A stretch of 64,000 nucleotides of DNA, taken from an uncultured Ohtaekwangia sp. GTDB lineage: Bacteria > Bacteroidota > Bacteroidia > Cytophagales > Cyclobacteriaceae. The position numbers were made by a program, and so were the translations under genes. The stretch covers positions 435 to 64,434 of the forward strand of contig CAZRQK010000009.1 in assembly GCA_964602295.1 (NCBI GenBank). Direction: 5' to 3'. Shown in pieces: positions 1 to 64,000 of the stretch. Under the pieces are notes generated by a model. That model had not been told where the DNA came from, did no database searches, and worked only from the letters and a program-made list of their open reading frames with translations. The number at the start of each line of letters is the position of its first letter. Within the stretch, counting starts at the first letter, position 1.

Positions 1-2
1 CC

Positions 3-551
3 GCTTCGTTTAACCTGCTCTCGCAATTTTCGAAAGGGTATAAATACACCAAGGATGCCAACGGGGTAGAGCAAGCCGAGTTGATATCAGACATTTTTGC
101 TCCGGCTTTCATCACCACAGGCTTGGGTTTCGAATACCATCCGGTAGATTATTTCAAAGTGCGTATTTCGCCTTTTGCACCACGCGTTACTATTGTGAGC
201 GATGTGGACCGCTTTGTTACGGTGGATAATCCAACCCCTTACGGTGTATTGCCGGGCGAGTCCGCGCGCTTCGAATGGCTGTCGGCACAGGTACTGGCCG
301 AGTTCAACAAAGACATTGCCACCAACCTGAACCTGAAGTGGCGCTACGTGTTGTTCGCGAACTACGAAACATTGTCGCTGGAAAATTTAGATCACCGGTT
401 AGACCTTAATATCACGGCCAAAGTGAACCAGTTTATAAATGTAAGTCTCGGTGGCATCATGATTTATGATATCGATCAGGATGCCGATGTGCAGTTGAGC
501 CAGGCTTTCAGCCTGGGAATTCTCTACACCTTCCAAAACTTTAAACCGTAG
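3..551 (+). CDS. DUF3078-type outer-membrane beta-barrel protein (5' end lies outside the window)
   Basis: Frame is open from position 3 (ASFNLLSQFSKGYKY...). Motifs FAPAFITTGLGFEY, ITAKVNQFINVSL and a terminal QAFSLGILYTF beta-strand. Confidence 0.75.
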   Translation, partial: ASFNLLSQFSKGYKYTKDANGVEQAELISDIFAPAFITTGLGFEYHPVDYFKVRISPFAPRVTIVSDVDRFVTVDNPTPYGVLPGESARFEWLSAQVLAEFNKDIATNLNLKWRYVLFANYETLSLENLDHRLDLNITAKVNQFINVSLGGIMIYDIDQDADVQLSQAFSLGILYTFQNFKP

Positions 552-605
552 CGATGTAAATAAGTGGGTGGCGTGCGGCAACTGTATGAATAATCCGGTT
601 CCCGT

Positions 606-613
606 TATGTTTG
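606..613 (+). promoter_or_regulatory. Bacteroidota sigma-A -7 element (TATGTTTG)
   Basis: Exact TAnnTTTG match 4 nt before ATG 618, which suggests a short or leaderless transcript. Confidence 0.55.
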
Positions 614-617
614 CAGC

Positions 618-1133
618 ATGATTCAAATCAAACCGATTAGTGCCGATGAACAAGATGCACTCCGGCAATTGGCGATAGAAATTTACCGCACCACGTTCGA
701 AAGTTACAATTCTACTGAAAACATGGAGCAGTACCTGGCCGAGGCGTTTAGTGCCGAACAGTTGGCCCGTGAGTGGGAAGAGCCTCGCTCTGTCTACTTA
801 GGCGCCTATGACGTTCAACGTATGGTTGCCTACTTGCGCCTGCGCGAAAACGCAGAGGCAAATAGCCACCTGGGTGCAAGCCATGTAGAATTACAGCGCT
901 TGTATGTGCGTGCCGAGTACCAGGGCCAGGGCGTGGCTAACGCCCTGATGGAAGCGGCTCTGGATTACGCCCGACAAAAAAAATACGATTGGCTTTGGCT
1001 GGGCGTGTGGGAGAAGAATGAGAAAGCCCAGCGCTTTTACCAACGGTGGGGCTTTGAAAAATTTAGTGAGCATGTTTTCTGGATGGGCGATGATGCCCAG
1101 ACGGACTGGCTCTTGAAAAAAAGAATAGAATAA
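618..1133 (+). CDS. GNAT N-acetyltransferase (PaiA-like)
   Basis: ELQRLYV..YQGQGVA motif A and WLGVWEKNEKAQRFYQRWGF motif B. Confidence 0.9.
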   Translation: MIQIKPISADEQDALRQLAIEIYRTTFESYNSTENMEQYLAEAFSAEQLAREWEEPRSVYLGAYDVQRMVAYLRLRENAEANSHLGASHVELQRLYVRAEYQGQGVANALMEAALDYARQKKYDWLWLGVWEKNEKAQRFYQRWGFEKFSEHVFWMGDDAQTDWLLKKRIE

Positions 1134-1139
1134 ACTGTT

Positions 1140-2696
1140 ATGTCGAAGGAAAATTTCATTGAAAGCATTACCCGTTCTTATACCGACAAAGGGGCTTCCA
1201 TTTTTTTGGGTGCCGGAGTCTATCAGGGCGAGGTAGTGGCAGAGGCCAAAGTAAACCTGCCACTGCGCATGATGACGCGCCACGGATTGGTAACAGGGGC
1301 CACAGGCTCAGGGAAAACAAGAACCCTGCAACTAATAGCGGAACAACTTTCAGCTGCCGGTGTGCCGGTTTTTATGCCCGATATGAAAGGCGACCTGAGT
1401 GGAATGGCAGTAGAAGGTGTGGTGAATGATAAACTGACCGAACGCGCCAACTTGTTGGGCATTCCTTTTTCGCCCACCGGCTTTCCCCTGGAACTCTATT
1501 CCCTCAGCGGCAAAAAAGGTGCGCAAATGCGGGCCACCGTTACCGAGTTTGGCCCGGTGCTGCTCAGCAAAGTGCTGGAGTTAAACGAAGTACAAAGCGG
1601 AGTGCTTTCCATTTTGTTTAAGTATGCCGATGACAAAGACCTGCCGATAGTTGACCTGAACGATTTGAAGAAGGTGCTGAACTACCTCACCGAAGGCGCG
1701 GGTGCTGCTGAAATTAAAAATGACTATGGGAAAATTTCCGGTGCCACCGCCAGCACCATACTTCGCAAGCTGGTAACGTTGGAGCAACAAGGCGTAGCAC
1801 AACTGTTTGGCGAAAAGAGTTTCGACATTGACGACTTGTTTGAAAAAGTAGATGGCCGTGGGGTAGTCAGTCTGCTCAACGTGTCGGATGTGCAGCACCA
1901 GCCAGCCATCTTCTCCACTTTCATGCTGGCCCTGCTGGCAGAAATTTACCAGGCACTACCCGAAGCAGGCGACCTGGACAAGCCCAAGCTGGTATTTTTT
2001 CTGGATGAAGCCCATCTGTTGTTCAAAGATGCACCCAGGGCATTCATGGACCAGATTGAGCAAGTCATTCGCCTCATTCGATCCAAAGGTGTAGGTATTT
2101 TTTTCTGCACTCAGGTTACGCAAGATGTGCCTGCTTCTGTGCTGAGTCAACTCGGTAACCGGGTGCACCACGTAATCCGTGCCTTTACGCCCAACGATGT
2201 AAAAGCGTTGAAGGAGACCATCAAAACATTTCCACGCTCTGAATATTATGACATGGAGCAACAGTTTACCCAATTGGGCATCGGGCAAGCGTTTATCACG
2301 GTGCTGAATGAAAAAGGTATACCAACCGAAACAGTGGTGACACATCTGGTGCCTCCCACCTCGTTGATGGGGCCATTAGCAGACGATGCCTACCAGGCAC
2401 ACCTCAATCAGTCGGACGTGTATAAAAAGTACAGTGCGGTAGTTGATCCACGCAGTGCCTTTGAAATTCTGAGTGAGAAAATGCAGGCAGCCCGCGAGGT
2501 GCAAACCACAGCAGGCACCCATGCAGAACCCTCCGCGTCTCCATCCACCCGCACTCGCAGGTCGGAAAAAAGTACGTTTGAGGAAGTTTTAAGCTCGCCA
2601 GTGGCGAAGCAGGTAGGGAGAGAGATCGTGCGTGGCGTATTCGGCATGTTATTTGGCGCTGCGCCCAGGCGATCTTCCTCGCGCAGGCGATTTTAG
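1140..2696 (+). CDS. DUF853 / HerA-like P-loop ATPase (YjgR family)
   Basis: RHGLVTGATGSGKT Walker A, KPKLVFFLDEAHLLF Walker B, RLIRSKGVG. Confidence 0.9.
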   Translation: MSKENFIESITRSYTDKGASIFLGAGVYQGEVVAEAKVNLPLRMMTRHGLVTGATGSGKTRTLQLIAEQLSAAGVPVFMPDMKGDLSGMAVEGVVNDKLTERANLLGIPFSPTGFPLELYSLSGKKGAQMRATVTEFGPVLLSKVLELNEVQSGVLSILFKYADDKDLPIVDLNDLKKVLNYLTEGAGAAEIKNDYGKISGATASTILRKLVTLEQQGVAQLFGEKSFDIDDLFEKVDGRGVVSLLNVSDVQHQPAIFSTFMLALLAEIYQALPEAGDLDKPKLVFFLDEAHLLFKDAPRAFMDQIEQVIRLIRSKGVGIFFCTQVTQDVPASVLSQLGNRVHHVIRAFTPNDVKALKETIKTFPRSEYYDMEQQFTQLGIGQAFITVLNEKGIPTETVVTHLVPPTSLMGPLADDAYQAHLNQSDVYKKYSAVVDPRSAFEILSEKMQAAREVQTTAGTHAEPSASPSTRTRRSEKSTFEEVLSSPVAKQVGREIVRGVFGMLFGAAPRRSSSRRRF

Positions 2697-2750
2697 AGAA
2701 CACGTAAAAAAAAGCCACGAATATCCTTTTGTAGGTGCAAGCAGGAGCAA

Positions 2751-2786
2751 TATATTTGTTCATTAATTTATATTAAGTCTAAATAA
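2751..2786 (+). promoter_or_regulatory. -7 promoter element (TATATTTG, 2751-2758) followed by an AT-rich 19-bp imperfect palindrome (putative iron-repressor operator)
   Basis: ATTTATA-TTAAG-TCTAAAT at 2766-2784, just downstream of the promoter of a FecA-like receptor. Confidence 0.55.
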
Positions 2787-2819
2787 AATAAAAGGACAAA
2801 ATTTTAGCTACCAGGCTCT

Positions 2820-5048
2820 ATGAAATACGTGCTACTTTTCTGTAACGTGCTGATTATTAACTATTTGTTTGCGCAGAGTCCCGATACCCTTCAGACCAAA
2901 ATACTCTCGGAGATTACGGTAGTGGGCCAAAAAAGTCCCTCCGATATCCACCAGCTGCCGGAAATTGTGGGAACCAACATTTATGCGGGCAAGAAAAGTG
3001 CGCTGATAGTGTTAAATAATGTGCAGGGTAACGTGGTGACGAATACCATGCGCCAGGTGATGGCGAAAGTACCCGGTATTTTTATCTGGGAGAACGAAAG
3101 CAGTGGCATTCAAATTAATGTGGCTGCCAGGGGTTTAAGCCCTAACCGTTCGTGGGAGTTTAACGTGCGCCAAAATGGGTACGACATTTCAGCCGACCCA
3201 TATGGATATCCGGAAGCCTATTATAATCCACAGTTACAATCCGTGCAGCGCATTGAAGTTGTACGCGGGCACGGGGCATTGCAATATGGCCCGCAACTGG
3301 GGGGAATGGTAAATTACATTTTAAAGAACGGAAGTGAATTTACGAAGCCATTTCAGGTAGAGACTTTTCAAACCATTGGAAGCAACGGCTTATTTAATAC
3401 TTACAACGCGGTTGGTGGTAAGACCGATAAGATTAATTATTATGCCTTCTTTGATCACCGAAGTGCGGATGGATGGCGCCAGAACAATGAGTACAAGAGC
3501 AACACGGGCTCTGGCTCATTTACCTACAAAGTGAACAACCGATTGTCTTTTACAACAGAATTTACACGTTGGCATTCGTTGAGTCAACAGCCCGGTGGCT
3601 TAACAGATGAGCAATTCAGTCAAAATCCGCGACAAAGCGTGCGGAGCCGCAACTGGTTCGATTTAACGTGGCAAACTGTTGCACTCACTGCCGACTATAA
3701 AATCAACGCGGATCAGCGACTTAATGTAAAACTCTTCAACATCAGCGGTGACAGAAACAGCATTGGCTATTTCCCTGGTGCTGGTATAACCGTGGCTGAT
3801 GCCATCAACCCATCGACCGGAACTTTTAACAACCGCACCATCGATATCGATAATTATCGCAACTATGGTTTGGAAACCCGGTACTTGCACGGTTACCAGT
3901 TAGGTGGTTTAAGTCATAACCTGAGTGCGGGTTTTCGTCTGTACACAGGCCAAACGTTGCGCTACCGCGGAGGTGTTGGTTCAATAGCAAGTGATTACGA
4001 CATCGCGCGGGTAAGCGGTACCTGGGCAGGCGATATTGATTACCAAAGTGGTAATGTGGCTGTGTTTGCGGAAAACTTATTCAGTATTACAGAAAAGCTA
4101 CTTATCATACCCGGGCTGCGTTATGAATTTTTACAAGCGGAAGCCTCAGGCTATAGCGGCTTTTCAAACGGTTCGCCCATATACCTCCAGGATCAGCAGA
4201 GAAGCAGGGGCTTTATTATTGGTGGCCTGGGTTTGGAATATGCACTCACCCATTCAACAAAGCTGTATGCCAATGCCACACAATCTTACCGGCCCGTTCA
4301 ATTTGCAGATTTAACAACACCTCCCACCACAGATGTAATCGATCCTAACCTAACCGATGCCAAAGGTTTGAATATTGATGCCGGCTTTCGCGGAAGTGTA
4401 AGAGATTACTTGTTATTCGATATCAGCGCCTACCACCTGGACTACGACAACCGTGTAGGAACGATTAAGCAGCAACGCAATGATGGTACATTCTATAACT
4501 TGCGTACCAATGTGGGCCGAAGTACTGCGCAAGGTGTAGAGGCGTTTGGCGAGCTGAACATTACCAAGGCCCTGGGGGCGGCATCCAAAGCAGGCGATCT
4601 TTCGGCCTTTGTGTCGTATGCTTACAACGATGCGCGCTACACGAACTTTAAAGTAGTAACCGTGGTGAACAATGCCTTGAGCGAAAGCAATCTCGAAAAC
4701 AAAAAAGTGGAGTACGCGCCCGACAACATTTTGCGGGCGGGGCTTACCTATGCTTACCGGGGAGCCGGGCTTACCATTCAATACAGCTACACCGACCAGG
4801 TATTTACAGATGCAAACAACACCGTTGCAGCGAGCGCAAATGCCCAAAACGGCTTGATTCCATCCTACTCGCTGCTTGACATGACAGCAGGCTATAAACA
4901 TGCCTCAGGTGTGTCGGTGAAGGGCGGTGTTAATAATCTTACTAATAAGAACTATTTCACACGCAGAGCGGGCGGGTATCCGGGCCCCGGGCTGCTACCT
5001 GCCGATGGCAGAACGTTCTTTGTTACATTAGGATACCTGATGAAATGA
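2820..5048 (+). CDS. TonB-dependent receptor, FecA-like
   Basis: Signal peptide, plug motifs (RGLSPNRS, YPEAYYNP, IEVVRGHGALQYGPQLGG), C-terminal NNLTNKNYFTRRA...GRTFFVTLGY. Confidence 0.9.
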   Translation: MKYVLLFCNVLIINYLFAQSPDTLQTKILSEITVVGQKSPSDIHQLPEIVGTNIYAGKKSALIVLNNVQGNVVTNTMRQVMAKVPGIFIWENESSGIQINVAARGLSPNRSWEFNVRQNGYDISADPYGYPEAYYNPQLQSVQRIEVVRGHGALQYGPQLGGMVNYILKNGSEFTKPFQVETFQTIGSNGLFNTYNAVGGKTDKINYYAFFDHRSADGWRQNNEYKSNTGSGSFTYKVNNRLSFTTEFTRWHSLSQQPGGLTDEQFSQNPRQSVRSRNWFDLTWQTVALTADYKINADQRLNVKLFNISGDRNSIGYFPGAGITVADAINPSTGTFNNRTIDIDNYRNYGLETRYLHGYQLGGLSHNLSAGFRLYTGQTLRYRGGVGSIASDYDIARVSGTWAGDIDYQSGNVAVFAENLFSITEKLLIIPGLRYEFLQAEASGYSGFSNGSPIYLQDQQRSRGFIIGGLGLEYALTHSTKLYANATQSYRPVQFADLTTPPTTDVIDPNLTDAKGLNIDAGFRGSVRDYLLFDISAYHLDYDNRVGTIKQQRNDGTFYNLRTNVGRSTAQGVEAFGELNITKALGAASKAGDLSAFVSYAYNDARYTNFKVVTVVNNALSESNLENKKVEYAPDNILRAGLTYAYRGAGLTIQYSYTDQVFTDANNTVAASANAQNGLIPSYSLLDMTAGYKHASGVSVKGGVNNLTNKNYFTRRAGGYPGPGLLPADGRTFFVTLGYLMK

Positions 5049-5104
5049 GTTTTGCCGGGCAAATGGGGCGTGGGGCCCACGTGTGTAAAAGTCTTCCCGC
5101 GAAC

Positions 5105-5116
5105 TGATTTTTATCA
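5105..5116. promoter_or_regulatory. Crp/Fnr-type site TGAT-N4-ATCA upstream of the heme operon
   Basis: TGATTTTTATCA, about 140 nt before hemA. Confidence 0.5.
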
Positions 5117-5257
5117 TTCAGTACCTCAAAGATGCGGATTGGGTTATTTTTAGAGGGTTTCATTGAATTTGACTTTGTTTCGTTGGTATTTATTATCCTT
5201 TAACGAGTATTTTTTGATTAACCCGGGTGCCAAATTTGCGTTCACTATAGTCTAAAA

Positions 5258-6472
5258 GTGAACGCCATACCTCCGTTTTATAAGCATACTGAGCATTTTG
5301 TGGTTCTGGGTACCAACTTTACCAAGGCGGATACCCTTACCCGTAGCCGGTTCGCCATTACCAAGGCGATGGAAAAAGAGGTATACCAACAGGCTGAATC
5401 TCAAGGATTTTCGGATTTTTTTCTACTATCGACCTGCAATCGTACGGAATTTTATACTTGCGGACCGGTTGCTGTGCTTAAGAATCTGGTTGCTACCCAC
5501 CTGGGCGTTACGGAGCAAGATTTTGAAGATTACTTCTATGAATTGACCGGTATCGAAGCCGTGCGCCATTTTTTCCAAGTGGTGTCTGGTCTGGACTCTC
5601 AGATTATTGGCGATTATGAAATTGTTTGCCAGGTAAAAGCCGCGCTCGATCAAGCGCGGCATTACAACCTGGTGGGCACCATTACCGACCGCATCTCCAA
5701 TTTTGCCTACCAGGCCCAGAAGAAGGTAAAGTCACACACCAACCTGAGCAGCGGTAAATATTCAGTGAGCTATGCGGCTGCGGAAATGATCTTCCACGAG
5801 AGCCAAACGAGTACCTTCAAAAATATTTTGTTGGTGGGTGCGGGCGATTTTGGCGCTACCGTAGCGCGTAACCTGCGTCACTATTTTCCGGTAATGGACC
5901 TGGCCATCACAAACCGAACCAAAGAGAAGGCAGAGAAGGTAGCCACCCAGGTGAAGGGGGAAGTAATCGCCTTCGAAAATTTTAAGGATCAATTACCTCG
6001 TTTTGACGTGGTGATTACCACTGTGGGCCTGGAGCATTACCTGCTGCAACCAGCGCACGTGTCAGCCGATCAGTTGTTGCTTGATCTCAGCGTTCCCCAG
6101 GCCATAGACCCAGCTGTGAAAGAAAAAGGAGCTCGTTTGTTCTCGGTAGATGAAGTGTCTGCTTTCCACAACGAACTATTGCAGCAACGCAAAATGGAAA
6201 TTCCGCGCGCACAGAAAATTATCGAGTACTACATCGGCCAGTTAATGGAATGGCAACAGCTATACAGCCATCGCGATATTGTGATGAGTTATAAGGAGAA
6301 AATAAAATTACTGTACACAAGCCCTGCTGCACCCTCGGAGTTGCCAGCGATAGATCATAAAAAGAAAGTGGAGAAAATATTTTCGCTATTGATGCAGGAG
6401 ATAAGAGAGCAAGGTTTTGCCGGCTGCCGAATGATTGAAGCCGTGAATAGCCTGGTTCCCGCGGAAAAATGA
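5258..6472 (+). CDS. hemA: Glutamyl-tRNA reductase
   Basis: LSTCNRTEFY catalytic Cys, GLDSQIIGDYEI, LVGAG dinucleotide motif, DLSVP. Confidence 0.95.
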   Translation: MNAIPPFYKHTEHFVVLGTNFTKADTLTRSRFAITKAMEKEVYQQAESQGFSDFFLLSTCNRTEFYTCGPVAVLKNLVATHLGVTEQDFEDYFYELTGIEAVRHFFQVVSGLDSQIIGDYEIVCQVKAALDQARHYNLVGTITDRISNFAYQAQKKVKSHTNLSSGKYSVSYAAAEMIFHESQTSTFKNILLVGAGDFGATVARNLRHYFPVMDLAITNRTKEKAEKVATQVKGEVIAFENFKDQLPRFDVVITTVGLEHYLLQPAHVSADQLLLDLSVPQAIDPAVKEKGARLFSVDEVSAFHNELLQQRKMEIPRAQKIIEYYIGQLMEWQQLYSHRDIVMSYKEKIKLLYTSPAAPSELPAIDHKKKVEKIFSLLMQEIREQGFAGCRMIEAVNSLVPAEK

Positions 6473-7389
6473 GTAACCCCCGAACGATTCGTATTGGCAC
6501 CCGCGAAAGCGCGCTGGCGCTCTTTCAGGCCCATGAGGTGCAGCGGAAATTGAATGAGCAAGGAATTGATACGGAGATTATTGAAATCACTTCCGATGGT
6601 GATGTGGACCTGGTAACACCACTTTATGAAATGGGGATACAGGGAATTTTCACCAAATCGCTAGACATCGCCCTGCTTCAGAATCGTATTGACATTGCTG
6701 TGCACTCAACCAAAGATGTGCCCACCAAACAAGCCAAAGGTCTTACGTTAAGTGCCATGCTCGAGCGGGCTGTTTCGTACGATTGCCTCGTGTTGCCTGC
6801 CGGTAAGGGCACAGTGCCATTAGATCAACAAGGTATCATTGGCACCAGCAGTCTGCGCAGAAAATTGCAATGGCTTTATCGCTATCCTCACCATATAACA
6901 GAAAACCTTCGCGGTAACATACAAACGCGATTGAAGAAGCTTGATCAGTCCAATTGGCATGGAGCTATCTTCGCGCAAGCGGCACTTAACAGATTAGAAG
7001 TGTCATCGCATCATTTGATCACACTCGACTGGATGGTTCCGTCACCCGCGCAGGGGGCCATCGGTATTGTATGTCGCGAAGACGATCATCATGCATTAGA
7101 GATTTGCAAGTCGATCAACCATGCCATCACGAATACCTGCGTTACCATTGAGCGCGATTTTCTGGCGGCCCTCCATGGGGGATGTGCCGTACCTATTGCT
7201 GCACACGTAGCCTATCAAAAAGGCGGACTGAGTTTTACAGGAAACATCATGAGCCTCGATGCGAAACATAAATTGGAGGTATCACTTACATTTGAGTTAG
7301 ACCAGGCGCCTGTTGCTGGAGAGACTGCCGCAAGTGAAATACGAAAGCAAGGTGCTGAAGCGATCATTAAAACATTTCGAGCAGCATGA
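6469..7389 (+). CDS. hemC: Hydroxymethylbilane synthase
   Basis: IRIGTRESALA, AVHSTKDVP, GTSSLRR, LRGNIQTRL, GGCAVP. Confidence 0.97.
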   Translation: MSNPRTIRIGTRESALALFQAHEVQRKLNEQGIDTEIIEITSDGDVDLVTPLYEMGIQGIFTKSLDIALLQNRIDIAVHSTKDVPTKQAKGLTLSAMLERAVSYDCLVLPAGKGTVPLDQQGIIGTSSLRRKLQWLYRYPHHITENLRGNIQTRLKKLDQSNWHGAIFAQAALNRLEVSSHHLITLDWMVPSPAQGAIGIVCREDDHHALEICKSINHAITNTCVTIERDFLAALHGGCAVPIAAHVAYQKGGLSFTGNIMSLDAKHKLEVSLTFELDQAPVAGETAASEIRKQGAEAIIKTFRAA

Positions 7390-8087
7390 CGAACGCGCTA
7401 AGCATAGTTTCAACACGCGTGCTATCGTCTCCCAAAGTTGCTCAACTGGAGATGAAAGGATGGAGCTTCGTGCAACATGATTTTATCAGTAAGGTGATTC
7501 AGCTGCCCGATACGATCACCCCAAATACACTCAAAAAAAATATTGTTATTACCAGTATTACCGGGGCCAAGGCATTCGCCCAATTTTTGGATCAATTGGA
7601 TTTGGAGCGTGAGGATTTTAAGGTGTTTTGCATTTCCCGTGGCACCAAAGAGTATGCAACGGCATTGGGCTTAGCCATACAAGGTAGTGCACCAAATGCT
7701 TCCGGGTTGGCCGATGTCATTTTAGGACACTCTGAAGTAAAATCTGTGACTCATATCTGCAGCAATCTCAGAAGAGATGAGTTGTCGGAGAAATTAAGAA
7801 GTAGATCTGTAGAAGTTCATGATATCGTAGTATATCAAACAGTTCACACGCCCGTGAAGCTAAATGCCGTTTACGATGCTGTTTTGTTTTTTAGCCCCAG
7901 CGCAATAGATAGTTTTCTTAGTCAAAACGATTTACGTCAGGTGCCTTGTTTTTGTATTGGTGCAACCACGGCTGCACACGCTAAAAATAAGGGTTATCGC
8001 ACGGCAATAATTGCTGAAGCACCTTCTGAAGATTTCCTGTTAGAAAAGGTTATCACATACTACACAAAAGATAAAGCTCATGCTTAA
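7386..8087 (+). CDS. hemD: Uroporphyrinogen-III synthase
   Basis: [22 protein letters not shown] motifs; lies between hemC and hemE. Confidence 0.9.
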
Positions 8088-9117
8088 AAATGATTTGTTG
8101 TTAAAGGCGCTCCGTAAAGAAGAGGTATCTCGCCCACCGGTGTGGATGATGCGCCAGGCGGGAAGATATTTGCCCGAATACATTGCGCTGAGAAATAAGT
8201 ACGATTTCTTCACGCGAGTACAAACACCTGAGCTGGCATGCGAGATTACACTGCAGCCCGTGGATATTGTGGGAGTGGATGCCGCCATTATCTTCTCTGA
8301 TATTCTGGTGATACCCCAGGCCATGGGGCTGGAAGTATTGATGGAAGAAGGAAAAGGACCGCTGTTGCCCAATACAATCAAAACATCAAACGATGTAGAG
8401 AAACTAACAGTAGATGTGAGTGAACAACTCCATTATGTGTATGATGCTCTTTCCCTAACCAAGAAAGAACTGAATAACCGCATTCCGTTGATTGGATTTG
8501 CCGGAGCGCCCTTTACGTTGCTGTGTTACATGGTAGAAGGAAAAGGCAGCAAGGGCTTTGAGAAGGCCAAGGCGTTTTGCTTTACACAGCCCGAGTTAGC
8601 TGGCAGACTTTTGCAAAAAATTACCGATGCCACCATTCAATATTTGAAAGGTCAGGCGAAAGCCGGTGCTGATGTGTTGCAGGTGTTCGATAGCTGGAGC
8701 GGATTGTTAAGCCCCGATGATTTTGACCGGTTTGCGGCTCCGTACCTTTTGCAAATTGCGGAGGCGTTGGCGCCACTCGTGCCAGTCATTCTTTTCCCGA
8801 AAGGCAGTAATTATGCATTAAGTTCACTTTCGAAGTATGATTACGTGTCGAGTATTGGTTTAGACTGGACCATTCGACCTGCGGATGCGAGAAGAGAAAC
8901 GCAGCACCGTGTAACGTTACAGGGAAATTTTGATCCCGGTAAGTTGTTGTTACCTCCCAACGAAATCAGAAAGGAAGTTCATAAAATGATTGATGCATTT
9001 GGTACGAAGGGATACATCGCCAACCTGGGTCATGGAATAACACCCAATGTTCCGGTTGAAAATGCCAAAGCATTTGTGAACGCGGTGAAGGAATATCAAC
9101 ATGTCGCTGTACATTAA
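8080..9117 (+). CDS. hemE: Uroporphyrinogen decarboxylase
   Basis: [31 protein letters not shown]. Confidence 0.97.
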
Positions 9118-10021
9118 AGATCAGTTTACTGCGCACATTCGCGCATTGCAAAATGAAATTTGCCTGGCTCTGGAAACAGTGGATGGCAAAGCGCGTTTTG
9201 TGGCCGATGTGTGGGAAAGACCTGGAGGCGGAGGGGGTGAGAGTCGCATCATTAGCAATGGAAATATCTTCGAAAAAGGAGGAGTGAATATTTCCATTGT
9301 GCACGGAACGCTTCCTCCGTTGGCGGCACAACAATTGAAAGTGTCGGGCGATACTTTTTTTGCCTGCGGTTTGTCGTTGGTGCTTCATCCCTTTAATCCA
9401 TTTGTTCCTACCGTCCACGCCAACTGGCGTTACTTTGAAGTTTACAATAAAGACGGAGCGGTAACCGATGCGTGGTTTGGCGGAGGCACAGATTTAACTC
9501 CTTATTATTTGTTTGAGGAGGATGCGATTCATTTTCATTCAGTACAAAAACAGTCTTGCGATGCATTTGATGAAACATTCTATCCGAACTTTAAGAAGCA
9601 GTGCGATGATTACTTTAATAATCATCATCGGGGTGGCGAACGCAGGGGCATCGGTGGCATTTTTTTCGACCATTGTAAAGGTACTGCGGAGCATCCGCTG
9701 GAATTTTGGAAAGCCTTTGCAGAGCATAATGGAAAGAACTTTTTGAATGCGTACCTACCGATTGTTGAAAAGAGAAAAAATATCGCCTTCAATAACGAAC
9801 AAAAGTATTGGCAGGAAATAAGGAGAGGTCGGTATGTGGAATTTAATTTGCTGCACGACCGTGGCACCTTGTTTGGCATCAAGACCAATGGCCGAACAGA
9901 GAGTATTTTGATGAGCCTGCCGCCAACGGTGCGATTTGAATATAACTATCACCCATCACCCGGAAGTGAAGAGGCTCTTTTGGTAGAAGTGTTGATGAAA
10001 CCTAAAGATTGGTTAAGATAA
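9101..10021 (+). CDS. hemF: Oxygen-dependent coproporphyrinogen III oxidase
   Basis: [45 protein letters not shown]. Confidence 0.97.
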
Positions 10022-10031
10022 ATTCACACGA

Positions 10032-11009
10032 ATGAACAGAAGAAATAGAATTTTACGGAAGTCGGCCGCTGTACGTAGCATGGTGCAGGAGACCACTTTA
10101 TTGCCTTCAGATTTCATTGTTCCGGTTTTTATTACCGAAGGTGAAAAAGTGAAAGATGAGATTTCTTCCATGCCGGGTTACTACCGCTATTCACTCGATC
10201 TTGCTGTGGAAGAATTGAAGGAGTGTTACGCCATGGGCCTGCGCTGTGCCTTGTTGTTTGTAAAGGTGCCCGATGAGTTGAAAGATAATACCGGCAAAGA
10301 AGCTTTGAACGATAATGGACTAATGCAGCGTAGTGTGCGCGCTATCAAAGCGGCACTTCCTGAAATGGTGGTGATGACCGATGTGGCGTTGGATCCTTAC
10401 TCGTCTTTCGGTCACGATGGAATTGTAGAGAATCAACTAATCATAAATGATAAAACCGTGGAGGTGCTGGCGAAAATGAGTGTGAGCCACGCCAGAGCGG
10501 GAGCTGATTTCGTGGCACCCAGCGATATGATGGATGGACGCATTGGTGCCATTCGAAATGCCTTAGAGCAAGCCGGTTTTCATAACACCGGCATCATGAG
10601 CTACGCAGCCAAGTATGCTTCCTGTTTTTACGGTCCCTTCCGCGATGCGTTAGACAGTGCCCCTGGTTTTGGCGATAAGAAAACCTATCAGATGAACCCT
10701 GCTAACCGACTGGAAGCAATCAGGGAAGTGCGCATGGATGTAGAAGAAGGCGCAGACATCATTATGGTGAAGCCGGCTCATGCATATCTCGATATTATCC
10801 GCGAAGTAAAAAATGAAGTAACGCTTCCGGTAAGTGCTTACCACGTAAGTGGCGAGTATGCAATGATCAAAGCAGCGGCCAAAGCTGGCTACCTCAATGA
10901 AGAGCAGGCCATACTCGAGGTGTTGACTGGTATTAAACGTGCGGGGGCAGATTTGATTGCGACTTATTTTGCTAAGGACGCGGTGCGGTTATTGAAGGGA
11001 GAGAGATGA
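10032..11009 (+). CDS. hemB: Porphobilinogen synthase (non-Zn, Asp-rich type)
   Basis: DVALDPYSSFGHDG, APSDMMDGR, FYGPFRDA, MVKPA, YHVSGEY. Confidence 0.97.
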   Translation: MNRRNRILRKSAAVRSMVQETTLLPSDFIVPVFITEGEKVKDEISSMPGYYRYSLDLAVEELKECYAMGLRCALLFVKVPDELKDNTGKEALNDNGLMQRSVRAIKAALPEMVVMTDVALDPYSSFGHDGIVENQLIINDKTVEVLAKMSVSHARAGADFVAPSDMMDGRIGAIRNALEQAGFHNTGIMSYAAKYASCFYGPFRDALDSAPGFGDKKTYQMNPANRLEAIREVRMDVEEGADIIMVKPAHAYLDIIREVKNEVTLPVSAYHVSGEYAMIKAAAKAGYLNEEQAILEVLTGIKRAGADLIATYFAKDAVRLLKGER

Positions 11010-11010
11010 T

Positions 11011-11088
11011 ACAGAAAAAGATCTTGAACCTGCAGGAATGTTATTGAATAAATGTTTTGCCATGTTGTCCAGAATGATCAAGCAATGA
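11011..11088 (+). pseudogene. Probable C-terminal remnant of a four-helix-bundle (23S rRNA IVP / bAvd-like) gene
   Basis: Startless frame [25 protein letters not shown], followed by 7-bp tandem repeats. Resemblance is recalled, not searched. Confidence 0.5.
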
Positions 11089-12404
11089 ATCCTGAATCCC
11101 ACATTTCACGTTTCACGTCTCAAGTTCCGCGTTTCACCACAAGTAACAAACTGTTCGAACGCGCGCAACACCACATTCCCGGTGGGGTGAATTCTCCGGT
11201 GCGTGCATTTAAGAGCGTAGGAGGCACACCTATCTTCATTAAGAAAGCCAAAGGTGCTTATCTTTTTGACGAAGACGGAAATCAATACATCGACTATATC
11301 AATTCATGGGGCCCAATGGTGCTGGGCCATGCGTATGAGCCAGTGGTGGAAGCGATTCGGGAACGCGCAGCAGATTCTACTTCGTTCGGTGCGCCTACGG
11401 AGTTGGAAATTGAGATGGCGGAGCTTATCAAGTCGATGGTGCCGAATGTGGATTTGATTCGAATGGTGAGCAGTGGAACAGAAGCGTGCATGAGTGCCAT
11501 TCGTTTGGCGCGTGGCTACACAGGAAGAAATAAGTTCATCAAGTTTGAAGGATGTTACCATGGCCATGCCGATTCTTTTTTAGTGAAGGCAGGCAGTGGC
11601 GTGGCCACACTCGATATTCAGTCGGTTCCCGGTGTGTCGGCAGCGGTTGCGCAGGATACACTTACGGCTCCTTACAACGATGTGGAAGCCGTGAAGAATT
11701 TAATAGCAGCGCATCCCCAACAAATTGCTGCTATCATCATCGAGCCGGTGGCGGGTAACATGGGATGCATATTGCCTGAACCAGGTTATCTTCAGGCATT
11801 GCGTTCGTTGTGCGATCAGCACGGTATTGTTTTGATTTTCGATGAGGTGATGACAGGCTTTCGCCTGGCGCGCGGTGGTGCACAAGAGTTGTTTAACATC
11901 AAAGCTGATCTGGTAACGTTTGGAAAAATTATTGGTGGCGGATTGCCTGTCGGTGCCTTCGGTGGCAAAAAGGAAATCATGCAACACATTGCTCCACTGG
12001 GCAGTGTATATCAGGCGGGAACGTTGAGCGGCAACCCCATCGCGATGATTGCCGGATTTACATTATTAAAAGAATTAAAGAACGCTCCTTCCATCTATAC
12101 AAAATTGGAGGCGACCACGAAAAAACTGTGCAATGGTATATCAACAGTCTTGACTGAAAAAGGAATTGACCACACCGTGAATCAATTGGGCAGCATGATG
12201 AGTGTCCATTTCGGCAAGCATAAAGTGATTGATTTCGAAACGGCCAAGCAATGCGATATCCCTATGTTCAATCGCTTCTTCCATCATCTGCTGCAACAAG
12301 GTGTTTATCTGCCACCTTCTGCGTACGAAAGCTGGTTCATCAGCAATGCGATTACCGATATAGAAGTGCAGGCAACCATTGAAGCGGTGCGAAAATTTAA
12401 GTGA
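11085..12404 (+). CDS. hemL: Glutamate-1-semialdehyde 2,1-aminomutase
   Basis: [45 protein letters not shown]. Start chosen at 11085; the N-terminal residues derive from a repeat. Confidence 0.96.
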
Positions 12405-12405
12405 G

Positions 12406-13767
12406 ATGGAGCACGACATACTCCAGTTGTTGAACAAATACGATAAACCAATACCACGGTACACGAGTTATCCGACCGTGCCCTATTGGGAGCCGGAGTC
12501 GATCACTCCTGAAAAATGGATTGATTCGGTGATGCGTACGTTTGCTTCAGAAACCGGAGCGTTGTGTATTTATATTCACCTGCCCTATTGCGAAAACCTT
12601 TGCACGTTTTGTGCGTGCAACAAACGCATCACAAAAAATCATAAAGTAGAAGATCGATATATCGATGCTGTACTGAAAGAGTGGAGCATGTATCGAACGT
12701 TATTTTCTTCTACTCCCGTTATTCAGGAAATTCATTTGGGTGGTGGTACGCCTACATTTTTTAGTCCGGAAAATCTGAAGCGACTCATTCAAGGTATTTT
12801 GAAAGATGCCACTGTTCCCGAGGATCACGAGTTTAGCGTGGAGGTTCACCCCAACTACACAAGAGAGGATCATCTTACTGCGTTGAATGAAGTTGGTTTC
12901 AATCGGATTAGTTTAGGTGTGCAGGATTTTGATCCAGAGGTGCAGTTCATCATCAACCGCATGCAGTCGTATGAAAAGACCAAAGAGGTTGTTGACTGGG
13001 CCCGCAAGCATCAGTTCAATAGCATTAACATCGACCTGGTGTATGGTTTGCCGAAACAAACCGTTCAGAGTGTGGAGCTCACGGTTGAAAAATTAAAGAC
13101 ACTGCAACCTGATCGGATTGCTTTCTACTCGTATGCCCACGTGCCGTGGAAAAGCAAAGGACAAAGACGCTACACGGAAGCAGATTTGCCTCAGGCTTCC
13201 GAGAAATGGCTAATGTACCACACCGGAAGAAGATTGTTATTGGAACAGGGATTTGCTGCTATTGGCATGGATCACTTTGCCTTGGCGAATGATAAACTTT
13301 TTTTAGCGTCACAGACCGGAACCATGCATCGCAATTTCATGGGGTACACCACTACCAAAAATAAACTGATTATTGGTTTGGGTGCTTCGAGCATCAGTGA
13401 TTCATGGAACGCTTTTGTTCAAAATGAAAAAGAAGTGGAGGCCTACGAAGAAAAGATAGAGAAAGGTGAATGGCCTTTCATGACGGGGCATTTGCTGACG
13501 GACGAAGACTTGATGCTGCGGCAGCATATTCTAAACCTGATGTGTAAGGGGCAAACAACGCTGGAAGGACAATTGGATGATACATTTGTGCAACAATCGA
13601 TCGAAAAATTAAAACAATTAGAGGGGGATGGGTTGTTAACGTTGGATAACCGCACCATCCGGGTAAACAGGAAAGGCCAGATGTTCATCCGCAACATCAG
13701 CGCTACCCTCGATGCCCGCATGTGGCGAAAGAGTAATAACGAGAAACTATTCAGCAAAGCAATTTAA
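12406..13767 (+). CDS. hemN: Oxygen-independent coproporphyrinogen III oxidase (radical SAM)
   Basis: PRYTSYPT, CENLCTFCAC (CxxxCxxC), GGGTPT, IGMDHFA, HRNFMGY. ATG at 12406. Confidence 0.96.
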   Translation: MEHDILQLLNKYDKPIPRYTSYPTVPYWEPESITPEKWIDSVMRTFASETGALCIYIHLPYCENLCTFCACNKRITKNHKVEDRYIDAVLKEWSMYRTLFSSTPVIQEIHLGGGTPTFFSPENLKRLIQGILKDATVPEDHEFSVEVHPNYTREDHLTALNEVGFNRISLGVQDFDPEVQFIINRMQSYEKTKEVVDWARKHQFNSINIDLVYGLPKQTVQSVELTVEKLKTLQPDRIAFYSYAHVPWKSKGQRRYTEADLPQASEKWLMYHTGRRLLLEQGFAAIGMDHFALANDKLFLASQTGTMHRNFMGYTTTKNKLIIGLGASSISDSWNAFVQNEKEVEAYEEKIEKGEWPFMTGHLLTDEDLMLRQHILNLMCKGQTTLEGQLDDTFVQQSIEKLKQLEGDGLLTLDNRTIRVNRKGQMFIRNISATLDARMWRKSNNEKLFSKAI

Positions 13768-13770
13768 AGC

Positions 13771-14805
13771 ATGGCAACGCAGGCAGTACTTCTGGCAAAT
13801 TTAGGATCGCCCGATTCGTATCAGGTAAAAGATGTTCGCACGTATTTGTCGGAATTTCTGATGGATGAACGCGTAATTGATATTCCTTACTTCGCGCGAT
13901 TGCTTTTGGTGCGGGGTATCATTGTACCATTTCGTTCGCCTAAAAGTGCAGCCAAATACAAAACCATTTGGACCGAGAATGGCTCACCGTTAATCCACAT
14001 TTCGCGACAAGTACAGCAGAAAGTAAAGGAAGCTATTCAACTTCCTGTGGAGTTGTGCATGCGTTATGCCAATCCTACGCCTGCCTTTGCATTGGATAAT
14101 TTGAAAAGAGAAAATCCTGATCTGAAGGAAGTTGTTTTAGTGCCGCTCTACCCGCATTATGCCATGAGCAGTTACGAAACAGCGGTAGAGCATGTAAAGC
14201 AGACGTATCAAAAAGGAAATTATCCGTTTGAGTTGAAGGTGGTGCCACCTTTTTACAATCATCCGAAGTACATTGATTCACTGGTTAACAGCATCAAGCC
14301 ACATTTGAATAAAGATTTCGATCATTTGCTGTTTAGCTACCACGGTATTCCTAAACGCCACGTGCTAAAAACAGACTGTACGAAGTCGCATTGCTTCTCG
14401 AGCGAGCATTGCTGCTCCATCGCGTCAAAGGCGCATGAGGTATGTTATCGTCATCAGGTTATTGAAACAACTAACCTTGTGGCTGATAAATTGGGACTTC
14501 CCAACGAGAAATTCAGTTTTTCGTTTCAATCGCGGTTAGGTGCTGATGCGTGGTTGCAACCGTACTCGGCCGAGCAGTTTAAAAAATTCCCACAACAAGG
14601 GATTAAGAAGTTGATCGTTGTGTGTCCGGCTTTTGTAAGCGATTGCTTAGAGACGTTGGAGGAAATTCAGGAAGAAGGACACGAAGACTTTATGAAGGCA
14701 GGAGGGGAGGAGTATTCGGTTATTCCCTGTTTAAACGATCGCAGAGATTGGATTGAGACGATAAAGCATTTGGTGGAAGTACAGTTTGAGAAGCGTGAAA
14801 AGTGA
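13771..14805 (+). CDS. hemH: Ferrochelatase with Cys-rich insert
   Basis: NLGSP, LFSYHGIP, FQSRLG..WLQP, PAFVSDCLETLEEI. Confidence 0.96.
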   Translation: MATQAVLLANLGSPDSYQVKDVRTYLSEFLMDERVIDIPYFARLLLVRGIIVPFRSPKSAAKYKTIWTENGSPLIHISRQVQQKVKEAIQLPVELCMRYANPTPAFALDNLKRENPDLKEVVLVPLYPHYAMSSYETAVEHVKQTYQKGNYPFELKVVPPFYNHPKYIDSLVNSIKPHLNKDFDHLLFSYHGIPKRHVLKTDCTKSHCFSSEHCCSIASKAHEVCYRHQVIETTNLVADKLGLPNEKFSFSFQSRLGADAWLQPYSAEQFKKFPQQGIKKLIVVCPAFVSDCLETLEEIQEEGHEDFMKAGGEEYSVIPCLNDRRDWIETIKHLVEVQFEKREK

Positions 14806-14887
14806 AATGGAAGACGTGAAACGTGGGAATTAGTAATTCATGTATGCTGTTTCACATTTCGCGATTAACGAAGTGACTAATTCAGGT

Positions 14888-15406
14888 ATGTTCCTTTATA
14901 TCAAAGCGCTGCACATCATCTTCGTGGTTACCTGGTTTGCCGGGTTGTTTTATATCGTTCGCTTATTTATCTACAATCGGGAAGCACAAGACAGGCCAGA
15001 TGCCGAACGCGTTATCCTTCAGCAGCAGTTTGGAATCATGATCAAACGCCTGTGGTTCGGTATTACCTGGCCCTCGGCCATCTTAACGCCCCTGTTCGGT
15101 ACATGGCTTCTTTCTTACTACGATAGCATCCCTGGCTGGCTTTGGATAAAACTAGGATTCCTGGTAGGACTCTTTGCCTACCATTTTTCTATTCAGGTTA
15201 TTTACCGGCAGCAGAGCCATGGCGTTTTTAAGTATGGTAGCCAACAGCTGCGCGTTTGGAATGAAGTGGCAACGCTCTTTCTGTTTGCCATTGTTTTTCT
15301 GGTGGTGGTGCGGTCGGCCATGAGCCTGATTTGGGGAGTAGGCGGCCTACTTATTTTGGCCGCAGCCTTGATGCTGGCCATTCGGTTGTACAGGCGCATG
15401 CGTTAG
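14888..15406 (+). CDS. hemJ: Protoporphyrinogen oxidase HemJ (CopD family)
   Basis: KALHIIFVVTWFAGLFY..RLF and LRVWNEVAT motifs; last gene of the heme operon. Confidence 0.92.
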   Translation: MFLYIKALHIIFVVTWFAGLFYIVRLFIYNREAQDRPDAERVILQQQFGIMIKRLWFGITWPSAILTPLFGTWLLSYYDSIPGWLWIKLGFLVGLFAYHFSIQVIYRQQSHGVFKYGSQQLRVWNEVATLFLFAIVFLVVVRSAMSLIWGVGGLLILAAALMLAIRLYRRMR

Positions 15407-15410
15407 AATG

Positions 15411-16304
15411 CTAGATTTTACGCGCCAAAGTCATCAGGTATTTCTTGGGTGTTAATCCAAATTTTTTGCGATAGGCGGCAATGAAGTGCGAAGGGTTGGT
15501 GTAGCCAATCTGATAGGCCACTTCATTTACCTGAAACTTTCCAGTGTCGAGCAGTACGCGAGCGTGATCTAATTTGTGGTCGAGCAGGTAGCCATATACG
15601 GTATTGCCATAGATTTCTTTGAAGCCCACCTTGAGTTGGTATTCGTTTAATCCAGCCCACTTGGCCAGTTCTTTCAGGCTGGGCGGTGCTTCCATATTTT
15701 TCAGCAGGTGCTCTTTGGCGTGTTTGATTTTCCTTACGGTTTCTTCATCGTTCAAAAAGGGGCAACTCTCCGTGTTAGGTGTGCGCGTGGAAAAGTAGAG
15801 ACTTAGTATTTCGAAGGCTTTGCCGTGGTAATACAACTGCATGGCATTTTCTGATACCTGCACCTGGAATAACTGGTATAACACTACCTGCAATGGGGCG
15901 GGTATCTCGCGTTCATCGTAGAATTTCCGACCTACATTTTCGGGCTTCAGAAATGGAATCGATTCGTGTACAAACAGGTGGTGCAGATTTTCCAACGAAA
16001 TGGTGAGAATCACCATTTTAGCACCCGGCTGAAGATTCAATTGAAAGGGGGTATCTTTTTCGGGATTATAGAAAAAGTAGTTTTTCGATTTTTCAATCTC
16101 GCGGCTATAGTGAGGACCGAATGCAAATACTGCTTTGCCATCTAGACAGAAGTAAAAATGAATGATGTGCTGGCGTACTAGCGTGGGTACAGAAAGCATT
16201 TCCTGTTCCTCATTTTCTACCGTTAACAATTCCAGTTCTCCCTGCTTAAACCTGGACTTCATTGTCTGCCTGGAGGTATTTTCGATTTGTTCTGCTTCTC
16301 TCAT
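15411..16304 (-). CDS. AraC-family transcriptional regulator, heme-operon associated
   Basis: C-terminal LKVGFKEIYGNTV...VNEVAYQIGYTNPSHF double HTH; ESCPFL linker. Confidence 0.9.
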   Translation of the reverse strand: MREAEQIENTSRQTMKSRFKQGELELLTVENEEQEMLSVPTLVRQHIIHFYFCLDGKAVFAFGPHYSREIEKSKNYFFYNPEKDTPFQLNLQPGAKMVILTISLENLHHLFVHESIPFLKPENVGRKFYDEREIPAPLQVVLYQLFQVQVSENAMQLYYHGKAFEILSLYFSTRTPNTESCPFLNDEETVRKIKHAKEHLLKNMEAPPSLKELAKWAGLNEYQLKVGFKEIYGNTVYGYLLDHKLDHARVLLDTGKFQVNEVAYQIGYTNPSHFIAAYRKKFGLTPKKYLMTLARKI

Positions 16305-16608
16305 TGCTTGTTAGCTTAGTAAAAGTAACAGTAAGCAACCTTTGAATAGAGGTTATTTTGGCCAACTTTCTGTAAAAATACCTGAATTTTACTTTTGATT
16401 GGCAATTTCTACACCAGGGGCATTATTTCTACCTATGCGGGCATTTTTTATTTGGAGTGATTCTAAACATTGCAATCGTACAAATGCTGGGTGCACAAAA
16501 GAAAGGAGGGAGAGGGTATTTGTTATGAATCTTGAAAATGAATTGTTTGGGACGAGATGGTTCCGGATGAACGAATTTGGGTCTTTTATATTTACGTTTT
16601 TATGAAGC

Positions 16609-16929
16609 ATGGAAAATCAAGTTAAGAGGTTACGATGGATTGCGCTGACCGAGGGCGTTTCTTTTATGGTGTTGCTGCTCGTAGCCATGCCGTTGAAGTA
16701 CTATGCCGGCTGGCCGCTGGCAGTTACGTACGTGGGCTGGGTGCATGGCGTTCTCTTCATGGCTTACGTGGCCATGGTTTTTTTAGCGATGGAGGCGATG
16801 AAGTGGAATTTTTTTTCGCTAGTGCTTGCATTGGCAGCATCGGTGGTGCCGTTGGGGCCTTTCTTTTTAGATAAATCCATCGTTAAAAGACTGAATGAGT
16901 TGGAAAGTGAGAAAGGCAAAATGGAGTAA
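16609..16929 (+). CDS. DUF3817 membrane protein
   Basis: EGVSF.LLL.VAMPLKY, GWVHGVLF..Y, ASVVPLGPF. Confidence 0.85.
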   Translation: MENQVKRLRWIALTEGVSFMVLLLVAMPLKYYAGWPLAVTYVGWVHGVLFMAYVAMVFLAMEAMKWNFFSLVLALAASVVPLGPFFLDKSIVKRLNELESEKGKME

Positions 16930-16974
16930 ATCAATGATCAATTAGTTTCTGTAATGAATGCCGTGGCTGTACAT

Positions 16975-17064
16975 CGGCCAGGGATAGCAGTGGAAAGCCC
17001 GAAGTGCGTGGCAGGTGCGCGGCCGGACTTGCAACGGATAGCCCGGTGGCGCTTCGCCAGGCCG
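16975..17064. repeat. GC-rich structured intergenic element (GGGATAGCAGTGGAAAGCCC...GACTTGCAACGGATAGCCCG)
   Basis: Nested complementarity: CGGCC/GGCCG at the ends and a TGGCG-CTT-CGCCA hairpin. Lies between convergent genes. Confidence 0.45.
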
Positions 17065-17090
17065 CAAAAATAACCGCTTGATAGTTTTAC

Positions 17091-17573
17091 TTATTTGATT
17101 GAGTGCAGACCCAGTTTGTTTCCTTCTGTATCAGTAAATAGGGCGAAGTAGCCCATTTCGGGACTGATCTCAGTTTTAGGTACGATGATTTTGCCTCCAT
17201 TGGCTTCTATTTTGTCTAACACGGCTTGCAAGTTTTCTCCACCGTTTAGGTATAGCAAACAGCCGCTACTTGTTGGGGAATAGTCGGGGCCCTGCGCCAA
17301 CACAACGTTCACGGCTACGTCTTCGGCCGGGAATACACCCATTTGCACACCGCCCATTTCGGCTTCTTCTATTTTAACCTGCAAAATGGCGCTGTAAAAT
17401 TGTATGGCTCTTGTTAAATCGGTAACCGGAATTTCGATGATGGAGACAAAGTTTTTCATGGATGTTGGTGTTGTTATGGTAGTGAGGTTGGGTTCTGCAG
17501 TTTGATTGGGCTGGGTGCAGTTTAATAACATGGTGGCTGCAAAGACGAATACAGTAAGTAACAATGCCTTCAT
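17091..17573 (-). CDS. VOC / glyoxalase family protein
   Basis: IEIPVTDLTRAIQFY and GYFALFTDTEGNKLGLHS; N-terminal lipoprotein-like extension. Confidence 0.88.
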   Translation of the reverse strand: MKALLLTVFVFAATMLLNCTQPNQTAEPNLTTITTPTSMKNFVSIIEIPVTDLTRAIQFYSAILQVKIEEAEMGGVQMGVFPAEDVAVNVVLAQGPDYSPTSSGCLLYLNGGENLQAVLDKIEANGGKIIVPKTEISPEMGYFALFTDTEGNKLGLHSIK

Positions 17574-17640
17574 AGATTTTTATTGTTGATAACACGAAGT
17601 AAACACCTAAGCCATATCTGTAATTGTACAAATGCGACAC

Positions 17641-18462
17641 CTAGCCTTTTTTGTAAATGATGGAGGAGAGGGCCAGATTTTCATCGCCCAAAAAATCGGA
17701 GGGAGTGGTGCCGGTAAACTCTTTGAAATCCCGGATGAAATGAGCCTGGTCGTAATAGGCGCTGTCGTAAGCAATTTGGGTATAGTTTTCTGAAGTTTGA
17801 TGAAGCATCATTTTTAAGGCGGCCTGCAGCCTGAGAACCTTGCCCAACTGCTTGGGACTTAAGCCAACTTGCCTGGCAAACTGCCGTTCCAGTTGCCTCC
17901 GTTTTGAGTCGTTGTGGTTAAAGAGGCTTTTAATAGAGTGGTTGCCACTGGCTGACATCAATGCTTCGATGGTGGACTTTACAATTTTATTTGACGTAGA
18001 TTCGCTGCGAAGCGTATCCAGCAGAAAATTTTCGCAAACTTCGATTCGTTCTTGGGTGTCCTTCGCCTGAATTATTTTTTGTTCCAGTTTATTGGATGCT
18101 TCATTGCCAAAAAGGAGGGCGAGGGGTGTTTCTTTGTCGGACAAATCTTTCAGTGGCGTTGTTACGAAGTTCGAAAACCCGTAGGGATAAAACCGAATGG
18201 CAAAGGTGTTAACCCGGCCCACCGGTTGAATGTACATGGCTTCCGTAATTTGACCGATAACCATGGCCCGTGGCTGCAGAACAAAGTTCGTCTCCGAGGT
18301 GTAACGTTTGATATCGTCTGCCAATAAAAATGCCATCTCGATACAGCCATCGGGAATGATGCGTTGCCGTGGTGCGTCTACGGCTGCAGGCACTTCCAAC
18401 GTCCAGTAGCACTTTACCAGCGCTTCAAGGTCAGGGTGAGGTGGGTAGGTTTGGTAGTTCAT
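17641..18462 (-). CDS. AraC-family regulator (DUF6597-type N-terminal domain)
   Basis: VKCYW, IIPDGCIE, RQLERQF...GLSPK, YYDQAHFIRDFKEFTG. Confidence 0.9.
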   Translation of the reverse strand: MNYQTYPPHPDLEALVKCYWTLEVPAAVDAPRQRIIPDGCIEMAFLLADDIKRYTSETNFVLQPRAMVIGQITEAMYIQPVGRVNTFAIRFYPYGFSNFVTTPLKDLSDKETPLALLFGNEASNKLEQKIIQAKDTQERIEVCENFLLDTLRSESTSNKIVKSTIEALMSASGNHSIKSLFNHNDSKRRQLERQFARQVGLSPKQLGKVLRLQAALKMMLHQTSENYTQIAYDSAYYDQAHFIRDFKEFTGTTPSDFLGDENLALSSIIYKKG

Positions 18463-18604
18463 GATTTCAGTATGGCCAGCCTTTTTTAACGGTGGTTGCA
18501 GGGACTTTGTGGGTGCTTAAGGTATGCGAATGTACAACGTGTGGAAATCAATTGCCAGGATGCCAGCCTTACACTACATTAGTCATGATAAATATACTTC
18601 AATA

Positions 18605-19564
18605 ATGGTATCGCGCAGAACCTTTCTCTATAAATCGCTCTTATCTTCCGTGGCACTCGGCTTTCCTTTGGTTCCCCGGGGGAGTTTTGCGACTGCAAAG
18701 ACAAGCACCTCTGCAACTGATTTTCCGATCAACATCTTCTCTAAAAACTTGCAGTGGCTAGATTATAACGGAATGGCTTTGGCTGCGGCCGAAATGGGTT
18801 TTGATGGTGTAGATATTACGGTACGGCCGGGTGGGCACGTGGAGCCGGCAAGGGTAGAGGCAGATCTGCCCAAAGCAGTTGAAGCTGTGCGAAAGGTTGG
18901 CCTTGACGTGTTTATGATTACCACTGCCATACAAAGTGCAGATGAACCTCACACCGAGGCGATTTTGAAAACAGCAAGTGCGCTGGGTATTCGTTTTTAC
19001 CGCATGGGATGGATCAATTACAATGGTCAGCAATCCATGGAGGAAAACCTGAAGCAGATTGCGGGGCAGATGAAAACGCTGGCTGATATGAATAGGCAGT
19101 ATGGCATCCATGGAGGTTATCAAAATCACCAGGGCGTCAATTTTGGATCTTCCGTTTGGGATTTGTGGATGGTGCTGAAAGAACTCGACCCGCAATGGAT
19201 AGGTTCGCAATACGATGTGCTGCACGCGACTGTTGAAGGAGCAAACTCATGGATACTCGATTTGCGATTATTGCATTCTTATGTGCGCACCATCGACATC
19301 AAAGATTTTCGATGGGAGAAAACCGACAAAGGCTGGAAGGCGCAAGTGGTGCCGTTAGGTGAAGGTATGGTAGACTATGGTAAGTTTCTAAAGCAAGTGA
19401 GGGAATATAATATTAAGGGGCCGCTTTCCATCCACTATGAATATGCACTGGGCGGAGCGGAAAACGGAGCCACGGAAATAACCTTACCCCGCGATCAGGT
19501 GCTGGCGGCAATGAGGAAAGACCGGCAAACACTTACCAACTGGCTCAAGCAGGCCGGCCTCTGA
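18605..19564 (+). CDS. Sugar phosphate isomerase/epimerase (xylose-isomerase-like TIM barrel), Tat-exported
   Basis: SRRTFL twin-arginine motif, FSKNLQW, GFDGVDITVRPGGHV, KDF, LGEGMVD, HYEY. Confidence 0.85.
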   Translation: MVSRRTFLYKSLLSSVALGFPLVPRGSFATAKTSTSATDFPINIFSKNLQWLDYNGMALAAAEMGFDGVDITVRPGGHVEPARVEADLPKAVEAVRKVGLDVFMITTAIQSADEPHTEAILKTASALGIRFYRMGWINYNGQQSMEENLKQIAGQMKTLADMNRQYGIHGGYQNHQGVNFGSSVWDLWMVLKELDPQWIGSQYDVLHATVEGANSWILDLRLLHSYVRTIDIKDFRWEKTDKGWKAQVVPLGEGMVDYGKFLKQVREYNIKGPLSIHYEYALGGAENGATEITLPRDQVLAAMRKDRQTLTNWLKQAGL

Positions 19565-19653
19565 CAGCGCTAATAGATTCAGAGCAGCCGCAGGCCGGTG
19601 TTGTTGAGAATTGACCTTCTTTATTTTATCTTTCAACAACCAAACCAAAACCG

Positions 19654-20766
19654 ATGAGCCTTTCACAAAACAGGTACCTCTCTCTCGATGTTTTCAGGGG
19701 AATGGATGTGGCACTGATGATAGTAGTGAATTCCCTGGGAAGTTCGAACACGTACGCACCCTTGCTACACGCCCAGTGGGATGGTTTTACCCTTACCGAC
19801 CTGGTGTTTCCTACCTTTTTGTTTGTGGTAGGTAATTCTATGAGTTTCAGCATGGCTAAGTACGAATCGATGGGCGATGCTGCCGTGTGGAAAAAAGTAT
19901 TGAAACGCACGGCAATCATATTTTTGCTCGGATACCTGGGGTATTGGTTCCCATTTGTGGGAGTAAATGAAGCCGGGGAATGGTTTTTGAAACCCGTCAG
20001 CGAGACCCGGATTTTTGGTGTGTTGCAACGTATTGCCTTGTGTTACATGTTTGCTTCGTTCATCATGCACTACTTTAAAGTGAAAGGTGCTTTGTTGTTT
20101 AGTGTGTTTGCATTAATAGCTTACCGCCTCCTACTCGGTTTGTTTGGCGACCTTACGCTGGAAGGAAATGTGGGCAATAAGATCGACTTGTGGTTGGTAG
20201 GCGAAAGCCACCTCTATCATGGTGAGGGCGTACCTTTCGATCCCGAAGGTTTGCTCAGCACGCTGCCAGCCATTGTGAATGTAATTGCCGGTTATGTGGC
20301 CGGTGTTTTCTTGCAGCGTAGCGGGCAAACGTACGAAACGTTGGCTAAGCTGTTAATGGCCGGAGCGCTTCTGGTGGTGTTGGGCATTTGGTGGGACCTA
20401 CTGTTCCCTATCAACAAAAAGCTCTGGACCAGCTCTTACGTATTGCTAACTGTGGGCATCGACCTGGTGGTGTTGGCGTTCCTGGTGTTTATTGTAGATA
20501 TGGCCAAACGAACAAGGTGGACTTACTTCTTCGAAGTGTTCGGTCGCAACACGCTTTTTATTTACCTGCTATCAGAAATTTTTGTGGTGCTGATGTGGAC
20601 GTTCAGCGTGGGTGATTCCTCACTTTACGGCTGGATCTATCAAACTTTTTTTCAATCGTGGGCAGGAGACTACAATGGGTCGGTACTGTTTGCGCTTTGG
20701 GTAATGCTTACCTGCTGGGTGGTGGGGTACGTTTTGGATAGGCGCAAAATTTACGTGAAGGTATAG
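19654..20766 (+). CDS. HGSNAT/NagX-like membrane acyltransferase
   Basis: SLDVFRG, HAQWDGFTLTDLVFP, GVLQRIA, FDPEGLLST, PINKKLWTSSY. Confidence 0.9.
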   Translation: MSLSQNRYLSLDVFRGMDVALMIVVNSLGSSNTYAPLLHAQWDGFTLTDLVFPTFLFVVGNSMSFSMAKYESMGDAAVWKKVLKRTAIIFLLGYLGYWFPFVGVNEAGEWFLKPVSETRIFGVLQRIALCYMFASFIMHYFKVKGALLFSVFALIAYRLLLGLFGDLTLEGNVGNKIDLWLVGESHLYHGEGVPFDPEGLLSTLPAIVNVIAGYVAGVFLQRSGQTYETLAKLLMAGALLVVLGIWWDLLFPINKKLWTSSYVLLTVGIDLVVLAFLVFIVDMAKRTRWTYFFEVFGRNTLFIYLLSEIFVVLMWTFSVGDSSLYGWIYQTFFQSWAGDYNGSVLFALWVMLTCWVVGYVLDRRKIYVKV

Positions 20767-20797
20767 CTGGTCGGTTTGGCAAAACGCCATCTTGTTA

Positions 20798-21538
20798 TTA
20801 GTGCGGTTCAATATTCCAGCCGAAGATGTTCACTTCAAACACCACTCCGTGGTTGGTCTGTCCGTGCGGGTAGTCAATCAACGCGGCCATGCAGAGTTGC
20901 ACGCGCGGATTGAGTGTGTAGAGCCCCCCAATGGTGGTCTGCGCTTTTTTGTGTCGGCCCGAGATGAAATCGCCCATAAGACTAAACCTGCGTGTGAGCG
21001 GCCACTCATAACCGGCAATCAAACCCACTTGGTGCTGCTCTCTGCCCACGAAGGTATTGTCGGTGTGGTAGGGACCAACCACCACATTGATTCGTTTCAG
21101 CATTTTTGTTTTTACGATGGCATAGTTGAAAAATGCGATGTGCTTGTTGGCTACGCGCGAGGTGATGTTGGGTCCGGCTTGGGTGCCGAGATTGAGCCGG
21201 ATTTTTTCGCTAAGCACAAACTGCTTTTGTAATGTTAACATGGCCAACGGGTACAGCGGTTTGCGCGCACTGTTATCGTTGTACGAGAGCACTGCGCTGT
21301 TGCCGATGCGCAAGGGTACATCTACAAGATTGACGCCCGCATCCCAACCTTTGCCCAAGCCCACCACCAGATGCGATTTAGACTCCAACTCATTCACTTG
21401 GTAGAAATTAAGCTGGTGCTGGTAGAAAAATTTTCCTTTCTTGGTGATGTCGCCCGAGGGAATGTTAAAGAGATTTTGTTGGGCATTCAATGGGGCGAAC
21501 AAGAACATAAAAGCAAGAATCAGTAAACAGGGCTTCAT
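20798..21538 (-). CDS. Hypothetical outer-membrane beta-barrel protein
   Basis: Signal peptide ending AQQNLFNIPS, alternating beta-strand pattern, terminal VVFEVNIF. Confidence 0.65.
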   Translation of the reverse strand: MKPCLLILAFMFLFAPLNAQQNLFNIPSGDITKKGKFFYQHQLNFYQVNELESKSHLVVGLGKGWDAGVNLVDVPLRIGNSAVLSYNDNSARKPLYPLAMLTLQKQFVLSEKIRLNLGTQAGPNITSRVANKHIAFFNYAIVKTKMLKRINVVVGPYHTDNTFVGREQHQVGLIAGYEWPLTRRFSLMGDFISGRHKKAQTTIGGLYTLNPRVQLCMAALIDYPHGQTNHGVVFEVNIFGWNIEPH

Positions 21539-21553
21539 CGTTTTCAGGTAAAT

Positions 21554-21591
21554 AGAACCTGCTTCCGCGCTACGCACGGGAAGCAGGCTCT
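21554..21591. other. Intergenic hairpin
   Basis: AGAACCTGCTTCC...GGAAGCAGGCTCT, 12 of 13 bp complementary; no U-tract. Confidence 0.55.
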
Positions 21592-21599
21592 GGATAGAA

Positions 21600-22382
21600 C
21601 TAGTTCTCTTTGGTGTTTAGAATAAGAGGTGATTGGCCATCGGTTACAATCACTTTTGCATTGGGCGATTTGGCCAATTCGCGAAAAGCTTCGATGGTTT
21701 GCCACTCGATCACATTTTGGTTGAGCCCCTCGGAGAGCACTTTCTGTGCATCGCGAATACCCTGCGCCTCAATCAGCTTGCGCTGCGCCTCGCGCTTTTC
21801 CCGCTCCAGCAAAAATTCCATACGTTGTGCATCCTGTTCGGCCTCCAGCTTCTCTTCCACCGCTCGTGCCAATCCTTCGGGCAGTTGAATGTTCTTCAAT
21901 AACACCGCTTCGATATCGAATCCCCGTGGCTGTAAGATGCGTGCCATCTGTTCAGCAATTTCCCGTTCTATGCTGGCCCGCTGTGCGGAGTGCATGTCTT
22001 TCGCAAAGAAGCGCGAACACACATCGGCAGCGGTGGAACGAAATACACTGCTGATGACATTGGGCTCGTTGCCCACTCCGATAGTTTCTACAATGTGAGG
22101 CGCCTTGTCCGGTTCTATGCGATATAGAATTGAAATGGCGGCCGCTACATTTAACCCTTCCTTTGATGGCAGGTTGGAAGTGATCTCCATGTTCATGGTG
22201 CGGATGGGCATTTTGATGATGCGCGTAAGAAATGGATTATATCCTACGGCCCCGGGCTGCAACACTTGGGGATGCAGTTTTCCAAGTTTCCGTTTTATGC
22301 CCACCTCGCCTTGGCGAATTACCGAACAAGAGGAGAGTAGAAGTAAAAAGGCAACAAGACCGAAATATGATTGTGGTTTCAT
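21600..22382 (-). CDS. SPFH / prohibitin-family lipoprotein
   Basis: LLLLSSC lipobox, LPSKEGL, AVLLKNIQLP, coiled coil EA.RK.IEAQG. Confidence 0.9.
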   Translation of the reverse strand: MKPQSYFGLVAFLLLLSSCSVIRQGEVGIKRKLGKLHPQVLQPGAVGYNPFLTRIIKMPIRTMNMEITSNLPSKEGLNVAAAISILYRIEPDKAPHIVETIGVGNEPNVISSVFRSTAADVCSRFFAKDMHSAQRASIEREIAEQMARILQPRGFDIEAVLLKNIQLPEGLARAVEEKLEAEQDAQRMEFLLEREKREAQRKLIEAQGIRDAQKVLSEGLNQNVIEWQTIEAFRELAKSPNAKVIVTDGQSPLILNTKEN

Positions 22383-22398
22383 GGTGATGAATTTTATG

Positions 22399-23241
22399 TT
22401 ACTCAAATTGAATTTTGATAGTCGGAGCCAAGTCCTCACGATACTGGTCTAATAAGATGTTGGGGAGTTTGTTGTTGGACACATCAATGTACTTGAGCGA
22501 CTTGATCTGAAAGAGTTCTTGAGGTAACTCCTGAATGTTATTGTGGTTCAGGTATAAGGCTTCCAGCCCGGTCAGCTGTTTGATTTCCCGTGGTATACCT
22601 GAAAAATGATCGCCCTCCAGGTGCAATTCTTTCAAATTTGGTAACCTGCTGAGCACCGGTAGGTTGGCGCTCAAATCGAAGTGGCGGTCGTTGTTGACAT
22701 ACAAGACCTGCAGACTCTTCAGGTTGGCAAACTCAACGGGTAGGGTTTTGATTTCGCTGTCTGAAAGTTCCAGGTATTCCAGGGCTTTTATCTTGCCGAT
22801 ACTGGCCGGTAGCGTGGTTATTTGCTCACCGCGAATATTTAACACACGCAGCATCGGGAGTGCGGCAAGTGTTTCGAAGTCTCGCGCTAAATTAACCGGC
22901 TGCCCATAATCCACATACAAGTTGCGCAGCGACTGCACGGCCTGCAACGATGGCGGCAGTGACGCCAGCCTGTTGCCCGATAAATCGAGATAAAAAAGGT
23001 TGTTCAGTTCGCCTATCTGGTCGGGCAGTGCGTTGATGCGATTACCACTCAAATCAAGGTATTTCAGATTTTTGAAGCGTGTAATCTCGGTCGGGAACGA
23101 TTCCAGGCCCTGGTTACGTAATGTCAGCCACTCCACGCGGTCGGGTGCCTGCATGGCGCTTTCAATGGACTGGAAATTTTGAGGTTGCGCAGCAGCTTGC
23201 AACAAGCCCAGTGCAACAAAAATGAAGATGAAGATTTTCAT
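22399..23241 (-). CDS. Secreted leucine-rich repeat protein
   Basis: Signal peptide plus repeated LxxLxLxxNxI/LxxLP units. Confidence 0.9.
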   Translation of the reverse strand: MKIFIFIFVALGLLQAAAQPQNFQSIESAMQAPDRVEWLTLRNQGLESFPTEITRFKNLKYLDLSGNRINALPDQIGELNNLFYLDLSGNRLASLPPSLQAVQSLRNLYVDYGQPVNLARDFETLAALPMLRVLNIRGEQITTLPASIGKIKALEYLELSDSEIKTLPVEFANLKSLQVLYVNNDRHFDLSANLPVLSRLPNLKELHLEGDHFSGIPREIKQLTGLEALYLNHNNIQELPQELFQIKSLKYIDVSNNKLPNILLDQYREDLAPTIKIQFE

Positions 23242-23243
23242 AA

Positions 23244-23417
23244 TTAATTTTCGTTAAGCGTATAATTGTTTCGCAGCCACAATTTCAGGCTTACCGCCTC
23301 CAGCGGGGTAAGCCAACGCAAGGCCTTGCGGTATTCTTTTTTGAACAGCTTTCGATCGAAGCTGACGCTTTTAAGTATGAGCTTACAATAGTCCAGCATG
23401 CATTTCTGGTCTTTCAT
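23244..23417 (-). CDS. Small hypothetical protein, 57 aa (absent from the ORF track)
   Basis: MKDQKCMLDYCKLILKSVSFDRKLFKKEYRKALRWLTPLEAVSLKLWLRNNYTLNEN*; stop lies 2 nt from the LRR start codon. Confidence 0.75.
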   Translation of the reverse strand: MKDQKCMLDYCKLILKSVSFDRKLFKKEYRKALRWLTPLEAVSLKLWLRNNYTLNEN

Positions 23418-23479
23418 ACAAAAGATGGTTATGGTTTGAAAAAATGATCAATAAATCCTGGCGTGCAAACGCAACGGGA

Positions 23480-23767
23480 TCAGATCAGCAGGGTGCAGTG
23501 GCGAATGACCCGGTTGACTACCGGGTGATGGGATGCGCCAGTGCGAAAAGTAGTGGTTACTATTTGAGGACGGTGGCTACGTGAAAGCAGCGCAGAGGCT
23601 GTGACTTTCTTTTTACGCTCCGCGTGGCATACAAATTCTTCTTTTGCCTCCGCGGTTTCGCGAGCGTACTCTATCAAAGGCTCACTTATGCCGGGTAGCA
23701 CTAAGCCAGCTTCTTGCACCATCAGGAGCAACAGGAAGAAAGTGAGGAATGTCTTGAACCTGTACAT
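23480..23767 (-). CDS. Small hypothetical protein heading the LRR-SPFH operon
   Basis: N-terminal hydrophobic segment, charged middle, C-terminal RVIRHCTLLI. Confidence 0.55.
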   Translation of the reverse strand: MYRFKTFLTFFLLLLMVQEAGLVLPGISEPLIEYARETAEAKEEFVCHAERKKKVTASALLSRSHRPQIVTTTFRTGASHHPVVNRVIRHCTLLI

Positions 23768-23885
23768 CGTGTTGGCAGGTATTACCCAGCGCTAGTAAAA
23801 ACGATAAAGACCGGCAAAGGTTTTCTAACGAAGATTAAAATTGTTGAAGCGTATTCATAAAGAAAATTTATGGATGACTACAGGG

Positions 23886-24482
23886 CTAGAAATCCGGGTC
23901 TAAGCCGAAACGCTCTTGTAATTCTTTCAGGGCCGGGTTTTTATCAGCCAGGTAATCGAATTTTTCTTTGTTGGTATAGATAATTCGCTTTCCCTCCACT
24001 TGTTGGAGTACACCGGTTACGTTGATGGAGCTATTGCTCAGTTTATCGCGCAAGTAGGTGATAAGCGAAGTTCTGATTCCCTGCAGCAAGGGCTCCTCTA
24101 CAGGGTTGTTCAGCGGCAGCGTAATCATGTTGCCGCTCAACGAAAAGTCGCGCGATAAAAGATTGTATTCGGCAATCTGGCCTTTCTTTAGCTCAGCAAA
24201 ATTCATCCAGACCTGCTTTACCTCATCCAGTGCGAGAGGTCGGTTTGCACCTGGTTGTTCTTGCCCCCTCGCAGGTTTTTCCTCCGTGCTAGTTGCAGGC
24301 TTTTCCTTGAATATGTTCTGCAGATTTATGGTAGCCTTAGGCTTTCCGTTGTCGCGAACTGGTTTGTTTGGCGTGGGTGGAAGAGGTGTAACAGTTTCTG
24401 TTTTGGCAGCGGGTAAAAGATCTACCGGTGTGGTTGGGGCCGGGGAGGGGCCGACTGGACTGATTTCCGGCTCTAACTCACT
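23886..24482 (-). CDS. dnaX: C-terminal (tau-specific) part of DNA polymerase III gamma/tau, in the -1 frame
   Basis: Frame is open from the A10 run to the stop at 23886: Pro-rich linker, then ...YTNKEKFDYLADKNPALKELQERFGLD. Confidence 0.85.
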   Translation of the reverse strand, partial: SELEPEISPVGPSPAPTTPVDLLPAAKTETVTPLPPTPNKPVRDNGKPKATINLQNIFKEKPATSTEEKPARGQEQPGANRPLALDEVKQVWMNFAELKKGQIAEYNLLSRDFSLSGNMITLPLNNPVEEPLLQGIRTSLITYLRDKLSNSSINVTGVLQQVEGKRIIYTNKEKFDYLADKNPALKELQERFGLDPDF

Positions 24483-25594
24483 TTTTTTTTTAGCGCTGCT
24501 TCCGTGGAGGCAGACGCACCATTAGCCAGGGTGCCCTTAAACATAGCATTGACATTGGCCATTTTCATTAAAGCCAGTTCTACCAGCAGGCGCTGGTTCT
24601 TGCTACTCTTGTAGTTAATATCGCATTGGTTGGCAATACTGAGCCACGATAACAACAATGCGGGAGGTGCCGCTTTGGCCTGCTCAAAGTATTTTTTCTT
24701 CGTGCTTTCGGGAACTTCCATCAGATCGATGGTACGCGCATCTTGCGATACCATGAGGTTGCGGAAGTGCTCGCTCAAACCTGCAATGAAGTTGTGTCCG
24801 TCAAATCCTTTTTTCAGGATTTCGTCCAACAGCAGCAACGGCACCGTTTGATTTTCTGCCAGCAGGCCATCCACTACTTTGAAATAATAATCGTAGTCAA
24901 GAATGTGCAGGTTGTTCAGCACATCTTTGAAGGTAACACCCTTGCCCGAGGAAAAAGTCACCATCAGATCGAAGATGGAAAGACCATCGCGCAAAGCGCC
25001 ATCGGCTTTTTGAGCTATCAGGTGAAGGGCTTCTTCTTCGGTAGTTATGCCTTCGCGGTCGGCAATTTTTTTCAACTGCCGCGCGATGTCGCTTACCTGT
25101 ATCCTATTGAAATCAAAAATCTGGCAGCGAGAAAGGATGGTAGGGATCACTTTGTGCTTCTCGGTGGTGGCCAGAATAAAAATGGCATAAGAAGGCGGCT
25201 CTTCCAGCGTTTTCAAAAATGCATTGAAAGCAGCATTGGAGAGCATGTGCACCTCGTCTATAATATAGACCTTGTACTTGCCAAATTGAGGTGGGTAGCG
25301 CACCTGGTCAATCAGGTTACGAATGTCTTCCACCGAGTTGTTGGAAGCCGCGTCCAGTTCGAAAATATTGAGCGAGTTGAGTTCCGCTTTTTCTTCGAAG
25401 CCGTTGATCATGCGCGCCACAATGCGGGCGCAGGTGGTTTTACCCACACCGCGCGGGCCACAGAACAAAAGTGCCTGAGCCAGCTTTTTGTTATCGATCG
25501 CGTTTTTCAGCGTGGTGGTAATGTGCTCCTGGCCCACCACTTCTTCGAAGCCAAGCGGGCGGTATTTACGGGCGGAAACAACAAAACCTTCCAT
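24473..25594 (-). CDS. dnaX: DNA polymerase III subunit gamma/tau, N-terminal AAA+ part (gamma-length product)
   Basis: SARKYRP, GPRGVGKTT, ELDAASNN, IIDEVHMLS, TILSRCQ; stop comes 2 codons after the A10 run. Confidence 0.97.
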   Translation of the reverse strand: MEGFVVSARKYRPLGFEEVVGQEHITTTLKNAIDNKKLAQALLFCGPRGVGKTTCARIVARMINGFEEKAELNSLNIFELDAASNNSVEDIRNLIDQVRYPPQFGKYKVYIIDEVHMLSNAAFNAFLKTLEEPPSYAIFILATTEKHKVIPTILSRCQIFDFNRIQVSDIARQLKKIADREGITTEEEALHLIAQKADGALRDGLSIFDLMVTFSSGKGVTFKDVLNNLHILDYDYYFKVVDGLLAENQTVPLLLLDEILKKGFDGHNFIAGLSEHFRNLMVSQDARTIDLMEVPESTKKKYFEQAKAAPPALLLSWLSIANQCDINYKSSKNQRLLVELALMKMANVNAMFKGTLANGASASTEAALKKKVS

Positions 25595-25945
25595 GGGGCC
25601 GCAAGATAGGTTTTGAGTTCTTAAGTTGGAACAGGCTTTAGTCGAAATTGTAAAAACAATATACGATCTGTTATGTATTTTTTGAAAAAGTGGGCAAATA
25701 CATAAAAGTCACTGGATTGCTGCCCGAAGACACCATAGTGATGGTAAATGATGGCAGCAGCGCTAACAACCTTTGTGTTACATGGAGCCCTCGGGTCTTT
25801 GTGGCTGCATTAATTTTTATTTTTTACCACCAAGGCACTTAGACACTAAGGTTCGCGAAGCACACATAGTCTCTTAGAATTTAATAGTAACATTTAAAGT
25901 ATTAGTGACCAACGGACTAACACCCTTGTTTACCGATAGCATTTC

Positions 25946-27472
25946 CTACAACCGCTCTGTCAAAATTCCCAAAAACGTTTTCACTGCATCGATGTAGTTA
26001 CCCACGCGAATGTTCTCGTTTTCTGCGTGTTGGTTGTTATCGGGGTTTACGGTGGGCACACTTACGGCTGGCACACCCAGTGTGGTAACAAAAGGTGAAA
26101 TGGGAATGGAGCCACCTGCCGTTCGAATCTGGATGGGTGGTTTACCAAAAGTTTTGGTCATGGCCTTGTTCAGCCACAAGCCCACTTCTGAGTTAAAGGG
26201 TGTCTGAAAGGCCAGGTACGATACGCTCGATTGGAACGAGGCTATTTTCGGATACTTCAACCGTTCCTCTTCGGTAGGTTGCCCATTTACCAGATAATAG
26301 CCCTGTTGTTCAATGTGATTTTTTACAAGCGCAATGAGTCGGTCTGGGTTGCTGCTGGGCACCAGGCGGATGTCTATCTCCGCTGTAGCGGTAGCAGGAA
26401 TCAACGTGCGCGCCTCTGCGCCTATGTACAAGGCATCGAGGCCGCGTATATTCAGCGTAGGGTACTGCAGCGATTCCTGAAAGTTCGCACCTATGTCATC
26501 GGGTTGAGCAATGCCGAGAAACTTTTTTATTTCATTTTCATCATCGGGCACTTGCTTTAGCACTTGCTTTTCTTCTTCTGTCAATATGATACCTTCGTAA
26601 AACCCTGGAATCGTAACCCGTCCACGGTCGTCCTTCATGCTGGCCAGCAGTTGCGCCAGGCGCATGGCGGGGTTGGGTGTGTAGTTACCGTAGTTGCCAC
26701 TGTGTACGGGCGTGCGTGGGCCGAAAGTGGTAATGGTAATGTCGCAGATGCCGCGTGCGCCAAACGTAAGCGTTGGCTGGTTGCTTACATGGCGGGGCCC
26801 ATCGAAAATAATAAATAGGTCGGAAGCAAGTGCATCTTCGTAGTTGGCAACCGCAGCGGGCAGATTGGGAGAGCCTAGCTCTTCTTCAAAATCCATGATC
26901 ACCTTCATGTGGAAATTCGGCTCTTGCTTCAATTCTTTCAAGGCATCCAGCGAGGCCAGAAACGCGGCCGCAGGCCCTTTGGCATCGGATGTTGACCGTG
27001 CAAAGATGCGCCAATCGGGGTTAATGGTTTCGTATAGTTTCCCGTAGGGGATGTTGCTCCATTTGCCATCGGTTCCTTGTTCTTTTAATGTGGGGATCCA
27101 GGGGCTTTCCTGGTTCCATTGCGAAGGGTTCACCGGCTGACCATCAATCTGTAGATAGATCAAAACCGTTTTCAGCGACTGCCCACTTTTGGGTTTAATA
27201 GAAGTTTTTCTTTCGGCTAGCAACAGTGGCACTGTAGGTGTAGCGAGGCGTTGGGTGGCAAAGCCTCTTTTGGCGAAAGCGGTTTCGCACCACTGCACGT
27301 TTTTCTCAATATCGGCCGGGAAATGTGCATCGTTGGGTAGGCTTAGCAGGTCGTAAAATTCTTTGAACGAAGCAATGGCGTGTTTCTCTGCCACCGCCTC
27401 AACGTTGGCGTTCTTTTGGGCCCAGCCACGTAGGCACCACAAACAAAGTACAAGCAGGAGGTATTTTTTCAT
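25946..27472 (-). CDS. M20/M25/M40 metallopeptidase, exported
   Basis: DGQP, ARSTSDAKGP, DFEEELGS, HSGNYG, NNQHAENEN. Confidence 0.88.
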   Translation of the reverse strand: MKKYLLLVLCLWCLRGWAQKNANVEAVAEKHAIASFKEFYDLLSLPNDAHFPADIEKNVQWCETAFAKRGFATQRLATPTVPLLLAERKTSIKPKSGQSLKTVLIYLQIDGQPVNPSQWNQESPWIPTLKEQGTDGKWSNIPYGKLYETINPDWRIFARSTSDAKGPAAAFLASLDALKELKQEPNFHMKVIMDFEEELGSPNLPAAVANYEDALASDLFIIFDGPRHVSNQPTLTFGARGICDITITTFGPRTPVHSGNYGNYTPNPAMRLAQLLASMKDDRGRVTIPGFYEGIILTEEEKQVLKQVPDDENEIKKFLGIAQPDDIGANFQESLQYPTLNIRGLDALYIGAEARTLIPATATAEIDIRLVPSSNPDRLIALVKNHIEQQGYYLVNGQPTEEERLKYPKIASFQSSVSYLAFQTPFNSEVGLWLNKAMTKTFGKPPIQIRTAGGSIPISPFVTTLGVPAVSVPTVNPDNNQHAENENIRVGNYIDAVKTFLGILTERL

Positions 27473-27501
27473 TGCATGGTTGATATCAGTGAACAATATT
27501 T

Positions 27502-28014
27502 TCATTTGTTGAGGTATTTGTCTGGCAGGGGAAATCCAAGGCTTTCCGCGCACCAGAAAATATTCATCACATAATATCGGTGGCCATCAAAAAAGAGCTG
27601 AATGGAATTGATGCCCCGGTTCGTCACAGGCCCATCGGCTTTTTCTTTGGTTTCGTAGGTGCTGAAAACCTGGGTGATGGTGCCGTACGACTCGGAAGTG
27701 CGACTTAACTCGCGCTCGAAAAAGCCGGTGGTAATGCGCGTGGAAAACATTTGCACGTAGTCTTCCGGGGCCAAAACACGGTAGGTAAATTCACCTTGTT
27801 GGTTTTTGGTTGTGGGAATAAGCCTGGCTTCGGGCTTGAAAAGGTTGCGAAAGCGATTCCAGTCGCGGGGTTGGCCTGGCTCTCCGGAAATAACATCGTA
27901 CAAAGCCGCGATAATGCCATCTACAGAAGCTACATCCTTAGCGTAGTCGGTGGGGTTTTGCCCTAACACGCTTAAGTAGCTAAAGATCAGAAGGGCCGAA
28001 AGTATCAATTTCAT
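27502..28014 (-). CDS. Exported hypothetical protein (NTF2/SnoaL-like)
   Basis: Signal peptide; ALYDVISG, RDW.RFR.LF, GFFERE, RGINSIQL. Confidence 0.7.
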   Translation of the reverse strand: MKLILSALLIFSYLSVLGQNPTDYAKDVASVDGIIAALYDVISGEPGQPRDWNRFRNLFKPEARLIPTTKNQQGEFTYRVLAPEDYVQMFSTRITTGFFERELSRTSESYGTITQVFSTYETKEKADGPVTNRGINSIQLFFDGHRYYVMNIFWCAESLGFPLPDKYLNK

Positions 28015-28160
28015 AGAGTTCAACTAATTTAAAAGATGTTAGTTTTAAAGAGGATCAGTCGCTAAGTTAATTTTTTGCTACAGAATCATTTCACACAAGA
28101 CAAAGCTTCTTTTCATTTTGAAACAATCGGTACCTGTTTGTTGTTGCCTTAAGCGGTTTT

Positions 28161-28730
28161 ATGGAGCAGTTAACAGCAGTCATTCGCAGCATGATCGAAA
28201 TTTCCGACAATGAGTTGGAAAACTTTCTGAAGCTATGTTATCAGAAAAAGTTTAGCCCTAAAGAATTTTTGAGCCAGCAGGGTGAGGTGGGTAATGAAAT
28301 TTTCTTCATTGTAAAGGGTATTACACGAACCACCATTGTGGATCATCAGGGTGAAGAACATACGATTCACTTTTCACCCGAAAATCAATTTATTGCTGAC
28401 TATACCAGCTTTATGTTGCGCACGCCTGCTAACAACAACATACAAGCCATTGAAGAAACGGACGTGGTGGTAATGCCGCGCGAGGCCATCGAGTGGGGTT
28501 ATGCCCACCTTACACAAGGCGACAAGATGGGAAGGCTGATTGCTGAATATTACTTTATCTACTTCGACAACCGCTTGAAGAATCAATATGTTTTCACGCC
28601 CGCACAGCGGTATGAAAATATCACGAAAGTATTTCCAAATATCCATAACCGAGTGCCGCAGCACATGATTGCCTCCTACCTGGGCGTGTCAGCTGTGCAC
28701 CTGAGTCGGCTAAAAAAGGAGCTGAGATAG
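28161..28730 (+). CDS. Crp/Fnr-family cNMP-binding regulator
   Basis: cNMP beta-roll, RVPQHMIASYLGVSAVHLSR HTH. Confidence 0.9.
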   Translation: MEQLTAVIRSMIEISDNELENFLKLCYQKKFSPKEFLSQQGEVGNEIFFIVKGITRTTIVDHQGEEHTIHFSPENQFIADYTSFMLRTPANNNIQAIEETDVVVMPREAIEWGYAHLTQGDKMGRLIAEYYFIYFDNRLKNQYVFTPAQRYENITKVFPNIHNRVPQHMIASYLGVSAVHLSRLKKELR

Positions 28731-28819
28731 GGGTTCCTGTTTTCTTTCTTAAAAACCTAAACAAATGTTAACGTTTCAGCACAGTTTGCTGATCGACATT
28801 TGTTTTATAATTCAACAAA

Positions 28820-29608
28820 ATGAAAGACCTCGTACTTATTACCGGAGCCACCTCAGGCATCGGCTATGAAATGGCGCTGCAATTGGCAGCGAAGAAATTC
28901 GATTTGGTGCTGGTGGCCAGACGCCACGATCGCTTACAGCAAATGAAAGCGGATTTAGAGACGCGTCATTCCATTCAGGTACACACCTTCAACAAAGACC
29001 TGTCGGATGTGACGCAGGCGGTGGAACTTTACGAAGAGCTAAAAGTGCAAGGTCTTGAAACAACCATGTTGATAAATAATGCAGGTGTGGGCGTTTATGG
29101 CGAATTTATTAACACCGATTTGCAACAAGAACTTCGCATGATCGAACTCAATACATCTTCGGTTGTGGCACTTTCTAAACTGTTTGTGCAAGATATGGTG
29201 GTGCGTAAGCGTGGACGAATTATGAATGTAGCCTCTTTGCTTTCGTTTTTACCGTTTCCATATTACTCAGTCTACTCGGCAACCAAAGCATTTGTGCTGG
29301 CATTTTCTGAAACCTTTGCCGCGGAGTTGCAAGGCACGGGCGTGCAGGTGGTAACCTTGTGCCCCGGTCCGGTGGATACTGCATTTACTACTGACGCGAT
29401 GTGGAAAACAAATGCCTATAAGGCGAACAAACCTGTTGCCGCAAGCGAGGTGGCCCGGCAGGGGGTGGAACTACTGCTTCATGGAAGTGGGAAGAAAATT
29501 GTAGGATTCAACAATTGGTTTATTTCCAATTTGCCACGCGTTACACCCGACTCCCTGATGATGAAAATCAAAAAATCGCTGGCCAGCCAACAGAAGGCAG
29601 TATCCTGA
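28820..29608 (+). CDS. Short-chain dehydrogenase/reductase
   Basis: TGATSGIG, NNAG, YSATK. Confidence 0.93.
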   Translation: MKDLVLITGATSGIGYEMALQLAAKKFDLVLVARRHDRLQQMKADLETRHSIQVHTFNKDLSDVTQAVELYEELKVQGLETTMLINNAGVGVYGEFINTDLQQELRMIELNTSSVVALSKLFVQDMVVRKRGRIMNVASLLSFLPFPYYSVYSATKAFVLAFSETFAAELQGTGVQVVTLCPGPVDTAFTTDAMWKTNAYKANKPVAASEVARQGVELLLHGSGKKIVGFNNWFISNLPRVTPDSLMMKIKKSLASQQKAVS

Positions 29609-29668
29609 TTTTTTTCTATGATCGTGAAATAATTTAGGTACTTGGGCTACTCATGGAAATAAAAGACA

Positions 29669-29944
29669 ATGACCCAGGCAAAAACACAACCCCGCGACTT
29701 CACAACGGGTTTTAACCGGGTGATGTACGGCCTTATGGTATTGTTAAGCATCTACCATGTAGGGCTCAACAACGATCTGGCAAGTGCCATGAGTAGTTTA
29801 GGCATCGCGCTCATTTTCGACCCTTTTCGGCCGGAGATAAGCTGGAGCAAGCGGCCACTTTATCAAAAAGTGGTTTTAATGGTTCACCTTTCCCTGGTAT
29901 TACTGTTGATAGGTATTTTGGTTTACAATTATTTTGCACGTTAA
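29669..29944 (+). CDS. Small membrane protein
   Basis: About three hydrophobic segments; LGIALIFDPF...W.KRPLYQK. Confidence 0.7.
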   Translation: MTQAKTQPRDFTTGFNRVMYGLMVLLSIYHVGLNNDLASAMSSLGIALIFDPFRPEISWSKRPLYQKVVLMVHLSLVLLLIGILVYNYFAR

Positions 29945-30009
29945 CTGCCGGATTTTCGAGCCCTGTAAACAACCTTTAAATACATCTTTTCCGTATACGA
30001 CCGAAGTAT

Positions 30010-30537
30010 ATGGACAGGAACAAGTTTATGGTGAGGTCGGCTCTTCCCCACGAGTATAAAGTTGTGGGTCAGTTGATGGTGAATGTATACTCCCACTTGT
30101 CTGGATTCCCAACCCCCGAAGAGCAGCCCGCTTATTATCAACTGCTGGCCAACGTGGGCTCTCTGAAAGAATCTGGTAAAGCAGAACTGCTAGTGGCTTC
30201 TTCTGATTCAAATTTTATTGGGGGCGCGGTGGTTTATTTCAACGATATGAAGAACTATGGATCGGGCGGCACGGCTACGCAAGAGGTGAATGCGGCTGGG
30301 TTCCGGTTGTTGGCGGTCGATCCTGCTACGCGTGGATTAGGTCTTGGCAAAATGCTGGTGAATTACTGTATTGAAAAAGCACGTGCAGACGGTTGCCAAC
30401 AAATGATTATCCACACAACGCAAGCCATGCAACCAGCCTGGAAAATGTACGAACAGATGGGCTTTAGGCGCTCGGAAGACCTCGACTTCATGCAGGGACA
30501 GCTATCCGTTTTCGGCTTCAGGTTGCCATTGCAATAG
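30010..30537 (+). CDS. GNAT N-acetyltransferase
   Basis: RLLAVDPATRGLGLG and MQPAWKMYEQMGF. Confidence 0.9.
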   Translation: MDRNKFMVRSALPHEYKVVGQLMVNVYSHLSGFPTPEEQPAYYQLLANVGSLKESGKAELLVASSDSNFIGGAVVYFNDMKNYGSGGTATQEVNAAGFRLLAVDPATRGLGLGKMLVNYCIEKARADGCQQMIIHTTQAMQPAWKMYEQMGFRRSEDLDFMQGQLSVFGFRLPLQ

Positions 30538-30542
30538 CTGGT

Positions 30543-31745
30543 TTATTCTTCCCAACCAGCTTCGTAGGTAGCGGTGGGAATGTAGTTGGGGTAAATCTGG
30601 ATGTGTTTCTTTTTCACCTCTTCAAAAAGCACCGACTTTAGCTCGTCTATATTTTCTTTTTGCGTGGCAGAAATAAACACCACTTTTTCGAAGCCATGCT
30701 GCCGGTAGTAGCCCTTTATTTCTTCCGGATTTACTTCGGGTTCCCGTGCTTTCATTAAGTCTACTTTATTCAGTACGAGGATAACAGGAATGTTGCCCGC
30801 GTTTATTTCAGCCAGCGTCTGTGTTACCACTTCAATGTGGTTATCGTGAAACGGGTGTGCCACATCCACCACGTGCAATAATAGGTCAGCCTCGCGCACT
30901 TCATCCAGCGTAGACTTAAAGGATTCAATAAGGTGGTGTGGTAACTTGCGTATAAACCCAACCGTATCCGACAGTAAAAACGGTATGCCGTTCAACACTA
31001 CCTTTCTAACGGTAGAGTCTACCGTGGCAAAAAGTTTGTTTTCGGCAAGGATGTTGGCCTTCGAGAGCAGGTTCATCAGTGTAGATTTGCCTACGTTGGT
31101 ATAACCCACTAACGCCACGCGCACCACATTACTTCGGGACTTCCGCTGGGTTTGCCGCTGCTTATCAATTTTTTTCAGGTCTTCTTTCAGCAGGGCAATT
31201 TCGTTCTTAATAATCCTCCGGTCGGTTTCAATCTCTTTTTCACCGGCTCCACCACGTGTACCTGTTCCACCCCGCTGTCGCTCCAGGTGGGTCCACATAC
31301 GGGTTAACCTGGGCAGCAGGTATTGATTCATCGCCAGCGTAACCTGCGTACGGGCTTGCGCGGTTTGGGCCCTCATCAGGAAAATATCAAGAATGAGCAG
31401 ACTTCTATCGAACACCCGGATTTTACCCTCTTTGTCTTTGGGATTGAACTCACGCTCCAGGTTTCTGAGCTGCGAAGGACTCAGGTCATCATCAAAAAGG
31501 AGATTTTCTATCCCATTTTGGAACACGAACTGCTTGATTTCCTCCAGTTTACCTTTGCCAACAAATGTTCGCACATCGGGGTGTGGCAGGCGTTGGATGA
31601 ACCGTTTTTCGGTAGCAATTCCCGCGGTTTCAGCCAAAAAGGCCAGTTCATCCAAATGTTCGTGTATGGTTTCTTCCGGGGTTCTCTGGTTACCCACGGT
31701 AATCATTACGGCACGTTGCATTGTATTTGCTAATAAATCTATCAC
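30543..31745 (-). CDS. hflX: Ribosome-splitting GTPase HflX
   Basis: GYTNVGKST, LFATVD, DTVGFI, NKVD, GAGEKEIETDRR. Confidence 0.97.
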   Translation of the reverse strand: MIDLLANTMQRAVMITVGNQRTPEETIHEHLDELAFLAETAGIATEKRFIQRLPHPDVRTFVGKGKLEEIKQFVFQNGIENLLFDDDLSPSQLRNLEREFNPKDKEGKIRVFDRSLLILDIFLMRAQTAQARTQVTLAMNQYLLPRLTRMWTHLERQRGGTGTRGGAGEKEIETDRRIIKNEIALLKEDLKKIDKQRQTQRKSRSNVVRVALVGYTNVGKSTLMNLLSKANILAENKLFATVDSTVRKVVLNGIPFLLSDTVGFIRKLPHHLIESFKSTLDEVREADLLLHVVDVAHPFHDNHIEVVTQTLAEINAGNIPVILVLNKVDLMKAREPEVNPEEIKGYYRQHGFEKVVFISATQKENIDELKSVLFEEVKKKHIQIYPNYIPTATYEAGWEE

Positions 31746-31878
31746 TCCCTCGAACTAGCTAAGTTACTTTAAGTACTTTTGTTGGATTTATTAGCCGGAG
31801 GGAGGGCAAAAAAACCAAATTCCACTACTAAAACCTAAAACCTGCCGGAAGCTTGTCACTTCTGGAAATAGTTGGCAA

Positions 31879-32991
31879 ATGAAGATCGCAATTGTACTCA
31901 ACACCTCCTGGAACATCTACAACTTCCGGATGAACTTTGTGAAATCCCTTCAAGCGCAAGGGCATGAAGTGCATACCATAGCTCCCCATGATAAGTATAC
32001 CGATCGGCTGATAGAGGCGGGTTGTATTCACCACGATATTAAGATGGATAGCCGTGGGGCAAACCCTGTGAAAGATTTTTTCCTTGTGCTCGAATTCCTT
32101 TCCATTTATAGGAAAGTAAGGCCGGACGTCATCTTGCATTATACCATCAAGCCCAATATTTATGGCACCCTGGCTGCGGCAATATTAAAAATACCTGCCA
32201 TCAACAATGTGTGCGGTCTGGGTACCGTATTCTTGAAAAAGGGAATCGTTTCTTCGGTTGCACTGGCGCTGTACAGATGGTCTTTCCGCTACCCTAAGAA
32301 AGTATTTTTCCAGAACTCCGATGATCACAAGCTTTTTATTGATCGCGAACTTGTTGCTGAGGACATAGCCGATCTGCTGCCGGGCTCGGGTGTGGATTTG
32401 AATAAATTCCATTCTGTGCCCTACCAGAAGAACAAGCAGTTCACGTTTTTGCTGATATCGCGCCTGATTACAGATAAGGGTGTTTTGGAGTTCATAGAGG
32501 CGGTAAAGAAGTTGCGTTCCAGCGGGTTGGAGGCACGCTTTCAGGTACTGGGCGCCAAAGACCCTGAGCACAAGCGTGGTATCAAACTCAAAACCATCGA
32601 TGAGTGGATTTCGGCAGGCTTGATAGAATACCTGGGTACCACCGATGACGTCCGCCAGTTCATTCACAAGGCCGATTGTGTGGTGCTGCCCTCTTATCGT
32701 GAAGGTGCACCGCGAACTTTGTTGGAAGCGGCCAGCTCCAGCAAACCCATTGTGGCCACTGATGTGCCCGGCTGCCACCATGTAGTGGTTCATAACTACA
32801 ACGGCCTGTTATGCAAGCTGAAAGATGCTGATGACCTGGCTGAGAAGATGAAAATGATGGCACATCTGGATGAACCACGTTTGAAAGAAATGGGCGAAAA
32901 CGGACGCAAGAAGGTGGAACAAGAGTACAGCGAATCCGTAGTAATCGATAAATATTTAAGCGCCATTTCTAACTTCAAAAAAGCCTCATAA
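31879..32991 (+). CDS. Glycosyltransferase family 4 (CapM-like)
   Basis: YTIKPNIYG, PGSGVDL, LPSYREG.PRTLLEAA, TDVPGC. Confidence 0.92.
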   Translation: MKIAIVLNTSWNIYNFRMNFVKSLQAQGHEVHTIAPHDKYTDRLIEAGCIHHDIKMDSRGANPVKDFFLVLEFLSIYRKVRPDVILHYTIKPNIYGTLAAAILKIPAINNVCGLGTVFLKKGIVSSVALALYRWSFRYPKKVFFQNSDDHKLFIDRELVAEDIADLLPGSGVDLNKFHSVPYQKNKQFTFLLISRLITDKGVLEFIEAVKKLRSSGLEARFQVLGAKDPEHKRGIKLKTIDEWISAGLIEYLGTTDDVRQFIHKADCVVLPSYREGAPRTLLEAASSSKPIVATDVPGCHHVVVHNYNGLLCKLKDADDLAEKMKMMAHLDEPRLKEMGENGRKKVEQEYSESVVIDKYLSAISNFKKAS

Positions 32992-33008
32992 TCCATACCT
33001 TTGAGGTT

Positions 33009-33569
33009 ATGGAAGTGGTACCCACCCCCATAGAGGGGCTAATTGAACTAAGGGGCAAGAAATTTCACGATAACCGGGGATGGTTCACCGAAGCCTTCAG
33101 CCTGAAACAATTTCAGGAGAAAGGACTGTCCCTTCCCGCTTTTGTTCAGGATAATATTTCTTACTCGCATCGTGGCGTGGTGAGGGGCTTACACCTTCAA
33201 CTTTCTCCATTCGCCCAGGCCAAATTGGTGTCGGTAGTAAAGGGAAAGGTTGTAGATGTGGCAGTAGATCTTCGCCCCGAATCAGCCACTTTTGGTAAGT
33301 GGCATTCGGTCATCCTCTCAGAAGAAAAAAATAACGCACTGTTTGTTCCAGAGGGTTTCGCACACGGCTTTGCAACACTGGAAGACAGTTACTTTTTCTA
33401 CAAATGTTCAACCTTCTACCAACCGTCAGCCGAGGGTGGCGTTCGCTGGAATGATGCTGACCTCGCCATCGATTGGCAAATCGACCATCCGATTGTTTCT
33501 CCAAAAGACGAGACACTTCCATCTTTCCGGGAGTTGAAAGGAAAATTGTTAACTTCACACCATGCCTGA
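33009..33569 (+). CDS. rfbC: dTDP-4-dehydrorhamnose 3,5-epimerase
   Basis: DNRGWF, QDNISYS..GVVRGLH, VPEGFAHGF, YKC. Confidence 0.95.
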   Translation: MEVVPTPIEGLIELRGKKFHDNRGWFTEAFSLKQFQEKGLSLPAFVQDNISYSHRGVVRGLHLQLSPFAQAKLVSVVKGKVVDVAVDLRPESATFGKWHSVILSEEKNNALFVPEGFAHGFATLEDSYFFYKCSTFYQPSAEGGVRWNDADLAIDWQIDHPIVSPKDETLPSFRELKGKLLTSHHA

Positions 33570-34353
33570 CTCTGTTTCGAAGTTCGTTTTCAAAACCATC
33601 GGTACGCTTTGTCTTTTTACCCTGGTGGGGTGTGGCTCTTACAGGCAAAACATTATGTTTAGACCTGGAGAAGGGCAGACGGGCGCGCCATTTACCGATG
33701 AGGTTGTGAAGGCAGAGAAAAACTACCTGATACAAATCAACGATCAACTTGACCTGCAGGTGTATGCCAATAATGGCGAACGTATCATTGACCCCAATTT
33801 CGAACTGAGACGAGAAATGGGCGCCAATGCCAATGTAGGGGCAGAAAAAAAGCCGGTGTATTTTGTGGCAACCGATGGAACTGCCAAGCTTCCTATGGTG
33901 GGTACTCAGAAACTACAAGGGCTCACGATACGCGAAGCTGAACTATTCCTGCAGAAGGAATACAATCAATATTATAAAGACTGCTTTGTTAACCTGTTGT
34001 TTCTAAACAAAAGAGTAACCGTGTTGGGGGCTCCGGGTGGGCAGGTAATACCGCTTGTTAATGAAAATACAAAAGTAACAGAAGTGCTGGCGTTGGCCAG
34101 GGGAGTAAACAACGATGGCAAGGCGGGTAACATTCGGCTGATAAGGGGAGACCAATTTTATGTAATTGATTTCGGCACCATAGATGGTCTCCAAAAGGGA
34201 AATATGATTGTGCAGCCGGGCGATATTATTTATGTAGAGCCGGTGCGCAGGGCATTTATTGAAGGAATTCGCGATGTGGCTCCGTTGATTAGCCTGGTGG
34301 TTAGCCTCGGCACATTGGTTTTATTAATCACAAACACGCTCAACAGCAATTGA
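33562..34353 (+). CDS. Polysaccharide export lipoprotein (Wza-like)
   Basis: Lipobox LVGC, polysaccharide export signature DGTAKLPMVG...GLT, QPGDIIYVEP. Confidence 0.88.
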   Translation: MPDSVSKFVFKTIGTLCLFTLVGCGSYRQNIMFRPGEGQTGAPFTDEVVKAEKNYLIQINDQLDLQVYANNGERIIDPNFELRREMGANANVGAEKKPVYFVATDGTAKLPMVGTQKLQGLTIREAELFLQKEYNQYYKDCFVNLLFLNKRVTVLGAPGGQVIPLVNENTKVTEVLALARGVNNDGKAGNIRLIRGDQFYVIDFGTIDGLQKGNMIVQPGDIIYVEPVRRAFIEGIRDVAPLISLVVSLGTLVLLITNTLNSN

Positions 34354-34354
34354 T

Positions 34355-36682
34355 TTGGCAATTCCTGATCCCATACCGAACTCACCGCTGGCCACCGAAG
34401 GTATAGACTTCGATAAGCTGCGAATGATTTTCAGGAAAAACCTAATCTGGCTGGTGGGTATTTTCCTGGCCTGTAACTTGGCGGCCTATCTTTATTTGCG
34501 TTGGACCAAAAGCGTGTACGAATCTGAGTCGGAATTGAAGCTCGACATCAAGCAAGACCCCAGCGAATTCGGTATCAAAAACCTGGCGGAAGACCAGAAC
34601 CTGAATATCATTTCTGGTGAGATAGAGCAAATTCGCTCGAAGCTGTTTTTTAACCGGGTACTCGACTCATTGGATTTGTGGGTGAGCTATCACTCTATTG
34701 GAAAGGTATTGAATGATGAGATGTATCACCGGTCACCGTTTGAAGTAATACCCTCTGGCAGAAACCACAAGTACCTGAATATTCCGATTTACTTTAATTA
34801 CAAGGACGGCAACACCTACCAAATCAGAACGGAGAAAAATAAGCAGCCTATTGAAGGAAAAATTGGTGAAAAAATTCGCTTGGGTGAAGTGGAACTGGTT
34901 GTTAGGAAGACACCCTTTTTCGACCTCTATCATGAAGATGATTACTTTTTTATTCTGCATAGCCGCGATTATCTGTTGCGATACATGCAAGAACACATTA
35001 CAGTGGCCCCGTTGAACTTCAATGCAAACACCATCAAAATTTCCTTTCGTGATTTTAATCCACTGAAGGCACAAACCATTGTAAACAAAATTGATTCTGT
35101 TTACCTGAGTTATAGCAACGAACTTAAAAACCAGACCAACCGCCAGAAAATACAGTGGCTCAATAATGAATTGGTGCAGATTGAAGCTAAGATGGAAGGG
35201 TATGAAAATTATTTTGAAAACTTTACGCTGCAAAACAAAAGCAACGACATTAACGAAGAGCTGAAAAGAACGATTGAGGCTTTGTACCAATTGGATTCGC
35301 AACGTTACCAGGTAAACAAAAGATTAATAGAATCAGACAATCTTCTCAATCAATTCTCTAGCGGCAACTATTCTCTTTCTATTGGTCAGCAGAGCAGCCT
35401 GCCGCCAGCATTGCAAAAACGACTTGAGACTTTGCAAACTATGACAAAAGAGCGCGAGCGGCTGGGTCTTTCTTACAATGAAAACACACTGGCCTTCCGG
35501 CAGAAAGAACGTGAAGAAACTGCCTTACGCGAACAACTGGCAACTCTATTGAATGACTACAAGCGTGAATTGATGAAACAGATGGCCGACCTGAACAAGC
35601 GCAAGTCCGATCTGGAAAAATCTTTTGCTGCCATGCCCGATAAGCATACTGAGTTCTCTAAAAACCAACGGTTCTATAAGTTGTACGAAGAGTTTTATCT
35701 TTCTATGATGCAGTCGCGGGCGGAATTCGAGATTGCTCAGGCTGGTAGCACGCCCGACTTCAAAATATTGTCGCCCGCCACTATGCCCACCACACCCATC
35801 TCGCCTGTAAGACTCATGATTGTTGGCGTAGGTTTTTCGTCAGGACTGGTGCTCAGTGTTTTTCTATTGGGCATACTCTACTTATTGAATGACCGCATTA
35901 CGAGCGCACATGAAATAGAACGGTCCACCGATACTCCCATATTAGCGGTTATCCCCGAGTCGCGCCATCTTTCGCGCACGCCCTTTCACGTGTTAGACAA
36001 TCCCAAGTCGATGGTGAGTGAGGCCATTCGTACCCTCCGCACCAATCTCGATTTCTTTTCTACCAACGGATCCACCAAAACCATCGCCATTTCTTCCACC
36101 ATTGCAGGCGAGGGAAAATCTTTCCTTGCACTGAATTTGGGTGGCGTCATCGCCATGTCGAAGAAAAAAGTGGTGTTGCTCGATCTGGATATGCGCAAAG
36201 CCAAGCGTAATACACCTTTCGAAATTCAGGATTTTAATAAGGGGATGAGCACGGTGTTAATTGGTAAGTACAAGCCAGAAGAGTGCATAGTGCATACAGG
36301 CCTGGAGAATTTCCATTACATACCACCCGGACCACACCCTCCTAATCCATCGGAATTATTGATGAACAATGAGTTTGATAAAGTGCTAACGAACCTTTCT
36401 TCACTCTACGATTTTATTATTATTGATACGCCACCCGTTGGGCTGGTTACTGATGGCATCATGGCCATGAAAAAGTCTGATGTTTCTATTTATGTGGTGC
36501 GTGCGAATTATTCGAAGAAAGACTTTTTGCGCAATCTGCAGCGTGTAAAAAATCTGCATAACCTTACCAAGATGTCTATCGTTTTCAACGCCATGCCTAC
36601 ATCCAACAAATTGTATGGCTATGGCTACTATGAAGACCAGACACCTATTAAGAAAAGTCTGAAGACCCTCATTCAAGGATAG
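34355..36682 (+). CDS. Polysaccharide co-polymerase / BY tyrosine kinase (Wzc-like)
   Basis: Two TM segments, EAIRTLRTN, GEGKS, DLDMRK, IIDTPP, YGYGYY tail. Confidence 0.93.
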   Translation: MAIPDPIPNSPLATEGIDFDKLRMIFRKNLIWLVGIFLACNLAAYLYLRWTKSVYESESELKLDIKQDPSEFGIKNLAEDQNLNIISGEIEQIRSKLFFNRVLDSLDLWVSYHSIGKVLNDEMYHRSPFEVIPSGRNHKYLNIPIYFNYKDGNTYQIRTEKNKQPIEGKIGEKIRLGEVELVVRKTPFFDLYHEDDYFFILHSRDYLLRYMQEHITVAPLNFNANTIKISFRDFNPLKAQTIVNKIDSVYLSYSNELKNQTNRQKIQWLNNELVQIEAKMEGYENYFENFTLQNKSNDINEELKRTIEALYQLDSQRYQVNKRLIESDNLLNQFSSGNYSLSIGQQSSLPPALQKRLETLQTMTKERERLGLSYNENTLAFRQKEREETALREQLATLLNDYKRELMKQMADLNKRKSDLEKSFAAMPDKHTEFSKNQRFYKLYEEFYLSMMQSRAEFEIAQAGSTPDFKILSPATMPTTPISPVRLMIVGVGFSSGLVLSVFLLGILYLLNDRITSAHEIERSTDTPILAVIPESRHLSRTPFHVLDNPKSMVSEAIRTLRTNLDFFSTNGSTKTIAISSTIAGEGKSFLALNLGGVIAMSKKKVVLLDLDMRKAKRNTPFEIQDFNKGMSTVLIGKYKPEECIVHTGLENFHYIPPGPHPPNPSELLMNNEFDKVLTNLSSLYDFIIIDTPPVGLVTDGIMAMKKSDVSIYVVRANYSKKDFLRNLQRVKNLHNLTKMSIVFNAMPTSNKLYGYGYYEDQTPIKKSLKTLIQG

Positions 36683-37404
36683 TGTTCTCGCTCTTCTCAT
36701 CGGGCAAACAGTTAAAAACGGTTCCCTTCGTTACCGACATGCACTCGCACCTGCTGCCCGGGCTCGATGATGGTGTGAAGAATTTGGAGGAAGCCAAAGC
36801 AACCATTTTGAAGTTGATGGAATGGGGTTATCGCAAAGCCATCACCACGCCCCATATTATGAACGACTCCTACCGGAATACTCCGGAGGGAATTCAGCGC
36901 AAGCTGCAGGAATTGACTACCTACCTGCAGCATGAAAGCATTTCTTTCTCTGTGGAGGCTGCAGCTGAATATTACTTAGATGAAGCGTTGATGCAACGGT
37001 TGGAAGACAATGAATCGTTGCTCACCTTCAGCGGATATCTGCTTTTCGAAACCAACTACCTTACAGAACCCTACGTGTTGAAAGACTTCATATTCAAAGC
37101 TACCACGCGAGGATACAAACTTATATTGGCACATCCGGAACGCTATCATTTCATGACGATGGAGAAAGCAGAAGATTTGCTGGACAGAGGTGTACTGATG
37201 CAATTAAATCTGCTTTCGTTGAGTGGATTTTATGGAAAGCCTGTGCAAAAGCTGGCCGAGAAGATGATTGACAAAGGATGGATTCATTTTGCGGGCACCG
37301 ATTGCCACAATCTGCAGCAGGCTACTGAACTGAAAGCCTGCTTGCGGACACGGGCATTTAATAAGTTGGTGGAACTGCCATTACTCAACCATCAGTTAGT
37401 ATGA
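36682..37404 (+). CDS. CpsB/CapC PHP-family tyrosine phosphatase
   Basis: DMHSHLLPGLDDG, TTPH, AHPERY, GTDCH. Confidence 0.93.
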   Translation: MFSLFSSGKQLKTVPFVTDMHSHLLPGLDDGVKNLEEAKATILKLMEWGYRKAITTPHIMNDSYRNTPEGIQRKLQELTTYLQHESISFSVEAAAEYYLDEALMQRLEDNESLLTFSGYLLFETNYLTEPYVLKDFIFKATTRGYKLILAHPERYHFMTMEKAEDLLDRGVLMQLNLLSLSGFYGKPVQKLAEKMIDKGWIHFAGTDCHNLQQATELKACLRTRAFNKLVELPLLNHQLV

Positions 37405-38372
37405 TAGCGGTTACAGGTGCTAATGGTTTACTGGGTAGTTTCATCACCCAGCAACTACTTTCCATTCACAGTGAAGTCGTGGCCGTTGTTCGACCTGACG
37501 CAAACCTGGAGTTGTTACGGCCAGTAAACAGCGCCATCACGTTTAGGCACTCCGATGTTACCGATCTGCCATCGCTTCAGCAAGCGCTGGCCGGGGCAAC
37601 CACAGTGGTGCACGTTGCAGGTGTGGTAAGTTTCAACCGCGCTCACCGCGACCGGGTGTACCAGGTAAACGTGGAGGGAACCCGAAACGTAATTAACTGC
37701 TGTCTGAAGCTGGGTGTTAAAAATGTGATTCACGTTAGCTCGGTGGCAGCGTTAGGTCGTAGCAAAGAGTCGAAGCAGGTAGATGAAACCACGCGATGGG
37801 TGGCCAGCAACCTGAACACCGACTATGCCGAATCGAAACACCTGGCAGAATTAGAGGTGTTTCGCGGCATGGAAGAAGGTTTGCAGGTGTCTATGGTTAA
37901 TCCGTCAGTAATACTGGCACCCGTGCGCAGCGGGCAAAGCAGCGCGCAACTATTTTCATACATAGAAAAGGGCTGGCCATTTTATGGCGATGGCGACCTG
38001 AACTTTGTAGACGTGCGCGATGTGGCCCACCTGGTTCAGCAACTGGTAAGTCAACCTCGCAATGGCGAACGCTACATAGCCAATGCTGGCACTGTTTCGC
38101 TGAAACAAATGCTGGATGGAATATCAGCACGACTCAACAAACCCAAACCAAAGCTGCGCATTCCCGGTGCACTGGTAGCCGCTGCTGCGTGGGCAGAAGA
38201 AGGCCGAGCCAGGTTAGCAGGCAAAGAACCGATGCTCACCCGCCAATCGGTAAAGCTGCTGAAGGAGAATTTTTTCTTTAATAACCAGAAAGCGATTGCA
38301 GAGTTAGGTATGCGATTTCGTACACTGGATGAAACATTAGACTGGTGCTGCCAGGTACTAAAAAATAATTGA
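37401..38372 (+). CDS. NAD-dependent epimerase/dehydratase
   Basis: TGANGLLG, NVEGT, SSVAALG, YAESK. Confidence 0.9.
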   Translation: MIAVTGANGLLGSFITQQLLSIHSEVVAVVRPDANLELLRPVNSAITFRHSDVTDLPSLQQALAGATTVVHVAGVVSFNRAHRDRVYQVNVEGTRNVINCCLKLGVKNVIHVSSVAALGRSKESKQVDETTRWVASNLNTDYAESKHLAELEVFRGMEEGLQVSMVNPSVILAPVRSGQSSAQLFSYIEKGWPFYGDGDLNFVDVRDVAHLVQQLVSQPRNGERYIANAGTVSLKQMLDGISARLNKPKPKLRIPGALVAAAAWAEEGRARLAGKEPMLTRQSVKLLKENFFFNNQKAIAELGMRFRTLDETLDWCCQVLKNN

Positions 38373-38569
38373 GAGCAAAGGCCGCAATCGCCTTGATTTC
38401 ATTCTTTTATCAAGCATAAAAGCCCCAAAATGAGGCCTGCGAGTGGGCTATAAAAACATTTCTGAATTGCAAGTTTTATTCAAAAAGATAAAACCAGAAC
38501 TTCGTGCCGGGAAGTGTTATTCTTTTATCGATACCATTTTTTTGCCTACCTTAGGCAAACCCTTTAGAC

Positions 38570-39979
38570 ATGGCTCACGACTTTAGAAAGAGAGAGGACG
38601 AAGAGGAGTTGATCAAGCGATTCGAAGAAAGCCTCAAAAAAAATTCTGCAGACTTTTTTGCCCTCGAGGACTACGAGACCATCATCGATCATTACCTGGA
38701 CAGAAGCAAGCACAAGAAAGCATTGATTGCGGTAGAAGCTGCTATGAATCAGTATCCGTTCTCTTCAGAATTGATGCCGCTGAAAGCACAGATTTTGTCG
38801 AACATGGAGCGCTACGAGGAAGCCCTCGAAATGTTGGAGCGCGCCAGAAACCTCAATCCCGCAGACATTGATATTTATTTGTCCATTGGTTCGGTATTGT
38901 CGTTAATGGGCAAACACAAAGAAGCCATAGAAACTTACGAGCAGGCTTTGGCTTTTGCCGATGAAGGTGAAGACGAGTTGTATTACAACATCGGGCTGGC
39001 ACACCAGAGCCTGGAAGAATATGAGCAGGCCATAGAAGCGTATAAAAAATCGGTGTCGGCCAATCTTACGCACGAAGGTGCTTTGTACGAGTTGGCGTTC
39101 TGCCTCGATGTGGTGGGGCAGTTGGAAAGCAGTCTTTCTTATTACAGAAAATTTATTGACGAAGATCCCTACTCTGCACCTGCGTGGTACAACCTGGGCA
39201 TTGTTTGTAACAAGCTGGAGAAATACGATGAAGCCATAGAGGCCTACGAATTTGCGTTGGCCATAGACGATAACTTTGCGTCTGCGTATTTCAACATGGG
39301 CAACACTTTCATGAATCTGGAGCAGTACACCAAAGCCCTGGATGCATTTAGGAAAACCGTTGAGATTGAAGGACCCAGCCCCGAAGTGTATTGCTGCATT
39401 GGCGCTGCATACGAAAATCTGGAACACTTCGATTTGGGTCTGAAGTATTATCAAAAGTCTACCAAGTTAGACCCCATGTACGATGAGGCCTGGTTTGGGG
39501 CCGGTGCTTGCATGGAGAAACAAGAGAAGTGGTACCAGGCATTACACTTCTTTAATAAGGCCATTAAGCTGAACACACACAATGCAGAATATTGGAAGGC
39601 TGCTGCACATGCAGAGTTTAAGATAGGTAATACCATCTCTGCCATTAGTGCCTACGAAGAAGCCAGCCACCTCGCTCCGGATGATAAGGAGATATGGCTC
39701 AACTGGTCTTTCATTTACTTTGAGCAAGGTGCCCACGACAAAGCCCTTGAAATAGTACAACAAGGGATGGACGAACTACCCGATGATGCCGAGTTGTTCT
39801 ACCGCATGGCTGTGTACCTGATAGAAGCGGGCCAATTTAAAGAAGCCTTTAACTATCTTGAAAATGCATTAATTTTGAACTTCGAAGGTCATACCGTGCT
39901 GTTCGATTTCTTCCCGAAACCAGAAACACAGAAGGCCCTCTTTAAGATTATCGATCAGTTTAGAAAAGAAAATCCTTAA
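38570..39979 (+). CDS. Tetratricopeptide repeat protein
   Basis: Many tandem TPR units (AWYNLG, AYFNMG and others). Confidence 0.92.
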   Translation: MAHDFRKREDEEELIKRFEESLKKNSADFFALEDYETIIDHYLDRSKHKKALIAVEAAMNQYPFSSELMPLKAQILSNMERYEEALEMLERARNLNPADIDIYLSIGSVLSLMGKHKEAIETYEQALAFADEGEDELYYNIGLAHQSLEEYEQAIEAYKKSVSANLTHEGALYELAFCLDVVGQLESSLSYYRKFIDEDPYSAPAWYNLGIVCNKLEKYDEAIEAYEFALAIDDNFASAYFNMGNTFMNLEQYTKALDAFRKTVEIEGPSPEVYCCIGAAYENLEHFDLGLKYYQKSTKLDPMYDEAWFGAGACMEKQEKWYQALHFFNKAIKLNTHNAEYWKAAAHAEFKIGNTISAISAYEEASHLAPDDKEIWLNWSFIYFEQGAHDKALEIVQQGMDELPDDAELFYRMAVYLIEAGQFKEAFNYLENALILNFEGHTVLFDFFPKPETQKALFKIIDQFRKENP

Positions 39980-40782
39980 TGAACTACACGCTTAAAAATT
40001 TACCTGAGCGCACTACCAAGCCCAGGCAGATAGGTTTCACTATGGCTATGGACAAAGGCATGAGCGTAAGGGAAGCCGAAGACTTTGTGAGCATTTGTGC
40101 CGATCATGTTGATATAGTGAAACTCGGTTGGGCTACTTCTTATGTAACGCCTAATCTGAAAGACAAGATCAAAGTATACAAAGAGGCAGGTATTCCTTGC
40201 TACTTTGGTGGAACGCTTTTCGAAGCATTTATCATTCGCGATCAGTTTGACGACTACCGTAAAGTGCTGGATAAATACAACCTTTCATTTGCCGAAGTGT
40301 CTGATGGTTCGATCGATCTGGATCACGACAAAAAATGCGACTACATTCAAAAGCTTTCTGAGCAAGTTACCGTGCTATCTGAAGTGGGTTCTAAAGATGC
40401 CGACAAAATCATTCCCCCTTATATGTGGATTGATTTGATGCAGAAGGAGTTGGATGCCGGTGCATGGAAAGTAATTGGCGAAGCACGCGAAGGTGGTAAC
40501 GTAGGCTTGTTCCGCTCTACTGGAGAAGTACGCTCGGGTTTGGTGCAGGAAATCCTCACCAAAATTCCATTCGAGAAAATTATCTGGGAAGCGCCACAGA
40601 AAGCACAGCAAGTGTGGTTTATCAAACTGCTGGGCGCCAATGTAAACCTGGGCAATATTGCGCCCAACGAAGTGATACCACTCGAAACCATACGACTGGG
40701 TTTGCGTGGCGATACTTTTTTACACTTTTTGGGTCTGGAACGAAAGAAAGACAACTCCGCTCCGCCCTTCACTGTGGATTAG
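39979..40782 (+). CDS. comA: Phosphosulfolactate synthase-like protein
   Basis: KPR..G.TM.MDKG, KLGWAT, GGTLFE, EVSDG, SEVGSK, EARE, WEAP, NLGNI...LETIRLGLR. Confidence 0.9.
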   Translation: MNYTLKNLPERTTKPRQIGFTMAMDKGMSVREAEDFVSICADHVDIVKLGWATSYVTPNLKDKIKVYKEAGIPCYFGGTLFEAFIIRDQFDDYRKVLDKYNLSFAEVSDGSIDLDHDKKCDYIQKLSEQVTVLSEVGSKDADKIIPPYMWIDLMQKELDAGAWKVIGEAREGGNVGLFRSTGEVRSGLVQEILTKIPFEKIIWEAPQKAQQVWFIKLLGANVNLGNIAPNEVIPLETIRLGLRGDTFLHFLGLERKKDNSAPPFTVD

Positions 40783-40866
40783 ACAAAATACCCAACTCCG
40801 AAACGTTTCTTATATTCGCCCCCGGGTTGACAAGAAGCGAACGCTTTTGAACTAAAACCGAGAGAA

Positions 40867-41805
40867 TTGAGAAAAACCAAGGACTACATCCTTCTTTATC
40901 TGAAAGGTATTGGAATGGGTGGTGCCGATGTTATACCAGGCGTTTCCGGTGGAACCATCGCGTTTATTTCAGGAATCTACGATGAACTCATCGACTCACT
41001 CAAAGCTATTGATGTGGAGGCATTGCAACTGCTCGCCAAATTCCGCATAGCTGATTTCTGGAAAAAGATAAATGGAAGTTTCTTGCTGGTTGTGCTGGCA
41101 GGTGTGCTCACCAGCCTGCTTTCGCTGGCTAAGTTAATGACGTATTTGTTGGAGCATTATCCAATTCAAATCTGGTCATTCTTTTTCGGATTGATTCTGG
41201 TTTCGGCTCCATTGATTTTGCGCGATGTGAAGCAATGGAATGTTGCAACCGTGTTGGCTGGCTTGGCGGGCATAGCCATTGCTTACGCCATTACCATTCT
41301 TACACCCGCAGAAACACCTACGAATTTGCCCTTCATTTTCTTCTGTGGAGCTTTGGCCATCTGTGCAATGATTCTTCCCGGCATTTCAGGTGCATTTATT
41401 TTGTTGTTGTTAGGTAAGTACGAGTATATGATCACCGCGCTCACCTCGTTCAACCTGCCGGTTATTATTGTGTTTGCACTGGGCTGCGCGGGTGGCCTCA
41501 TCAGTTTTTCGCATTTCCTCAGTTGGCTGTTGCGCAGCTACCGCTATCCTGCCTTGGCGTTGCTGGCTGGCTTCATGATCGGCTCACTCAACAAAGTGTG
41601 GCCGTGGAAAGAAGTACTCACTTACCGACTTAACTCCGAAGGGGTGCAAGTGCCCGCTTTCGATAAAAGTGTATTGCCCGGTGCATTTATGGAAAAAACA
41701 GGTGCCGACCCCCAGGTATTTCATGCCATACTGTTTGCGGCATTGGGTATATTTTTAATAGTGGCCATCGAAAAGGCAGCCGCTTATCTCAAATCAAAAC
41801 ATTAA
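40867..41805 (+). CDS. DUF368 protein (PopT-type undecaprenyl phosphate translocase family)
   Basis: MGGADVIPGVSGGTIA and AMILPGISG duplicated motifs. Confidence 0.9.
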   Translation: MRKTKDYILLYLKGIGMGGADVIPGVSGGTIAFISGIYDELIDSLKAIDVEALQLLAKFRIADFWKKINGSFLLVVLAGVLTSLLSLAKLMTYLLEHYPIQIWSFFFGLILVSAPLILRDVKQWNVATVLAGLAGIAIAYAITILTPAETPTNLPFIFFCGALAICAMILPGISGAFILLLLGKYEYMITALTSFNLPVIIVFALGCAGGLISFSHFLSWLLRSYRYPALALLAGFMIGSLNKVWPWKEVLTYRLNSEGVQVPAFDKSVLPGAFMEKTGADPQVFHAILFAALGIFLIVAIEKAAAYLKSKH

Positions 41806-41810
41806 AAAAC

Positions 41811-42554
41811 ATGGAAAAGAAATTCGGCCTCATCGGCTCTACGGTTAGTCACTCGTTTTCGAAAGTATATTTCGATGAGAAATTCTTCCGCGAAGGCCTG
41901 CGCGATTACCACTATGATCTGTACGCGTTAGACACGATTGAGGGTTTAAAAAAGTTGCTCGAAGAAAATCCTGACTTGGTTGGACTGAACGTAACCATTC
42001 CATACAAAGAACAGGTTTTTAAGTTTTTGAATGAAGTAGACAGCGATGCCAAAAAGATTGGTGCGGTAAACGTGATTCAAATTAAAGATGGCAAGCTGAA
42101 AGGCTACAATACCGACCGCGATGCATTTATGGAAACTTTGCAGAAATGGTTTCCCAACGAACCTGGCTCTCGTGCGCTGGTGCTGGGCACTGGTGGTTCT
42201 TCCAAAGCAGTGCAGCAGGCCCTAACGAAGTTGAACATTCCGTTCGATACGGTTTCGCGCGAGGAGGGCAAAGGCACTTACACCTATGAAACGTTGAAAG
42301 CCAACGGTGATGTGTTGGCCAAAGCCAACCTGGTTATCAACACCACACCGCTCGGCATGTCGCCTAATAACAATGGTTATCCACCCATTGATTTTGAAGA
42401 ACTCACGCCTAAACATTATGTGTACGATTTGATCTACAACCCGGCCCGCACGCTGTTTTTGCAGAAAGCAGAAATGCGGAACGCACATATTAAGAATGGC
42501 CTGGAGATGTTGCACGTGCAGGCAGAGAAAGCCTGGGCTATCTGGAACAATTAA
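41811..42554 (+). CDS. aroE: Shikimate dehydrogenase
   Basis: HSFS, GLNVTIPYK, GAVN, GYNTD, GTGGSS, INTTPLGM, DLIYNP. Confidence 0.93.
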   Translation: MEKKFGLIGSTVSHSFSKVYFDEKFFREGLRDYHYDLYALDTIEGLKKLLEENPDLVGLNVTIPYKEQVFKFLNEVDSDAKKIGAVNVIQIKDGKLKGYNTDRDAFMETLQKWFPNEPGSRALVLGTGGSSKAVQQALTKLNIPFDTVSREEGKGTYTYETLKANGDVLAKANLVINTTPLGMSPNNNGYPPIDFEELTPKHYVYDLIYNPARTLFLQKAEMRNAHIKNGLEMLHVQAEKAWAIWNN

Positions 42555-42640
42555 CACACTATTATCGCTCTTTCGGGGGTTCAGGACTGTTGTCTTGAAC
42601 CTTCTTTTTTTAAGAGGCACTATTCTCCTAAATTACCACC

Positions 42641-44662
42641 ATGGATTTTCAACTGACAAGCGAGTTTGTACCCACGGGCGATCAACCCAAGGCCATCGAT
42701 CAACTGGTGCAAGGGCTGGATAACGGAGAACAGCACCAAACACTGTTGGGTGTTACGGGCTCGGGTAAAACCTTCACCATGGCCAACGTGATTGCACGTG
42801 TTAACCGGCCCGCCATCATTCTTTGTCACAACAAAACATTGGCTGCGCAACTCTATGGTGAGTTTAAATCTTTCTTTCCGAACAATGCAGTAGAATATTT
42901 TATCTCCTACTACGACTACTACCAACCCGAGGCCTTTATACCTTCATCCAACTTGTACATTGAAAAGGACTTGTCGATCAATGAAGAGATAGAGAAGCTG
43001 CGACTCAGTGCCACTTCCTCCTTGCTTACCGGTAGAAGAGATGTGGTGGTGGTGGCGTCAGTATCTTGCATTTATGGTATCGGCAACCCAGAGGAATTTG
43101 GTAAGAACCGCATTGTATTGAAAGTAGGCGAGCAGATTGCGCGCAACCGACTGCTGTTTGCGCTGGTAGATATCTTATATCATCGCACGGAAGCAGAATT
43201 TAAGCGCGGTACTTTTCGGGTGAAGGGAGATACGGTAGATGTGTTTCTCGCTTACGCGGATTACGCCATTCGTATCTATTTTTTTGGCGATGAGATTGAA
43301 ACCATTCAACGCATCGATCCCGTGAGTGGAAAAAAATTAAACGATGAAAAAGCCATTACCATCTTCCCGGCCAACCTGTTTGTAACAGGAAAAGACTTGT
43401 TGCACCTCGCCATCCGCGAGATACAAGACGACCTGGTGCTGCAGCAGCAGATGTTTGAAACAGAGAGGAGACATCTGGAAGCCAAGCGTTTGAAAGAGCG
43501 CACTGAGTTCGACATGGAGATGATGCGTGAGTTGGGTTATTGCAGCGGCATAGAAAACTATTCGCGTTACTTCGACAGGCGCAAGGCCGGTGCACGCCCC
43601 TTCTGCCTGTTGGATTATTTTCCAGACGATTACCTGATGATCATTGACGAGAGCCACGTTACCATACCACAAGTGCGCGCCATGTGGGGTGGCGACCGCT
43701 CGCGCAAAGTAAACCTGGTGGACTATGGCTTCCGGTTACCTTCCGCCCTCGACAACCGGCCGCTTACCTTCAATGAGTTTGAATCGCTGCTGGGCCAGGT
43801 GGTGTATGTAAGCGCCACACCGGGCGAATACGAATTACGTAAGTCGGAAGGCGTAGTGGTGGAGCAGCTCATCCGGCCCACCGGCCTGCTGGATCCTGAA
43901 ATTGACGTGCGGCCCAGCAAAAACCAGATTGACGACCTGCTGGAAGAAATTGACGAGCGCGTGAAAAAGAAAGAGCGCGTGCTGGTAACCACGTTGACCA
44001 AACGCATGGCCGAAGAGCTGACCAAGTTTCTCGAGCGCGCTGCGGTGAAGTGCCGTTACATACACTCTGAAGTGGATACGTTGGACCGCGTGGAAATTCT
44101 GCGCGAGTTGCGCTTAGGTGTGTTCGATGTGTTGGTGGGGGTGAACCTTTTACGCGAAGGACTTGACCTACCAGAAGTATCGCTGGTGGCCATTATGGAT
44201 GCCGACAAAGAGGGATTTCTGCGCAACCAACGCTCGCTGGTACAGACCATTGGCCGGGCCGCACGCAACGTGAATGGCCGCGTAATCATGTATGCCGATA
44301 CCATTACCGAATCGATGCAGTTGGCCATTGACGAGACCAACCGCAGGCGCAAAATTCAGATGGACTACAACAAGGCTAACAACATTACGCCTACCACCAT
44401 CATCCGTTCGAAAGAAGAAATCTTCCGCCAAACCAAAGTGGCCGACTCAAAGAAGTCTACGAAACGATACTACATTGAAGACGAAGAGAAATCGTTGGCG
44501 GCAGACCCCGTGGTGGCGTACTTAAGCAAAGACGAATTGACCAAGATGGCCGACCGCACCCGCAGGGCGATGGAAAAAGCCGCGAAGGAACTGGAGTTTA
44601 TGGAAGCCGCCCGCCTGCGCGATGAGCTGATGGCGATACAGAAGATGCTGGAAGGGAAGTAA
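42641..44662 (+). CDS. uvrB: Excinuclease ABC subunit B
   Basis: GVTGSGKTFT, YYDYYQPEA, DESH, NLLREGLD, QTIGRAARN, C-terminal UVR domain. Confidence 0.98.
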   Translation: MDFQLTSEFVPTGDQPKAIDQLVQGLDNGEQHQTLLGVTGSGKTFTMANVIARVNRPAIILCHNKTLAAQLYGEFKSFFPNNAVEYFISYYDYYQPEAFIPSSNLYIEKDLSINEEIEKLRLSATSSLLTGRRDVVVVASVSCIYGIGNPEEFGKNRIVLKVGEQIARNRLLFALVDILYHRTEAEFKRGTFRVKGDTVDVFLAYADYAIRIYFFGDEIETIQRIDPVSGKKLNDEKAITIFPANLFVTGKDLLHLAIREIQDDLVLQQQMFETERRHLEAKRLKERTEFDMEMMRELGYCSGIENYSRYFDRRKAGARPFCLLDYFPDDYLMIIDESHVTIPQVRAMWGGDRSRKVNLVDYGFRLPSALDNRPLTFNEFESLLGQVVYVSATPGEYELRKSEGVVVEQLIRPTGLLDPEIDVRPSKNQIDDLLEEIDERVKKKERVLVTTLTKRMAEELTKFLERAAVKCRYIHSEVDTLDRVEILRELRLGVFDVLVGVNLLREGLDLPEVSLVAIMDADKEGFLRNQRSLVQTIGRAARNVNGRVIMYADTITESMQLAIDETNRRRKIQMDYNKANNITPTTIIRSKEEIFRQTKVADSKKSTKRYYIEDEEKSLAADPVVAYLSKDELTKMADRTRRAMEKAAKELEFMEAARLRDELMAIQKMLEGK

Positions 44663-44673
44663 TGTAAGAATTT

Positions 44674-44720
44674 AGGCGTCTGACGGCTTGTTTGCTGAAG
44701 CATACAGCCGTCTGACACCT
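44674..44720. repeat. Palindromic hairpin AGGCGTCTGACGGCT...AGCCGTCTGACACCT
   Basis: 13 of 15 bp complementary arms; related copy at 46142-46190. Confidence 0.6.
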
Positions 44721-44788
44721 GTGCGCATCGGAGTGAGTTCATGCTCGTGGTTTAATTCAACCAGCTCGACTACCCCCTTCAAAAAACC

Positions 44789-44823
44789 TAACATAAATCA
44801 TACAAATCGTGTAACCTGGGTCA
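44789..44823. promoter_or_regulatory. Tandem Crp/Fnr-like sites (TAAC-N4-ATCA, TAAC-N4-GTCA) upstream of sqr
   Basis: 44789-44800 and 44812-44823, 23 bp apart. Confidence 0.4.
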
Positions 44824-44895
44824 CGGAGAAAAAGGAATGCCGTGGATAGCTTTATAGTGGATTTGGATAACAACCAACCCCTAAACAACACGGTT

Positions 44896-46110
44896 ATGAA
44901 GACCAGCAAAATAGTAGTGCTCGGCAGCAACTTCGGTGGAGCTACTGCCGCTTTGGAATTGAAACGCAAACTGGGCGAACGTGCCGAAGTAAGCGTTATT
45001 TCTCCGTCTGAAAACTTTACGTATGTGCCTTCATTGATCTGGGTGCCTTTTGGCAAGAGAAAACTTTCAGACATTTCCTTTCCCATCAAACCCATTATGG
45101 AGCAGAAGAAGGTGCATTTCATTCAAGATGCAGCCGTGAAGGTGAACCCCGCACGCAATGAAGTGGACACACAAAACCACGGCACCATTGCTTACGACTA
45201 CCTGGTAGTATCTACCGGCATGCAAATGAATTTCAATGTGGTGGAAAACCTGCATCCGGAAAAAGGTTATGTGGAGAACATTGTGATACCCAAATACAGC
45301 GAACGCGCCAGCCAGCGCTTTGAAGAGCTGGTAAAAAACCCAGGACCCGTGGTGGTAGGTGCCACGCAAGGAGCCAGCTGCATGGGCGCTGCTTACGAAT
45401 ACCTGTTTAACATGGACAAAGAGCTGCGCAGAAACAAGGTACGCGACAAGGTAACCCTCACCTGGTTTACGCCTGAACCCTTTCTCGGCCATTTCGGTAT
45501 TGGCGGCATCACCGGTGGACAAACCATGCTCGAAACTTTCATGAAGATGTATGGCATCAAGTGGTATACCAACGCTTCCATCGATAAGATTGAGAAAGAG
45601 AGCATTACTTTGAAGGACGGAACGGTGCTGCCTTACAAGATGGCCATGGTGATGCCTCCCTTCGAAGGTACGGCCGTGATGAAGAACTCTCCGGAGCTGG
45701 TGGATGAAAAAGGCTTTGTGGTGTGCAACGAAGGCTACCAACATATAACCTATAAAAATGTGTATTCCGTGGGTTTGGCTGTAGAAGTGCAGGCGCCATT
45801 CAAATGTAAGGTGCCCTTTGGTGTGCCCAAGACGGGTTACCCCACCGAAGTGTCTGCCAAGCTAGCTGTGGAAAACATTGTGAACGACATCAAGGGCAAG
45901 GGTGCCCTGAAGACGAAGCCGTGGGGTAAAATACCGGGCGTTTGCGTAATGGATGCCGGCCACAAAGAGGTGATCATTCTGAGCGATCACCTCTTCAAGC
46001 CGCGCAACTTTGCCATCATGATTCCCAACATCTTCAACCACTGGGGCAAGCTGCTCATCGAGAAATATTTCCTCTTCAAGTTCCGCCACGGTTACTCTAT
46101 GCTGCCTTAG
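44896..46110 (+). CDS. sqr: Sulfide:quinone oxidoreductase-like flavoprotein
   Basis: GSNFGG FAD motif, GASCMGAAYEY, TPEPFLGHFG, VPKTGY, CVMDAG. Confidence 0.82.
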   Translation: MKTSKIVVLGSNFGGATAALELKRKLGERAEVSVISPSENFTYVPSLIWVPFGKRKLSDISFPIKPIMEQKKVHFIQDAAVKVNPARNEVDTQNHGTIAYDYLVVSTGMQMNFNVVENLHPEKGYVENIVIPKYSERASQRFEELVKNPGPVVVGATQGASCMGAAYEYLFNMDKELRRNKVRDKVTLTWFTPEPFLGHFGIGGITGGQTMLETFMKMYGIKWYTNASIDKIEKESITLKDGTVLPYKMAMVMPPFEGTAVMKNSPELVDEKGFVVCNEGYQHITYKNVYSVGLAVEVQAPFKCKVPFGVPKTGYPTEVSAKLAVENIVNDIKGKGALKTKPWGKIPGVCVMDAGHKEVIILSDHLFKPRNFAIMIPNIFNHWGKLLIEKYFLFKFRHGYSMLP

Positions 46111-46141
46111 GTTAGCATGGTGGTGATTGGTAGCTGATAGG

Positions 46142-46190
46142 AAAGGCGCCTGACGGTTGATTGCGCAAGCAGCCCGCGTCAGGTGCCTTT
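46142..46190. repeat. Palindromic hairpin AAAGGCGCCTGACG...CGTCAGGTGCCTTT (possible terminator)
   Basis: 13 of 14 bp arms, followed by a T-rich tract. Confidence 0.6.
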
Positions 46191-46266
46191 GTTCTTTGCA
46201 CCGCAATCCTGCCAGCTTGCAAACCATCCCGTTAAGGAGTAACTTAATTCCTTAATCAATCTGCAC

Positions 46267-47517
46267 ATGACCCGTTTTGTCTGTTTTGCCTGCGTGGTAC
46301 TTTTATTGAGTGCCTGCCAGTCGTCTCCAAAAGAAGAAACCAACCTCGTTACCGATCAGGTGAAAGCCCGCATCGACTCGGCCCTGCAAGGGGTGGTCGA
46401 CTCGGGTGAAGTAGTGGGTGTTTCGGCTCTCATCTTCGAAAAGAACAAAGAGGTTTACTTCAACGCCTTTGGCTTTGCCGACCGGGAAGCAGGGCAGGCG
46501 TTCGACCGCAACACGCTGGTGCGCATCTATTCCATGACCAAGCCAATAACAGGCGTAGCCCTGATGCAACTCTATGAAAAAGGTGCCTTTCAACTGGATG
46601 ATCCTCTGCACCAATATGCGCCCGAGTTTGCCGACATGAAAGTTTTTAAAGGGCTGGATGCGGATGGTGAACCAATATTAGAACCAGCACAGCGCCCCAT
46701 CACCATTCGCGATCTTACTCGCCACACGGCAGGCTTCGCCCGCGAAGAACACCCGCAACTGGGTGCTAGGGTGAAAGCGGCCGATGTGATGAACAAAGAG
46801 AACACACTCGCGCAGATGGCCACAAAGCTGGCAGCCTTGCCGCTGGCCTTTCACCCGGGCGAGGAATGGTCGTACGGAGTGTGTGTAGACGTGCAGGCGT
46901 ATTTGGTGGAACGCCTTTCGGGGAAACCGTTTGATGTATACGTGCGCGAAAATATTCTGCAGCCGCTGGCCATGAAATCTACCGGGTACGTCCCTGTTGA
47001 CACCAGCCGGTTCGCAGCAGCCTATTATAAAGGTGATGATGGTACCCTGCAACGCGTGCCTGCTGAGATGGCCGATGTATTTAACAGTAGGGAGTGGCCG
47101 TTGAAGCCGGGAGGTTGGGGCCTGGTAGCGAGCATTGACGATTACCAGCGGTTTGCCCGAATGTTGGTGAACGAGGGTACGTTGGAAGGGGCCACTGTTC
47201 TGAAGCCGGAAACCATTCAGTTGATGGCCACCAACCACCTGGCCGACAGCGTAACCGAACGGATGTGGCTTCCCAGCAAAGGGCAGGTTGGTTTTGGAAT
47301 TGACTTTGCGGTGCGCATGCGCCCGCCTGCCGATGCACAGGAAAAGAATGGGGTAGTGGGCGAGTTCTTCTGGGATGGGGCAGCCAGCACGTTGTTTTGG
47401 GTGGATCCTGCCAATGAGTTAACCGCGGTTTTGTTTGTGCAGATATTTCCATTTAGTAACGCCTTGCACAAAACCTTTAGAGATGCGGTATATGGGCCTC
47501 CGGTGGTGAGTCGGTAG
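46267..47517 (+). CDS. Serine hydrolase (beta-lactamase-related / class C fold) lipoprotein
   Basis: LSAC lipobox, YSMTK (SxxK), LTRHTAG, PGEEWSYG, WDGAAST. Confidence 0.9.
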   Translation: MTRFVCFACVVLLLSACQSSPKEETNLVTDQVKARIDSALQGVVDSGEVVGVSALIFEKNKEVYFNAFGFADREAGQAFDRNTLVRIYSMTKPITGVALMQLYEKGAFQLDDPLHQYAPEFADMKVFKGLDADGEPILEPAQRPITIRDLTRHTAGFAREEHPQLGARVKAADVMNKENTLAQMATKLAALPLAFHPGEEWSYGVCVDVQAYLVERLSGKPFDVYVRENILQPLAMKSTGYVPVDTSRFAAAYYKGDDGTLQRVPAEMADVFNSREWPLKPGGWGLVASIDDYQRFARMLVNEGTLEGATVLKPETIQLMATNHLADSVTERMWLPSKGQVGFGIDFAVRMRPPADAQEKNGVVGEFFWDGAASTLFWVDPANELTAVLFVQIFPFSNALHKTFRDAVYGPPVVSR

Positions 47518-47562
47518 GTTTTGGCTATCAGATATCAGGTTGTTGCTTTCAGGTTATGGTGC

Positions 47563-47856
47563 TTGGGCGATGTGCGCGGTAGGTTTCCTGCCGGTCAGTG
47601 TTGCATGAGCGATGGGCACGGTAGTTTTCCTGTCGTTCCGTATTGCATATTCAGGGTGCACTGTATTTTAGCCACCGTTCAGCATCACATGAGCGATGTA
47701 CGCGGTATTTTTCCTGCCGGTCAGAATTACATGAGCGATGTGCGCGATGGTTTTCCTGTAGTTCAGTATGGCATAGTCAATCTGCACGGTATTTTTCTGA
47801 CCGTTCAGCATTGCGTGGGCGATGTGTACGGTATTTTTCTCACTGTTCGGAATGGC
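47563..47856. repeat. Degenerate tandem array of seven 42-bp units
   Basis: Units start at 47563, 47605, 47647, 47689, 47731, 47773 and 47815 with no indels. Consensus is about ATGAGCGATGTGCACGGTATTTTTCCTGCCGTTCAGTATTGC. Confidence 0.9.
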
Positions 47857-47905
47857 TTGCGCGTTGTGAGCGAAGTTTCCGGCCAGGAAGCCTCCCAACT
47901 GGTCT

Positions 47906-47942
47906 GCTGAGAGTAGCCTTGTTTGCGGAGCAGAGTCGAAGC
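47906..47942 (+). repeat. Degenerate two-unit copy of the GCTGAGCGGAGTCGAAGC REP-like repeat
   Basis: 19-bp period, ending GCGGAGCAGAGTCGAAGC. Confidence 0.7.
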
Positions 47943-48089
47943 AAAGCATTTTTTCATTCAACGCACGCAATAGCATCTCAACGATAGGCTTTGTTCACTT
48001 ATCGATAGTGTAAAATATTTTCAGTTTCATTTGAAACAAAGAGCAAACGTTATGAGTATATTAGAAGTATAACTTAAACATAAAAAGTT

Positions 48090-48803
48090 ATGAGCAATGC
48101 TAGAAACGTGGTGGCCTTTGAGAAGCTCATGGGCTACTGCACCGGGTACGCAGGAAAGTACAACCCCGGACAACAAAACCTGCAGGTGAATGCGTTGGCC
48201 ACCCTGTTGAACAACGCCCAACAGAAAATCCATGACGTCCGCATGGCATCCATTGCCTTGGTGCAGGCGAAAACTCATCGCATGGAGTTACACCAGGCCA
48301 TACGGCCGATGACCGCGCGCATCATGAGTGCGCTCACCGCCATGCAGCTCAGCGAAGCTACCCTGGCCGATGCACGCTCCTTCGTGCGCAAGATTCAGTC
48401 CAACCGGAAGGTTACGGATACGGAGACCGTGCCTCCAGGCGGTGACGCGATTGCACCCAAGCGTATGGCGCGTGGCGGAGACTACGTGTCGCGACTGGAC
48501 TACTTCACGTCCCTGGTTCGCTTTGTCGAGCAGGTGCCAGGCTATGTGCACAACGAGCCCGCGCTGTCGGTAAAAGGTTTGCGCCAGATGCTCACAAGTC
48601 TGCAAACGGCACAAGCCCAGGTGGCCAATTGCGAGGTTAACCTGGAGAAAGCCCGTCAGGCGCGCAATGCCACGCTGTACAGCGGTGCGAAAAGTCTCGT
48701 TGCCACGGCCATAGCGGTAAAGCGCTACGTGCAAAGTGTCTTCGGCTTTACCAGCGCTGAATTCCGCGCGGTGCGAGCCATACGTTTCATCAACTACGCG
48801 TGA
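48090..48803 (+). CDS. Uncharacterised all-helical protein with an internal two-fold repeat
   Basis: Halves share an F..L.......Y.....L....L pattern followed by long amphipathic helices. GC-rich codons, its own AT-rich leader and a terminator. Confidence 0.8.
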   Translation: MSNARNVVAFEKLMGYCTGYAGKYNPGQQNLQVNALATLLNNAQQKIHDVRMASIALVQAKTHRMELHQAIRPMTARIMSALTAMQLSEATLADARSFVRKIQSNRKVTDTETVPPGGDAIAPKRMARGGDYVSRLDYFTSLVRFVEQVPGYVHNEPALSVKGLRQMLTSLQTAQAQVANCEVNLEKARQARNATLYSGAKSLVATAIAVKRYVQSVFGFTSAEFRAVRAIRFINYA

Positions 48804-48824
48804 TCATGGAGCAACAACAAGTGT

Positions 48825-48856
48825 AAAAACCCCTGCCGAGATGGTAGGGGTTTTTT
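48825..48856 (+). terminator. Rho-independent terminator
   Basis: AAAAACCCCTGCC-GAGAT-GGTAGGGGTTTTTT. Confidence 0.85.
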
Positions 48857-48864
48857 GTTGTTAA

Positions 48865-49135
48865 CGTTATCGCGCCTGTCCCGCGAATGCGGGAAAGGCG
48901 TAGCGCAGCAAGCCTGTGGCGATCTGATCTAGCGTAAGAAGTTATAAGTTAGATTACTTCACCCTTCCCACCATCAACCATTCAGCTCGCAAAGACGTAA
49001 CCTTATCGTCATTGCGAGGAAGCACGCGTAGCGGGCTGACGAAGCAATCTGACGATACAAAACTCCGCATTGCTAATACAGATTGCTTCGCGCCTACTCC
49101 CATGCCAACCCTTCAGCTCGCAAAGACGTAACCTT
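48865..49135. repeat. Two tandem CGTC-type palindromic (REP doublet-like) elements
   Basis: CGTCATTGCGAG...GAAGCAATCT / AGATTGCTTC...CTCGCAAAGACG. Identical 24-mers at 48981-49004 and 49112-49135. Confidence 0.8.
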
Positions 49136-49136
49136 C

Positions 49137-52100
49137 TTAGTGCGTAATCACCATTCTGAATGTCTGCAACGTGGCACCACCCTCGGCAACGGTTACCACA
49201 TACACTCCGGCAGGCAGGTTGCCCGTTTCGATGTGGGCCACGCCCGTGAAGGGCAATGTTCCCTGCAACACCTCGGAACCTAAGGCATTGGCAATGGAGT
49301 AGGTGAGGTTGTTCATGCTATGCAGTATTTTGATGTGCATGTTGCCATTGGCTGGATTGGGGAACACGGCAAAGCGTTGCTCGGCTTCATCCCAGCCGGT
49401 AACTACCAGTTTCTTTACCACGATATTGGTTTGCTCTACCAGCGCTTCCACTTGCACCCTGCGCGACAGGCCGGTGCCGATAGAAATGTTGATGAATGAA
49501 GTAGGGTCCATCGGGTAGCCGGGGTATTGCAGGTTCAGCAGGTACTCGCCTTGTTCGAGGTTGTTGAACTCAAACTCACCTTCTTCATTGGTAAATATCC
49601 ACGCCACCAGTACCAATTCTTCGTCTTCTGGTTTGCCCACGTTCACCCTTCTACGTACACTGGCACCGGCATTGGCAATGCGTTTGTTACGCAGCGTTCG
49701 TCCGTCTTCTTGAATGTTGGTGTCTTCGAATACGCCTGAAATCAATCCGGTTCCTTTCGGTGTTTCGGCAGGTCTCTTCTGAATCACAATGTCTAAGTCT
49801 TCCCGGTCTTCATTTACAAATAAGGTATCGGCCTCTTCCCAATAAATGACAGATTTTAGGTAAGTAGGTAAACTGCCTATGTGTTCCACCGTATCGGCAT
49901 CACCTAAAAGCAGGTAATCATCCAGCACCACGTTGTTGAGTGAGAAGGTGCCATCGTTATTTACTGTTTGAGTACGTAGGGTATCGTAACCGCCAGAGGT
50001 GGGTATGCGCAGCAGCCGCACCAGGCCTTTGGTGATCGGTACGTTGGCCTCCTCCAGTAGTTGACCGCTGAGCGTAGCCGTAGCCAGCACCCGCTGGGGT
50101 GCAGAGCGGAGCGTAAGGTTGGGTACAGCCGGGTTGGTGATTTCCAACCGGTATTCGCCCATGTTGGTGCGATTCAATGCAGGTATTACATACACAGAGT
50201 CTGTAGCTCCCGATACAGCAGTGCCGTTGCGCAGCCACTGAAAGCGATTGCCTTCGCCTTGCACGGCAACGCCCACTTTGAAATCGGTGTTGTAGCGAAT
50301 CGAGTCGGTGCGAGCGGTGCCAAGGTCTGCCTGGTCGCGATAGTCCACTGTAAGCAGGCTGGCGTTGTTAATGAGTGAAGAGAAGTCCAGTGCATTTTCT
50401 GAAACATCCAATTCGGTAAGCGTTGTAATGGCAGTAAGATCGGGTAGGGCGGTGAGGAAGTTGCCCGACAGGTCTACAACCTGCAGGTTTTCGATGTCGG
50501 TTAAGATAGCGGGCACTTTGCCTGTAAGGTTGTTGTTCGGCAGTCGCAGTTCTGTAACCCGGTTGTTGTTCAGCGTTACGCCATGCCATGCGCCAGGTGT
50601 GAGAGGGTCAGTTGTCCAGCCGGTTTGGTTTACCCAGCTTGGCCCACCTGTAGCGTTATAGAAAGCGCGTAATGCAATCGAATCGCGTTGCAGGGAAGAG
50701 ACTTTAATGGATACCGGCCTGCCTTGCAAAGTGAGAGCCGGTGCCAGGGTGTTGGTAACGCGAAAGGTATAAACCCCTTCATCATCAAAAGAGGGGTTGA
50801 TAAGAGGATAGGTAGCACCCGTTGCTCCGGCAATGACCGTTCCATTCTTTAACCATTGGTATTGGTTGGCCGTGCCACCCACATTGGTTTCGAGCGAAGT
50901 GGACGAAGAAGTTTGCAGAAACAAGCTTTGCGCAACGCCCACGCTGTCTTGTGGAGTGTAAGTAAAGTTGGCAATACCGATGTTCGGTTCAATGTCTTCG
51001 AAGGTCAGGTGGTTGTTTTCAACTCGAAATGAAATAAGAGAGGAGAGACCACTCAAGTCTGGAAGGTCGGTGAGTTGATTCTCATGCAGAAAAATGTAGT
51101 TCAATGCAGCCAAGTCTCCGAATTCAATGGGAACTGCACCGCTGAGTTGGTTATTAAATAGACGGAGGTCAATAAGTGCTGATAAACTTCCAAGTTGCGG
51201 GGGTATGTCGCCCGTTAGTTGGTTACTATCAAGCACAAGTTGTCTAAGCGCTGCTAAATTTCCTAGTTGAGGAGGTATAGTTCCGCTTAGTTGGTTTCTC
51301 TGAAGCCAAAGGTTTATCAGGGCTGCCAAATTGCCCAGTTGAGGAGGTATGGAACCAGTTAGTTGGTTTTCCATCAGATATAAGAAGGTTAGGGCTGATA
51401 AGTTGCCGAATTCCTGAGGTATGGTGCCCGTGAGTTGGTTTTGTGCGAGATCAAGACCGGTTAACGCTGAGTTGTTGCCCAAAACTGCAGGCAGCACACC
51501 CACGAGGTTATTGTTACGCAAATTAATTGTCGTTACCCTGCCCGCGGTCACTGTCACCCCAAACCACGTCTCCACTTTACCCGTCAGCCAGTTGGTGTTG
51601 TTCGTCCAGCCGGGGCCGTTGGTGGCATTGTAAAGGGCAACCAACGCCAGCGAATCGCCCTCGTTGATCAGATTGAGATCTTGCGTTACTGAAGTAGTGC
51701 CTGTTAGCAAGGTAAGCAACGGTGCCGCTGGGTTGGTAATTTGCAGGTAGTAATCGCCCACATCGGTAAGTGCAAATGTTTTTGTGTAGGTGTTGGAGGT
51801 AGCTCCACCTATAAGCGCTGCGTCCTTAAACCACTGGTATTGGTTACCCGTGCCTCCTATGGTATAAGTAAGATTGAGCGGCTCCCCAACCGCTACGCTT
51901 TGGTTGGGCAATGCAGAAATGGTTTTTTGAGGTGCATAGGTAATGCCTGCAACACTCAGGTTGGGCTGAATGTCTTCGAAAGTGAGGTTGTTGTTGGAAA
52001 CGTTCAGAGTAGTCAGCCCTGAAATGCCACTGAAGTCCGGAACTTGCGAAAAGGAATTATTATCCAACCTCAGAAAAACTAAGTTGGAAAGGTTTGCGAA

Positions 52101-55100
52101 TTCGTTGGGTACGATTCCTGTTAATTGATTGTTGTGAATGGCAAGGTTGGCAAGGTTGGTAAGATTGCCCATGGATGTTGGCAGTGTTCCACTCAATTGA
52201 TTGGTGTTGATGTAGAGTGTTGTCAGGCCGCTTAAATTTCCAATAGAAGCGGGGATACTACCTGTAATTTGGTTGGTGTGGATGACCATAGAAGTAAGGG
52301 CGGTCAAGTTGCCTATTTCGCTTGGGAGTGTACCTGTAAGCTGGTTGTCGTGCAGAGATAGTGCCGAAACGCGATCTGACACAACGTTCACGCCAGACCA
52401 AGTGTCGATGGGCCCTGTCAACCAATTCGTCCTTGTCGCCCAACCCGGGCCGTTGGTGGCGTTGTAAAGGGCTACGAGGGCGAGTGAATCAATTTTACGT
52501 GGGCTGTTTGTAGGAGGAGTGAAGCGCAAGGCATCGTTGCTGAGCGAAAAGGAGGCCCTGTTTCTCCCGGGCAAAAAAGCCGCCAGGTAGCCACCTTGGT
52601 TTTCAATACCCTGCGTAATTAGGTCTTTATATTCGTTGCAACTGAGGCAATGCACTTCTATGTTATTCGTGGTTTCAAAAAGTTTAATTTGAAAGCTGGT
52701 GGTAGGGTTGCCTGGGTTGCAGCAGGCAGGAACATTCTCATATTCCAACACAAATTGGCGATTGGGCGCAGCACCAGTCGTTTGATATTTGATGGTGCCC
52801 CCATCTTCGGGGTTGAGGTCTGCCCAGTAGCCCGCAATGATGCCATTTACCTTATAATCATCGTCTAAAAAAGACAACTGGCCCGGATCCGGTAGTTCTT
52901 CTCCATTGCAGCAGCCATCGCGCTGATTATCGAGGAAACTGAGAAAGCCATTACTGCTGACGTAGGATTGTGTATAATTAACCCCATAGAAATTGAAGTT
53001 GAAGCCAATGGGCAAGGCAGAGGTAATACTATCATCCTCCATCAGCAAGAAGTTGGGTGCGGTAAGATTGGTATAACCAAAACTAGTGGGTTCCGCGGTA
53101 TAATTTTCGGGTACCGTGCCTGCCTGGAAAAGAAATACGGAGGCGGTGAATAACTCGTACGAAGAGACGATGGAATTGGTAATGCGCAATACATATTCTC
53201 CCGCATCGGCCGCGCTAAAGGATGGGATCGATAACTGATCGGACTCCGCACCGGGAATGGGTACATTATCTTTCAACCATTGGTATTGATTGGCCGACCC
53301 GTCCACAGAGAAGGATAGCAATTGGCTTTGGCCTGCTGTCAATTCAATTAATTGCAAGTTGCCAATTCTTCGTTGGAAACCTTCTATGTCGATCAGCAAT
53401 GGAGCGTTGGGCTCCAGGTCTTCATAGGTTAAGTGGTTGTAGTCCACATCCAGACTTGTAAGGCTGGGCAGGGCAGTAAGATCAATCAATCCAGTCAGGA
53501 GATTTTCATGCAAAGAAAGATCAGTCAGGTTTGAAAGACCGGAAAAAGAAGCCGGCAAAGTACCAATGAGTTGGTTATTATTCAGATCTAACCGGGTCAG
53601 GTTCGCAAGGTTGCCTAGTTCAGAAGGTATAGCTCCGGAGAGTCGGTTCCCGTAGAGTATAAGTTCCTGAAGTGCGGTGAGGTTACCCAAAGCAGTGGGA
53701 ATGCTTCCATCTAGTTGATTGCGTGGCAGACTGAGGTATGTGAGTGATGTCAAGTTCCCTAATTCGGTTGGAATGTTACCACTCAACTCGTTGTCTTCGA
53801 AAGACAAACTGGTAAGGTTGGTCAAATTGCCGAGCACTGGGGGTATGGTGCCTTGTAAAGAATTGGAGTAAAGCGATAAGCCAAGTAGGCTGGTAAGCGA
53901 GCCAATAGAAGTTGGAAGTGATCCTGTAAGTTGATTATCACCAAGGTCGAGGTACTGTAGTGCGGTTAGGTTACCAATTTCGGTGGGCAAAGGGCCGGAA
54001 AGATTGTTGTTAGTAAGCGATAACTGCTCTACCCTACCACCATTTACGCCAACACCATACCAGGTATCCACCGATCCAGTCAACCAGTTGGTGTTGTCCG
54101 TCCAGCCGGGGCCGTTGGTGGCGTTGTAGAGGGCTACGAGGGCGAGGGAATCAGTTTCGAGTGAAGGTTCCAAAAAGATACGCGCAATGCGGTTGCGGCC
54201 GATGCCGTTGTAGGAAAAGAAATCGCCTGCGATGATGGCTTTGTTATCGGGTGTTTGGGTGATTGAGTAAACTATGGCGTTCGAACCATCGATGCCATCC
54301 ATGGACTTAAATGAGGAATCCAATTCTCCACTGGACAGAAGTCGGGTTAAGCCTTTGTAGGGCGATGGAAAATTACCACCAGCCAGTATTTTGCCATCGG
54401 CCTGTAAACTCAAAGCCCTGACGGAAAATCCTATGGCGTCATCTATTTCTGGAACAAAAGTGGTATCAAGCGATCCATCCGCATTGAGCCGTGCAACGTA
54501 GTTTCTGGGTATGCCATTGTAATCATTGAAACTACCCCCAATCAATATTTTCCCGTCAGGCTGCACCAGAACGGATTCCACCGTACTATTTGCACCACTT
54601 CCAGGGTCGAAGCCTAGGTCCACAGAACCATCCTCGTTGAGTCGGGCAATGCGATTACGCGCAATGCCGTTGAAACTGGTAAAGCTTCCTCCAATCAATA
54701 TCTTGCCGTCAGCTTGAATACTTATTGACCTAATTTGTGAAGTGGTTCCGGTACCAGGGTCGAAAGAAGTGTCGACCGAACCATCTGAGTTAATGCGTAC
54801 GATACTATTTCGTGTGGTTCCATTGTAATTTGTGAAGATTCCGCTAATTATTATCTTTCCGTCTAGCTGAAGAGCTACAGTAGCCGCAAAATTGTTTATA
54901 CCAGTTCCAGGGTCGAAGGAAAAATCAATGGTTCCGTCTTGGTTGATGCGCGCAATATCGTTTCGGGGAACTCCGTCATAGTCAGTAAATCCACCGGCAA
55001 TAACTATTTTTCCATCGGGTTGGATTACCATTCCATTGATGAAGCCATTTACACCTGTGCCAGGAGTGAAGCCAAGATCTTGATCGCCATCCAAGTCTAA

Positions 55101-56441
55101 TCGAACAATCCCCCCAAATTGCACACCATTAAAACCGGTAAATCCACCACCTACTAAAATTTTTTGATCGGTCTGAATTGATGTGGGCCCCACTATGCGA
55201 TTGGCACCCCCAAATAGATCATTTGAAAAAGTTTCATCTAATGTACCGTCATTGTTTAAACGGGCACGGCCATGAGTGAATGTGGTGTTGAAAAGGGTAA
55301 AGTCTCCATTAATCAGAATTTTTTCATCGGGCTGAAGAAGTATGGTATAAATGGTGGAGCTTGCTCCACTATTTGGATCAAATGACGCGTCCAGTGAACC
55401 ATCTGTATTTACGCGTGCGATGCGGTTGCGGGAGGTGCCGTTGTAATTGGTAAAAAAGCCACCTATCACTACATGGCCGTTTGCTTGGAGTGCTATGGTA
55501 GACACAGTGGCGTTTGCCCCTGATCCAAGGTCGAAGGTTGAATCCAAAGTACCATCGGTATGGATGCGGGCCAGCCGTGCGCGGGCAGTTCCATTGTAAG
55601 TGGTGAATTGTCCACCGATGAGTATTTTACCGTCTGGTTGCAATATAATTGATTCAACCAAGCTGTTTGTTCCTGATCCAGGGTCAAAGGTCACATCAAG
55701 TGAGCCATTATCTTGCAGCCTTGCTATACCCTGTCTCAAGGTGCCGTTGTAATTGACGAATTGTCCTCCGATGAGAATTCTACCATCTTGTTGAATGGCA
55801 ATGGTCAAAATTGTGAAACTCGCGCCAGTCCCCGGATCGAAGGTGGTGTCGAGTGAACCATCTTGATTTAATCTTGCTACTCGGTTTCTGGGTGTACTAT
55901 TGTAAGTAGTAAATAATCCGCCAATTACAATCTTGCCATCAACCTGAATGGCTATTGAGTGTAATTGCAAGTCGGCCCCTGTTCCAGGGTCAAACGTAGG
56001 GTCCAGCGTACCATCCGCATTGAGCCGTGCAATTCGATTTCTTACAACACCATCGTACTCGGTAAAGAATCCGCCAATAAGTATTTTCCCATCAGGTTGA
56101 AGCACAAGGGCTCCAATGGAATTATTGGCCCCTAGGTTAGCAGCGAAGGTTTCATCCAGAGTCCCATCTGCATTTAGTCGTGCAATTCGATTTCGAGTTG
56201 CTCCATTGAAGGAAGTAAAGTTGCCAGAATACAATATCTTGCCGTCCGGTTGCAGTACGCTTTCTAGCACCGCTGCATTAAAGCCCATACCTTCACCGAA
56301 GCCAAGGTCTGTTGGGTTAAAAATCGGGTCATTCATACCTGCCTGGCCACGAACCTGATGCCACGAGGCAACAATGGTTAGCAACAATAGTAAAAACCTA
56401 AACAGGGAAGTTGAGAAGGAGCAGGTCTGGGTTGGTTGCAT
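49137..56441 (-). CDS. Giant T9SS-secreted protein: delta-60 beta-propeller repeats, four capped plant-type LRR + Ig modules, NIDO-like insert, T9SS CTD
   Basis: Repeated QPDGKILIGG...RLNADG.LD.TF; DSLALVALYNATNGPGW caps; LxxLxLxxNxLxGxIP; YQW.K Ig domains; FPNPA...LPAGVY CTD. Start chosen at ATG 56441. Confidence 0.92.
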   Translation of the reverse strand: MQPTQTCSFSTSLFRFLLLLLTIVASWHQVRGQAGMNDPIFNPTDLGFGEGMGFNAAVLESVLQPDGKILYSGNFTSFNGATRNRIARLNADGTLDETFAANLGANNSIGALVLQPDGKILIGGFFTEYDGVVRNRIARLNADGTLDPTFDPGTGADLQLHSIAIQVDGKIVIGGLFTTYNSTPRNRVARLNQDGSLDTTFDPGTGASFTILTIAIQQDGRILIGGQFVNYNGTLRQGIARLQDNGSLDVTFDPGSGTNSLVESIILQPDGKILIGGQFTTYNGTARARLARIHTDGTLDSTFDLGSGANATVSTIALQANGHVVIGGFFTNYNGTSRNRIARVNTDGSLDASFDPNSGASSTIYTILLQPDEKILINGDFTLFNTTFTHGRARLNNDGTLDETFSNDLFGGANRIVGPTSIQTDQKILVGGGFTGFNGVQFGGIVRLDLDGDQDLGFTPGTGVNGFINGMVIQPDGKIVIAGGFTDYDGVPRNDIARINQDGTIDFSFDPGTGINNFAATVALQLDGKIIISGIFTNYNGTTRNSIVRINSDGSVDTSFDPGTGTTSQIRSISIQADGKILIGGSFTSFNGIARNRIARLNEDGSVDLGFDPGSGANSTVESVLVQPDGKILIGGSFNDYNGIPRNYVARLNADGSLDTTFVPEIDDAIGFSVRALSLQADGKILAGGNFPSPYKGLTRLLSSGELDSSFKSMDGIDGSNAIVYSITQTPDNKAIIAGDFFSYNGIGRNRIARIFLEPSLETDSLALVALYNATNGPGWTDNTNWLTGSVDTWYGVGVNGGRVEQLSLTNNNLSGPLPTEIGNLTALQYLDLGDNQLTGSLPTSIGSLTSLLGLSLYSNSLQGTIPPVLGNLTNLTSLSFEDNELSGNIPTELGNLTSLTYLSLPRNQLDGSIPTALGNLTALQELILYGNRLSGAIPSELGNLANLTRLDLNNNQLIGTLPASFSGLSNLTDLSLHENLLTGLIDLTALPSLTSLDVDYNHLTYEDLEPNAPLLIDIEGFQRRIGNLQLIELTAGQSQLLSFSVDGSANQYQWLKDNVPIPGAESDQLSIPSFSAADAGEYVLRITNSIVSSYELFTASVFLFQAGTVPENYTAEPTSFGYTNLTAPNFLLMEDDSITSALPIGFNFNFYGVNYTQSYVSSNGFLSFLDNQRDGCCNGEELPDPGQLSFLDDDYKVNGIIAGYWADLNPEDGGTIKYQTTGAAPNRQFVLEYENVPACCNPGNPTTSFQIKLFETTNNIEVHCLSCNEYKDLITQGIENQGGYLAAFLPGRNRASFSLSNDALRFTPPTNSPRKIDSLALVALYNATNGPGWATRTNWLTGPIDTWSGVNVVSDRVSALSLHDNQLTGTLPSEIGNLTALTSMVIHTNQITGSIPASIGNLSGLTTLYINTNQLSGTLPTSMGNLTNLANLAIHNNQLTGIVPNEFANLSNLVFLRLDNNSFSQVPDFSGISGLTTLNVSNNNLTFEDIQPNLSVAGITYAPQKTISALPNQSVAVGEPLNLTYTIGGTGNQYQWFKDAALIGGATSNTYTKTFALTDVGDYYLQITNPAAPLLTLLTGTTSVTQDLNLINEGDSLALVALYNATNGPGWTNNTNWLTGKVETWFGVTVTAGRVTTINLRNNNLVGVLPAVLGNNSALTGLDLAQNQLTGTIPQEFGNLSALTFLYLMENQLTGSIPPQLGNLAALINLWLQRNQLSGTIPPQLGNLAALRQLVLDSNQLTGDIPPQLGSLSALIDLRLFNNQLSGAVPIEFGDLAALNYIFLHENQLTDLPDLSGLSSLISFRVENNHLTFEDIEPNIGIANFTYTPQDSVGVAQSLFLQTSSSTSLETNVGGTANQYQWLKNGTVIAGATGATYPLINPSFDDEGVYTFRVTNTLAPALTLQGRPVSIKVSSLQRDSIALRAFYNATGGPSWVNQTGWTTDPLTPGAWHGVTLNNNRVTELRLPNNNLTGKVPAILTDIENLQVVDLSGNFLTALPDLTAITTLTELDVSENALDFSSLINNASLLTVDYRDQADLGTARTDSIRYNTDFKVGVAVQGEGNRFQWLRNGTAVSGATDSVYVIPALNRTNMGEYRLEITNPAVPNLTLRSAPQRVLATATLSGQLLEEANVPITKGLVRLLRIPTSGGYDTLRTQTVNNDGTFSLNNVVLDDYLLLGDADTVEHIGSLPTYLKSVIYWEEADTLFVNEDREDLDIVIQKRPAETPKGTGLISGVFEDTNIQEDGRTLRNKRIANAGASVRRRVNVGKPEDEELVLVAWIFTNEEGEFEFNNLEQGEYLLNLQYPGYPMDPTSFINISIGTGLSRRVQVEALVEQTNIVVKKLVVTGWDEAEQRFAVFPNPANGNMHIKILHSMNNLTYSIANALGSEVLQGTLPFTGVAHIETGNLPAGVYVVTVAEGGATLQTFRMVITH

Positions 56442-56493
56442 AAGGGCACAAGTTTTTACTCTACTAATGTTCCAAATCAAAGTCTTGCCAATC

Positions 56494-56513
56494 AATACCT
56501 ACTTCGAGGTATT
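56494..56513. promoter_or_regulatory. Palindrome AATACC-N8-GGTATT (putative NarL/LuxR-type site)
   Basis: AATACCTACTTCGAGGTATT; the same arms occur at 63386-63405. Confidence 0.6.
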
Positions 56514-56629
56514 CGGTCCTTAACATTAACTTAACATGGAGATCTTTGGCATGTTAAAAGCTAAAGCAACGGCAACAAATCCCTCTCCCTCTTTCTGGGT
56601 ATTTTGTTTTTGTGTATTTTCCATACGCT

Positions 56630-57547
56630 ATGCAGGAGGAACCCCACATCCTTCAAATGCTCACCGTGCGCGAACTCCAGGCCCTGGAGGCGCTGCTGGG
56701 TGGGCCACAGGCCTATGCCCTGAACGGGCATGCGCGCGAACTCGAACAATCTATTCTTCGCAAAACAGGAGCGCTTACGTTGGAAGAGCTGGTGTCCACC
56801 GCGCACCGCGATCTCACGCGTTACCGCGTAAAGGAAGCAGTGAAGGCTAAGGCGGTAGATCAGTTTTTGAAAGACCCGCGGTTTCAACGTTTCCAGGTGT
56901 TTGCCCACCAAGGCATACGTATTTTAGACAACACTACCCACGAATACCTGTACGTAAACGAAGCCACAGAGCACATCATTGGCTGGACGGCCGAGGACTT
57001 TAAGAAAGGGGGCCTGCTATGGGCCCACCGCAGAACGCACCCCTGGGATTTGCTGCAACTTGTCTTGATTGCCAAACGGGTGCTTAGAAAATTCGATGGC
57101 CTTACAGAAGAGGATAAGCTCAACTCTCGGTTTTCGTTTGATTTGCGCTTCAGGCACAAGGATGGAAAGTACCGCAGAATTCAACAGCATTCGTACACCA
57201 TCAGTTTAGCCGATAACGGCAAGCCCGGACTGCTGATGATGGTGAGCGCGGATATATCTGCGCTTAAAACCGCTACCAGCATGAACTACCAGTTTGGCGT
57301 TACGCGTGGTAACCGTTTTCAGGTGTTGCTGGAGGGCCGTACCAAGGCCTTCACTAACCTGCTGAGCGAGCGCGAAACGGAGTTGTTGCATTGTGCGGCC
57401 GATGGTTTGAACGAAACGGCCATAGCTCAGCGCATGCACATCAGTGTGCAGACGGTGAAGACACACCGCAAGAATATGCTGGCAAAAACGGGTTGCAAAA
57501 ACTTTGCAGACCTGATACGCAAAGGGGTGGTAGAAGGATGGATTTGA
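56630..57547 (+). CDS. PAS-domain LuxR-family transcriptional regulator
   Basis: YVNEA..IIGW...THPWD and RFRHKDGKY PAS motifs; LSERE...IA..MHIS..TVKTHRKN HTH. Confidence 0.88.
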   Translation: MQEEPHILQMLTVRELQALEALLGGPQAYALNGHARELEQSILRKTGALTLEELVSTAHRDLTRYRVKEAVKAKAVDQFLKDPRFQRFQVFAHQGIRILDNTTHEYLYVNEATEHIIGWTAEDFKKGGLLWAHRRTHPWDLLQLVLIAKRVLRKFDGLTEEDKLNSRFSFDLRFRHKDGKYRRIQQHSYTISLADNGKPGLLMMVSADISALKTATSMNYQFGVTRGNRFQVLLEGRTKAFTNLLSERETELLHCAADGLNETAIAQRMHISVQTVKTHRKNMLAKTGCKNFADLIRKGVVEGWI

Positions 57548-57553
57548 ATGCAC

Positions 57554-57628
57554 GCTGATCGGAGTCGTGCTTGCTGAACGGAGTCGCGCTTGCTGGGCGG
57601 AGTCGTGCTTGCTGAGCGGAGTCGAAGC
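57554..57628 (+). repeat. Four tandem 19-bp REP-like units ending GCTGAGCGGAGTCGAAGC
   Basis: Units at 57554, 57573, 57592 and 57611. Confidence 0.9.
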
Positions 57629-57719
57629 AAGCTTACTGTACCAGAGTGGACGCAAACCCTTTTTAAGAGCAAGGTTAGAGAACGATGATATAGTAAATGG
57701 CTTTAATGTACCCGCCCCG

Positions 57720-59504
57720 ATGCGAAAACAAATCATGTTATTACCAGCCACACTTGCGTTGTTTTGCGCAGTGCTGACACCTTCCGTGGCCACAGGCCAG
57801 TCGCTCGACTCCGTCCGCGTCAGTCGCTACCTGGTGATGGCCAACGACTATTTACAGCGCAACCAACTCGACAGTGTGAGGTGGGCTGCCGCACGGGCGC
57901 GTGGGCTGGCCGAAAAGACCAGGCAGCCTTTGTTAAGGGCTTGGGCCGACCAGTTTATTGGTTCGTGTCATTTTTATGAGGGCAGATACGAGAAAGGTAT
58001 TGCCCTGCAGACCGAAGTGTGGCGGGTAGCCGATTCGTTGGGCGATGCGCTGCTGCGCGCCCATTCCCAAAAAATGATCGGATGGATGTACACCGAGATG
58101 GGCAAAGAGCGCGAAGCCCTCCAACTCTTCCGCGCCAGCTTGCCGGCTTTCCGCGCCAACGCTGCTCGCGATATCCAAAGAAGTATCGGCATCACGTATT
58201 TTGGGCTTGCCACCGCCTACTTCTATCTGAGCCATTTCGACTCGGCTTTGATTTACTACGACTCTGCCATTACGGCCCGACCGCAGATGGACTCGCGGGA
58301 GATGGCCTTGACGTTAGCCGACCGCGCTGCGGTGAAGCGCGACCACCTGCAGAACCTGCCAGGTGCATTGCAAGACGCCAGCCAGGCGCTTACGCTGGCG
58401 TCAACACTCGAAGGTCATCCGGATGCGGTAGCTTACATACAATCTGAATGGGCCCTCTCCCTTGCCCGAAAAGGTGATTATGCAGAAGCCGACCGTTGGG
58501 CGCAGTCGGCCTGGCGCATTTATGGTAGTTTGCCCTTTTTGAAAAGATATGTCAGCGTGTATCAGACCATGGCCCGCACCTTTGCAGAAACAAGTAACTA
58601 CCCCATGGCATACCGGGCCGAGCAAGAAGCAAGGATGCTACAAGATTCCATCCATGCAATCCGTAAAATGCAGATCGTGGAAGACCTGCGCATGCGGTAC
58701 GAAACGGAACAGAAAACCAAGGCCATCGCCCAATTGAATGAAAGGGCCAGTTGGCAAGAGTCGGTGATTGTACGCAGCAAGGCTGCCTTATGGGTGCTGG
58801 GCGCTAACTTGCTGCTATTGATTACAGGCGGCATTTGGTTTTATCGCAAGCGAGAGAAATACCACCAACGCATTCACGAATTGGAGGCGGCCCAACAATT
58901 GAGGGTGGAGAAGGAGAAGATCGCCAAAGATTTGCACGACAGCCTCGGCTCTCAGCTAAGCACCATTTCGTTCGGTTTACAACGGGCAGCAGCCGAAAAC
59001 AAAAACGAAGGGCTTCTGTCGCTACAGGCGTTGGCCGACAAGGTGATGCAGGAACTGCGCGACTTTATTTGGGCGATGAACAAGGAAACCGTTTCGGTGG
59101 AGGAGCTTGAACAGCGTATCAACACATTATTTTGGCAATACCGCAAACTCGATTACCCCGTTGCCTTCGATCTGTACGTAGAACAGCACTTGCCATCCAC
59201 GCAGTTGCCCCCTGGCACAGGCATTCAGTTGTTTCGCATTACGCAGGAGGCTGTGCAAAACGCCATCCGCCACAGCCGTTGTACATCCATCCGCGTAGGG
59301 CTTACCAATGGTAATGGGCACCTGAGGCTTACCGTAAAAGACAACGGCACTGGTTTCGACTGGCCTCCCGCTGTACCGGGCGATCATTTCGGCCTCACGA
59401 ATATGCAAAAGCGCGCCAATACAGTGAGCGGACAATTCCGCATTGATACGGCACCACAACAGGGAACCACGGTGTCGGTGGCGGTGCCGTTGGTTGCTCG
59501 TTAG
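57720..59504 (+). CDS. TPR-domain sensor histidine kinase (HisKA_3 type)
   Basis: Signal/TM segment, TPRs, KIAKDLHDSLG H-box, QEAVQNAIRHS, KDNGTGF, GLTNM. Confidence 0.92.
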   Translation: MRKQIMLLPATLALFCAVLTPSVATGQSLDSVRVSRYLVMANDYLQRNQLDSVRWAAARARGLAEKTRQPLLRAWADQFIGSCHFYEGRYEKGIALQTEVWRVADSLGDALLRAHSQKMIGWMYTEMGKEREALQLFRASLPAFRANAARDIQRSIGITYFGLATAYFYLSHFDSALIYYDSAITARPQMDSREMALTLADRAAVKRDHLQNLPGALQDASQALTLASTLEGHPDAVAYIQSEWALSLARKGDYAEADRWAQSAWRIYGSLPFLKRYVSVYQTMARTFAETSNYPMAYRAEQEARMLQDSIHAIRKMQIVEDLRMRYETEQKTKAIAQLNERASWQESVIVRSKAALWVLGANLLLLITGGIWFYRKREKYHQRIHELEAAQQLRVEKEKIAKDLHDSLGSQLSTISFGLQRAAAENKNEGLLSLQALADKVMQELRDFIWAMNKETVSVEELEQRINTLFWQYRKLDYPVAFDLYVEQHLPSTQLPPGTGIQLFRITQEAVQNAIRHSRCTSIRVGLTNGNGHLRLTVKDNGTGFDWPPAVPGDHFGLTNMQKRANTVSGQFRIDTAPQQGTTVSVAVPLVAR

Positions 59505-59537
59505 AATTAAAGAAAGGGCTCTGCGATGGGCCATCGT

Positions 59538-60182
59538 TCACAGCCACTCCTTGGTTTTGTTGATGGCTTCGATCTTATTGCGCACGTGCAGCTTCCTGAA
59601 GATATTGGAGATGTGTTTTTTTACGGTTTCATGGCTGATGAATAGCAGGGAAGCCATCGAGTGGTAGGTATGGCCCTTGGCTACCATGCGCAGAATCTCT
59701 ACCTCACGGTCGCTTAGGTTGTATTCTTCTTTTTTGCTAGCCGCTGTTACAGGCTGGTGCAGAAATTTAATGGTCTTGATGGCAATGCCGGGCGACATCA
59801 GGGCGCCTCCTTGCGACACATCAACAATGGTCTTGTAGATGAAAGACGGCTTCTCGTTTTTCAGCAGGTAACCCACCGACCCCGATTTAAAGGCTTCGAA
59901 AACATTCTCATCATCGTCCGACATGGTGAACATCACCACCTTAATATTAGGAAACTGGTCGTTGAGCAGCCGCGTGGCCTGAATGCCTTCATCGGCCAGC
60001 GACATGGAGATATCCATCAACACCACATCGGGCTGCTTGTTTTCGTAGCGTAAGTGGTGAACAAAACCCAACCCGCTGGTATACACTTTTATTTCTGCGA
60101 TGTCGGGATAGTCTTCTAACTCCCGCTTCAACGTTTTGCCCAACTGCTGGTCATCGTCTATAATGGCGACTTGGATCGACAT
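59538..60182 (-). CDS. NarL/FixJ-family response regulator
   Basis: IIDDD, VLMDI, GYLLK receiver domain; LSDRE...TVKKHISNIFRKL HTH. True start is likely 60182. Confidence 0.93.
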   Translation of the reverse strand: MSIQVAIIDDDQQLGKTLKRELEDYPDIAEIKVYTSGLGFVHHLRYENKQPDVVLMDISMSLADEGIQATRLLNDQFPNIKVVMFTMSDDDENVFEAFKSGSVGYLLKNEKPSFIYKTIVDVSQGGALMSPGIAIKTIKFLHQPVTAASKKEEYNLSDREVEILRMVAKGHTYHSMASLLFISHETVKKHISNIFRKLHVRNKIEAINKTKEWL

Positions 60183-60290
60183 GATAGAGGAAAGGTACGT
60201 CTGCCATGGCCGAAAAGCAATTACCCGAAAGGGGTAAGTGGGTAGTGGAAAAGCACGATTCTTCGATGGGTGAGTGTTTTGCCATGCATC

Positions 60291-60353
60291 CGTGTTTGCT
60301 GAGCGGAGTCGTGTTTGCTGAGCGGAGTCGTGTTTGCTGAGCGGAGTCGAAGC
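60291..60353 (+). repeat. Three tandem 19-bp REP-like units (left flank of the GIY-YIG gene)
   Basis: (GCTGAGCGGAGTCGTGTTT)x2 followed by GCTGAGCGGAGTCGAAGC. Confidence 0.9.
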
Positions 60354-60404
60354 AAAGATTTTCAGTCGAAGCAATATCCAACACATTTACGATATTACAC
60401 TACG

Positions 60405-60782
60405 ATGAAAGGCTGGATGTATATTTTAGAATGCGCCAATGGGCAGTATTACACCGGGAGTACCAACAATTTGAAATTACGTATAGAACAGCATCAACGT
60501 GGAGAAGGGGCTAATTTCACCAAAAAGCATTTACCCGTTAAGCTGGTTTATTTTGAAGAGTTTCCCCGTGTTCAACAAGCGTTCTATCGGGAGAAGCAGG
60601 TGCAGGGTTGGAGCCGGAAAAAGAAGGAAGCATTGATTTATGGGTTGAAGGACAGGCTTCGTGATCTGGCAACATGCAAGAATGAGACTAATTATAGGAA
60701 TGCGCCCTTCGACTTCGCTCAGGGCGCTCCTTCCGACTCTGTTCAGGGCGCTCCTTTTAACATCTCTCAGGATGCGCCTTAG
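60405..60782 (+). CDS. Small GIY-YIG nuclease (UPF0213/YhbQ-like) with a repeat-encoded tail
   Basis: WMYILEC..GQYYTGST.NL..R...H, REKQVQGWSRKKK; tail PFDFAQGAPSDSVQGAP is translated repeat. Confidence 0.9.
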   Translation: MKGWMYILECANGQYYTGSTNNLKLRIEQHQRGEGANFTKKHLPVKLVYFEEFPRVQQAFYREKQVQGWSRKKKEALIYGLKDRLRDLATCKNETNYRNAPFDFAQGAPSDSVQGAPFNISQDAP

Positions 60783-60822
60783 GTTGCTGAGCGGAGTTGC
60801 CCCAGCTGAGCGGAGTTGAAGC
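60702..60822. repeat. Right-flank REP-like cluster: three inverted 24-bp units plus two direct units
   Basis: CCCTTCGACTTCGCTCAGGG and two decayed copies, then GCTGAGCGGAGTTG twice. Confidence 0.8.
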
Positions 60823-60892
60823 GGAAGCGAAACAAGAAAGGCCACCTTTTTCCGGTAGCCTCTCTTTCTAATAGCTTCGTTTGCAACTGCCT

Positions 60893-63319
60893 TTAGTGTG
60901 TAATCACAATTCTAAATGTTTGCAATGTCGCGCCAGACTCAGCCACTGTTACCACATACACCCCCGCTGGCAGGTTGCCCGTTTCGATGTGGGCCACGCC
61001 CGTGAAGGGCAGTGTTCCTTGCAACACCTCGGCACCTACGGCATTCGCAATGGAGTAGGTGAGGTTGTTCATACCTTGCTGTACTTTAATGTGCATGTTG
61101 GCATTGGCCGGATTGGGGAATACAGCAAAACGTTGCTCCTCTTCATCCCACCCGGTAATCACTAGTTTCTTTACTACAATATTGGCTTCCTCCACCAACG
61201 CCTGCACTTCCACTCTGCGCGCCAGACCTGTGCCAATGGAAATGTTGATGAATGAAGTAGGATCCATCGGGTAGCCAGGATATTGCAGGTTCAGAAGATA
61301 CTCGCCTGTTTCCAGGTTTTCGAAGCTGAACTCACCATCTTCATTCGTAAGGATGTAAGCCACCAGCACCAGTTCTTCGTCTTCGGGTTTGCCCACGTTT
61401 ACCCTTCTACGCACGCTGGCACCTGCGTTAGAAATTCTTTTGTTTCGCAATGTACGGCCGTCCTCCTGTATGTTGGTATCTTCCAATGTTCCCGAGATTG
61501 TGCCCTGCCCTTTGGGCTCCTCTACAGGTTTGTTCACCAGCGTAATGTTTAGATCTGCTACATTATCGTTCAGAATAATAGGGTCTGCTTCTTCCCAGAA
61601 AATTTTGTCGGTATAGTAGGTAGGGATTTCATCTGGATATTGAACGGGGTTACCTTGCGCCAACAGCACATAGTCGTCTAACACTACTTTCTCCAACGTG
61701 TAGGTACCATCGGCATTCACGGTCAGATTGCCAAGGCCCTCCGGAATTTCGTAAGCACCCACGTCAGTAATTCGGTATAGGGTTACCACACCGTTGGCCA
61801 GCGGCACATCGGTGTTTTCAAATATGGTTCCTGAAACGGTGGCGGTAGCCAGCACGCGTTTATTACCCGATTGCAAAGTGAGTCCTGGTACAGCGGGATT
61901 GGTGATGTCTACGCGATAGGTGCCCATGTTGGTTCGGTTGATGGCTGTGATGCCATAAGCCGGGGCGTTGGCGCCCTCTACGTTCGTTCCGTTCAGCGTC
62001 CATTGATAAAGGTTGCCTTCATGGTCGGCTTCTATTTCCACGGAAGTGTCGGTGCCCACGTCTACCAGCACTTCTTCATCTGGTGTGCGGGGCTGTTGGT
62101 TGCTGTAGTCGAAAGAGGGGAGGCCCAGGTTGGGGATGATGGAACCAAAGCCCAACCGGTTGTTCGACACGTTCAGTGAAGCAATACCGCTCAAGCCGGA
62201 GAGATCGGGCAGATAGGTAATGTTGTTTCCCGACAAATCGATGGTTTCTAATCCTCCCAGGTCGGCCAACGACTCAGGCAGGCGACCTGTAATGCCCGTA
62301 TTGGGCAACACCAGCGAAGTAACATAACCGCCTGTTTCGGTTACGCCCTCCCAGGTGGTAACATCGGTGTTGGTAAGCCACGTGGGCTTGCCCGTCCAGG
62401 TGCCTGCGGTAGGCTGGGTGGCGTTGTACAATGCTTCCAGTGCCAGGCGGTCGGTTTCCAGGTTGCCAGGGAAACCACGCGCTACGGAGTAAGTGCCATC
62501 CAGTCCGCGGGAATAGCTGCGCACCAGTGTCTTCCCATCAGCTATGTTGATCAGGCGTGCACCCATGCCCTGATAGGTATCGGCACTGATTTGCCGCACT
62601 ACTATGGGGTTGGTTACGCCCGAAGTCAGCGCTTCGGGGTACTCCACCTCTACGTAGCTACTCGCTTCGGTGCCGGTCTCCTTGGTTACTCGCCATATGT
62701 AGGGGAAATCGATCAACGCTTCCACACCAGTGCCAGCCGTGAAGCCAGTGGGGGCGTCTTCCAACGCCACGGTTACGCTTGGATTGGCACCCGACACGCT
62801 GTAGATAGTGATGGGCAGGTAGTTACCGCCACGGCCTACAGGGAAGAACAGGTTGCCGCTGCCTTTGCGCACCAGGTTGCCGCCCTGCAAAAAAGAGCCG
62901 GGGGTACTTTCAACTTTCGCCAGGTCGTTGATGGTGAGCACGTCAGACGCAGTGAGAGGCGTAAGCAAGCCGCCTTTCAGCGAAAGACTATCGCGGAGTT
63001 CGAACACACCCGTGATGTCGGCATTGCCAACACCTTCCTTCACAATGAAGCCAAATGAAGCGCCTCCGGGCGTAAACGATTTGTTGGTGGCATAGTTCAG
63101 CACAAATCCCCCTGTGCTGGCCGCATCGAGCGTGCCTGTGTTCGTCCAGCTATCCGTGGTAACGATGGTGCCATCGTTGCGCAGGCTGCCTTGGTTGGCC
63201 CAATCGCCATTGGTGTAGATCACGCCTGTGTTCACGATGTCGATACCCGTGTTGGTGATGAACTGGGCGTGGGTAACCACAGCCATTAGGACGAAGAGGG
63301 GAAATAAAATATTTCTCAT
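60893..63319 (-). CDS. T9SS-secreted LRR/Ig protein, paralog of the giant protein's C-terminal module
   Basis: Signal peptide MRNILF..., FPVG motif, capped LRR, Ig domain, and a CTD nearly identical to that of the 49137 gene. Confidence 0.9.
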   Translation of the reverse strand: MRNILFPLFVLMAVVTHAQFITNTGIDIVNTGVIYTNGDWANQGSLRNDGTIVTTDSWTNTGTLDAASTGGFVLNYATNKSFTPGGASFGFIVKEGVGNADITGVFELRDSLSLKGGLLTPLTASDVLTINDLAKVESTPGSFLQGGNLVRKGSGNLFFPVGRGGNYLPITIYSVSGANPSVTVALEDAPTGFTAGTGVEALIDFPYIWRVTKETGTEASSYVEVEYPEALTSGVTNPIVVRQISADTYQGMGARLINIADGKTLVRSYSRGLDGTYSVARGFPGNLETDRLALEALYNATQPTAGTWTGKPTWLTNTDVTTWEGVTETGGYVTSLVLPNTGITGRLPESLADLGGLETIDLSGNNITYLPDLSGLSGIASLNVSNNRLGFGSIIPNLGLPSFDYSNQQPRTPDEEVLVDVGTDTSVEIEADHEGNLYQWTLNGTNVEGANAPAYGITAINRTNMGTYRVDITNPAVPGLTLQSGNKRVLATATVSGTIFENTDVPLANGVVTLYRITDVGAYEIPEGLGNLTVNADGTYTLEKVVLDDYVLLAQGNPVQYPDEIPTYYTDKIFWEEADPIILNDNVADLNITLVNKPVEEPKGQGTISGTLEDTNIQEDGRTLRNKRISNAGASVRRRVNVGKPEDEELVLVAYILTNEDGEFSFENLETGEYLLNLQYPGYPMDPTSFINISIGTGLARRVEVQALVEEANIVVKKLVITGWDEEEQRFAVFPNPANANMHIKVQQGMNNLTYSIANAVGAEVLQGTLPFTGVAHIETGNLPAGVYVVTVAESGATLQTFRIVITH

Positions 63320-63385
63320 AATGATACAATTCAACTTTTCTGAAGTTAGAAGCGCCTTAATTTCAATCTATTTGAGGGCTTTCCC

Positions 63386-63405
63386 AATACCGGTGGAAGG
63401 GTATT
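63386..63405. promoter_or_regulatory. Palindrome AATACC-N8-GGTATT
   Basis: AATACCGGTGGAAGGGTATT, about 67 nt upstream of ATG 63319. Confidence 0.6.
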
Positions 63406-63407
63406 TT

Positions 63408-63998
63408 TTACCTTCTGTTGATTCTTAAGTTTTCATTTTTCTTAATTTGTCGACTCTCTAAATTCCCCTCCAGCACCATTATTCTCTCCTTAAGATCCTC
63501 AATAATGGCCTGCTGCTCTTGAACCGCCTTTACGAGTGGCGCAATGAAATCCGTATAGCGAAGGCCCAGAGTGCGGTCTGGGTCGCCTCCTACCGTGAGC
63601 AACGCATTGTTTGGGCCCACCAGGGACTCAATATCCTGAGCAATAAAACCCCAGTTCAATTTCGTGGTTTGATCACCTCTCATGTGATAGCTGACGGGTT
63701 TGAGTTTCATGACGAAGTCGAGGCCATCAGAAAGTGATAAAATATTCATTTTTAGGCGTCTATCGGAGGCGGCAGTGAAACCCACTTGTCCTTCAATTAC
63801 GGTAACGTTGTTGTCTCCTAACCTAATTTTGTTGGAGGCGTTGACGATGGCATTCGCACCAATGGCTGTGGCATTTGTTAGATTGGCAAGGCTAACATTC
63901 GTGTTAGCGCCAATAGCTGTGTTATCAAGTCCAATTGTATTATTCAACAATGCATTCACTCCCAATGAAGTATTGCCGGTACCGGTCGTGTTATTGTA
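63408..63998 (-). CDS. Fibre-like protein with a C-terminal peptidase S74 intramolecular chaperone (5' end lies outside the window)
   Basis: NTAIG beta-helix repeats, SDRRLK cleavage motif, GFIAQD, LRYTDFIAPLVKAVQEQQ coiled coil. Confidence 0.88.
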   Translation of the reverse strand, partial: YNNTTGTGNTSLGVNALLNNTIGLDNTAIGANTNVSLANLTNATAIGANAIVNASNKIRLGDNNVTVIEGQVGFTAASDRRLKMNILSLSDGLDFVMKLKPVSYHMRGDQTTKLNWGFIAQDIESLVGPNNALLTVGGDPDRTLGLRYTDFIAPLVKAVQEQQAIIEDLKERIMVLEGNLESRQIKKNENLRINRR

Positions 63999-64000
63999 TA

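Follow-up and report, generated by a model that had tools for sequence, protein, structure and literature searches.

The described systems closest to the locus reported here are the Ssn nucleases (cd10448). SsnA, a GIY-YIG enzyme, is reported to bind and cut single-stranded DNA (ssDNA) beside a flanking hairpin, in one orientation only, and to be inactive on dsDNA and RNA (PMC11893778). The layout of Ssn loci was likened by Chenal et al. (Nat Commun 2025; PMC11893778) to that of IS200/IS605 and REP-associated transposases, and a GIY-YIG nuclease cutting its own hairpin repeat in the position of a RAYT is thereby already published, as Ssn/SRM. A 2026 preprint (10.64898/2026.09.22.753630) uses SsnA loci merely as a benchmark, and its available text does not contain 'GIY'. 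In RAYT/REP (REPIN) systems, too, a single enzyme gene is surrounded by arrays of the hairpin that belongs to it, with inverted dimers and gene-less copies; the enzyme is an HUH/Y1 transposase, the repeats are GTAG-tagged and of high copy number, and RAYTs are described as mostly vertical. The CGTC-tagged REP families (Di Nocera et al. 2013, PMC3733652) are reported as short hairpins, also present in Bacteroidetes, which have no associated transposase; the text of that paper, as distinct from its consensus figure, contains neither 'GIY' nor 'TGAGCG'. The UPF0213/YhbQ and prokaryotic Slx1-like proteins (PDB 1zg2, 1ywl; PMC1564403), minimal GIY-YIG proteins, provide the closest solved sequence and fold.

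The locus lies in a stretch of 64,000 nucleotides analysed as a whole (the window). It shares with Ssn loci a single-domain GIY-YIG protein of about 100 aa, oriented flanking hairpins and free copies elsewhere. We read it, with a probability of about 0.65, as a nuclease-plus-hairpin cassette in which a small GIY-YIG enzyme would bind and nick ssDNA at its own oriented hairpin, Ssn-like but on a separate branch.

A small GIY-YIG gene between hairpin arrays

GIY-YIG is the sole Pfam domain of the gene product (Table 1), whose catalytic core extends to about residue 79 and is followed by a C-x-N-E-T tail at about residues 85-98. The last ~25 codons of the ORF are translated hairpin repeats, ending at the stop codon at 60780-60782. 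An earlier note on this DNA had proposed that a small GIY-YIG gene is bracketed by REP-like arrays, the reverse-complement repeat of the right flank being fused into its tail; both points hold, with hairpin arrays on either side of the ORF and a complete minus-strand hairpin in frame at its end. Residues Y6, Y16, G18, R26 and E63 are invariant in 31/31 aligned homologues, and the catalytic Y6, Y16 and E63 line up with those of an SsnA homologue. The protein thus agrees with the definition of Ssn proteins in having a single GIY-YIG domain, fewer than 150 aa and the two Tyr and one Glu of the catalytic site. The AF2 model of the 125-aa protein (pLDDT 84.9, low at residues 91-99) matched UPF0213 1zg2 first (Foldseek 1.3e-6) and Slx1 next, and the same 1zg2 was the best match in a sequence search of the PDB (E 5e-14); a search of NCBIfam gave a sub-threshold intron endonuclease match only. 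The dN/dS ratio against the homologue L001 was 0.055, a rough estimate on 57 synonymous sites. Purifying selection acts on the gene, and its catalytic residues are kept.

The GC content of the gene is 0.43, against 0.49-0.55 for its neighbours, a divergent response regulator gene and a convergent gene for a T9SS-secreted protein, just past whose terminator-like site the GIY-YIG gene is placed. Its orientation against both neighbours agrees with the earlier note. Beyond the terminator-like site, relatives diverge from each other.

Table 1. Positions of the cassette, the gene-less copies and the adjoining terminator-like site in the window
Feature	Positions	Strand	Remarks
Gene-less decayed single copy	47921..47946	+	
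Gene-less array	57554..57632	+	Four units: three partial 19-nt, one complete hairpin
Left array	60291..60356	+	Three 19-nt tandem units: 60291-60309, 60310-60328, 60329-60356
GIY-YIG nuclease gene	60405..60782	+	125 aa, single domain, Pfam PF01541 E 6e-18
Complete hairpin	60702..60727	-	In frame within ORF tail; first half of downstream inverted dimer
Two decayed 24-nt tandem copies of minus-strand hairpin	60726..60773	-	
Two decayed plus-strand copies, 19 nt apart	60783..60824	+	Second half of downstream inverted dimer
Terminator-like site of convergent T9SS-protein gene	60834..60866	-	Right edge of cassette site, outside cassette

The hairpin unit and its copies

The left array contains a single complete hairpin (60332-60356), its first two units being partial and consisting of the 5' arm and the loop. 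These 19-nt partial units restart at a CG common to the 5' flank and the CGAA arm, a pattern that would fit slippage. On the right, the last plus-strand copy has one change in the core. A simple pair of terminal inverted repeats does not describe the layout, the right flank forming an inverted (-,+) dimer of its own. Gene-less copies, also claimed in the earlier note, are found in the window as one array of four units, with 91% identity to the left array over 65 nt, and one decayed copy. With up to one mismatch allowed, the 12-mer core GCTGAGCGGAGT is found at 11 places in the window, where 0.29 would be expected (maximum among shuffles 2), and nine of these copies fall in the two arrays. Only five complete hairpins are present in the 4.44 Mb of the genome (assembly 90% complete), and the repeat is therefore rare here, below REP-like abundance. 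A search of positions 56400-61200 gave no match in Rfam.

A scan of genome contigs for homologues confirmed at least 555 relatives among at least 602 candidate stretches, the best 80 of which (67-93% identity) were kept. These are mostly from Bacteroidota, the others from Ignavibacteriota, Chloroflexota, Calditrichota, Cloacimonadota, Thermodesulfobacteriota, Planctomycetota, Pseudomonadota and Spirochaetota. Of these 80 best homologues of at least 555, 78 have the core TGAG-N5/6-CGAA at a distance of 500 bp or less (shuffled flanks: mean 3.9, maximum 7), so that the enrichment of the repeat around homologues, which the earlier note had named as a check, is present; the core was seen upstream of 49, downstream of 76 and on both sides of 47. 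Its density is 3.1-5.4 per kb adjoining the gene versus 0.1-0.5 per kb further out.

In 314 distinct hairpins, stem positions 1-5 are paired in 96/89/91/81/72% of cases, where base frequencies would give 57/40/43/56/38%, and a G six bases upstream (-6), with 92% conservation, shows no covariation with its partner. The repeat unit can therefore be described as an oriented hairpin in which a conserved TGAG-loop-CGAA cap closes a stem of 5-6 bp that varies through compensatory changes and is preceded by a conserved G. Three main loop classes can be distinguished: CGNAGY, to which this locus belongs, CYTGT and GYHCT. The first contains GCGNAGC, reported as a very stable DNA mini-hairpin (PMC13037366), when the last loop position is C. 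ViennaRNA with DNA parameters gave similar energies for both strands and did not resolve the cap, non-canonical pairs being outside the model of the program. The downstream arrays begin with a minus copy at 59/76 loci and end with a plus copy at 59/76, and the upstream and downstream loop classes agree at 38 of 43 loci. The ORF runs into the first downstream hairpin at 38/77 loci. In the homologues L115, L264 and L265 the frame continues for 590 to more than 900 codons, through translated hairpins into downstream sequence, apparently as fusions.

The C-terminal tail and the hairpin loop

Tail and loop types were compared at 97 loci of the clade, in classes defined after the data had been seen and with 9 rows unclassified. 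A C-x-N-x-T/S tail goes with a CGNAGY loop in 52/54 cases (one other class, one none), an A-Y-R-D tail with a GYHCT loop in 14/14, and an S-K tail with a CYTGT loop in 12/20 (3 GYHCT, 5 none); two of the three S-K/GYHCT rows really have an A-Y/H-R-D tail. Three tail-loop pairs were thus seen. At 45 further loci the matching loop accompanied the C-x-N tail in 14/14 cases and other tails in 1/31. Thirty-four of these, mostly from a sister branch, had been inspected by eye before the test, the loop pattern being slightly widened (C-x-N tail 12/12, other tails 1/22), and the remaining 11, fresh loci from the genus, gave 2/2 versus 0/9 for the matching pair. That tail type predicts loop type is new here, as is the enrichment of free hairpins in gene-carrying genomes (see below).

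On a tree built from the catalytic core only, loop class requires 25 changes versus 29.1 with shuffled labels and is barely clustered; the loop therefore tracks the tail more than the core. A distance of just tens of bases separates the codons of the tail from the downstream hairpin, and at 5/5 loci whose flanks differ (of 43) the tail follows the downstream class, so physical linkage alone could produce the match. In a test of tail against loop on independent pairs, supported branches supplied no more than 2 and 1 pairs. A C-terminal tail of 15-20 residues may read the loop.

Comparison with Ssn nucleases and weighing of alternatives

For Ssn, the cut-off set with an N. meningitidis query is E<1e-10 in tblastn, with more than 75% of the query covered (PMC11893778). 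With the N. gonorrhoeae SsnA homologue as query (L254, which has 7 NTS matches nearby and 36% identity to the product described here), the gene was found at 1.29e-8 and misses this value, and two Ssn-type genes of the same genome, at 9e-19 and 6e-17, pass. The SRM pattern had no match in the flanks of the 80 best homologues of at least 555 or at this locus; it matched at L254, L255, L257, L245 and L238. Whereas the Ssn hairpin is described by the SRM pattern with its GTC tag (PMC11893778), that of this clade has a single conserved G, the TGAG-loop-CGAA cap and a stem that varies. Among 271 clade hairpins, none has a GTC tag at 2-3 bases ahead of the core. The gene product also lacks the Ssn-type N-P-x-W-x-D-L ending and has one of the three loop-tracking tails.

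A maximum-likelihood tree of 58 rows and 98 columns separated Ssn (support 100/98), UPF0213/YhbQ (100/99), a sister branch (97/93) and this clade (99/93). The rows were picked from an earlier 117-row tree, which gave the same four groups and contained one third of L001-L080; both trees were built without L131 (a broken gene) and the duplicate L102. The gene groups outside Ssn, nearer UPF0213/Slx1-like proteins, although joining the gene or the clade to Ssn was unrejected in AU tests on the 98 columns (p 0.15 and 0.199). Supplementary Data 4 of PMC11893778 lists two species with this clade, matched by species name only, as NO for an SsnA homologue, NO for strict cd10448 (CDD score >100) and YES for loose cd10448. 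We do not file the gene as Ssn, yet it most likely works like one. The text of the open literature searched gave no description of the clade or of its hairpin; Fig. 5a of PMC11893778 may show hairpins on other branches.

The gene could be simply a divergent Ssn member, with an SRM variant outside the published pattern. Such a reading would accommodate the 36% identity, the unrejected AU tests, the loose cd10448 assignment and the TGAG...CGAA core that also appears in a GTC-tagged hairpin pair at an Ssn-type gene of this genome. It sits badly, however, with the tblastn value, with an Ssn group that forms one side of a 100/98 branch without this gene, with the SRM pattern at 0/80 flanks and with the two NO entries for both species, and we consider it quite unlikely. 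More, though still little, can be said for a structure-selective Slx1/UPF0213-like nuclease, or a mere binder, whose hairpins would be RNA or regulatory elements linked to the gene. The closest solved structures are indeed UPF0213 proteins and Slx1, the tail follows the nearest hairpin, and hairpins are denser downstream, usually as an inverted pair with the minus copy first, as in transcript-stabilising REPs. Yet hairpins are also upstream at 49/80 of the best loci, with flank classes in agreement at 38/43, the tail-loop pairing repeats in the sister branch with a different 5' tag, Rfam gave no match around the locus, and SsnA is reported to be inactive on RNA (PMC11893778). This explanation is unlikely.

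Three Y1_Tnp (Y1/RAYT-type) loci in the genome, together with genomes that are rich in hairpins and lack this gene, might point to a RAYT or other HUH transposase as the agent spreading the hairpins, the GIY-YIG gene being captured cargo. No hairpin core was found within ~1.5 kb of any of the three, and therefore a RAYT elsewhere, which the earlier note had considered, does not explain the cassette. Besides, the hairpin has no GTAG tag (none in the profile of 314), a loop-matched tail across branches is unexpected of cargo, and CGTC-type repeats are reported without association with a transposase gene (PMC3733652), all of which makes this very unlikely. That the gene encodes a UPF0213/YhbQ repair nuclease with a housekeeping role, fixed in place and adjoined by repeats by chance, is largely refuted and has the lowest probability of all. 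The best PDB match is UPF0213, the site is common to one same-genus relative and selection is purifying, but the clade is carried by only 5/120 other genomes of the genus at E<1e-30, its neighbours differ widely, and the repeat found at 78/80 of the best homologues is absent from the housekeeping-type loci (0/9), a branch to themselves, in contrast to the patchy and hairpin-flanked clade studied here. Fixation in synteny, the other alternative raised in the earlier note, was likewise not seen, the gene occurring in many contexts.

Distribution and history at the site

The gene was matched at E<1e-25 in 21 of 300 Bacteroidota genomes. At least four G-tagged CGNAGY hairpins were counted in 11/21 genomes with the gene versus 8/279 without (flanking copies being counted and related genomes not independent, so that Fisher p-values come out too strong), and at least ten in 8 of 21 versus 6 of 279. 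The eight genomes without a detected gene of the clade hold up to 93 hairpins. The shorter core alone is commoner (145/301 genomes), which is likely due to GTC-tagged forms having the same core. Restriction-modification genes adjoin 13 of 37 loci, the rest being varied (60/144 neighbour ORFs scanned). In viral contigs, four loci at ~40% identity were seen and no member of the clade.

A genome of the same genus (G415) has the cassette beside the same T9SS gene (84% and 83% DNA identity) with a different left neighbour, the similarity on that side ending at the left hairpin. Another genome (G426), whose T9SS gene is 95% identical in DNA to that of G415, shows no gene or hairpins after the terminator, where different DNA follows; this makes it an allele without the cassette rather than a clean empty site. 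Since G415 has the cassette at the same site, with a divergence similar to that of the neighbour gene, the cassette is old here, with no recent insertion, and was likely lost or replaced in G426. Of the empty sites in relatives that the earlier note had suggested looking for, no clean one appeared in the relatives compared, this allele being all that was found; a joint skipping the cassette was not seen in the contigs of 4 DNA runs from 1 study, and a metagenome scan with the response regulator returned only relatives at ≤63% identity. No target-site duplication is present at this locus. Flank duplications are rare among homologues, with 2 clear of 69, and 4/40 at p<=0.01 in a second test, 2 of them convincing by eye. 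At L010, L075, L022 and L080, a flanking stretch of 36-50 bp is duplicated on the two sides of the cassette, which may record the mode of insertion.

The two hairpin arrays of the window bound a kinase and response-regulator pair (57554-60356). The gene order is LuxR> HK> <RR here and LuxR> RR> <HK in the distant relatives L275 and L135 (~60% protein identity); an inversion of the pair that broke close to the arrays may account for this. A simple inversion by homologous recombination is at odds with the direct orientation of the two arrays.

Proposed mechanism and its implications

Under the preferred reading, that of a nuclease-plus-hairpin cassette, the cap would fold on one strand only, through tandem G.A pairs and, in the CGNAGY class, a GCGNAGC-type mini-hairpin, so that the substrate would be ssDNA, presumably exposed in replication, recombination or DNA uptake. 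Such strand-specific folding would rest on non-canonical pairs, which are outside the model of the folding program. The C-terminal tail of 15-20 residues would read the loop, and the tail would be exchanged together with the downstream hairpin as a module. Nicks at the hairpins would promote recombination and slippage; these host processes could then give rise to free copies, multiply partial units to form tandem arrays and carry the cassette to other sites and phyla, with no dedicated transposase.

A GIY-YIG enzyme is a hydrolase, of which no strand-transfer chemistry is expected; for this reason the movement is assigned to host recombination and slippage. One difference from RAYT/REP lies here, as the enzyme of the latter is an HUH/Y1 transposase. 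The inverted hairpin dimers flanking the gene and the free copies are RAYT-like traits of the clade, but its hairpin is not GTAG-tagged and has 5 complete copies in this genome, up to 93 in others, against the high copy number of REPs, and the homologues are 67-93% identical across phyla, against mostly vertical RAYTs. The earlier note had presented the locus as a RAYT/REPIN analogue with a different enzyme. This stands insofar as homologues carry the repeat and free copies are enriched with the gene; as a new idea it does not, Ssn/SRM having been published in 2025 (PMC11893778).

A wider view, which we put forward tentatively and regard as somewhat doubtful, is that the clade could represent a second widespread, non-Ssn family of small GIY-YIG hairpin-specific ssDNA nucleases, with a swappable loop-reading tail of 15-20 residues that recombines as a module with the adjacent hairpin, nicking at hairpins spreading cassette and free repeats without a transposase. 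In general terms the concept has already been published, and recent movement is not apparent for this copy. The cassette would nevertheless extend the nuclease-plus-hairpin principle beyond one published family and offer a candidate enzyme for a common, apparently undescribed Bacteroidota repeat, and it bears on the spread of transposase-less REP-like repeats. The tail-loop match makes hairpin recognition by a 100-residue single-domain nuclease experimentally approachable; if the tail does read the loop, ssDNA cutters with new specificities could follow.

Other GIY-YIG, repeat and paralogous loci

The small non-Ssn GIY-YIG genes of the sister branch (L127, L198-L200, L203, L208-L210, L212, L213, L217, L223, L225, L241, L266-L272) often have hairpins with a GTCA tag; their core and the pairing of tail and loop are those of the present clade. 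These hairpins recall the CGTC-tagged REPs (PMC3733652), whose tag at that register is absent from 271/271 hairpins of the clade studied here. The sister branch is a further putative hairpin-nuclease group overlooked by the SRM pattern.

In the genome of this locus, one Ssn-type GIY-YIG gene (L194, G000:C24:42300-44000) lies between an inverted pair of CGTC-tagged hairpins, which have the TGAG...CGAA core in common with this clade and are outside the published SRM pattern; about 11 CGTC-tagged relatives of these hairpins, with a CTGAGCGTTAGCGAAG-type core, are found elsewhere in the genome. The second Ssn-type gene (L195, G000:C70:5500-7200) has other GTC-tagged hairpin types on both sides. 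A fourth small GIY-YIG gene (L196, G000:C27:59500-60776) is located among tRNA-like fragments that hold inserted TCCCGC...GCGGGA hairpins; ARAGORN calls no tRNA there and an assembly gap lies upstream. Another repeat, CCCACCACTCGAAGTGGTGGG with tandem GGTGGGACGACT, comes after the Y1_Tnp gene of L259 (G000:C1:253793-257134), and the two may constitute a separate RAYT-type element. Finally, positions 49137-56495 and 60893-63334 of the window encode paralogous T9SS-secreted LRR proteins, with ~80-86% DNA identity at their 3' ends, and a third paralogue is present on contig C30.
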